A DNA stretch of 56,628 nt from an uncultured Lentisphaerota bacterium. GTDB lineage: Bacteria; Verrucomicrobiota; Lentisphaeria; Oligosphaerales; CAITYL01. The notes beneath the pieces are model-generated. The model did no database searches. It worked only from the letters and a program-made list of their open reading frames with translations, and was not told where the DNA came from. Location of the stretch: positions 1 through 56,628 of the forward strand of contig CAITSE010000162.1 in the NCBI GenBank assembly GCA_903894975.1, in the 5' to 3' direction. Of this stretch, positions 1 to 56,628 are shown piece after piece (the stretch's first letter is position 1; every line of letters starts with the position of its first letter). The translations under genes and the position numbers were made by a program.

Positions 1-9127: not shown

Positions 9128-9748
9128 ATGCCCGAACCGTTGCTGACCACCGCATACCTGGTGCTGCGCAAGACGCCCGTCGGCGAATCGGGGCTGGTGT
9201 TGGCCGGGTTGACGCCGGAGCACGGGCAACTGCATTTCCTGGTGAAAGGCGCGCGGAAACTGGGGCGCCGGCAGTTTCCGGTGGCGGATCTGTTCCGCGT
9301 CCTGCAGGTCGAATACCGCGACGGGGAACGGGATCTTCTGACTTGGCGTCACGCGGAAACGCGGGAGGATCTGGGCGCGGTGGCGCAGAACCTGGACGCT
9401 TTCCGCGCCGCCGGCCGCCTGGCCCGTTTCGCCCTGGCCAACACCCATGCCGGCGTGGCCATGCCCCGGTTCTTCCGCGCCATGACCGCCGCGTTGCGCC
9501 GCCTGGGCGCCGAGGGCGCGGCCGCCATTCCGGCCGCGACGTCCGGGGTGTTCCTGCTTTTTCTGGAGGAGCAGGGCTGGCTGCCCCCCGCGGAGGAGGC
9601 GGCGCCGGAACGGGCCGCGCGCCGGGAGGCGCTGCTGGCCATGGGTGAGGGCCTGGGCCCGCCGCCGGTTCTGGAACCGGAGGCCTGGCAGCGCACCCAT
9701 GACTGGGCCGTGCGCCAATTGAAGCGCTACGACTGCGACGTCCCGTGA
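9128..9748 (+). CDS. recO: DNA repair protein RecO
   Basis: N-terminal OB motif LVLRKTPVGESGLVL..LTPEHG....VKGARK; short C-terminus without zinc finger. Confidence 0.8.
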   Translation: MPEPLLTTAYLVLRKTPVGESGLVLAGLTPEHGQLHFLVKGARKLGRRQFPVADLFRVLQVEYRDGERDLLTWRHAETREDLGAVAQNLDAFRAAGRLARFALANTHAGVAMPRFFRAMTAALRRLGAEGAAAIPAATSGVFLLFLEEQGWLPPAEEAAPERAARREALLAMGEGLGPPPVLEPEAWQRTHDWAVRQLKRYDCDVP

Positions 9749-9794
9749 CCGCGCCGTTCCCAGGCACCCATTTAATTTTTTCCTCGGGGTCGCT

Positions 9795-9928
9795 ATCGGT
9801 ATCGGAATCGGGATCGAACCCGTGGCTCTTTAGGAACGATGCCGATTCCGATGCCGACCCCGAACAGGCCTCCTATGGGACGCCGGTGTTTTCCTTTCGC
9901 GATATTTCGCGTATTTAGCGGGCAAAAA
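9795..9928. repeat. Inverted hexamer tracts (ATCGGN / CGATNC) plus half of TTTGCCCGC-family palindrome
   Basis: atcggtatcggaatcgggatcgaa then cgatgccgattccgatgccgacccc; tttcgcgatatttcgcgtatttagcgggcaaaa, whose complement occurs at ~33422 and ~51708. Confidence 0.75.
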
Positions 9929-9979
9929 GGATCGGGGATCAAGGGGGGGGCATCGCCTTGTTCATGAATCGATAAGCTC

Positions 9980-10273
9980 TTACTCTTCTTCCAGGACGAA
10001 GGACATTCCGGTGCCGCAGTAGAAGACGCCCTCAACCGGCGCCTGGGGCTCGCTGGTCACGCACACGACAAGGGGAACGCCGGACGGGACGGGCGAGTCC
10101 GGGAACCCTTCCGACATGCCCTGCATCAGCGCCGCCCTGCCGGTCCAATGCACTTCGCGCCGGTCAATCAGTTTGCCGCCCTCATACACGCTCATTTTTC
10201 CGTGGTGGTAACACCCGGTGAGCATGACCAGGAACAAGACCAACCCGTACGGTGTTTTGGAGAGCATTTTCAT
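9980..10273 (-). CDS. Small lipoprotein (paralog 3)
   Basis: Lipobox LTGC after hydrophobic stretch. Confidence 0.7.
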   Translation of the reverse strand: MKMLSKTPYGLVLFLVMLTGCYHHGKMSVYEGGKLIDRREVHWTGRAALMQGMSEGFPDSPVPSGVPLVVCVTSEPQAPVEGVFYCGTGMSFVLEEE

Positions 10274-10358
10274 CCTCTTTCCATGGCGGCCAAACATTTC
10301 TTCGCCTGGGTGTGGGAAGGCGCGGGCGCCGGACTCTCCGGGCGCCCGTCGCATCGAC

Positions 10359-10625
10359 CTACCGAGTTTCGGCGGCCAGAGTAAAGATGACCGCGCCGCC
10401 TCCCACCGTGACCGTGTCCAGGGGAATCCCCGCGGCGGGGACGATCTGGACGTGTTGGCCGGAGTCGGTCACGAAGCTTCCGGGCCCGTCCTGGTGCAAG
10501 TCCCACTCCCCGAGCTTAATCCCGTTCTGGTAGGCCGTCATATGGCGCTGCTGACACCCGCATAGCCCGGCCAGGCAAATGGCGGCGACACAGCCCGTTG
10601 CCCCGCGACTCAGATTCCAGGTCAT
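10359..10625 (-). CDS. Small lipoprotein (paralog 2)
   Basis: Lipobox LCGC; GGAG upstream. Confidence 0.7.
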   Translation of the reverse strand: MTWNLSRGATGCVAAICLAGLCGCQQRHMTAYQNGIKLGEWDLHQDGPGSFVTDSGQHVQIVPAAGIPLDTVTVGGGAVIFTLAAETR

Positions 10626-10668
10626 GGTCACTTCTCCCAAACGAAACTCGCGCAGGATGCCGGTTAGG

Positions 10669-10869
10669 TTACTTCACTTCTTCCATGACCACGGTGGCAT
10701 TTTGGATCACCACGCTTCGGCCATCCGGGGTGTGGAGGCCGCCTGAACTATGGATTAATTGCCCGTCATAAATTTTTTCGCCCTTCAGGTCATAGGCCTT
10801 GACGTTGTACGTCGTTTCGCAGCCTGCCAGCAACGGTAAAAGGGCCAGCGCGCCAAGCATCGTTTTCAT
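10669..10869 (-). CDS. Small lipoprotein (paralog 1)
   Basis: MKTMLGALALLPLLAGC lipobox; GGAG upstream. Confidence 0.75.
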   Translation of the reverse strand: MKTMLGALALLPLLAGCETTYNVKAYDLKGEKIYDGQLIHSSGGLHTPDGRSVVIQNATVVMEEVK

Positions 10870-11116
10870 GCGGTTCTCCGAATGGGGGGGGGCGGGTTGC
10901 GGGGTTAAAGGCGTGGTAAAATAAGGGACGGCGCGGGGAACGGCAACCTTGGGGCGAGGCATTACCACGCGCGGTTCAAAAGATGCCCAATCTCCGGTAA
11001 GGCAGGCTATGTTATTCCTTTTCTATAGAAAACGGGCCGAACGCGCACGCGTGGGTTCGTTCCGGACTTTTGGCTGATCACGAAGGCACAGCCTTGGCCA
11101 AGTGAGGGCGATACGC

Positions 11117-13483
11117 ATGAAGGGTTCTATTACAGGATTACAGCGGGCCGGGCGGCTGGCGCTTTGCGGCCTGGCCTTCCTGCTTGCCGTGCCGCGGCCG
11201 GCCGGCGCCGCCGAGTCCCTGCTGCCGGCGGGGTTTGGCATGCGGTTGCCGGTGGAAATCCAGGCCGACCGGTATGAATCCGACCAGAAGTCGGGCGTGT
11301 TCATGGGCGTGGGCAATGTCCGCATCCAGTACCAGGACATTGTCCTCACCTGCGATGAACTCCGAGTGAACACCAAAACCTTGGACGATCTTCTGGCCAA
11401 GGGCAATGTCACTCTGGAGCGTGGCAACCTGACCTGGCGTTGCGACGAGGTGACCGGCAATCTCAACACCCGTCAGTTTGAGGTCGGCCGCTACAACGCC
11501 CGTAGCGGCCAGTTCTATCTCTCCGGCAACAAGGGCATCTATCACGGCGTCCACGAAACCGAGACCGATCCGGCCACCGGCCAGAAGGTGCGTCCGGCCG
11601 ACACCCGCGAAGCCGAGCTCGACCATCCCGTCATCACCACCTGCGATTACACCGATCCCCACACCCGGGCGACCGCCAATCGCGTGGTTTATTATCCCGA
11701 TGGCACCTACAAGGCGTATCATGTCGTCTACCGTGTCGGCTGGCTGCCGGTCTTCTACTTACCCTACATGCATGGCACCACCGGTGCGGCCGGCATGTTC
11801 TCGGTCAAGCCTGGCTACAACAGCAAGTACGGCGCTTTCCTGCTGATCTCCAAGGAATTCAAGATTTCCAAGGAGATTTCCACCACGTTCCGCTTGGATC
11901 TCCGCACCAAGAACGGCGTGGCCGTGGGCAACGAGACCGTCATCGAGACCAAGCGCACGTACACCGACATCCTCTTCTACGGCATGAGCGACAATGACGC
12001 GCCGGACACCGGCGACGGCTACAATCGCCGTTTCAAGGTCATCAAAGACCGCTACCGCGCCAAGATCTATAACCGTTCGGAGATCACCGACGACCTCACC
12101 TTCCGGCTCAAGCTCGACAAGATGAGCGACATCGACATGCTGGAGAATTGGTACGACAAAGAGTACAGCAACAATCCCCAGCCCAAGTCCTTCGTCGATG
12201 CCACGTTGGACTGGAACCGCGTCTCCCTCTCCCTCTCGGCCCGGCCGCGGGTCAATGATTTCTACACTGAAGTTGAACAGTTGCCCGTGCTCCACCTTAC
12301 CATGCCCCGGCAGGCCCTGGGCAACAGCGGGTTTTACTACCAGTCCGACAGCAGCATTGGCAAAATGGAAATGCGCTGGCGCGACTTTGACAAATCGCGT
12401 CCCTCGGTTCCCGCGGGCCTCACCGATCCCGCCGACTACAGCGCCCTGCGCGCCGACTCCCTGCACATGTTCTACTACCCCCTCCACCTCGGGGAGTTCC
12501 AGGTCACGCCCCGGGCCGGCGGCCGCCTGACCTACTACAGCCGGACCAGCAAGGGCGCCATCTCCACCCAGGATTTGGAAAACATGGCGGCCGTGACTGA
12601 CCCGGACAACCCCGACACCACCCTGGCCGTCAACAGTTATGACGACCAGGGCGGCGGCACGCTCCGGCTTGCCGGCGAAACCGGCTTTGAAGTCTCCACC
12701 AAGTACTACCGCACCTGGAAAGACTATAAGAGTACCCGGTGGGACATCGACGGCCTGCGCCATGTCGTCCAGCCTTACATGAATTACACCTTTGCGCCGA
12801 AGCCGAGCCAGGACCGGGAGAACCTTTATTTCTTTGACGAGATCGATCGGTTGATCGAGCAGAACTTCGTCCGCCTCGGCTTGCGCCAGCGCGCCGAAAC
12901 CCGGCGCAGCAACCGCATTTACACCCTGGCCTCGTTGGAGAACTATGCCGATTTCCATTTCCACAATGAGGAAGGGTTTAAGAGCCTGGGTAATTTTGGT
13001 ACCCTCGCCCAGTACAACCCGAAAGAGACGCTGAGCTTCTGGGGCCGGGCTGTGGCCGACATGAACGAGCCGACCCTGAACCGGGCCGAGGTCGGCGTTG
13101 GCTTCGGCAACAAAAAAGTTCTGCGCACCGACGTTTCCTATCTCTACCGCAACGAGTACGATGCGCGCACCGTCTACTCCATGGGCAGTTCCCTGGCGGA
13201 CGCCGGCGGCGACCAGACCTTCGCCCACCACTATGATAAAAGCCATTACGTCGCCGTCGAGTTCAACTTCCCCATCAACGCCAAGACCGACGGCCTGGTT
13301 CGCTATGAGTTCGACATCCTGGAAACGCGGATGGCCAGGCAGGTGTACGAGATCCAGCGGGATCTGCACTGCTGGAAGGGCTCGTTCCGGATAGAGGAGG
13401 CCAACGGGGATGTCAGTTTTATTGTCGCGTTCTATCTGAAAGCATTTCCCGGGTTCCGCCTCGATTCCAGCAGCAGTCTTTGA
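11117..13483 (+). CDS. lptD: LPS-assembly outer-membrane protein LptD
   Basis: Signal peptide; OstA-like N-domain (IQADRY..GNVRIQY..LTCDEL); ITTCD, PVFYLPY, RHVVQP and RDLHCW motifs. Confidence 0.85.
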   Translation: MKGSITGLQRAGRLALCGLAFLLAVPRPAGAAESLLPAGFGMRLPVEIQADRYESDQKSGVFMGVGNVRIQYQDIVLTCDELRVNTKTLDDLLAKGNVTLERGNLTWRCDEVTGNLNTRQFEVGRYNARSGQFYLSGNKGIYHGVHETETDPATGQKVRPADTREAELDHPVITTCDYTDPHTRATANRVVYYPDGTYKAYHVVYRVGWLPVFYLPYMHGTTGAAGMFSVKPGYNSKYGAFLLISKEFKISKEISTTFRLDLRTKNGVAVGNETVIETKRTYTDILFYGMSDNDAPDTGDGYNRRFKVIKDRYRAKIYNRSEITDDLTFRLKLDKMSDIDMLENWYDKEYSNNPQPKSFVDATLDWNRVSLSLSARPRVNDFYTEVEQLPVLHLTMPRQALGNSGFYYQSDSSIGKMEMRWRDFDKSRPSVPAGLTDPADYSALRADSLHMFYYPLHLGEFQVTPRAGGRLTYYSRTSKGAISTQDLENMAAVTDPDNPDTTLAVNSYDDQGGGTLRLAGETGFEVSTKYYRTWKDYKSTRWDIDGLRHVVQPYMNYTFAPKPSQDRENLYFFDEIDRLIEQNFVRLGLRQRAETRRSNRIYTLASLENYADFHFHNEEGFKSLGNFGTLAQYNPKETLSFWGRAVADMNEPTLNRAEVGVGFGNKKVLRTDVSYLYRNEYDARTVYSMGSSLADAGGDQTFAHHYDKSHYVAVEFNFPINAKTDGLVRYEFDILETRMARQVYEIQRDLHCWKGSFRIEEANGDVSFIVAFYLKAFPGFRLDSSSSL

Positions 13484-13515
13484 GCTGAATGATTCGCAAC
13501 CAAACTTGAATTCAT

Positions 13516-13590
13516 TGAACAGAAGGCCGCAAAGAGCACGCAAGGATTTGGGCTGAAACCGCCTTTGTGTTCTTTGCGAGCTTCTGTTTA
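13516..13590. repeat. AACAGAAG-family palindrome
   Basis: tgaacagaaggccgcaaagagcacgcaagg ... cctttgtgttctttgcgagcttctgttt. Confidence 0.85.
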
Positions 13591-13603
13591 AAAAGGCTTT
13601 GCC

Positions 13604-14725
13604 ATGGACGTTCCGCTTCTTGACCTGCGCGCCCAGTACCGGCCCATCCGCGAGGAAATCCGCCGCGCCCTCGACGAAGTTTGTGATGCCCAGTATTTCA
13701 TCCTGGGTCCGGCCGTGGAAAAACTCGAACGGGAAGTCGCCGCGTATAGCGGCTGCGCCGGCGCCTGCGGCGTCACTTCCGGCTCCGACGCGCTTATCCT
13801 TTGCCTTATGGCCGAGGGCATCGGTCCCGGCGACGAAGTCATTACTTCGCCCTACACGTTTTTCGCCACTGCCGGCGCCATCCACCGCGTCGGCGCCAAG
13901 GCCGTGTTTGCGGATATTGACCCCACGACCTTCAACCTCGACTCCGCCCAGGTCGCGGCCAAAATCACCCCGAAAACCCGCGCCGTCATCCCGGTGCATC
14001 TTTACGGGCAGTGCGCTGATATGGATCCCCTTCTGGAACTGGCCCGCCGGCACAAGCTCATCGTGGTCGAGGACGCCTGCCAGGCTATCGGCGCCGAGTA
14101 CCAGGGCCGCCGCGCCGGCGCCATGGGCGAATACGGTTGCCTCTCGTTCTTTCCCAGCAAGAACCTGGGCGGGTTCGGCGACGGCGGCATGATCGTCACC
14201 CGCGATCCGGCCCGCGTCGAACGGCTGAAAATGCTCCGTAACCACGGCATGCATCCCAAGTATCACCACCGCGTTGTGGGCGGCAATTTCCGCCTTGACG
14301 CACTTCAGGCCGCAGTGCTCTCCGTCAAGCTCAAGTACCTGGACGGCTGGAGCGCCGCGCGCCAGGCCAACGCCGCCGACTACATCCGCCTCTTCGCCGC
14401 GCGGCCGCATACCGCAAGCCTGGTCGTGCCCACTGCCGCGGCGTACACCACCCGCCATATCTACAACCAGTTCTGCGTGCGCCTGCCCGCCGCCCGGCGT
14501 CAGGCCGTGATGGACGGATTCAAGGCCGCTGGTATCGGCTGCGAGATCTATTATCCCGTGCCGCTCCACCTGCAGGAATGCTTCCAGTACCTGGGTCACA
14601 AACCTGGCGACTTCCCGGAGAGCGAGCGCGCCGCGGCCGAAACCCTGGCCCTGCCGATCTATCCGGAAGCCACGCCGGAACAGCGCGCCTTTGTCGCCGA
14701 CACCCTGAACCGCCTTCTGGCCTGA
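13604..14725 (+). CDS. DegT/DnrJ/EryC1/StrS family PLP sugar aminotransferase
   Basis: VHLYGQ, VEDACQAIG, SFFPSKNLGGFGDGG, NFRLDALQAA. Confidence 0.95.
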   Translation: MDVPLLDLRAQYRPIREEIRRALDEVCDAQYFILGPAVEKLEREVAAYSGCAGACGVTSGSDALILCLMAEGIGPGDEVITSPYTFFATAGAIHRVGAKAVFADIDPTTFNLDSAQVAAKITPKTRAVIPVHLYGQCADMDPLLELARRHKLIVVEDACQAIGAEYQGRRAGAMGEYGCLSFFPSKNLGGFGDGGMIVTRDPARVERLKMLRNHGMHPKYHHRVVGGNFRLDALQAAVLSVKLKYLDGWSAARQANAADYIRLFAARPHTASLVVPTAAAYTTRHIYNQFCVRLPAARRQAVMDGFKAAGIGCEIYYPVPLHLQECFQYLGHKPGDFPESERAAAETLALPIYPEATPEQRAFVADTLNRLLA

Positions 14726-14752
14726 CCACCGTCCCCTGCGAAATGTATCATC

Positions 14753-16684
14753 ATGGCCAGCCCGACTTTTTCCACTTACATCCGCCTGCTTGGCTACACC
14801 CGGCCCTATTGGCTGCGGCTGGTCGTCGGCCTTGTGGCCGGGCTTTTCGTGGGCGGTTCCCTTTTCGGCGCCCTGCGCTGTTCGCCGGTCCTGATTCGTG
14901 AATTCCTCAAGGGAACGGTTCAGGCCGCGCCCACGATTACGACCACGACGCCTGCCGCGACGCCCGTTCCCATCGTGTCCACCCCGGCCATGGCGTCCAC
15001 CGGAACCGCGGTCACGGCCTCACCCGGCCGCATCAAGGACCTGGAGTCTTTCCAGAAGGTGGCCTCTCGTTTCGGCATTGAGACGGTTCGGCCGGACGGG
15101 TCTATGACCTGGCAGTTCCTTCTGATCCTGGTCCTGGGCCTGCCGTTCTTCATGATGCTGCGTTCCCTGACCATCTACATCAATCATTATTGCATGCGCT
15201 GGATCGGCGCCCGTGCCGTGGTGGACCTGCGCAACCAGCTTTTCGACCGGCTCCTGGCGCAGTCGCTCAAGTATTTTGGCAAGATTGACGTCGGCCACCT
15301 CATCAGCCGTTGCACCTACGACACGAGCATGGTCGAGAGCGCCATTGCCAATACCGTGGCCGACCTCGTCCAGGCGCCGGTCGAAATCGCAGCGGCGGCG
15401 GTGTTCATCATGCTCACGGCGGCCGAATACCACATGCTTCCCGCCGTGGCGGCGCTGTTCATCGTCTTCCCGCTTATCATCCTGCCGATCGTGCTTCTCG
15501 GCCGCTACGTCAAACGCTACACCCGCCGCGCCCTGGAACGCATCTCCGATCTGGTTTCGCGCATGCAGGAAGTGTTCACCGGCATCCGCGTCATCAAGGC
15601 CTATCACACCGAGGCGGAGGAAAGCGCGCGTTTCCTCGCCCTGGCCCGCAGCTATTTCCGCACGGTCATCCGCATTCTGCGCTATGAGCTGATGATGGCC
15701 CCGCTCATGGAATTCGTGGCCGTGACCATCGCCTGCGGCTTTCTGGTCTACTGCTACTCCACTGGCATCGGCTTTGACATCATCATCCCCGTCGGCGGCG
15801 CCGCCATCCTCGCCTACCGCCCGGTCAAAGTCCTGGCCAAGGTCAACGCCAGCCTCCAGCGCACCACCGCCGCCGCCGAGCGGCTCTTCGCCATCCTGGA
15901 CACCGACACGGCATTGCCGGAAAAGCCTGACGCCATCCCGGTCGCCGGCTTTCAGGACAAGATCGTTTTCGACCATGTTTCGTTCCGCTACGAGAGCGAG
16001 GGGTTGCCCGTGCTCACGGACCTCAGCTTCACCCTGCCGCGCGGCGGCGTGGCCGCCTTTGTCGGCCGCACCGGTTCCGGGAAAACCACCGTGGCCAGCA
16101 TCATGGCCCGTTTCTATGATGTCACCGCCGGGCGCGTCCTGCTCGACGGCCATGACGTGCGCGACCTCAAAATCGCCAGCCTGCGCCGTCTCATCGGCGT
16201 GGTCACCCAGGAAACCATCCTTTTCAACGACACCATCGCCGCCAATATCGCCTACGGCACGCCCGGCGTCACCCGCGAGGAAATCATCGAGGCCGCGAAA
16301 AAAGCCAATGCCCATGACTTCATCGCCGCCGAACCCGAAGGCTACGACCGCATGGTCGGCGACAAAGGCTTCCGCCTCAGCGGCGGCCAGCGCCAACGCA
16401 TCGCCATTGCCCGCGCCATCCTTCGCAATCCGCCCATCCTTATCCTGGACGAGGCCACCAGCGCCCTGGACACCGTCACCGAGCAGCAGGTTCAGGAAGC
16501 GCTTTACCGGCTCATGCAGGACCGTACCGTCCTGGTCATCGCCCACCGGCTCAGTACCATCCGCCGCGCCGACTGCATTTATGTCCTTGAAGAAGGCGGA
16601 TGCATCTCTGAAAAAGGTTCCCATGCCGAACTTTACGCCTCCGGCGGCGGGTACCGTAGACTCTGCGACAACACGGAATCGTAA
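14753..16684 (+). CDS. msbA: MsbA-like ABC exporter (fused TMD and NBD)
   Basis: TM helices; Walker A GRTGSGKT, LSGGQRQR signature, ILDEATSALD; next to lptD. Confidence 0.8.
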   Translation: MASPTFSTYIRLLGYTRPYWLRLVVGLVAGLFVGGSLFGALRCSPVLIREFLKGTVQAAPTITTTTPAATPVPIVSTPAMASTGTAVTASPGRIKDLESFQKVASRFGIETVRPDGSMTWQFLLILVLGLPFFMMLRSLTIYINHYCMRWIGARAVVDLRNQLFDRLLAQSLKYFGKIDVGHLISRCTYDTSMVESAIANTVADLVQAPVEIAAAAVFIMLTAAEYHMLPAVAALFIVFPLIILPIVLLGRYVKRYTRRALERISDLVSRMQEVFTGIRVIKAYHTEAEESARFLALARSYFRTVIRILRYELMMAPLMEFVAVTIACGFLVYCYSTGIGFDIIIPVGGAAILAYRPVKVLAKVNASLQRTTAAAERLFAILDTDTALPEKPDAIPVAGFQDKIVFDHVSFRYESEGLPVLTDLSFTLPRGGVAAFVGRTGSGKTTVASIMARFYDVTAGRVLLDGHDVRDLKIASLRRLIGVVTQETILFNDTIAANIAYGTPGVTREEIIEAAKKANAHDFIAAEPEGYDRMVGDKGFRLSGGQRQRIAIARAILRNPPILILDEATSALDTVTEQQVQEALYRLMQDRTVLVIAHRLSTIRRADCIYVLEEGGCISEKGSHAELYASGGGYRRLCDNTES

Positions 16685-16738
16685 GCCGGCCGCGCCGGGT
16701 TTGACCGTTGTTTTTTTCACGCTGAGGAGTTGTTGTTC

Positions 16739-17860
16739 ATGGAAAATCCTCCCCCCGCCGCTGCTGCCGACTCCGCTGCCACCCCGCCCCCGGAGTCTGC
16801 TCCTGCCCCCGCTGCCGGCCCCGCGACGGCCGCGCCGCCGTGCCGGCGTTCCTCCTGGAAGGGCTGCCTGATCGCGGCCGTCGTGGTGGCGCTCTGCGGC
16901 TTGGCCCTGCTGCTGGGCGGGGTCGGCCTGGTCGCGGCCTTGATCTGGGGCGCGACCGTCGGCGACATCGCCAAACCCGCGCCAGTCCGCCAGGAATTGA
17001 TCGAAGGCACGATGTTTGCCCACAAAAAAATCGCCGTGATCGAAATCAAAGGCGTCATCCGCGGCGGCTCGCTCCATGACGGCGCCACCTCCGAACGCAT
17101 CTGCGAGGAACTCAAGGCCGCGGAAGAGGATGCCGCCGTGGTGGCCGTTATCCTCGACATGGACACTCCCGGCGGCGAGGTCACGGCCAGTGATGAAATT
17201 CATCATGCCGTCTGCCGCCTCAGCGATTCCGGCAAGCCGGTGGTCACCTGTATGCGCTCCATGGGCGCCAGCGGCGGCTATTTCATCGCCGCCGCCTCTG
17301 ACCACATCATCGCTAACCGCCTTACCCTTACCGGCAGCGTCGGCGTCATCATCTCGACGATCAACTATGCCGGATTGCTCGACAAGATCGGCGTCAAGGA
17401 CGAAACCTACCGCTCCGGCGCCATGAAGGACATGCTCAACGGCGGCCGCGCCCGCACACCGGCAGAGACGGAATACGTCAACGGCCTGGTGCGCAAAACG
17501 TTCATCGAATTCGCCAAGGTCGTCGCCGAGGGCCGCGCGGACGGCTATAAAGACACGGATGCCGTGCTCAAAGCGCCCTTTGCCGACGGCCGCGTACTCT
17601 CCGGTCAGGACGCACTCGACCTGAAACTGGTCGATGAACTTGGTTATTTCGAGGACGCCGTGGACGCCGCGCGCGACCTGGGCAAAGCCCCCGACGCCAA
17701 GGTCGTCCGCTTCCAGCGCTCCATGGGGCTGGCCGACCTGTTTTTTTCCATGCGGAGTTCGCTCAAGCCCATGGGCCTGCTCAGCCTGACCCAGCCCGAC
17801 CCCGCCTTCCAGCCGCGCCCCGGCCAGCTCTACTACATCCTTCCGGCGTATGTGCCGTGA
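16739..17860 (+). CDS. sppA: Signal peptide peptidase SppA (S49, 36K type)
   Basis: DTPGG, GASGGYFIA, TGSVGVI, ADGRV; N-terminal membrane anchor; RBS GAGGAG. Confidence 0.92.
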   Translation: MENPPPAAAADSAATPPPESAPAPAAGPATAAPPCRRSSWKGCLIAAVVVALCGLALLLGGVGLVAALIWGATVGDIAKPAPVRQELIEGTMFAHKKIAVIEIKGVIRGGSLHDGATSERICEELKAAEEDAAVVAVILDMDTPGGEVTASDEIHHAVCRLSDSGKPVVTCMRSMGASGGYFIAAASDHIIANRLTLTGSVGVIISTINYAGLLDKIGVKDETYRSGAMKDMLNGGRARTPAETEYVNGLVRKTFIEFAKVVAEGRADGYKDTDAVLKAPFADGRVLSGQDALDLKLVDELGYFEDAVDAARDLGKAPDAKVVRFQRSMGLADLFFSMRSSLKPMGLLSLTQPDPAFQPRPGQLYYILPAYVP

Positions 17861-17867
17861 GGAAAGC

Positions 17868-17952
17868 CTGTGGTCTGTAGGCCCGTGGTCTGTGGGTGTG
17901 GGGGGGCGGGTGTCCCACCCGGCCAAACGGGCCGGCGGGCATCTTGTCCGCC
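17868..17952. repeat. GTCTGTG tract plus GGGCAAGATGCCC-family element
   Basis: ctgtggtctgtaggcccgtggtctgtgg; ~17905-17952 is the approximate reverse complement of ~42256-42305. Confidence 0.75.
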
Positions 17953-17972
17953 GATTCCGAACGAACTCGCAA

Positions 17973-18183
17973 GGGCATGCGCGTCAACGTAAGGACTTGA
18001 GCCTCTTTCGTACCGAGGCGCAGCATCTTTGGAGTGCCGGCGGCTTGACGCCGCTTTTTCCCGCCGGTGTAACCGGCCTTCTGTCTGATGTCTCCGATTT
18101 ATCTGGACGAGGGAGCCAATTACACGTGGGAGGGCGGCTCCGCCGTCGGGAAAAGCTGCGTCAAGCCGCAGGCACTCCAAAGC
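17973..18183 (+). mobile_element. Composite non-autonomous element: GGGCATGCGCGTCAAC end plus TTGGAGTGC...GCACTCCAA REPIN-like doublet, copy 1
   Basis: Shares ~55-bp leader and both arms with 44135-44349. Confidence 0.7.
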
Positions 18184-18358
18184 AGCGCGGGCGTTGCAGT
18201 AAATATGCAATTTTGTTACAACGAAAGATTTCCACGGCATAATTCTCCAGCTCCCATTTCGGTCGGCGGCCGTTAACTTGCGCCCCAATCTGCGAAAATC
18301 TGCGTAATCTGCGGAGAAAGTTCTTTCGGGCGTTTTTATCCGCAGATTCCTGACTGGA

Positions 18359-19981
18359 TCAGGCGCCCGCGTCTGACCATGCCAGGTCGAGATAGAGTGT
18401 GGCGGTCCAGCCGTAGTCGAAGAAGGCCTGATGGTAGGGGCTGATTTCCGGCGCGCATTTTCCCTTGCGGAGGAGTTGGGGCGGATCCACTTCCTGGCGG
18501 TCGTCGTAGAACTCGAAGAACGTCCCGTGCTTCATGTACATCTTCTCCACTTCGTCCATGGTTTCCGCGGCCAGCGCCGCCGCTTCGGCGAGGAAGCCGT
18601 AGCGTTTCAGGCCGCGGATGATCAGCCAGTTCGTCGAGATCCAGACCGGCCCGCGCCACATGTCTTTCGAATACACGTCATGATGGCATTTGGCCACGCT
18701 CGGAACCCGGAACGGCGTCCCGAATGTGTCGGGGTTGGTCAGGTGCGCCACCAGTTTCGCCGCCTGCGCTTTTGACGGCGCGCCGCAGATCAGCGGCAGG
18801 AAGCCGGACACCGCATAAATCCCGGATAGGGCGCGGTCGCGGAGATTGTAGTCGAAATAGAAGCCCTGCTCCTCGGACCAGAGCCGTTCGTTGATCAGCC
18901 GGCAGAGTTTTTCGTGCCGACCCTGCCAGAGGGCGACATCGGAGTCATTGCCGCTGATCTTGGCGAAGCCCGCCATAATTTCGCATTCTTGGGCGAGATA
19001 GGCGTTGAAATCCGTCGCGTCCAGCCTGGTTGCGCAGTCGAAGCGTGAAGAATTGTCCAGACCGCTTTCGCCGCACCGGCAGTTCACGTCGCCTTCGACC
19101 ATCCATTCGCAGAGTCCGGCGCCGTCAGTATCGCGGTTGGCCAAGTCCCATTCCAGGTATTTTTTCAGTTTGGGATAAAGCTCCGCGATCAGTTCAGGGG
19201 AGGGCGCGGTTTCGTGCAGAAGCTGAACTCCGAGCGCGATGACCGGGGGCTGGGTGAGGTTGGAGGCCGAAGACGGATTCATCATGTGCGCGATCATGCC
19301 GTCCGGTTTCTGGGTGTCGAAGAGGGCGAGGATCGCCTGGCGCGCCAGGCCGATGTCGAGATGCCGCAGCCCGATGGCGTGGAACACGCTGTCCCAGAGC
19401 CACATCTGCCGGTGCGGCCAGCGGTCCGGGGTGGTCCAGTAATGCGGGATGACGCCTTCCGGGCTGTAGACTTGGGTCTTCATCTGCGAGAGCGCTTTGT
19501 AGAGCGTCTTACGCCGCGCCTCCGGAAGATTGAAGGGCAGGGGCATCCCGGCGATCCAGGCCGCCCGGGCCTTTAGAATCGGATCAAGATCCTGCGTGAT
19601 CAGGGATGGCGTGAAAAAGGTCTTGGTCCCGACCAGGGTTTTGTTTCCGTTCCGGAGGCTGGCGAGCTTGTCGTCCTCCAGCTCCACGCGGCAATCGCCT
19701 TCGAGGAGCAGGTGGTGGGCATCGAGGAATGCTCCTTTCACCGCGTCGGAGCCGAAGCGGAAAAAATCACCCCCGAGCAGGATTTCGGCCGGGGCGGGAA
19801 CGGGAATGGGGAACGTGATTTTCCCGGCGCCGGGGAGCTTGATGTCAAACCCGCACGCAGAGAATGAGGTTCGGAGAACCAGGCCGTTCTGATAGTTGGT
19901 CTTACCGTCGCAGCCGGAAAAGGCCAGGAGCTGCCCGCCGCCCCAGACATTCAAAACCCCGTTCAAGTTCACCGGACTCAT
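18359..19981 (-). CDS. GH63 / MGH1-like (alpha/alpha)6 glycoside hydrolase
   Basis: QMWLWDSVFH, TQPPV, GESGLDNSSRFD, WRGPVW, FFEFYD; ATG 19981 preceded by GGAG. Confidence 0.85.
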   Translation of the reverse strand: MSPVNLNGVLNVWGGGQLLAFSGCDGKTNYQNGLVLRTSFSACGFDIKLPGAGKITFPIPVPAPAEILLGGDFFRFGSDAVKGAFLDAHHLLLEGDCRVELEDDKLASLRNGNKTLVGTKTFFTPSLITQDLDPILKARAAWIAGMPLPFNLPEARRKTLYKALSQMKTQVYSPEGVIPHYWTTPDRWPHRQMWLWDSVFHAIGLRHLDIGLARQAILALFDTQKPDGMIAHMMNPSSASNLTQPPVIALGVQLLHETAPSPELIAELYPKLKKYLEWDLANRDTDGAGLCEWMVEGDVNCRCGESGLDNSSRFDCATRLDATDFNAYLAQECEIMAGFAKISGNDSDVALWQGRHEKLCRLINERLWSEEQGFYFDYNLRDRALSGIYAVSGFLPLICGAPSKAQAAKLVAHLTNPDTFGTPFRVPSVAKCHHDVYSKDMWRGPVWISTNWLIIRGLKRYGFLAEAAALAAETMDEVEKMYMKHGTFFEFYDDRQEVDPPQLLRKGKCAPEISPYHQAFFDYGWTATLYLDLAWSDAGA

Positions 19982-20259
19982 CGTCTCTTTCTCCTTGCAA
20001 CTGCAACGCGCGAAGGGTAAAACGTACCATCTGGAAATCCGGGCGGCAACCGTTTTGGAAAGGAGAGTGGGGGTTCTGTTGGGGACGAGATCTGCCTGCC
20101 CCCCCCTTGTGATCTTGGTGTTTTTTTGCGGCAAAAAACACGCCGAGCAGGGGCTCGGCGTTCCCAGGGGGGCCGGCCGGTTGCAAGGATGCGACCGGCG
20201 CGGTACAGTCACGGTGCTTGGCAGGATGGTGTAACGCGCGGAAGGAAAAGGCAAATTTT

Positions 20260-21267
20260 ATGACGAACGCTCAGGAAAATGAAGACGGCTTTCAGATTAT
20301 CCGGATCGAGGGGCGTCTAGATGCCGCGACCAGCCGGGAATTCGATGCGGCGATGGCCACCCTCATGCGGGAGGGCGGGCTGCGCGTGGCGCTGGATGTG
20401 AGCGAGCTTACCTATGTCAGCAGCGCCGGGTTGCGCAGTCTGCTCATGCTGGCCAAAAAGATGAAGGACGCCGCCGGCCTGGTGGCGCTGTTCAAACCGC
20501 AACCGCAGGTGAGCCAACTGCTGAAAATGGCCGGCTTTGACCGGGTCATGCCGATGTTCCATGAAGAAAGCATTCTCCGCGGTTTCCTGCGCATGAAAAG
20601 CACGGGGGGGCTGACCGGAGACCAGGTTTCCCAGATTTTCACCCATCCACTGAGCGTGGCGGAGGAGTTTTTTCTGCTGGCGCTGGATGACGCGACCGGG
20701 CAGCTCCGGCCGTTGCCGCCCGGCGTTATGGAGCGCGCCATGGCCGGCGCCCTGCTGATGGAACTGGCGTTCCTGAACCGACTGGAAGTCGATCTCAAGG
20801 AATTGCGGGTGACCAACCGCAACCCCATCGGCGATCCGGTGCTGGACGACGTGCTGGAGGACATGGCGACTTCCTCCGGGACGCATTCCCCGGCGTATTG
20901 GCTGGAGCGGGTCGGCGCTCAGGGCGCCGCGCTGGTGGAGCGGGTGCGGGAGCGTCTGGTACACAAGCGCATCCTGAAGGAGGAAAACCGGCGGATGCTG
21001 TGGGTGTTCTCGGTCCGCCGCTACCCGGTCATGAAAGACCGCCGGGAAGTCAAGGAGGTCAAGGCCCGCCTGCACGCCTTGGTGTGTGGCGGCGACATTC
21101 CCGATCCGCTGGACGTCCTGATCCTGAACCTGGCTTCGATCTGCAAGCTGCTGGACGTGATTTTCATCCCGGAGGAGCTGCCGAAAGTCGGGAAACGGAT
21201 CGGCGAACTGGTGCGCCTCGACCTGATCGGGCAGGAATTGGCGGCGAGCCTCGTGGGCAAGCCGTAG
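20260..21267 (+). CDS. STAS (anti-sigma-factor antagonist) domain fused to GPP34/GOLPH3-like domain
   Basis: N-half GRLDAATS...LTYVSSAGLRSLL; C-half LSVAEEFFLLALDDATG, MAGALLMELA, IGDPVLDDVL, VRERLVHKRIL, LWVFSVRRYP. Confidence 0.82.
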   Translation: MTNAQENEDGFQIIRIEGRLDAATSREFDAAMATLMREGGLRVALDVSELTYVSSAGLRSLLMLAKKMKDAAGLVALFKPQPQVSQLLKMAGFDRVMPMFHEESILRGFLRMKSTGGLTGDQVSQIFTHPLSVAEEFFLLALDDATGQLRPLPPGVMERAMAGALLMELAFLNRLEVDLKELRVTNRNPIGDPVLDDVLEDMATSSGTHSPAYWLERVGAQGAALVERVRERLVHKRILKEENRRMLWVFSVRRYPVMKDRREVKEVKARLHALVCGGDIPDPLDVLILNLASICKLLDVIFIPEELPKVGKRIGELVRLDLIGQELAASLVGKP

Positions 21268-21415
21268 ACGGTTTTTAACCGCTGACGAACGCTAACGGGC
21301 CGCTAAAGAAGGTAAATAAAGTTCGGATCCATTAGCGGGCGTTAAACGCCTGGTGTAGTGTCCGTTAACTAACTGCACACATTCTCCGGTCCGCCTTTTC
21401 CACGCCAGGATGTTC

Positions 21416-21707
21416 CATCCCGGAGGGATGCCAGCCGGTAGCCGGTGGTTGAGCGAGGCCCGGCGAGCGACACCACCGGTTTGGGCGTCCCTCCGGCGAA
21501 TGCACCCCGAAGGGGTGCCAGCCAGCCCCATGACGCCCGCTCACGCCATCACGACCATGCCCCCGAGGTCGCTGGCACCCCTGCCGGGGTGCTGACATTC
21601 TCCGTCCCATGACCCCGGTGGTGTCGCTGCGCTCAACCACCGGCTACAGGCTGTGACACCTCCGGCGTCCTCCACCACCGAATACCGGCGGTGACACCTC
21701 CGGTGTC
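21416..21707. repeat. REPIN-like nested palindrome (TAGCCGGTGGTTGAGCG / CGCTCAACCACCGGCTA), copy 1
   Basis: 17-bp inverted arms, internal GCACCCC..GGGGTGC hairpins; second copy at 33576-33750. Confidence 0.85.
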
Positions 21708-21937
21708 CATCCCCCAGGAGCATAAATGGAGAATCACCCTCTTTCACCCGTCCCTTTGCGTCTCTCGGTTTGGCGGGAAAAAGCGGATACGAGCCGGAGG
21801 TCGTTCATTTTTATTTAGGAGGAATCATTTGATTGTCAAATGATTACACCAAAGTCCACACGTGTGGACTTTTCCGTTTCAGCCCCCGGGCGTTCCCGTT
21901 TTCCACAACCAGCCCGGCACCCGCGCCGGAAAACTTC

Positions 21938-22528
21938 CTACTCCGCCGGCCGGCCGGCGAACTGCCATTGTTTGACGGCCTCGATGGGGTGGATGAGCAT
22001 GACGATGTTGAGGGTCAGGTTGTCGCGCACCCAGAGGAGCGTGCCGACTTCCATGAGGACAATGGCGGCAACCGTGGCCCAGAACCGCGCGCGCCAGGCG
22101 ACGCAGAATCCAATGGCCACCATCACAATGTCGCTCAGGGAATTGAGGACGCTGTCGCCGACATATCCGAGGGCAATGGTCGCCTCCCGGTAGCGGTTGA
22201 TGATGAGCGGCGAGTTTTCCAGGAGTTCCCAGCCGGCTTCCAGAAACAGGGCGCCGACGAAGCGCCAGCGCATCGGCAGCTTCCGCGCCGCCAGCCACAG
22301 GAACGCGTAAAAAAGCATGCCGTGAACGATGTGCGAGAATGAATATGGATCGGCAACCCGCTGGGATTGTTCGCGGCTCCAGATGTTTCCCTCCCACCAG
22401 CCGAACCTGCCGTCCGGTCCCAGCAGCAACCGCCCCATTCCTGATTCGACCGCCCCCGTGACGACAAAGATCGCCACACAGGCCAGGATGACCCACCGGT
22501 ACTGTTTAATCCGTGCAAGCATGATCAT
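21938..22528 (-). CDS. DUF2585 (UPF0314) membrane protein
   Basis: SQRVADPYSFSHIVHG, WELLENSPLIINRYR, GYVGDSVLNSLSD, RDNLTLN. Confidence 0.9.
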   Translation of the reverse strand: MIMLARIKQYRWVILACVAIFVVTGAVESGMGRLLLGPDGRFGWWEGNIWSREQSQRVADPYSFSHIVHGMLFYAFLWLAARKLPMRWRFVGALFLEAGWELLENSPLIINRYREATIALGYVGDSVLNSLSDIVMVAIGFCVAWRARFWATVAAIVLMEVGTLLWVRDNLTLNIVMLIHPIEAVKQWQFAGRPAE

Positions 22529-22537
22529 CTTGGGTCT

Positions 22538-23161
22538 TCAGGCCAGGCGGAAGAATCCCGCGGCGGCGAGATTTTCGGCGCGGAGGGCGGCGAGGATCTG
22601 GGCCTCGCGGCGGCGCATGCGGCGCTTGGCCCGCGGGTTCAGGTCGTCTTCGCCGGCCAGGTGCAGCATGCCGTGGACGAGGTAGAGCAGCAGCTCGTCT
22701 TCCGGCGTGGTCCCGTAGCGGCGGCAGGCCTTGGCGGCGACGGCCGGGCAGACGATGAGGACGCCGGCCAGGGCGGGCTCCGCCGGGTCCGGAAATTTGA
22801 AATTTGGAATTTGAAATTTGTCCTCCGCCTCCCCCTCCGGCCCGCAACCCGCAACCCGCAACCCGCAACCCGCCTTCCCCCCGGTTTCCCATTGCGGCGG
22901 CGTCCGCGCCGCCGCAGTGTAATCAAACGCCAGGACGTCGGTGGCGCCGGCGTGGTTCAGGAACGCGCGGTTCCAGCCGGCCATGCGGCGGGGGCCGGCG
23001 AATTCGACCTGGAGTTCCCAGCCGCCGGTTGGTTCGGAGTGGGCAAGCAGGGACGGCCAGCCGGCCAGGGAGGCCAGGCGCCGGAGCAGGTCACGCAGGC
23101 GTTTCCGGCCGGGCAGGGTCAACCGCCGGCTCGACTTGGTCAGGGTCACGCGGAGTGGCAT
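22538..23161 (-). CDS. ybeY: rRNA maturation endoribonuclease YbeY with repeat-derived loop insertion
   Basis: NRAFL..TDVLAF, VHGMLHLAGEDD metal motif, MRRRE; lies downstream of HDIG gene as commonly seen. Confidence 0.88.
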   Translation of the reverse strand: MPLRVTLTKSSRRLTLPGRKRLRDLLRRLASLAGWPSLLAHSEPTGGWELQVEFAGPRRMAGWNRAFLNHAGATDVLAFDYTAAARTPPQWETGGKAGCGLRVAGCGPEGEAEDKFQIPNFKFPDPAEPALAGVLIVCPAVAAKACRRYGTTPEDELLLYLVHGMLHLAGEDDLNPRAKRRMRRREAQILAALRAENLAAAGFFRLA

Positions 23162-25493
23162 GGGCGGCCGCCTCCTTCTCTTCGTCGGATTTGGGGTACT
23201 GGATGCGGCTGTGATGCATGGTGGTGAGGGTGCGGACCAGGCTTTCGCGGACGGTGGCGAGTTCGCGGAGGGTGAGGTCGGCGTCATCGAGCTGCCCGCC
23301 CACGACCTTGCCGCGAATGATGCCGGCGACCTGGGAGCGGATCTTCTGCGGGGTCGGCTTGACCAGGGAGCGGACGGCGGCCTCGCAGGAATCGGCCAGG
23401 CTGACGATGGCGACTTCCCGGCGGGCGGGGAGGGGGCCGGGATAGCGGTAGTCATGTTCGCCGATCTCGGGATCCTCGGCGTCGCGGTCCTGGCGGGCGC
23501 GGTTGTAGAAGTAGCTGACCAGGCTGGTGCCATGGTGCTGGGCGATGGCCTCGCGGATGGGGCGCTTGAGCTTGTAGCGCAGGGCCAGTTCAAGGCCGCT
23601 TTTGACGTGGTTGAGGATGACGATGCTGCTGAGGCGCGGGCGCAGATCTTCATGGGGATTGGCACCCATGGCGTTTTCGGTGAAATACTCGGGATTGCTG
23701 AGCTTGCCGATGTCGTGGAAATAGGCGCAGACCCGGGCCAGGAGCGGGTTGGCTTCGATGGCGGCGGCCGCGTTTTCGGAAAGGGTGGCGACCATGAGCG
23801 AATGATGGTAGGTGCCGGGCGCCTCCATTTGCAGCCGGCGCAGGAGCGGATGGTTGAGGTCGCTGATTTCGATCAGGTACAGGTCGGTGGTGATGCCGAA
23901 GAGGTATTCGAAGACCGGGCTGGCAAAGGCGGCGAGCACGGCCGTGGCGACACTGGTGGCCAGGCCGACCAGGATCATGGGTCCGTAGTATTCGAAGGGA
24001 GTGCTCTGATGGAAGAGGAACATTCCGGCGGTGATGGTGAGCATCACGGCGGTGCCGATGCCGGTCCAGAGGATCTGGTAGCGTCGGCGGGCGCGGCGCA
24101 TGAGCAGGGCCGCGGCAAAAGAGGCGAGGGTGCCGGCGATTGGCAGGACCAGGGTTTCGTCGAACTGGAAGGCGGCGGCCAGGGAACCGAGGCCGCCGAC
24201 CAGGGCGGCCACGCGCAACCCCACCAGGTGTGAAAGCAGCATGGCCCCGAAAGTCAGGGGTAGGACCACCGGCAGCAGCAGGGCGACGCCGCCGGCCTGC
24301 TGGAGGAACAGGTTTCCGCCGACCCGGGTCAGCAGGATCTGCAGGATGAGTCCCGCGGCGATGGCGGTCAGGGCGCCGCCCTGCCGGGTGATTTCGGGAT
24401 GGACGGCGTGCAGCAGGTAGCTGGCGGCCAGGAGGGAAAGAAGGAACAGGGCGGCAAACACGGCCGGTTCGCGTAACTGCAAGGCCAGGTCCATGGGGCG
24501 CCCGGCCAGCAGTTCCTGATACTTGTCGATGCGCACCAGATCTTCGGCGGAGATACGTTCGCCGCGTTTGAGCAGGGCGGCGCCGGCGAGCACCGCGGTC
24601 TTGGCTTCGGGAACCAAGTTGGCGGCCTGATGCTGAGCCTGTTCTGTGGCCGTGCGGTCCAGGATCAGGTTGGGCCGGATCAGGCCGGTGAGCATTTCCT
24701 CCAGGGCGGTCTGGGTGCCGACGCCCTGGTCGGGGTACATGGCGCAGAACTCCGCCGCCACGGCGGCCGCCACCCGGCCGGAAGTCGGCAGTTCCCCGAA
24801 CGGAACCAGGCGTCGCCGGTACAATTCATCGCGGACATAGACCGAGGCGTGCCCCGAGGCGGCGCCGCCAAAATGGTTGGCCAGATCCTCGGGGGCGATC
24901 ACGCCTTTTTGGGCCGCGCTTGCCACCAACCGTTCCAGATACGGCCAGCGGCCGGGAAGTAGCGCCAAATATTCGAGGGCGCCGCGGCGGCGGGCATCCA
25001 GCGTGTTGCGGAATTCCTCCAGGGCGGGATCTGCCGGAGCTTCTGTCTCCATCCCGGGTGTGACCGCAGGAGCCGGGCGGTCGCCGCCGGCGTTCGCGGC
25101 CGCGGCGAGCAGGTCGCGGATCAGCAGGAGCCGGGTCATGGTCCGTTCCAGTTCGGCGGCGCGGATTTCAAACACCGGCGGAACTTTCCGGGACGCGGTT
25201 TCGCGCAGGCGCGTAGTCTTCTCGCTGTCCTCGTACTCGAACGGTTGTTCGGCGTAGAGGAAGCGGTCGGCGACCTGGCCGGCCACATATTTGGTGACCG
25301 GATGAAGGGGTTTGAGCAGGAAACTGGCCGCGGCAACGCCCCAGACCAGCAGGAGCAGGGTGAGGCGGAGCAGTATGAGGCGCCACCCTGACCGGATCGC
25401 CGCGGCGGCAGGATGGGGCGGCGTCGCCGTCCGGCGGCGCCGGGCGGAGCGTTCACGGCGCCAGCGCCGGAGCTTGGAAAGCAAACTATTCAT
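23091..25493 (-). CDS. 7TM-HDIG membrane phosphohydrolase (PgpH-like)
   Basis: Extracytoplasmic domain plus TM helices; EAPGTYHHS, YFHDIGK, QHHGTS, YRYPGP, LADSCEAA. Confidence 0.93.
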   Translation of the reverse strand: MNSLLSKLRRWRRERSARRRRTATPPHPAAAAIRSGWRLILLRLTLLLLVWGVAAASFLLKPLHPVTKYVAGQVADRFLYAEQPFEYEDSEKTTRLRETASRKVPPVFEIRAAELERTMTRLLLIRDLLAAAANAGGDRPAPAVTPGMETEAPADPALEEFRNTLDARRRGALEYLALLPGRWPYLERLVASAAQKGVIAPEDLANHFGGAASGHASVYVRDELYRRRLVPFGELPTSGRVAAAVAAEFCAMYPDQGVGTQTALEEMLTGLIRPNLILDRTATEQAQHQAANLVPEAKTAVLAGAALLKRGERISAEDLVRIDKYQELLAGRPMDLALQLREPAVFAALFLLSLLAASYLLHAVHPEITRQGGALTAIAAGLILQILLTRVGGNLFLQQAGGVALLLPVVLPLTFGAMLLSHLVGLRVAALVGGLGSLAAAFQFDETLVLPIAGTLASFAAALLMRRARRRYQILWTGIGTAVMLTITAGMFLFHQSTPFEYYGPMILVGLATSVATAVLAAFASPVFEYLFGITTDLYLIEISDLNHPLLRRLQMEAPGTYHHSLMVATLSENAAAAIEANPLLARVCAYFHDIGKLSNPEYFTENAMGANPHEDLRPRLSSIVILNHVKSGLELALRYKLKRPIREAIAQHHGTSLVSYFYNRARQDRDAEDPEIGEHDYRYPGPLPARREVAIVSLADSCEAAVRSLVKPTPQKIRSQVAGIIRGKVVGGQLDDADLTLRELATVRESLVRTLTTMHHSRIQYPKSDEEKEAAAHATPRDPDQVEPAVDPARPETPA

Positions 25494-25604
25494 ACCCGCC
25501 TCCGGCAGCCGACGGCACCGGGAAGGGAGAGCCCGGCTTTAGAGCCTTCTGAGCTAAAAGCGTTGTTTTCCGGTCGTGATTTACACGTGAACAAACACAA
25601 ACAG

Positions 25605-25670
25605 TAGCCCGGGCAAGCCGGCCGCAATGATGCATAGCACCACACGCTTGGCTCCGGCTTGGCCGGGCTA
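25605..25670. repeat. 17-bp inverted repeat immediately after fabF stop
   Basis: tagcccgggcaagccgg ... ccggcttggccgggcta, one mismatch. Confidence 0.7.
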
Positions 25671-25672
25671 GT

Positions 25673-26920
25673 TCACTCCCACTTACGGAAGAGGAGTGCG
25701 GCATTATGGCCGCCGAAACCGAGGTTGGTGTTGAGAGCGACTTTCACCGCGCGCTGACGGGCCGTGTTCGGCGTGTAATCCAGATCGCACTCGGGATCGG
25801 GGTTTTCCAGGTTGATCGTGGGCGGGATCACCCCGGTGCGCAGGGTTTGGATGCAGACAATGGATTCCATGCCACCGGCGGCGCCGAGCGCATGTCCGGT
25901 CATGGACTTGGTGCTGCTGATGGCCACCTTGCGGGCATGCTCGCCGAGCGATAGTTTGAAGGCCATGGTTTCAAGCTTGTCATTGAGCGGGGTCGAGGTG
26001 CCGTGGGCGTTGATGTAATCCACGGCGTCGGCCGGCAGCCCGGCGCGGGCCAGGGCGTTGGTAATGGCGCGTGCGGCGCCGGTGCCGTCCGGATCAGGGG
26101 CGGTGATGTGGTAGGCGTCCCCGGTGGCGCCGTAGCCGACAATTTCGGCCAGGATTGTGGCGCCGCGTTTTTTCGCGTGTTCCAGCGTTTCCAGGACTAG
26201 GATGCCGGCGCCTTCGGACATGACAAAGCCGTCGCGCTCCCGGTCAAACGGGCGGCTGGCCCGGATCGGGTCGTCATTGCGTTCGCTGAGGGCGCGCATG
26301 GAGGCGAAGCCGGCCATGGCCAGGGGGCAGATGCAGGATTCGGTGCCGCCGGTGATGACGGCATCCGCATCGCCGCGGCGCAGCAGCCAGTAGGATTCGC
26401 CGATGGCATGCGCGCCGGAGGCGCAGGCGGTGACCATGCCCATGTTGGGCCCCTTGAAGCCGTAGCGGATGGAGAGGAAGCCGGAGGCCATGTCGATGAT
26501 CATCATCGGCACCATGAGCGGCGAATTCCGGCTGGGCCCCTTCTCGAAGAGGACGCGGGCCTGCTCTTGCAGGGTCTGGATGCCGCCGACGCCGCTGCCG
26601 ATGTAGCAGGCGACGCGTTCGGGGTTGACCTTGTCGGCGGTGAGCCCGGCCATCTTGACGGCCTCGTCGCCCGCGACCACGGCATAATGGCAGAACTTGT
26701 CCAGCCGGCGCTGTTCTTTCGGCGGGAGGTAAAGATCCATATTCAGATCTTTGATCTCGCCGGCGATGCGCGTCTTGAGCGGCGCGGCATCAAAGACGGT
26801 GACCGGGCCCAGGCCGGACTTTCCGGCCGTGAGGGCGCCCCAGAAGGCGTCCAGGCCGTTGCCCACGCTGGAAACCACCCCGACGCCTGTCACCACCACG
26901 CGTTGCTGATCCGTCATCAT
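25673..26920 (-). CDS. fabF: Beta-ketoacyl-ACP synthase II
   Basis: TACASG, NAHGTST, KSMTGH, GFGGHN. Confidence 0.96.
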   Translation of the reverse strand: MMTDQQRVVVTGVGVVSSVGNGLDAFWGALTAGKSGLGPVTVFDAAPLKTRIAGEIKDLNMDLYLPPKEQRRLDKFCHYAVVAGDEAVKMAGLTADKVNPERVACYIGSGVGGIQTLQEQARVLFEKGPSRNSPLMVPMMIIDMASGFLSIRYGFKGPNMGMVTACASGAHAIGESYWLLRRGDADAVITGGTESCICPLAMAGFASMRALSERNDDPIRASRPFDRERDGFVMSEGAGILVLETLEHAKKRGATILAEIVGYGATGDAYHITAPDPDGTGAARAITNALARAGLPADAVDYINAHGTSTPLNDKLETMAFKLSLGEHARKVAISSTKSMTGHALGAAGGMESIVCIQTLRTGVIPPTINLENPDPECDLDYTPNTARQRAVKVALNTNLGFGGHNAALLFRKWE

Positions 26921-26946
26921 CCAGGTCTACTCCGCAACCGGTTGGC

Positions 26947-26974
26947 GCCACCCACCGGAAATCCGGTGGGCGGC
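26947..26974 (-). terminator. Stem-loop between acpP and fabF (partial terminator or mRNA stabiliser)
   Basis: cccaccgga-aa-tccggtggg stem; no clear U-tract. Confidence 0.4.
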
Positions 26975-27011
26975 ACACTCAAGATTCCGCAGGCCGCAGC
27001 CTGGGGCAGGA

Positions 27012-27248
27012 TTACTTCTTGAGGTTTTTGATATAATCAATGGCGGTGCCGACGGTGGTCAGCTTCTCCGCTTCTTCGTCCGGGATCTCGGCGCCGAATT
27101 CTTCTTCCAGCGCCATGACCAGCTCGACGGTGTCCAGGGAGTCGGCGCCGAGGTCTTCGATGAACTTGGCCTCAGGCGTGACCTGCTCCGGATTGACACC
27201 GAGCTGCTCGACGATGATTTCCTTGACTTTTTCTTCAACCGACGCCAT
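27012..27248 (-). CDS. acpP: Acyl carrier protein
   Basis: [20 protein letters not shown]. Confidence 0.98.
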
Positions 27249-27396
27249 GTGGATGTCTCCGTTTGCTGGTTTGGTTTTCCCAAAGATCGTTCACGGTCTG
27301 CCGGAACCGGCCTCAAGGACCGGGCGCCGGGAAGTCTCATAATTTGGCGCGGAACCGTCTGATTTCAAACGGCCGCGCTGGCGGCTGTTGCAAAGG

Positions 27397-27527
27397 GTCT
27401 GTGGTCTGTGGTCTGTGGGGAAAGACGGTGGATGTTCCCGAGGGCTCTCGGCGGCTCTCGATGGCCATCGAGAGCCCTCGAACGGTGCTACGCCGGTTCT
27501 TTCCACAGACCACAGACCACAGACCAC
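27397..27527. repeat. Inverted heptamer tracts (GTCTGTG / CACAGAC) enclosing GAGGGCTCTCG palindrome
   Basis: gtctgtggtctgtggtctgtgg ... cgagggctctcg..cgagagccctcg ... ccacagaccacagaccacagaccac; inner palindrome recurs at ~52998-53061. Confidence 0.88.
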
Positions 27528-27547
27528 GGGCCTGTCTTCAGAGGTCC

Positions 27548-28297
27548 TCAGCTTCCGAGATACATGCCGCCGTCCACCGAGAGGGTTTGGGCGGAGATGT
27601 AGTCGCTTTCCGGTCCGGCCAGGAAGCGCACGGCCTTGGCCACGTCCTCGGCGGTGCCGGCGCGCTTGAGCGGGATGTTCTGCAAAAAGGCTTGTTTGGC
27701 CGCCTCGGGCAGCTTGGCGGTCATGTCGGTCAGAATGAACCCGGGGGCTACGGCGTTGACGCAGATGTTGCGCGGCGCCAGTTCCTGGGCCGCGGTCTTG
27801 GTCAAGCCGATCACGCCCGCCTTGGAGGCGCTGTAATTGGCCTGGCCCATGTTGCCGGTGCGGCCGACCACGGAGGCGATGTTGATGATCTTGCCGGATT
27901 CCTGCTTCATCATCGGCCGGGCCACGGCCTTGATGCAGTTGAACACGCCCTTGAGGTTCACGGCCAGGACGGCGTCCCAGTCTTCTTCTTTCATGCGGAT
28001 TATCAGGGTGTCGCGGGTGATGCCGGCGTTGTTGACCAGAATGTCGACGCGGCCGAACGCTTCGATCACGGCTTTGACCATGGCGTCGACGCTGTCGGCT
28101 TTGGCGACGTTGGCCGCAAAGGCCTTGGCATCCACGCCCTGGGCGCGGAATTCCGCCGCGGTGGCTTCGGCCACGTCCTGCATGATGTCCACCACCGCCA
28201 GTTTGGCGCCGTCAGCCGCCAATGCCGCGCTGATGGCCTTGCCGATGCCGCGGGCGCCGCCGGTGACCAGGGCGACTTTGCCTTCCAATGTTTTCAT
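27548..28297 (-). CDS. fabG: 3-oxoacyl-ACP reductase
   Basis: TGGARGIG, NNAGITRD, YSASK, VAPGFI. Confidence 0.96.
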   Translation of the reverse strand: MKTLEGKVALVTGGARGIGKAISAALAADGAKLAVVDIMQDVAEATAAEFRAQGVDAKAFAANVAKADSVDAMVKAVIEAFGRVDILVNNAGITRDTLIIRMKEEDWDAVLAVNLKGVFNCIKAVARPMMKQESGKIINIASVVGRTGNMGQANYSASKAGVIGLTKTAAQELAPRNICVNAVAPGFILTDMTAKLPEAAKQAFLQNIPLKRAGTAEDVAKAVRFLAGPESDYISAQTLSVDGGMYLGS

Positions 28298-28372
28298 GGT
28301 ACAATCTCGCTTTTGTGGGGGTGGGTTCGGGTTGGGGGAGGGGTTTGTCATTCGAGACTTGGCGGTTGGCTG

Positions 28373-28462
28373 GTCAGAACCGCGCGGGTAACCAAGCGGA
28401 CTCTTCTTGATCTTGAATCTTGTGATCGGGAAAGTCCGCTTACTGACGTGCGCGGTTCTGAC
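28373..28462. repeat. Long interrupted hairpin between fabD and fabG
   Basis: gtcagaaccgcgc/gcgcggttctgac outer stem, aagcggact/agtccgctt inner stem. Confidence 0.75.
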
Positions 28463-28487
28463 GGAAAAGCTGACTATCTCCCGCCGT

Positions 28488-29429
28488 TCAGCGCGCTAAA
28501 AAGCGGCCGTCGGCGGCCAATTTTTCAAGGTCGGCGGCCGCGCCGACATTGAAAACCGGCAGGGTCTTGTCAATGCGTTTCATGAACCCGCTGAGGGCGG
28601 TGCCGGGGCCGAACTCGACAAAGGCTTCGCAGCCCGCCGCCAGCATGGTCCGGACGCAGCTTTCCCAGCGCACGCTGCCGGTGATCTGCTTTTCCAGGTT
28701 GGCGCGGATCTGCTCCGGCTCGGCGACGGCGCCGCCGGTGACGTTCTGCACGACCAGGCAGGCCGGGGGCGTGAGCTTCACCCCCTTGAGCACGGCGGCA
28801 AAACGCGAGACGGCCGGAGCCATGAGCCGGGAGTGGAAGGCGCCGTCCACGGTCAGGGGAATGACGCGGGAGGCGCCGGCGGCCTTGAGCGCCTCGACCG
28901 CCTGGCCCAGAAGCGTTTTCTCGCCGCTGATGACGATCTGCCCGGGACAATTGAAATTGGCCACGTCCACGCCGTGTTCCGCGCAGATTTTTTCCACCAG
29001 CGCCGGCTCGGCGTTGAGCACGGCGGCCATGCCGCCGGCGGCGGCGTGGCAGGCGTCCTCGAAGAAGCGGCCGCGGTCCGCGACCAGGCGCACGGCGTCC
29101 TCCGCGTCCAGCGCGCCGGCCGCCACCAGGGCCGCAAACTCGCCCAGGCTCAGGCCGCCGCAGGCCGCCGGAATCGTGGCGAAGCGTTCACGAAACGCCG
29201 CCAGGCAGGCCAGGCTCATGGTGGTGATGGCCGCCTGGCAGTTGGAACTGCGGGTCAGCTCCTCCGCCGGACCGTCAAAGCAGATTTTGGCGATGTCGCG
29301 GCCCAGGGCGCGGTTGGCCAGGTCGAACACGGCGCGGGCGGCGGCGGAACTCTCCGCCAGGTCCCGGCCCATGCCGACCGCCTGGGCGCCCTGCCCGGCG
29401 AACATGAAAGCAACTTTGTTGAAGGCCAT
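28488..29429 (-). CDS. fabD: Malonyl-CoA:ACP transacylase
   Basis: FAGQGAQ, GLSLGE, ANFNCPGQ, GAFHS, EFGPG. Confidence 0.95.
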   Translation of the reverse strand: MAFNKVAFMFAGQGAQAVGMGRDLAESSAAARAVFDLANRALGRDIAKICFDGPAEELTRSSNCQAAITTMSLACLAAFRERFATIPAACGGLSLGEFAALVAAGALDAEDAVRLVADRGRFFEDACHAAAGGMAAVLNAEPALVEKICAEHGVDVANFNCPGQIVISGEKTLLGQAVEALKAAGASRVIPLTVDGAFHSRLMAPAVSRFAAVLKGVKLTPPACLVVQNVTGGAVAEPEQIRANLEKQITGSVRWESCVRTMLAAGCEAFVEFGPGTALSGFMKRIDKTLPVFNVGAAADLEKLAADGRFLAR

Positions 29430-29520
29430 GCGAAATTCTCCTTAGTCCGGATTATTCATGAGAGACCAGCTCGCTTCATCGCGGTCGCGACTCTGACAAA
29501 ATTTGTGTCTGAAATTGAAG

Positions 29521-29710
29521 GGTTCAGGGTTCAGGGTTCAGGGTTCAGGGTTCAGGGTTCGGGGTTCAGGGTTCGGGGAAAGCAAAGAAGGGGACGGGGC
29601 GGGGATGAAAAAGCGGCGGAACGGGAAAGACGGGAAATGGTATGGTGATGTGTCGGTCGTTCCCCTGATCACATCCTGAACCCTGAACCCCGCATCCTGA
29701 ACCCTGATCC
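29521..29710. repeat. Inverted heptamer tracts GGGTTCA / CCTGAAC between fabH and fabD
   Basis: About eight GGGTTCA/GGGTTCG units from ~29520, complementary tract at ~29674-29708. Confidence 0.9.
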
Positions 29711-29716
29711 TCAGCC

Positions 29717-30706
29717 TTACCACTTGATGACCGAGGCGCCCCAGGTGAGGCCGGCGCCGAATGCGGTGAGCAGCAGGTATTCGCCGCGTTTGACCTGTCC
29801 GGAACGGACGATCTCATCCAGGGCGATGGGAATGCTGGCGGCGGAGGTGTTGCCGTAGCGTTGGATGTTGATGTAGACCTTGTCTTCGGGCACTTCCAGG
29901 TACTTGCCGACGCTGGAGATGATGCGCAGGTTCGCCTGGTGCGGGATGACCCAGCGGATGTCGTCATGGGTGATGCCGGCCTTTTCCATGACCGCCCGCG
30001 AGGAGCCCACCATGGCGTTGACCGCGAGCTTGAAGACTTCGCGTCCTTCCATTTTGATGCAGTTTTGGTGGGAGGCGACATCTTCGACGGTGAGCGGCTT
30101 CATGGAGCCGCCGGCAGCGGTGCGGAGGAGGTCGGTGTAACGGCCGTCGGCGCCGAGCTTGACTGATTTCAGGCAATCGTGCCCCGGCGTGGTCTGCTTG
30201 AGCACCACGGCCCCGGCGCCGTCGCCGAAGAGCACGCAGGTGTTGCGGTCGGTCCAGTCAACCAGGGAGGAGATTTTTTCGGCGCCGACCAGCAGGATGT
30301 TGCGGTAGTTGCCGGAACGGATGAGGTTGGCGGCCAGTTCCAGGCCGTAGAGGAAGCCGGTGCAGGCGGCCTCGATGGAGACGGCGGCGGCATTGAAGGC
30401 GCCGAGCCGCTTCTGCAGGTAGCAGCCGGTGTTGGGGAAGATGTTGTCCCCGGTGAAGGTGGCGACGAGGATGTAGTCCAGTTCCTCGGCTTTCATGCCG
30501 GCGGCGTCGAGGGCGCGGCAGGCGGCCTCATAAGCCAGGGCGGAGGTTGGTTCGTCCGCGGCGGCGATGTGTCGCTCCTCGATGCCGGTCCGGGTGCGGA
30601 TCCAGTCATCCGAGGTTTCGACCATTTTTGCCAGGTCATGGTTGGTTAGGACCCGGGCCGGCACATAGGAACCGGTTCCGGCAATTGTAACCCCGTGGTG
30701 TTGCAT
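29717..30706 (-). CDS. fabH: Beta-ketoacyl-ACP synthase III
   Basis: AACTGF, LFGDGAGA, PHQAN, YGNTSAAS. Confidence 0.96.
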   Translation of the reverse strand: MQHHGVTIAGTGSYVPARVLTNHDLAKMVETSDDWIRTRTGIEERHIAAADEPTSALAYEAACRALDAAGMKAEELDYILVATFTGDNIFPNTGCYLQKRLGAFNAAAVSIEAACTGFLYGLELAANLIRSGNYRNILLVGAEKISSLVDWTDRNTCVLFGDGAGAVVLKQTTPGHDCLKSVKLGADGRYTDLLRTAAGGSMKPLTVEDVASHQNCIKMEGREVFKLAVNAMVGSSRAVMEKAGITHDDIRWVIPHQANLRIISSVGKYLEVPEDKVYINIQRYGNTSAASIPIALDEIVRSGQVKRGEYLLLTAFGAGLTWGASVIKW

Positions 30707-30767
30707 CACTCACCCACTTCCTTAACTGAACCGAAATCTGCTTCCCGCCGTCTGCGCCGGCGCCCGG

Positions 30768-31799
30768 TCATGGTGCCGGTGCGGCGGGGACGGAACCCAG
30801 GGCTTGGACACGCTTGACGATCCGTTCGTTGACACCGTGATCGAGGAATTCCTGCACCACGCGCAGGCCGTTCCGGATCGCCTTGGCGTTGGAGCCGCCG
30901 TGGCACTTGAAGACGGCGCCGTTGACGCCGAGGAACGGGGCGCCGCCGTATTCGGAATAGTCGCCGATCTGCCGGAGTTCATTCAACGCTCCGTAGGCGA
31001 GGACGCCACCCAGGACGCGCACCGGCGATTTCTTGAGATTTTCCTTGAGGATGTGCCCCAGCGCCTTGGCCAGGCCTTCGGCGCACTTGAGGATGACATT
31101 GCCCACAAATCCGTCGCACACCGCCACATCGACACGCCCTTCAAAAAGGTCGTTGCCTTCGACGTTGCCGATAAAATTCAGGTTCGGCGTCTGCTGTAAA
31201 AGCTGGTAGGCGCTCCGGGTCAGGTCATTGCCCTTTTCGGGCTCGGTGCCGTTGCTTACCAGGCCCACTCGCGGCTTGGCATGGCCCAGGATTTCCCGGG
31301 AATAGATGTCACCCATGATGGCGAAGTGCAGCAGGTGCTCGGCCTTGGAGTCCGCGTTCGCCCCGGCGTCCAGCAGGATGAAACGCCCCCGACGCGAGGG
31401 CAGGATGGTGGCGATGGCGGCCCGTTCGATGCCCGGCAGGGTCCGCAGTTTCACGGTGGAAACCATGAGGGTGGCGCCGGTGTTGCCGGCGCTGAGCACG
31501 GCCCGGGCCAGCCCCTGCCTGACCAGGTCTACCGCCACGGTAATGGAAGATTGCTTTTTGCCGCGGACGGCGGCCGTGGCCGCCTCGTCCATGCGCACGA
31601 CTTCGGGGGCGTGTACCACGGTGATTTTGGGGTGTCGCGCCTTGCCGGCGTGAGCCAGCTCCGCCAGGACCTGAGCCTCGTCACCCACCAGGAGCAACGG
31701 ACTGAGGCCGGGGTACATGTCCAGGGCTTCACACACGCCCCGAACCGTGGCGCGAGGTGCGTGATCCCCGCCCATAATATCAACGGCAATCGGCAGCAT
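30768..31799 (-). CDS. plsX: Phosphate acyltransferase PlsX
   Basis: IAVDIMGGDHAP, SAGNTGA, LDAGAN, CDGFVGN. Confidence 0.95.
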   Translation of the reverse strand: MLPIAVDIMGGDHAPRATVRGVCEALDMYPGLSPLLLVGDEAQVLAELAHAGKARHPKITVVHAPEVVRMDEAATAAVRGKKQSSITVAVDLVRQGLARAVLSAGNTGATLMVSTVKLRTLPGIERAAIATILPSRRGRFILLDAGANADSKAEHLLHFAIMGDIYSREILGHAKPRVGLVSNGTEPEKGNDLTRSAYQLLQQTPNLNFIGNVEGNDLFEGRVDVAVCDGFVGNVILKCAEGLAKALGHILKENLKKSPVRVLGGVLAYGALNELRQIGDYSEYGGAPFLGVNGAVFKCHGGSNAKAIRNGLRVVQEFLDHGVNERIVKRVQALGSVPAAPAP

Positions 31800-31807
31800 A
31801 TCGCTTT

Positions 31808-31990
31808 TTATTCGGCCGCGACGGTCACCACCTGCCGCCCCGCGTAGACCCCGCACTTGGCGCAGATCCGATGGGGCATTTTGGCGGCTCCGCAGGCCGG
31901 GCATTTCGAGGTTTGGATGCCCTTATAGCGGTTGGCGGCTTTCCGCTGACGCTTCTTCTGCTTGGAAACTTTGCTTTGTTGCAAGGCCAT
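31808..31990 (-). CDS. rpmF: 50S ribosomal protein L32
   Basis: Basic N-terminus, CPACG..PHRICAKCGVY zinc ribbon; yceD-rpmF-plsX synteny. Confidence 0.95.
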   Translation of the reverse strand: MALQQSKVSKQKKRQRKAANRYKGIQTSKCPACGAAKMPHRICAKCGVYAGRQVVTVAAE

Positions 31991-32036
31991 GGCGATGATC
32001 TCCAGTTCTGGCACACCGGCGGCTTGCCGGACGTGT

Positions 32037-32549
32037 TTAATTCAGGGATGGGTCGTGCTTGCCGGAACCGAGGTCCAGCGAATCCAGAGCCCCCCATGCA
32101 GAGGGGGACCCGCCGCCCCGGTGACAGCCACAATCACGAACGTTCAGATTCTGCCCGCATTCCGGGCAAAGACCCTGACATTCGCCGGAACATAAATTCC
32201 GCGCCGGGAAAGCCAGTAAAATATCTTCCCGAACGTCCTCCGTCAAATCCAACACGTCTTCTTCGTAGTTAAGATAGGTATGGGAGACCGGGATTTCCGG
32301 CAGTTCGCAGGTGAAATAGGTCAGACACCGGTCGCACCGGCAGCGCAAGACCCCCGCCGCCGTCCCCGCCACCACCACCGCGCCGATCACCACCGTGACC
32401 TGCAGGTCGATCCGGAACGGCCCCGCCACGCTCACCCGGTCCTCCGGGGGCGGCAGGTCCAGGAGGGTGTCGGTCACCTCCCCGGCCACCCGGATCCCTT
32501 CCGGAGGCAGGCCTTTGATCTGAACTTGTAAAAAAGTTTGGTTTTTCAT
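32037..32549 (-). CDS. yceD: YceD / DUF177 protein
   Basis: CDRCL, LDLTEDVREDILL, CSGECQGLCPECGQNLN. Confidence 0.9.
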   Translation of the reverse strand: MKNQTFLQVQIKGLPPEGIRVAGEVTDTLLDLPPPEDRVSVAGPFRIDLQVTVVIGAVVVAGTAAGVLRCRCDRCLTYFTCELPEIPVSHTYLNYEEDVLDLTEDVREDILLAFPARNLCSGECQGLCPECGQNLNVRDCGCHRGGGSPSAWGALDSLDLGSGKHDPSLN

Positions 32550-32566
32550 GGGAAATTGAATTCATG

Positions 32567-32642
32567 GAACAGAAGGGCGCAAAGGTCACGAAGGGGTTGC
32601 TTTGGAGGAACGGCCTTTGTGTCCTTTGCGAGCTTCTGTTCA
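32567..32642. repeat. AACAGAAG-family palindrome
   Basis: gaacagaagggcgcaaaggtcacgaagg ... cctttgtgtcctttgcgagcttctgttc; preceded by ttgaattca, as is the 13516 copy. Confidence 0.85.
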
Positions 32643-32661
32643 AAAAAAAGTTTTGGCCCGG

Positions 32662-33147
32662 CTACGCGTATTTCTTCCGCAACGCCTCGGCGATCACCGG
32701 CGGGACGAAGGGTGAGACATCGCCGTGCAGCCGGGCAATGTCCCGGATCATGGTCGAACTGACAAAGGAATATTCCGGGCTCGGCATCAGGAAGATGGTT
32801 TCGCAGCGGGGGTCGAGTTCCCGGTTCATCAGGGCCATTTGGAATTCCCATTCGAAATCGGAGACGGCCCGCAGGCCGCGGACGACCGCCAGGGCGCCGA
32901 GCCGGCGCACTTCCGACGCTAGCAGCCCGGAATAGGAGGCGATGCGTACGCCGGGGATGCCGGCGCAGACCGCGCTCAACTGGGCCAGCCGCTCTTCTTC
33001 GCTGAAGATCGGTTCTTTGGTGATGTTCCGCCCGATCGCCACGACCAGCTCGTCAAACAGCCGCGCCGCCCGGCGCACCACGTCCACATGCCCGTTGGTG
33101 ACCGGATCGAACGATCCGGGATAAATTGCAATGCGTCCGCCGCCCAT
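32662..33147 (-). CDS. coaD: Phosphopantetheine adenylyltransferase
   Basis: YPGSFDPVTNGH, RGLRAVSDFE, VSSTMIR. Confidence 0.97.
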   Translation of the reverse strand: MGGGRIAIYPGSFDPVTNGHVDVVRRAARLFDELVVAIGRNITKEPIFSEEERLAQLSAVCAGIPGVRIASYSGLLASEVRRLGALAVVRGLRAVSDFEWEFQMALMNRELDPRCETIFLMPSPEYSFVSSTMIRDIARLHGDVSPFVPPVIAEALRKKYA

Positions 33148-33575
33148 GTCGCGCCGCCTTTCCGCAGGCCGTCGGCCCGCCGTCCTTCAACATAATCCCC
33201 AACCCCGCGTTGTCATGCCCCGGCCCGGACAACCCGGAACCGCGCCGGTTCAGGATTTCCCGGCGGCGCGGACCCCAAAGCCTCGGATCCCCTCCGGCGA
33301 TTCTTTGGCACCGCCATTTTCCGCGCTCTGTACGCCGCGTTCGTGAAGCTTTGACCGCTGCCCCGACTGGACGCCCCCGGGAACGCCGAGCCCCAGCTCG
33401 GCAAGTCGATTTCACGAATTGTTTTGCCCGCGAAACACGCGAAAGTGCGCGAAAAAGATGCCCGCGCCCCCCCTTGGTGTTTTCTTGCGTCCTGTTGCCG
33501 GAAAACCATACCCGACGGAGTGGGGGACGGCAAGCCGTTGTGCGGGAGCGCGTCGGATTTGCCGCCGGCATTTCT

Positions 33576-33750
33576 CATCCCAAAGGGATGACAGTCGGTA
33601 GCTGGTGGTTGAGCGAGGCCCCGCGAGCGACGCCACCGCCGTTCCCCCCGGTCGCTGGCACCCCGACCGGGGTGCCGACATTCTACGATTCATGCCCGGT
33701 GGTGTCGCTGCGCTCAACCACCGGCTACCGGCTGCGACACCTCCGGTGTG
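33576..33750. repeat. REPIN-like nested palindrome, copy 2
   Basis: catcccaaagggatg..ggtggttgagcg ... cgctcaaccaccggcta..gacacctccggtgt. Confidence 0.85.
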
Positions 33751-34017
33751 ATCTTGGACCGGCTGTGACAGCTTTGGTGTCCATCAATTACCACCCCCGC
33801 AGTGCCACGCGTTCATGCATTTTGGCCAAACTCGGATACACTATGCGTCTGCAAGCTCCGGTTTCTCCTGCGGGAAACGAAATCCAAATCGGGATCGCCA
33901 GCGAAATCGAAAAAAAAGCGAATTCGATGCCGATGCCGATAGCGATTTCGCCCCCGGAGAGATCAAGTCCCGGTGGCAATCCAAGCCGCCACCATCCTCG
34001 ACGGAATGATGATCTGC

Positions 34018-35400
34018 ATGCCGACCCTCCTCGCCATTACCCTTCAAACCATCCGCGCCGGATTCCGGCTCCGGCTTTTTCATCTGCTGCTGGGGCTGGC
34101 CCTGCTCATCGGCATCGCCTTGCCGCTGACCATCCGGGGCGACGGCACCGCCACGGGTGAGATTCAGCTCACGCTCACTTACACCCTCGGCCTTCTGAAC
34201 CTGCTGATCTCCGCCTCGGCCCTGTGGGTGGCCAGTACCAGCCTGTCCCGCGAAATCGAGGGCTACCAGATGCACCTGGTCCAGAATTCCGCCGCCACCC
34301 GGACCCGGATCTGGCTGGGCAAGTGGCTCGGGGTCTGGGCGCTCCACGCCGCGGTGCTGGTCATCGCCGCCGCCGCCGCCGCCGCCGCGCTGCATTGGCG
34401 GATGCAGTCTTGGACCTATTCCGCGGAGGAGCGTGAAAAGGCCCGCAACGAAGTGCTGACCGGCCGCCGCGAGTATCGTCCCGCGCCGCCAGACTACCCC
34501 GCCTTTGTCACGGCCCAGTATGAACGTCTGAAGGCCGCCGGCCAACTCGACCCCGCCCACAACCCGGCTTATGTCAAAGGTGAACTTCTGCGGCTTATCA
34601 AGGCCAAAAGCACCGAGGTGCCGGCCGGCGCCGTCCGCCCCTGGCGTTTTACCGGCGTGGAACCGCCGGCGACGGCCGACGGCCGCATCTTCCTGCGCTT
34701 CCGCCACTACATCGGTGGCACCTCCCGCAGCAGCCAGCGCCTGACCGAGGGCGTCTGGGCCGTGCGCGACCCTGTCGACACCGAAGGCCGCCCGCGGGAT
34801 CTCGCTGTCCGTATGGCTACCGGCTCGTTCCATGAAATCATTCTCACCCCGGATCTGGTCTCCAAGGACGGCTTGGTGGATGTCGTCTATATCAATGCGG
34901 ACGCCGCCGGCAGTTCCGTGATGTTCCAGGAGGCCGACGGCCCGGTCCTGCTCATCCCCGCCACCGGATTTTATGCCAATTACACTCGCGGCATCTTGCT
35001 GATTCTTCTGCAGATCGCGTTTCTCGCCGCCCTGGGCGTCACGGTCAGCGGCCTGTTCTCCAGCCCCGTCGCCATGTTCGCCGCCGCCGCCTACCTGGTC
35101 ATCGGTCTGCTCATGGAGGCGGCCGTGGATGCCCCGGCCAAGGACGAATTCGGCGCCTACCAGTACAAGGACCTCAGCGAACACGCCATGCATCTGGTCG
35201 CCCGCACCGCCCAGGTCCTGGTGGTGTCGGTCGATGATTTTGACGCCACCGGCGACTTGATTCGCGGCCGTCTCATCAGCGGCGAAAAACTGGTTCAAAC
35301 CACCGGCCTCATGCTCGGCCTGCGCATCTTTCCGCTCGCCCTCCTCGGCGTCTGGGTCTTCCGCCGCCGCGAACTCGGCCTCGTCGTCCGCCAATCTTAA
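34018..35400 (+). CDS. ABC-2-type permease-like membrane protein with extracytoplasmic insert
   Basis: Multiple TM helices; SLSREIE..Q......TRTRIWLGKWLG; C-terminal FRRREL. Confidence 0.75.
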   Translation: MPTLLAITLQTIRAGFRLRLFHLLLGLALLIGIALPLTIRGDGTATGEIQLTLTYTLGLLNLLISASALWVASTSLSREIEGYQMHLVQNSAATRTRIWLGKWLGVWALHAAVLVIAAAAAAAALHWRMQSWTYSAEEREKARNEVLTGRREYRPAPPDYPAFVTAQYERLKAAGQLDPAHNPAYVKGELLRLIKAKSTEVPAGAVRPWRFTGVEPPATADGRIFLRFRHYIGGTSRSSQRLTEGVWAVRDPVDTEGRPRDLAVRMATGSFHEIILTPDLVSKDGLVDVVYINADAAGSSVMFQEADGPVLLIPATGFYANYTRGILLILLQIAFLAALGVTVSGLFSSPVAMFAAAAYLVIGLLMEAAVDAPAKDEFGAYQYKDLSEHAMHLVARTAQVLVVSVDDFDATGDLIRGRLISGEKLVQTTGLMLGLRIFPLALLGVWVFRRRELGLVVRQS

Positions 35401-35410
35401 ACTCGTTTTT

Positions 35411-35488
35411 TTGAACAGAAGTTCGCAAAGAACACAAAGAAGTGTTTCAATCCCGCCCCCTTTGTGCCCTTTGCGGCCTTCTGTTCAA
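35411..35488. repeat. AACAGAAG-family palindrome
   Basis: ttgaacagaagttcgcaaagaacacaaag ... ctttgtgccctttgcggccttctgttcaa. Confidence 0.85.
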
Positions 35489-35529
35489 CAAATTCAGATG
35501 TCTTGTAACGAATTCAGGTTAAGCCACTC

Positions 35530-37107
35530 ATGAACCGGACCGGACAACTTTTCCGCGCCCTCGGCGTTCTGGCCGCAGCCTTCCTGCTGCTCGCCGGGCT
35601 GCATGTTGTTCAGGCGGACATGAACCGGCAGCGCGCCGCCCATGAACTGACTGAAACCGCGCCGTTGGAAAACGCCCCGCCCGTGATCGCCTTCACCACC
35701 GTCGCCCTGGGCGGGTTCCGCGGCCTGGTGGCGGACTATCTCTGGCTGCGCGCCAACCGTCTTCAGGACGAAGGGCGCTATTACGAACTCTTCCAGCTTG
35801 CCTCCTGGATCGTCAAGCTCCAGCCCCGCTTCACCGGCGCCACCGCCTACCTGGCCTGGAACATGTCCTACAACATCTCCGTCACCTGCAACGAATTCCC
35901 CGACCGCTGGCGCTGGGTCAATCGCGGCATCGAACTCATCCGCGACGAAGCTCTGATCTACAACCCCGCCGACCCCCTGCTGTACAAGGAACTGGCCTGG
36001 ATCTATCACCACAAGCTCGGCCAGGACATGGATGACGCCAACCGCTATTACAAGATCCAGCTCGCCCGCCAGATGACCGTCGCCCTCGGTGACCCGCCCG
36101 TGGACTGGGCGCCCCTCATCGCCGCGCCGGTCAACGAAACCGAGCTTCGCGCCCGCCTTGCCGCCGGCTCCCCGTTGTGGACGGTGCTGACGGAAAAAGG
36201 GTTGTCCCTGCGCGAACTGGAAATCCGTTTCGCCGCCGGCGATGGCGCTATCCCCGAACCCGCCGCCTCCGCCAAGCTCATCCCTGCCGACCGCCAGACT
36301 CTTCTGCTCTATCTCCGCCGGCACCGCCTCACCGCCGACCTCAAGCTCGACCCCGTCCGCCTCGCCGCACTCACCAAACGCTATGGCCCGCTGGACTGGC
36401 GCCTGCCCCAGGCCCACGCCGTCTACTGGGCCGAACGCGGCCTGGAATTCGTCCCCGGCCGCAAGGAAATCAACTGCGAACGCGTCCTCTTCCAATCCCT
36501 CGGCCAGGCCTTCCGTTCCGGACGCCTGATCTACGCCGGCAGCATTGAAACCCTCGAAACCACCCCGAACCTCGAACTCTTCGATTCCGCCAACCAGGCC
36601 TACCTCGACTCCATCAACCGGCACCTGGACTCCAACGCCAACCGCTCCGGCCATGAAAATTTCCTCATCGACGCCGCCGTCGAATTCTATAAGTTCGGCC
36701 GCACCCGCAAGGCCAAGGAAATCCTGGAAATGCTCCGCAAGAGCTCGGACAACCCCAAGTTCCGCCAGCCTCTCGACGAATTCGTCCTCGGTGAACTCGC
36801 CAGCGACATTAGCATGGCCTCCCAGGGCCAGGCCCAGGCCGCGGTTCAGGGCTACCTCGTCCAGTCCATGGCCGCCCTGGCCTATGGCGACGACGAGCGC
36901 GCCGCCGCCTTCGAACTCATCGGCCGCAAGATCTGGGCCAAGTACATGGCCTCCATCGGTGCGGAAACCAAGGATCGTCGCGGCTTGGCGCCCTTTGACC
37001 AGATCAAGCTCAAGACCCTCGAATACTGCCGCAAAAACTTCCCCCCCGTCCTGACCAACCGCCTCCCCGAAGTGCCCAAGGCGCTGCCCCCGCCCCCCGC
37101 CCCTTGA
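35530..37107 (+). CDS. Membrane-anchored helical (TPR-like) protein associated with ABC permease
   Basis: N-terminal TM; LGGFRGLVADYLWLRA, LQPRF, AWNMSYNIS, YNP..LYKELAW motifs. Confidence 0.7.
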   Translation: MNRTGQLFRALGVLAAAFLLLAGLHVVQADMNRQRAAHELTETAPLENAPPVIAFTTVALGGFRGLVADYLWLRANRLQDEGRYYELFQLASWIVKLQPRFTGATAYLAWNMSYNISVTCNEFPDRWRWVNRGIELIRDEALIYNPADPLLYKELAWIYHHKLGQDMDDANRYYKIQLARQMTVALGDPPVDWAPLIAAPVNETELRARLAAGSPLWTVLTEKGLSLRELEIRFAAGDGAIPEPAASAKLIPADRQTLLLYLRRHRLTADLKLDPVRLAALTKRYGPLDWRLPQAHAVYWAERGLEFVPGRKEINCERVLFQSLGQAFRSGRLIYAGSIETLETTPNLELFDSANQAYLDSINRHLDSNANRSGHENFLIDAAVEFYKFGRTRKAKEILEMLRKSSDNPKFRQPLDEFVLGELASDISMASQGQAQAAVQGYLVQSMAALAYGDDERAAAFELIGRKIWAKYMASIGAETKDRRGLAPFDQIKLKTLEYCRKNFPPVLTNRLPEVPKALPPPPAP

Positions 37108-37145
37108 GCGCGGTTTCCGCGCCTGAGCCGGGTTGAGCCCCCGCA

Positions 37146-37335
37146 GGGCATGCGCGTCAACTTAAGGAAAAAATCGAACGTCGAACATTGAACATTGAAC
37201 GTCGAAGGAAAACCCGGTCGGTTTGAACTTAGATTTATCGCATGACTTCCAATTCGACGTTGGACGTTCAATGTTCGACGTTCGCAATTAGTTGTTTTCT
37301 AGAAGATTATGGTTTTTAAGTTTACGCGCATGCCC
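37146..37335 (+). mobile_element. MITE-like element (~190 bp) with 20-bp terminal inverted repeats
   Basis: GGGCATGCGCGTCAACTTAA ... TTAAGTTTACGCGCATGCCC (one mismatch), GCA on both sides, internal inverted AACGTCG/AACATTG heptamer tracts. Confidence 0.8.
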
Positions 37336-37685
37336 GCAGGGAGGCGGCACCTCATGGGGTATGCCTTCTCAAGAGTAATTCCAATTACAGAGGCTTTATT
37401 CGCGTCGCCTTACACGCAATAAATGAGGCCGTTTTTTTGATTTTAAGAGGACGGGAACCCCAAGCGTTCCATGGCAAAAAACGGGCAGGATTGCCCGCTC
37501 CACGTTGGCCACAGGCAGGATTGCCTGTTTCACGTTAGATGATGGCCTTCGTCGAGAATCAGGTCGGCGTCGAGTGCAACTCGGCGCTCGGGGTGCGGGC
37601 TTGCCGGGCGGATTCCGCATGCTAGAATTTAAAATGTCCCGGTCGGCCGGTCGCTCAACCGGCAGAGAAGAAGGAGGCACTCCTG

Positions 37686-38162
37686 ATGAAAACGGTATTT
37701 CCCCGCAGCTTTCCCCGTTGGTTCGCGGCGGTTATGGTGCTGTTTTGGCTGGCGCGGCCGGGTCTGGCCGCGGCGCAGGACTTTGCCGGGGTGTGGAATA
37801 TCCGGGGAACGCTCCTCACCGATTCCGGAAACGGGAACGATCCCTATGCGCCGAAAGCGGGTGCGCAGAAGCCGGACCGATGGAGCATCGCGGCCGACGG
37901 CAACACTCTGACTCTGACCAGTGCGGCCGGTTCCATTGCCGGCATCCAGACCGTGCCCGGCAGCGCCCGGTTCATGGGGCGCTATCCCATGCCCGTGGGC
38001 AAGTTCACCGGCATTATGCAGATTACCATCGACTGCAAGTTGGTCGCGTCCGGCCAATTGGTGGCCGCGGAGGAGATCCTGTATTTTATGCCGAACGGCT
38101 TGGGCGTGATCCAGCCCATGCCGCTGGGCCGGGAAGCCTGGAAGATCGAAGGCGCCCGCTGA
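37686..38162 (+). CDS. Exported hypothetical protein (beta-rich)
   Basis: RBS AAGGAGG, signal peptide ending LAAA-Q, FAGVWNI motif. Confidence 0.7.
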   Translation: MKTVFPRSFPRWFAAVMVLFWLARPGLAAAQDFAGVWNIRGTLLTDSGNGNDPYAPKAGAQKPDRWSIAADGNTLTLTSAAGSIAGIQTVPGSARFMGRYPMPVGKFTGIMQITIDCKLVASGQLVAAEEILYFMPNGLGVIQPMPLGREAWKIEGAR

Positions 38163-38260
38163 TCTGATTGATTTGCAAAAAGAGTCATTTCGATCCCGTC
38201 CCGGCATTTTTTTGAACAGTTGGTTGTTGGGAGTGATTCAGGGTAAGAATGAGGTGTGGC

Positions 38261-38556
38261 ATGGGAACCGCGGGTTTTGTCCTTCTGTTGGTGGCCGTTG
38301 CGCTGGGCGTGGCGGGCGCGGTGACCTGGCTGGTGCTGAAACTTCTCGCGGCCTTGGGCGGAACCGCCCGTCTGGCGGCCCGTTATGGGGCGGCGACCGA
38401 GCCGCCGGGGACGCGGTACAGTGGTCAGACCATTGCCATCGGGCCGTGGAGCTTGCCATTGGCACCCCCTCCGCGGGAACGATCACGGTCTACCCGGAAC
38501 TCTTCGAGCCGATGCGCCCCTGGCTCGGGGCCGTCGTGCCGCCCGGTTGGCCTTGA
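38261..38556 (+). pseudogene. Probable truncated or frameshifted small membrane protein
   Basis: TM helix then GGTARLAARY..GQTIAIG in one frame; protein-like VELAIGTPSAGTITVYPELFEPMRPWL continues in another frame from ~38445. Confidence 0.4.
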
Positions 38557-38695
38557 TTGGGGATGGTGGCCGTAGGGACGGGTGAACCAGGAATGGGCCG
38601 GATCGTTTCTCCCTGCGTTTCCCCCCCCCCATGCTCCGTGCTCCCGAATGCTTTGTTTCCGAAAAAAAAACCGTCCGCCACCCCGGAGCGTATCC

Positions 38696-39790
38696 ATGAA
38701 AAGAAAACGGATTCCGCGATTTCTCGTGTCGGTGACCGTGGCGCTTTTGTGCGCACCGGCGCTGCAGGCCGATTGGTCCTTTGTCATGCTGGGCGACACC
38801 CGGGGCGCCCGCAGCACCACCACGACGGGGGTGAGCACCGAACTGCCGGCCATCGCCGCGAAGATCGCCTCGCTGAATCCCGAACTGGTGCTGGTGGCCG
38901 GCGACCTGTGCAATGGCAATGACGTGCCGTCCGGCTCCACGCTGTCCTATGCGGAACAGTTTGCCAACTGGAAGACGACCATGGCGCCGGTTTACAACTA
39001 TTCTACCGGCACTGGCATTCCGATCTACACTGTGCGCGGCAACCATGAGAACAACGATAGCGAGGGCCCGCCCATTGTCGAATTGAAGCAGGCTTATGCC
39101 GACGCGTTCAGTGGCTATGTGCCGGCCAATGGGCCGGACAGCGCCCAGCAGGGCTTCAGCTATTCTTTCACCCACAACAATCTGACGGTCGTCGCCGCCG
39201 ACCAGTATTTCTTTTACAACCAGCCGTCGCGCCCGGCGGGCTATCACGACTTGAGCCGGGACTGGGTCGCCAAGCAGTTTCAGGAGTCGAGTTCGCCCTA
39301 TAAAGTTTTCATGGCCCATGTGCCGATCTTCATGACCGAGGGCGGCGGCGAACCCGAGCATTTCTTCGGCGACGACGCCGCCGGGGACGCGACCCGGGCG
39401 ACGTTTTGGAACGATCTGGGCGCCAGCGGCGCCCAGCTTTATGTGACCGGGCATATTCACAACGAAACGGTCGCCAGCACCACCAATGCGTACGGCGACA
39501 CCATTATTCAAGTGTTGGCGGGCAACGGCGGCGCGCCTTTGGATCCGGTCGGCACCGGACAGGATCCGGGAGTGGACCTGTTGTACACCAGCACCCAGTA
39601 CGGGTTCTCGCTGGCCACGGTGCGGGCTGATGCCATGATGATCCAATACTATTCGCTTGACACGACGGATAATAGTTGGAGCGTCGCCGCTTATACCACC
39701 CTGATTCCCATTCCGGAACCTTCCTCCGCCGGACTGCTGGCCGCGGCGATCCTCACGGCCGTTCATCGCCGGAAATGGCGGCGGAGTTGA
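38696..39790 (+). CDS. Calcineurin-like metallophosphoesterase with PEP-CTERM sorting signal
   Basis: Signal peptide; GDTR, AGDL, RGNHE, AHVP, TGHIH; C-terminal IPEPSS-hydrophobic-RRKWRR. Confidence 0.9.
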   Translation: MKRKRIPRFLVSVTVALLCAPALQADWSFVMLGDTRGARSTTTTGVSTELPAIAAKIASLNPELVLVAGDLCNGNDVPSGSTLSYAEQFANWKTTMAPVYNYSTGTGIPIYTVRGNHENNDSEGPPIVELKQAYADAFSGYVPANGPDSAQQGFSYSFTHNNLTVVAADQYFFYNQPSRPAGYHDLSRDWVAKQFQESSSPYKVFMAHVPIFMTEGGGEPEHFFGDDAAGDATRATFWNDLGASGAQLYVTGHIHNETVASTTNAYGDTIIQVLAGNGGAPLDPVGTGQDPGVDLLYTSTQYGFSLATVRADAMMIQYYSLDTTDNSWSVAAYTTLIPIPEPSSAGLLAAAILTAVHRRKWRRS

Positions 39791-39874
39791 TTTCGCCGGG
39801 GCCGGGTGCCTTGCCGTGCGGATTCTGCATGCTACAATGCCTTCACCGTCGCGTAAAAACTTTCGGAGGTTCCC

Positions 39875-41275
39875 ATGGGTGGTTTTTTCGGAGTGGCCGC
39901 GAAGAGTGACTGCATCACCGATCTGTTCTACGGGACGGATTATCATTCGCATCTTGGCACCATGCGCGGCGGACTGGTAGTGAACAACGGCGGCGGGTTC
40001 ACCCGGTACATCCACGACATTACCAACAGCCAGTTCCGCTCCAAATTTGAAAACGACATCGGCAAGATGAAGGGCAATCTCGGCATTGGTGTCATCAGCG
40101 ACAACGAGGACCAGCCCCTGATCATTGCTTCGCACCTGGGCGACTATGCGATCGCCACGGTCGGCGTGATCACAAACCTCAACGCCATCAAAAAGGAGGC
40201 GTTCCGGAACCGCACCACGCATTTTTCCGAGATGAGCAACGGCGAGATCAATCCGACGGAATTGATCGCCACCCTGATCAATCAGGAAGCGACCTTTGAA
40301 GATGGCATCCGCCGGGCCCAGGAAACCATCGAAGGTTCCTGCTCCATGCTGCTCTTGACGGCCAAGGGGATTTATGCGGCCCGCGACTGGCACGGCCGGA
40401 CTCCCGTGATCCTCGGGAAAAAAGCCGGCGCCTATGCCGCCACCATGGAATCCTGCGCGTTCCCGAACCTGGACTACAATCATCTTCGGGATCTCGGCCC
40501 GGGCGAAATCGTCCGGATCACCGCGGAGGGCGTGGAGCGCGTCGCCAAGGCCGACGGCAAACTTCGGATCTGCTCGTTCCTCTGGGTCTATTACGGATAT
40601 CCGTCCTCAACCTACGAGGGCATCAACGTCGAACAGTCCCGCTACCGCTGCGGCGCCGCCCTGGCCAAACGGGACGATGTCACGCCGGACATCGTGGCGG
40701 GAATCCCGGATTCCGGCACCGGCCATGCCATTGGCTATGCGAACCAGGCCAAGATCCCGCATGAGCGTCCGTTTGTGAAATACACGCCGACCTGGCCGCG
40801 GAGTTTCATGCCGCAGAACCAGTCCATCCGCGATCTCGTCGCCAGAATGAAGCTGATCCCGATCCGCGAGATCATCAAGGGAAAAAAGCTGCTGTTCTGC
40901 GAAGATTCGATTGTCCGCGGCACCCAGCTCCGGGACACGGTCAAGCGGCTTTTCGAAGCCGGGGCCAAGGAAGTGCACATGCGCCCCGCCTGCCCGCCGC
41001 TCCTCCACGGCTGCAAGTTTCTGAACTTCTCGCGCTCACGTTCGATCCTTGACCTCGCCGGCCGCCGCGCCGTGAAAACACTCGAGGGCGACGACGCGAA
41101 AAAGCTCGACAAATACGCCGATCCCTGCTCGAAATGCCACGGCGCCATGGTCGAGATCATCCGCAAAGAACTCGGCCTGACCTCGCTCCGCTACCAGCGG
41201 CTAGACGATCTGACCAAGGCCATCGGCCTGCCCAAGAGCAAGCTCTGCACCTATTGCTGGGACGGGCAGGGCTGA
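39875..41275 (+). CDS. purF: Amidophosphoribosyltransferase, variant lacking the N-terminal Cys
   Basis: CSFLWVYYG, GIPDSG, WPRSFMP, EDSIVRGT, ACPP, LCTYCW; N-terminus MGGFFG; RBS GGAGG. Confidence 0.9.
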   Translation: MGGFFGVAAKSDCITDLFYGTDYHSHLGTMRGGLVVNNGGGFTRYIHDITNSQFRSKFENDIGKMKGNLGIGVISDNEDQPLIIASHLGDYAIATVGVITNLNAIKKEAFRNRTTHFSEMSNGEINPTELIATLINQEATFEDGIRRAQETIEGSCSMLLLTAKGIYAARDWHGRTPVILGKKAGAYAATMESCAFPNLDYNHLRDLGPGEIVRITAEGVERVAKADGKLRICSFLWVYYGYPSSTYEGINVEQSRYRCGAALAKRDDVTPDIVAGIPDSGTGHAIGYANQAKIPHERPFVKYTPTWPRSFMPQNQSIRDLVARMKLIPIREIIKGKKLLFCEDSIVRGTQLRDTVKRLFEAGAKEVHMRPACPPLLHGCKFLNFSRSRSILDLAGRRAVKTLEGDDAKKLDKYADPCSKCHGAMVEIIRKELGLTSLRYQRLDDLTKAIGLPKSKLCTYCWDGQG

Positions 41276-41910
41276 GCCGGGGCGTTCGCCGTGGCGGCAA
41301 GGGTGACGGCCTGGCGGGCCAGGTGCGTGATCTCGGCGAAATTGCCGGCCAGGATGAGGTCGGGCTTGACCATCCAGGTGCCGCCGCAGGCGAGGACGTT
41401 GGGGAGCTTCAGGTATTCCACCAGGTTCAGCAGTTCGATGCCGCCGGTCGGGACGAACTTGACTTCGCCGTAGGCCGCGCCGATGGCCTTCAGCGTTTTT
41501 ATGCCGCCGTAGTTTTCTGCCGGGAAGAACTTGAGAACCTTGAGCCCGTATTCCAGGGCCATCTGCACTTCCGTCGGGGTGCAGACGCCGGGAATGACGA
41601 TCAGATTTCGGGAGAGACAGTGCTCCACGACTTTGGCGCTGAAGCCGGGGCTGACGATGAAGCGGGCGCCGCAGTCCTCGGCCTTTTTCGCCTGATCCAC
41701 GGTCAGCACGGTGCCGGCGCCGAGCACCATGTCTAGCACGGTGGCGGCGGCGCGAATGGCGTCGGGCGCGGCGGCGGTGCGGAAGGTGATTTCCATGCAG
41801 GGCAGGCCGCCGGCCTTGAGCGCGGTGGCGAGCGGCAGGGCGTGCTCGGCCTTGTCCAGTTTCACGACCGGCACAATCCGGAGTTTTTTGAGTTCGGCGA
41901 GGATGTCCAC
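41251..41910 (-). CDS. eda: KDPG/KHG aldolase
   Basis: EITFRT, GAGTVL, FIVSPG, LKFFPA, VPTGGI; GTG start inferred; 3' end overlaps purF by 25 nt. Confidence 0.93.
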   Translation of the reverse strand: MDILAELKKLRIVPVVKLDKAEHALPLATALKAGGLPCMEITFRTAAAPDAIRAAATVLDMVLGAGTVLTVDQAKKAEDCGARFIVSPGFSAKVVEHCLSRNLIVIPGVCTPTEVQMALEYGLKVLKFFPAENYGGIKTLKAIGAAYGEVKFVPTGGIELLNLVEYLKLPNVLACGGTWMVKPDLILAGNFAEITHLARQAVTLAATANAPAQPCPSQQ

Positions 41911-41980
41911 GGCTTCAGTCTCCCGGCGCACCTGCGGTACGCCTGTTTTTTGGGTTTGAGGAAACACTCCACGCACAAAC

Positions 41981-42013
41981 AAAAAACGCCGCCGGGCTTT
42001 GGGGCCGGCGGCG
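41981..42013 (-). terminator. Rho-independent terminator after tRNA-Ser
   Basis: cgccgccgg..ccggcggcg stem followed by T6 on the minus strand. Confidence 0.7.
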
Positions 42014-42051
42014 AAACGGCGGGTGGGGGGGCCGCGCATAAAGTTGAAAAA

Positions 42052-42141
<90 letters not shown>

Positions 42142-42255
42142 GCAGAGGCGGCTGTTAGTATAATCGGCCCACCGGTCTTTGCCAGCGTGGCGGGATTTGC
42201 GGGCGGGCAAGGCGCGGGGGCTTGGCAATGCCCTCGGCGCCCGCAAATTCCACCA

Positions 42256-42375
42256 TGGCGGGCAAGATGCCCGCCGGCCTGTGTGGCCGGGTGTGGACAC
42301 CCGCCCTCCTCGCCCGGGTCAGTGGGCAAGATGCCCACGTTCCCACAATCGGGGGCAGGATGCCCCCGCTCCCAA
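42256..42375. repeat. Three GGGCA(A/G)GATGCCC mini-hairpins (REP-like)
   Basis: gggcaagatgccc twice and gggcaggatgccc; relatives at ~17937 and ~37483. Confidence 0.75.
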
Positions 42376-42448
42376 GGCGGTTGCATCCCGGCGGGGTCCG
42401 GGTAGATTGAGTTTGCCCGGCCGGCGCGAAAACCGGCGGAACCGGTTC

Positions 42449-42521
42449 TGAACGGAAGCTCGCAACAAACCCAACATTTTCCCTTCCAAACCCTTCGTGA
42501 CCTTTGCGCCCTTCTGTTCAA
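42449..42521. repeat. AACAGAAG-family palindrome (degenerate left arm)
   Basis: tgaacggaagctcgcaa ... ccttcgtgacctttgcgcccttctgttca; tail tgtaac..ttcaggtt shared with the 35411 copy. Confidence 0.8.
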
Positions 42522-42565
42522 TCCATTCGATTCTTCTGTAACTCGTTCAGGTTGGGAGTGGCACC

Positions 42566-43837
42566 ATGGCCGGCGGCGCGGATTGGACCTCCCCGTTCAA
42601 CGGGATGACCCTGGCCAACCTGAAGGTCTGGGCCCGGTACCTCGGCCCGGGGATGCTGGTGACGGTCGGGTTCATCGACCCCGGCAACTGGGCGTGCAAC
42701 GTCGCCGCCGGCGCGGGGTTCGGGTATACGCTGCTGTGGATGGTGACGCTGTCCACAATGATGCTGATCCTGTTGCAGCACAACGCCGCGCACTTGGGGA
42801 TTGCCACGGGGCTGTGCCTGTCGGAGGCGGCGACGCAGTATCTGCCGCGGTGGGTTTCCCGGCCGGTGCTGGGTTCGGCCATGGCGGCGGCAGTGTCCAC
42901 GGCGCTGGCCGAGATCCTGGGCGGGGCGATTGCCTTGAACATGCTCTTCGGGCTGCCGCTGCCGGTGGGGGCGGTGCTGGTGGCGGGGGTGGCGGCGGCG
43001 CTGCTGTTCTCGCATTCCTACCAACGCATTGAGAAACTCATCCTCGGCTTTGTCACGGTCATCGGCCTGTCGTTTCTCTATGAATTATGGCTGGTGAAGC
43101 TCGACTGGGGCGCGGCGGTGGCGGGCTGGGTGCATCCGGTGTTTCCGTCGGGATCCATGATGGTGATCATGAGCGTGCTCGGGGCGGTGGTGATGCCGCA
43201 CAACCTGTTTCTGCACTCCGAGATCATCCAGAGCCGGCACTGGAACTTGAAGGACGAGTCGGTGATCCGCCAGCAGATGCGCGGCGAACTGTTCGACACC
43301 TTGACCGGGATGGGGATCGGCTGGGCCATCAACAGCGCCATGATCCTGCTGGCGGCGGCGACGTTCTTCCAGGCCGGGACCCAGGTCACCGAACTCGGCC
43401 AGGCGGAACGGATGCTGCGGCCGCTGCTCGGGCAGGCGGCGGCGGTGGTGTTTGCCGTGGCTCTGCTGTTTTCGGGACTGGCTTCCACGATTACGGCGGG
43501 CATGGCCGGCGGCAGCATCGGCGCGGGCATGGCCGGGACGAACTACAACATTCGCCGGCACGAGACGTTGCTGGGCATGGCGGTCACCCTCGGCGGCGGA
43601 CTGTTGGCGCTGCTGCTGGTGCGGAATCCGTTCAAGGGACTGCTGATCTCGCAGATGCTGCTGAGCATCCAACTTCCGTTCACCATCCTCACCCAGATCC
43701 GGCTCACGGCATCGCGCCGGGTCATGGGCGCCGCGCATGCTAACACTTGGGTGGAGAACCTCTCGCTCGGGGTGGTGGCGGCGGTGGTGATCACGCTTAA
43801 CCTGCTGCTGCTCCTATCCTGGATCCAGGCCGCATAG
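42566..43837 (+). CDS. mntH: Nramp family divalent metal (Mn2+/Fe2+) transporter
   Basis: IDPGNW and VMPHNLFLHS metal-binding motifs, many TM helices. Confidence 0.9.
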   Translation: MAGGADWTSPFNGMTLANLKVWARYLGPGMLVTVGFIDPGNWACNVAAGAGFGYTLLWMVTLSTMMLILLQHNAAHLGIATGLCLSEAATQYLPRWVSRPVLGSAMAAAVSTALAEILGGAIALNMLFGLPLPVGAVLVAGVAAALLFSHSYQRIEKLILGFVTVIGLSFLYELWLVKLDWGAAVAGWVHPVFPSGSMMVIMSVLGAVVMPHNLFLHSEIIQSRHWNLKDESVIRQQMRGELFDTLTGMGIGWAINSAMILLAAATFFQAGTQVTELGQAERMLRPLLGQAAAVVFAVALLFSGLASTITAGMAGGSIGAGMAGTNYNIRRHETLLGMAVTLGGGLLALLLVRNPFKGLLISQMLLSIQLPFTILTQIRLTASRRVMGAAHANTWVENLSLGVVAAVVITLNLLLLLSWIQAA

Positions 43838-43864
43838 GCCGCAACCCACGGAGGAAGAACACCC

Positions 43865-44104
43865 ATGATCCTGTATCTGATTTGCGGCGGCCTGGCCCTT
43901 TCGGTGCTGCTGCTGACCATGAGCGTCCGGCGCCTGCACGGCCGACTCGCGCTTTTGGAGCAGGCGCGCCGGCCTTCTCCGGCGCCCGCGCCGAACCCTC
44001 CCGGCGACACGGAAGGAGTTGCGTCCGAGCCGGAAGACGCACCGGGTCGGTCCTCCGTGGACGACGAGCCCAGGGAAGCCCGGACCACCAGCCGCGGGTG
44101 GTAG
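43865..44104 (+). CDS. Small single-pass membrane protein
   Basis: RBS GGAGG, N-terminal hydrophobic helix, acidic/Pro-rich tail. Confidence 0.55.
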   Translation: MILYLICGGLALSVLLLTMSVRRLHGRLALLEQARRPSPAPAPNPPGDTEGVASEPEDAPGRSSVDDEPREARTTSRGW

Positions 44105-44134
44105 GGGGAACGCCAAACCCGTTTGTACCCTGTA

Positions 44135-44349
44135 GGGCATGCGCGTCAACGTAAGGGTTTTCACGTCCTTGTGTACCGATGCAAAGCATCTTTGGAGTGC
44201 GGTGGCTCGACACCGCTTTCCCCGGCGGCGGAGCCGCCTTCCCACGCACCGGTTGCATCCCACGCCCGGGTTGAAAACGCGGCGCCCGTAGACCGGAAAC
44301 CGGTTCCACCGGCGGGAAAAAGCGGCGTCCAGCCGCCGCACTCCAAAGC
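44135..44349 (+). mobile_element. Composite non-autonomous element, copy 2 (interior inverted relative to copy 1)
   Basis: gggcatgcgcgtcaacgtaagg leader then ctttggagtgc ... gcactccaaagc. Confidence 0.7.
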
Positions 44350-44393
44350 GGCGAGGACGCCGCAGTCAAGGGACGCGCACGGTCGCCGCCGCC

Positions 44394-46337
44394 TCACCCG
44401 ACGGACGAACCGGGGGGGATTTCGCCGTCCACGGTGATCAGGCGCAGTTCCTTGCCGCTCTTGGCGGCGAGGAGCATGCCCTGGGATTCGACGCCGCGCA
44501 GCACGGCCGGCTTCAGGTTGGCCACGACCACCACGGTCTTGCCCACGAGCTGTTCCGGCGTGTAGGACTTGGCGATGCCGGCGACGACCTGGCGCTTTTC
44601 CGCGCCGAGATCGATCTGGAGCTTGAGCAGCCGGTCCGCTTCCGGAACCGGTTCGGCGGCAAGGATTTTGGCGGTGCGCAGGCTGACCTTGGCGAAATCC
44701 GCGATCTCGATCAGTTCCATGGGCGCCGGAGCGGCTTTCGCCTTTTTTTCCGGCTTGGCTGGGGCGGCGGCGGCAGAGTCCACGGCCACAGTCTCAGGCT
44801 TGGGGACTTCGATGCGCGGGAAAAGCGGCGGGATGTCCTGCATCACCGCGTCCGCTGCCAGACCGCCCCAGACGCCGAGGCCGGCGAGGTGCGGGCCGGC
44901 GGGCGCGGCGGCGAGGCCGAGAGCGGCGCGCAGTTCGTCCATCTTACCGGGCATGACCGGGTGCAGCAGGCCGGAGACGACGCGCAGGCATTCGGCGCAG
45001 GCGGAGAGGGCGCGGCGGAGTTCGGTCTTGTCTTCGTGCTTGGCCAGGATCCACGGCGCCTGTTTGTCGAAGTAGCGGTTGGCCTCGCGCACGGCGGCGA
45101 GCACGTCGGCGATGCCGCGTTCGAGCTGCATGCCTTCCAGGTGTTCTTTCATGGCTGTGACCGCCTGCTGGGTGACGGCGACGAGGCCGTGCTCTTCCGG
45201 CCCGGGGGTTACGGGCGCGCCGAGGCGGCCGTCGAGGAAACGGCAGACCATCTTGATGACGCGGCTGGCCAGGTTACCCAAATCGTTGGCGAGATCAGAG
45301 TTGTAGCGATTGATGAAAGCGGCCTCAGTGAAGCTGGCGTCGCCGCCCAGGGTCATCTCGGCGAGCAGGAAATAGCGGAAGGCGTCGACGCCGTAGCGCC
45401 CGATCGTGTCCATGGGATTGACGACATTGCCGAGGGACTTGCTCATCTTCTCGCGGCCGGAGAGCCACCAGCCGTGGGCGAACACAGTCCGGGGCGGCTC
45501 CACGCCCATGGCCTTGAGCATGGTCGGCCAGTAGACGGTGTGGGTGGTGAGAATGTCCTTGCCGATGAGATGGCAGGAACCGGACCACCATTTGCGGAAC
45601 CGCGCGTCGTCCGAACCGTAGCCGATGGCGCTGACGTAGTTGAGCAGCGCGTCGAACCAGACGTAGCAGACATAGTCCGGGTCGAACGGCAGTTCGATGC
45701 CCCAGGCCAGGCGCGCCTTCGGCCGGCTGATGCAGAGGTCGTTGAGCGGCTGGCGCAGGAAGCCGAGGGTCTCCTGGCGGCGGTGGGCTGGCCGGATGAA
45801 GTCCGGGTTCTGCTCGATGTGGCCGATGAGCCAGCTCTGGTACTTGCCCATGCGGAAGAAATAACTTTTTTCAACCAGTTTCTTGACCGGCCGCCGGCAT
45901 TCGGGGCAGGCGCCGTCCACCAGATCTTTTTCGGTGTAGAACCGTTCGCAGGGCACGCAGTACCAGCCCTCGTAGTCGGCGGCGTAGATTTCGCCTTTGT
46001 TCCAGAGGTCCTGGAGCACGGCGCGGACGATGGTCTTATGCCGCTCCTCGGTGGTGCGGATGAAGTCGTCGTGGGTGATGCCGAGCCGCTTCCAGAGTTC
46101 CTGGAAATTGCCCACGGTGCGGTCGCACTGTTCCTGCGGGGTGATGCCATTGCGGTCGGCGGCTTCCTGGACTTTTTGGCCGTGCTCATCGGTGCCGGTG
46201 AGGAACCAGGTCGGCTCATCCAGAAGCCGGTGGTAGCGCGCCAGCACGTCGGCCAGGATCGTGGTATAGGCGTGGCCGATGTGCGGCTTGTCGTTGACGT
46301 AATAAATCGGGGTGGTGACGTAAAAGGAATTATTCAT
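44394..46337 (-). CDS. metG: Methionine--tRNA ligase
   Basis: TTPIYYVN..HIGH, GTDEHG, YVWFDAL, KMSKS, C-terminal tRNA-binding OB domain. Confidence 0.97.
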   Translation of the reverse strand: MNNSFYVTTPIYYVNDKPHIGHAYTTILADVLARYHRLLDEPTWFLTGTDEHGQKVQEAADRNGITPQEQCDRTVGNFQELWKRLGITHDDFIRTTEERHKTIVRAVLQDLWNKGEIYAADYEGWYCVPCERFYTEKDLVDGACPECRRPVKKLVEKSYFFRMGKYQSWLIGHIEQNPDFIRPAHRRQETLGFLRQPLNDLCISRPKARLAWGIELPFDPDYVCYVWFDALLNYVSAIGYGSDDARFRKWWSGSCHLIGKDILTTHTVYWPTMLKAMGVEPPRTVFAHGWWLSGREKMSKSLGNVVNPMDTIGRYGVDAFRYFLLAEMTLGGDASFTEAAFINRYNSDLANDLGNLASRVIKMVCRFLDGRLGAPVTPGPEEHGLVAVTQQAVTAMKEHLEGMQLERGIADVLAAVREANRYFDKQAPWILAKHEDKTELRRALSACAECLRVVSGLLHPVMPGKMDELRAALGLAAAPAGPHLAGLGVWGGLAADAVMQDIPPLFPRIEVPKPETVAVDSAAAAPAKPEKKAKAAPAPMELIEIADFAKVSLRTAKILAAEPVPEADRLLKLQIDLGAEKRQVVAGIAKSYTPEQLVGKTVVVVANLKPAVLRGVESQGMLLAAKSGKELRLITVDGEIPPGSSVG

Positions 46338-46411
46338 GGTAGTCGGGCCTGTTCAGGTTCGTCCCGGCGGACGGGAAGGAGTGGCGGCGGATGCGGAAAC
46401 GGTGGTATCAT

Positions 46412-46903
46412 TCAGCGGCGCGGCTTGCGCCGCATAGCGGTTTTTTCCGGTTCGGAGATTTTCAAGGATTCCAGTGCCTCGGCATCTGCCAAATCCTTGG
46501 TTCGTCCGGACGCCCGTTTGTTCCGGATCAGATCCTCCTCCGAGGGAATGCGAACATGAAGCCCCTCGATCGTAATCTCGGCGGAGTGTGCAAACGCCTC
46601 TTCAAAACGGAGCCCGGACACCCCCGTGAGAAGATCAATTCTTCGGGGCGCAACTCCAATCTGAAAGACGGTGTCATCCTTTTGGAGGTCGCTCACCGAA
46701 AGACCATGTAACGGCGCACCGAATCGACGCAACGTTTTCAGCACAGCTCTCGCATTGTCGGGGGATGGCATGACCCAGATGTCAATGTCCATCGTCGCCC
46801 GGGGATACCCGTGGGCCGCCAACGCATAGGCACCTACCAGGAGGAATTTAACGCCCTCGTCGGCCAAGCACTGCAACATCTCTTTGTAGTCTTCGTTCAA
46901 CAT
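46412..46903 (-). CDS. Small nucleotidyltransferase-superfamily protein
   Basis: LLVGAYALAAHGYPRATMDIDIW, RIDLL, LIRNKRASGRTKDLAD. Confidence 0.82.
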   Translation of the reverse strand: MLNEDYKEMLQCLADEGVKFLLVGAYALAAHGYPRATMDIDIWVMPSPDNARAVLKTLRRFGAPLHGLSVSDLQKDDTVFQIGVAPRRIDLLTGVSGLRFEEAFAHSAEITIEGLHVRIPSEEDLIRNKRASGRTKDLADAEALESLKISEPEKTAMRRKPRR

Positions 46904-47039
46904 CGTGATTTTTGCTCAGAGATGCGACTTCCTTGGTGAGGGGCCAGACCATGTCAAGACGACTGCCAGGCGAACCCGTAACAAAATCGTCGTTCCTCTT
47001 TTCGGCAATATGCCCGATCCTGACCTGTGATCTTTTCAT
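46848..47039 (-). CDS. Small hypothetical protein overlapping nucleotidyltransferase start
   Basis: 63-aa ORF ending RLQRDV; overlaps the downstream gene by 56 nt. Confidence 0.5.
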   Translation of the reverse strand: MKRSQVRIGHIAEKRNDDFVTGSPGSRLDMVWPLTKEVASLSKNHDVERRLQRDVAVLGRRGR

Positions 47040-47093
47040 ACCGGTAAACTACCACCGGCGGGCGTTCATGCAATGCCCGGAACGGAACACCCG

Positions 47094-56628: not shown

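Follow-up and report, generated by a model that had tools for sequence, protein, structure and literature searches.

The ybeY gene in the window (the whole 56,628-nucleotide stretch that was analysed) carries two short tracts of 7-base units inside its reading frame, and these are read here, with a probability of roughly three in four, as a tolerated in-frame insertion from a population of heptamer repeats spread over the whole genome. Judged from the sequence, ybeY is one of about thirty genes invaded by these repeats. The gene would have gained the two tracts with a purine-rich linker between them, about 34 codons in all; the ribosome is expected to read through the insert, and the product is predicted to be a probably working YbeY with an extra floppy surface loop. 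We infer that the insert is translated and tolerated as a by-product of repeat proliferation rather than as a device. The sequence-only reading had offered repeat invasion with a possible phase-variable switch or RNA-level element; the invasion is supported by a lineage-specific, low-confidence loop and by tract families found genome-wide, and the RNA-level element found no support in folding or Rfam scans.

The ybeY gene and its insert

The ybeY coding sequence begins at ATG 23161, with a GAAGGAGG motif ahead of the ATG, and ends at a stop at 22538. Its product matches Pfam PF02130 (UPF0054) with an E-value of 6.2e-19 (68.6 bits, cut-off 25), residues 41-192 aligning to profile positions 21-128 of 129, and PDB sequence matches were 7y7o, 1tvi and 1xm5. 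A single-sequence AlphaFold model was too poor (pLDDT 47.8) and was replaced by an AlphaFold2 model built on an alignment of 52 sequences (mean pLDDT 88.4, pTM 0.85), which has the YbeY fold; its best Foldseek matches were 1oz9, 7y7o and 1xm5 (probability 1.00, TM by target 0.66-0.73). The 52-sequence alignment (A1) has invariant columns at H163, G164 and H167, and conservation of D173 reaches at least 90%. Where the canonical H-x3-H-x5-H motif has its third histidine, this protein has D173, as seen both in A1 and in the alignments with PDB chains.

Table 1. Coordinates of ybeY features and of selected heptamer arrays in the window.
Feature	Position	Strand	Basis and remarks
ybeY coding sequence	22538..23161	-	207 aa + stop; ORF, Pfam PF02130
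Metal-binding motif HGMLHLAGEDD (H163, H167, D173)	22643..22675	-	Downstream of insert; codon arithmetic
G(A/G)AATTT x4.1 tract	22792..22820	-	TRF, 90% matches, score 51
Lineage-specific insert, approximate extent	22793..22894	-	Residues ~90-123; MAFFT gaps, pLDDT; boundaries approximate
Purine-rich linker (coding strand), 20 bases	22821..22840	-	Encodes PEGEAE(D)
CCCGCAA x4.7 tract	22841..22873	-	TRF, 100% matches, score 66; perfect 33-base run
Inverted pair GGTCTGT x3.3 + CCACAGA x3.6	27396..27527	.	Intergenic; TRF
Inverted pair AGGGTTC x8.6 + CCTGAAC x4.7	29519..29707	.	Intergenic; TRF
Inverted pair CGAACGT / TTCGACG, A-run and T-run flanks	51828..51930	.	Hairpin element, AACGTCG family
CAGGGTT-type array, ~30 units	56393..56611	.	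Contig end; TRF

Both tracts were recovered by TRF where the sequence-only reading had placed them, and the codon map shows no stop across them, so that its description of two translated 7-mer tracts with the frame intact holds. The peptides that it gave also agree with the codon mapping: on the coding strand the CCCGCAA tract reads GGGTTGC and encodes AGCGLRVAGCG (residues 97-107), and the GAAATTT tract reads AAATTTC and encodes KFQIPNFKF (residues 115-123). The GAAATTT unit gives TGA on the + strand, and the tract is therefore stop-free in the orientation of ybeY only. A similar acidic stretch, GLPGEDGDE, stands at the position of the linker in the nearest homologue, P0002. Both tracts (codons 97-123) lie 5' of the H163-x3-H167 motif, and by simple arithmetic the gain or loss of a unit would, as remarked earlier, cause a frameshift upstream of that motif.

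The loop that holds the tracts connects the TDVLAF strand with the GVLIVCP strand and runs from D80 to G131. At 51 residues it was rightly called unusually long, the median among 51 homologues being 12 and the maximum 42; the homologue loops of up to 42 residues indicate that other lineages tolerate changes in its length. The insert was absent, by MAFFT alignment, from YbeY of all 19 relatives, same-family genomes G001-G004 included, and from all 51 database homologues found in a search of 5.8 billion clustered proteins; the alignment to orthologs that had been proposed thus identifies it as lineage-specific. The insert-bearing protein occurs in cluster P0001 only, which is the window's own and is recorded on 10 contigs. 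A search for a closer relative gave one distant match in metagenome contigs (43% identity) and three in genome contigs (the best 33% over most of the protein). In the model the insert is a low-confidence coil (pLDDT ~58-63 for residues 91-120) between strands at residues 76-80 and 130-137. Its retention in ybeY is attributed to the kept frame, the stop-free orientation and a surface position away from the H-x3-H site.

The locus was checked against Logan assembled contigs, not raw reads, of the runs that contain it (X1-X6). Contigs of X1 cover 22300-22870 and 22846-23400 without differences, overlapping at 22846-22870: one leads from the 3' half of the gene across the GAAATTT tract and the linker and enters the CCCGCAA tract, and the second leads from that tract to the 5' half. 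In X3, and in X4 from another study, contigs likewise extend from within the CCCGCAA tract to the 5' half of ybeY; stretches of X3, X4 and X6 without cover carry no information. None of the Logan contigs spans the whole CCCGCAA tract, and the number of its units is therefore taken from the original assembly. One X1 contig joins 22813 to 22846, with 22 letters on the shorter side, and this joint most likely derives from another tract locus.

Heptamer tracts across the genome and within genes

TRF reported 512 period-7 arrays in the genome. Called coding sequence makes up ~81% of the genome, yet 439 of the arrays are intergenic and 49 lie deep within 30 called genes, counts that rest on a crude home-made gene caller. 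Period 7 accounts for 359 of the 743 non-redundant TRF arrays, and exact three-copy repeats number 101 for period 7 against 19-25 for periods 5, 6, 8 and 9; when the whole genome was simulated twice under a third-order Markov model, exact three-copy heptamers numbered 2 and 0, against 103 observed. Most arrays have 4-5 units and ~30-39 bases (median 34), the classes of 3, 4, 5, 6 and at least 7 copies holding 102, 162, 196, 23 and 29 arrays, with the low end limited by the TRF score threshold. More than 20 different units coexist, among them GGGTTCA, GGTCTGT, GGATTTT, GAAATTT and CGAACGT, and several are unable to form G3 quadruplexes. Runs of the G4-plus-purine or C4-plus-pyrimidine type lie within 25 bases of 128 of the 512 arrays, against 7% of random sites. 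Contig ends touch 97 of 347 array-bearing gaps, which indicates that the tracts break assembly. Within the window, ~20 further period-7 TRF rows bear out the observation that heptamer tracts occur intergenically elsewhere in it (rows at 27396/27503, 29519/29675, 37173/37253, 50554/50639, 51828/51892, 54777/54855 and 56393-56611 among them).

The families differ in their relation to genes. The commonest, AACGTCG, has 142 arrays and none within genes. The AACCCGC family, which includes the CCCGCAA tract of ybeY, has 23 arrays genome-wide, 15 of them within genes, and the AAATTTC family, which includes the GAAATTT tract, has 14, three of them within genes; an inverted partner was found for 0 of the 23 and 1 of the 14, respectively. 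Ranked by perfect period-7 run, the 33 bases of the CCCGCAA tract in ybeY come second among the 49 intragenic arrays, for which the median is 19 bases. Only two of the 15 intragenic AACCCGC arrays have their G-rich strand as the sense strand, and ybeY uses this rarer orientation; the encoded peptide is consequently rich in Cys and Gly and the mRNA has a G3N4 run, and the insert may for this reason not be neutral. When the genome was searched by blastn with the 146-base insert region, no larger mobile element came up, the matches being at tract level and at most 44 bases long; a tract with ~10 bases of C-rich flank is shared with C215, C367 and C128.

In at least 15 of 29 scanned genes, Pfam placed parts of one protein on either side of the tract: Mfd, MnmE, HrpB, MutL, HypF, Lon, AcrB, a P-type ATPase, an E2 acyltransferase, RsmB, a radical-SAM protein, mannitol dehydrogenase, NirA, a CusB-like protein and MurB. 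A GyrA/ParC-type protein is also among the carriers, and the array in mutL has 11 units. Pfam matched nothing in three of the 29 scanned "genes", and a few long frames (MurC-MurB-Ddl, Ddl-GNAT) may each be adjacent genes read as one. The inserts of MnmE and Lon are absent or shorter in the nearest relatives. Frame-breaking insertions were sought as split genes among 27 tight same-strand pairs with gaps of at most 130 bases; none of the 14 informative pairs shared a Pfam family, the other 13 having no Pfam match on one or both sides. Array lengths modulo 3 divide as 18/16/15 within genes and 169/149/145 outside; there is no bias, and the test is uninformative on frame selection.

The tracts may have arisen by slippage or by copying from one tract locus to another, and the perfect 33-base CCCGCAA run is also what might be expected of a young tract or of one prone to slippage. 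Passive slippage alone is a poor fit, since array numbers fall sharply beyond five units, tract-plus-linker modules recur, and GGGTTCA is present in distant genomes but missing from the closest relatives. Three copies of this unit (GGGTTCA x3) are abundant in G000, G021 and G008, and 34 of the 41 genomes of the order yielded none. The tract-rich genomes include G232 and G185 besides these three, and the close relatives G001, G002 and G004 are tract-poor. We tentatively raise, as a possibility with the odds clearly against it, that an active, horizontally acquired process writes size-limited heptamer tracts of ~30-39 bases, conserved genes included. Such a process would be present in this genome and in a few scattered lineages of the order and phylum; its in-frame, stop-free copies would survive as loops with a 7-residue period (NPQPATR, PTDHRPQTT, IQNPKSK), and those in ybeY would be among its freshest marks.

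Alternative explanations of the ybeY insert

Four other explanations were weighed against tolerated insertion. The first, which we consider improbable, is a nucleic-acid regulator: a GGGUUGC quadruplex or hairpin, or the self-complementary AAAUUU, would slow translation or mark the transcript, and the peptide would be incidental. The sense strand does have five G3 runs at 4-base spacing, which fits the G3N1-7 quadruplex consensus, and the G-rich heptamers of Xanthomonas and Nostoc, in which four units are preferred, form G4 in vitro (Rehm et al. 2015, PMC4692102). G4-type motifs in called genes of the present genome are also distributed unevenly, 99 sense against 330 antisense. Against this, the 131-base region 22775-22905 (sense) has a folding z-score of 0.83, with 161 of 200 shuffles folding equally well or better, and ViennaRNA with the quadruplex option folded the tract alone into a plain hairpin (-17.5 kcal/mol). 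The GAAATTT tract is incapable of a G3 quadruplex. An Rfam scan of 22300-23400 gave one match only, to sX7, which was taken as chance (20.1 bits against a gathering score of 55, E 0.29). The suggestion of an RNA-level element in ybeY is thus not borne out by folding or by Rfam matches at the gathering score.

A contingency locus is somewhat less probable still. Here slipped-strand changes in unit number would put the H-x3-H motif out of frame and so switch YbeY off and on in a subpopulation; in favour are a unit that is not a multiple of 3, tracts 5' of the catalytic motif, and a perfect run in the CCCGCAA tract. A precedent for coding heptanucleotide tracts is neuO of E. coli K1, reportedly a phage-borne, phase-variable capsule-modifying gene with long variable tracts, in which the number of coding 7-base units likewise decides the frame. 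Unlike neuO, ybeY is a housekeeping gene with tracts of only 4-5 units, and its GAAATTT tract is imperfect. Contingency loci are typically surface or restriction genes; the housekeeping class of ybeY and of other carriers such as Mfd, MnmE and Lon therefore disfavours phase variation, similar tracts being found in about 30 genes, mostly housekeeping and several probably essential. The 14 informative flanking pairs yielded no frame-broken gene, and the contigs of four runs held no unit-number variant, though contigs are blind to rare variants.

It is very improbable that the insert inactivated YbeY and that the frame has stayed open by chance alone. The replaced third histidine could be taken as a sign of such decay, and ybeY is the sole PF02130 match in the assembly, which is 89% complete, so that the suggested check for a second ybeY found none within it. 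The aspartate is, however, the majority residue (at least 90%) among the aligned homologues, and D173 looks, from the alignment, like a clade variant and not a loss. All 8 invariant columns are kept (invariance counts the query itself), the core of the model is confident, the 207 codons contain no stops or shifts, and ybeY still sits behind the 7TM-HD gene in the order 7TM-HD, ybeY, DUF2585.

Least probable of all is an assembly artefact, in which a metagenome assembler stitched a repeat-rich segment into ybeY: the bin is fragmented (376 contigs), heptamer tracts do break assembly and the CCCGCAA tract is unbridged by any Logan contig, but the insert is flanked by the halves of a single YbeY, with the frame kept across it, X1 contigs cover both junctions, X3 and X4 (a different study) repeat the right-hand junction, and the identical protein cluster stands on 10 contigs.

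Known repeat systems and the meaning of the insert

Tolerated insertion from a genome-wide heptamer population has partial counterparts in other bacteria. Xanthomonas and Nostoc have G-rich simple sequence repeats with the heptamer units GGGAATC and GGGGA(C/T)T (Rehm et al. 2015, PMC4692102). These share with the present arrays a genome-wide distribution of 7-base units over-represented in non-coding DNA, unit numbers concentrated sharply around four (here at four and five units, which account for 162 and 196 arrays, six units for only 23), G3 runs that fit the quadruplex consensus (here in the GGGTTNN families) and tandemly inverted pairs. The arrays described here differ in lying deep within called genes, 49 of them in 30 genes that are mostly conserved enzymes, in having many unrelated units, several without G3-quadruplex capacity, and in their host, a PVC-group bacterium as judged from the names of the nearest named homologues.

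TAACTGA direct repeats occur in marine Beggiatoaceae, cyanobacteria and Bacteroidetes (MacGregor 2015, PMC4679880). They too are mostly intergenic heptamers (2-6 copies), with a patchy phylogeny that suggests horizontal transfer without a known vehicle, and one orientation has stops in all frames so that only the other fits genes, as is the case here for GAAATTT. TAACTGA is one dominant unit, against more than 20 here, and its intragenic cases are mostly at protein ends or in hypothetical proteins; those described here are in internal loops and linkers of well-known proteins.

The cyanobacterial STRR sequences likewise form several tandem heptanucleotide families dispersed over the genome, in a different phylum and with different units. 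They are also located inside the RNase P RNA gene. Three STRR heptanucleotides are given for Calothrix PCC 7601 by Rehm et al. (PMC4692102). The literature search found no report of a systematic in-frame STRR invasion of protein genes.

A parallel for insertion into genes is the RPE of Rickettsia, a family of in-frame repeats in 44 R. conorii genes; each RPE is a discrete palindrome of ~150 bp that encodes a conserved peptide, as summarised in a review (PMC10969869). Common to both systems are in-frame repeats in dozens of unrelated housekeeping genes (here about 30) and insert positions judged compatible with fold and function. In the present genome, insertion in frame into many unrelated conserved genes is accompanied by the lack or shortening of the ybeY, MnmE and Lon inserts in relatives. 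Unlike an RPE, the unit of insertion is a tandem tract of 21-40 bases, with a longest similarity elsewhere of 44 bases; the search for a palindromic conserved element of ~100-150 bp returned tract-level similarity only.

Heptamer populations are thus already known from cyanobacteria, Xanthomonas and Beggiatoaceae, where they have been described as avoiding coding DNA; in this freshwater bacterium of the PVC group they have entered about 30 genes in frame, mostly conserved enzymes. Nature has thereby run an experiment that may show which loops of proteins accept insertions, and the genome supplies a set of dated insertion events for work on the origin of the tracts. A change of one unit would knock out core genes, mutL included, and the genome is for that reason a place to ask whether such tracts mutate fast enough to matter. 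For annotation there is a warning: low-complexity loops in the proteins of these lineages may be DNA-level repeats and not selected protein features.

Heptamer tracts inside ybeY

Codon mapping and Tandem Repeats Finder (TRF) bore out the sequence-only reading that YbeY carries two heptamer tracts with its frame intact, and every described element was found in place (coordinates are collected in the table below). Within the insert, which lies between the TDVLAF and GVLIVCP strands, a purine-rich linker of 20 bases encoding PEGEAE(D) separates the tracts, and neither tracts nor linker contain a stop codon by codon mapping. Since GAAATTT yields TGA on one strand, it fits inside genes solely in the orientation of ybeY.

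The ybeY product matched Pfam YbeY (PF02130; 68.6 bits, cut-off 25; E 6.2e-19) and, by sequence, the solved YbeY chains 7y7o, 1tvi and 1xm5; its nearest named homologues were labelled 'Kiritimatiellae' or 'Kiritimatiellaeota' (32–55% identity). An AlphaFold2 model computed from an input alignment of 52 sequences (mean pLDDT 88.4, pTM 0.85) had as its best Foldseek matches the YbeY structures 1oz9, 7y7o and 1xm5 (probability 1.00, TM by target 0.66–0.73). In this model the insert is coil with a pLDDT of ~58–63, flanked by strands 76–80 and 130–137, in a protein whose core exceeds 90. The GAAGGAGG motif is found 5' of the start ATG, and the gene order on the minus strand is 7TM-HD receptor gene, ybeY, DUF2585 gene. 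A search of the assembly (89% complete) for a second ybeY found no other PF02130 match.

Two further observations concern the gene itself. In the YbeY motif, HGMLHLAGEDD, Asp replaces the canonical third histidine; at least 90% of the 52 aligned homologues of the clade have Asp at this column, and some relatives have a His at the next position downstream (GEDDH, GYRDH). The stop of the 7TM-HD gene lies 71 bases into ybeY as called; because the YbeY N-terminus from this start aligns with relatives, the overlap seems to be genuine, or the HD gene ends in a dispensable tail.

In an alignment with YbeY of 19 genomes, drawn from this family and order, the insert was present in none of the 19. In the closest of these proteins (genomes G003 and G001), ~15–20 residues separate the TDVLAF strand from the next. 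Among 5.8 billion clustered proteins, the insert occurred in one cluster, that of the present YbeY (P0001, recorded on 10 contigs), and the next best cluster matches, P0002 (55% identity) and P0003 (48%), were without it. The D80–G131 loop has 51 residues, against a median of 12 and a maximum of 42 in 51 homologues; as the latter reach 42, loop length is variable in other lineages too, and the present loop is the longest seen. The acidic GLPGEDGDE of P0002 aligns where the query reads PEGEAED, and MAFFT opened two gaps around this region, one of 13 codons and one of 11; the alignment hints at two insertions into a loop that may already have been extended.

Six public runs from four studies, all lake or freshwater metagenomes in the form of contigs, shared at least 44% of the window's sampled words, and four of the six were compared with the ybeY region. 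Contigs of run X1, possibly the source sample, covered 22300–22870 and 22846–23400 without differences; one contig of run X3 spanned 22844 to 23307 and one of run X4, from another study, 22844 to 23197. The join of the CCCGCAA tract to the 5' half of ybeY recurs in all three runs; the tract junctions are reproducible, which counters an assembly artefact. No contig in the four runs crossed the full 33-base CCCGCAA tract, and the unit number is that of the original assembly.

The suggestion of an RNA-level element found no support: the sense-strand fold of the tract region was unremarkable (z 0.83) and no Rfam match reached gathering score. The GGGUUGC run of the mRNA meets a G3N4 quadruplex consensus, and ViennaRNA predictions favour a hairpin. 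Quadruplex-type motifs (G3N1-7) number 99 sense versus 330 antisense in called genes, with 331 intergenic; the ybeY tract falls in the less frequent, sense class.

Features located in the window and elsewhere in the assembly (C-numbers are contigs of the assembly; other positions refer to the window)
Feature	Location	Strand	Details
ybeY	22538–23161	-	ORF, ATG 23161 to stop 22538, 207 residues
GAAATTT x4.1	22792–22820		TRF, 90% matches; KFQIPNFKF, residues 115–123
CCCGCAA x4.7	22841–22873		TRF, 100% matches; AGCGLRVAGCG, residues 97–107
YbeY motif	22643–22675	-
7TM-HD/ybeY overlap	23091–23161	-	7TM-HD stop at 23091
Arrays at contig ends	1–18, 56393–56611
CGAACGT/TTCGACG inverted pairs	37173–37284, 50554–50678, 51828–51930, 54777–54893
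AACAGAAGGCGCAAAGG...TTCTGTT hairpin repeat	C128:6520–6600, C225:4723–4800, C292:541–620, C276:5500–5560; window 1258–1285, 50079–50106
Phage-like tract-bearing regions	C46 (five gaps), C245:48–1046, C315:1145–2496		Mu Gp36, phage tail tube protein, many ORFs without Pfam family
MutL tract (L031)	C188:2272–2348		CCACAGA, 11.3 units, 77 bases; residues ~404–429, interdomain linker
Peptidase-U32/DUF3656 gene tract	C342:987–1066		11 units, near-identical to MutL tract
MurC, MurB, Ddl frame (L034)	C215:21406–24708		1100 codons; AACCCGC at MurC/MurB junction and within MurB FAD-binding domain

The heptamer population of the genome

Exact tandem repeats of at least three copies were counted by period over the whole assembly, giving 101 arrays of period 7 and 20, 25, 22 and 19 of periods 5, 6, 8 and 9; two genomes simulated with a third-order Markov model contained 2 and 0 exact three-copy heptamer repeats. 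With TRF (score ≥40, copies ≥3), 512 period-7 arrays spanning 18.4 kb were found, and period 7 accounted for 359 of the 743 non-redundant arrays of all periods. These arrays belong to more than 20 unit families, the commonest being AACGTCG (142 arrays), AACCCTG (70), ACAGACC (39), AAAATCC (39) and AACGTTC (31); the ybeY tracts fall in AACCCGC (23) and AAATTTC (14). Copy classes 3, 4, 5 and 6 held 102, 162, 196 and 23 arrays, a peak at 4–5 followed by a sharp fall (median length 34 bases). Inverted pairs numbered 65 (130 arrays), chiefly of the AACGTCG and AACCCTG families, with none from AACCCGC and one array from AAATTTC. Runs of G4 plus purine, or the complement, lay within 25 bases of 128 of the 512 arrays, versus 7% of random sites. 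The ybeY insert region (146 bases) gave tract-level blastn matches only in the genome, the longest of 44 bases (tract plus ~10 bases of C-rich flank), and on this ground a discrete mobile element was rejected.

Three copies of GGGTTCA were counted 102 times in this genome, 137 and 34 times in genomes from other families of the order (G021 and G008) and 1–4 times in each of four further genomes. Of the 41 genomes searched, 34 gave no match, among them the same-family G001, G002 and G004. Among the genomes of the order searched, GGGTTGC x3 was seen in this one alone. Of 200 additional genomes sampled evenly across the phylum, four yielded the four-unit GGGTTCA tract (G232, 7; G185, 4; G099, 1; G130, 1). 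The spread is patchy, as MacGregor (PMC4679880) found for TAACTGA repeats. A backwards-read control, CGTTGGG x3, matched 15 times in G027 of the same order, so heptamer tracts of still other units occur in other genomes of the order.

The CGAACGT/TTCGACG tracts of the commonest family (142 arrays, none intragenic) occur in inverted pairs with arms of ~35 bases, bounded by an A-run at one end and a T-run at the opposite end, and a variant-unit pattern is common to the copies; the pairs look like a dispersed bidirectional-terminator-like hairpin with a stem made of heptamers. A separate dispersed hairpin repeat, of AACAGAAGGCGCAAAGG...TTCTGTT type, frequently abuts heptamer tracts directly. Lone arrays fill short gaps between successive genes in phage-like regions, so prophage DNA also carries them. 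Arrays stand at both ends of the window contig, and 97 of the 347 array-bearing gaps genome-wide extend to the end of a contig; much of the fragmentation of the assembly is due to the tracts, and the real number of arrays is therefore probably above the count.

Tracts within other genes

Genes were called with a rough home-made caller on codon log-odds (3134 genes, 80.7% of the genome), by which 439 arrays were intergenic, 24 at gene edges and 49 deep inside 30 genes (≥90 bases past the start, ≥60 before the stop). Pfam scanning of 29 of the 30 and mapping of tracts onto the proteins showed that, in at least 15, the tract is flanked by recognisable parts of one well-known protein or interrupts a domain match. 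Besides MutL, tracts were carried by Mfd (three arrays, between the UvrB-interaction and RID domains), MnmE (two, 3' of the G domain), HypF (within the Kae1-like domain), Lon (lid/protease domain interval), a P-type ATPase (within the A domain), an E2 acyltransferase (both linkers), a radical-SAM protein (four arrays), HrpB, AcrB, RsmB, mannitol dehydrogenase, NirA, a CusB-like protein and MurB. When MnmE and Lon are matched to the closest relatives, the segment with the tract is skipped or shorter there. Three scanned frames had no Pfam match and a few were ambiguous (e.g. Ddl-GNAT, or MurC-MurB-Ddl in one frame); the latter is either a triple fusion or adjacent genes read jointly through stop-free tracts. 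The longest intragenic tract is that of MutL.

The C-rich strand is usually sense in intragenic arrays (C-rich versus G-rich: AACCCGC, 13 vs 2; ACAGACC, 7 vs 2; AAAATCC, 5 vs 0), and tract peptides are consequently mostly Pro/Thr/Gln/Asn-rich (NPQPATR, PTDHRPQTT, IQNPKSK); GGGTTGC is on the sense strand in two cases, ybeY and Mfd. Of AACCCGC arrays 15/23 are intragenic, and of AACGTCG 0/142, though the latter is stop-free on both strands.

If tracts were frame-neutral inside genes, many split genes would be expected. Both neighbours were Pfam-scanned at the 27 gaps of ≤130 bases among 183 same-strand array-bearing gaps, and none of the 14 pairs with matches on both sides shared a family; these were ordinary neighbours (RuvA/RuvB, sigma/anti-sigma, ABC ATPase/permease). 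This partial test fits the view that solely in-frame copies persist in genes, which would imply that the tracts are translated. The most likely reading of the ybeY insert is a tolerated, presumably translated by-product of the genome-wide heptamer-repeat population. The proposal of repeat invasion tolerated in a conserved ribosome-maturation nuclease is thus upheld by a lineage-specific insert, a genome-wide repeat population and a low-confidence coil in a confident model core; a phase-variable switch through the ybeY tracts, also proposed, is unlikely.

Relation to known repeats

Genome-wide heptamer repeats are already known. Rehm et al. (2015; PMC4692102) describe G-rich heptamer repeats of Xanthomonas and Nostoc, over-represented in non-coding DNA with four units preferred, and mention cyanobacterial STRR heptamers, the third recorded genome-wide case. 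In Beggiatoaceae, cyanobacteria and Bacteroidetes, MacGregor (2015; PMC4679880) describes TAACTGA repeats whose intragenic copies are chiefly at the ends of proteins or in hypothetical ones. One repeat family in frame in many housekeeping genes is the hallmark of Rickettsia palindromic elements (reviewed in PMC10969869), which are discrete palindromes of ~150 bp, unlike the tracts here. The literature searched held no description of in-frame heptamer tandem tracts in many conserved genes, nor any for PVC-group bacteria. The genome-wide picture is of greater interest than ybeY alone. A one-unit slip in the mutL tract would abolish mismatch repair and might thereby act as a mutator switch.
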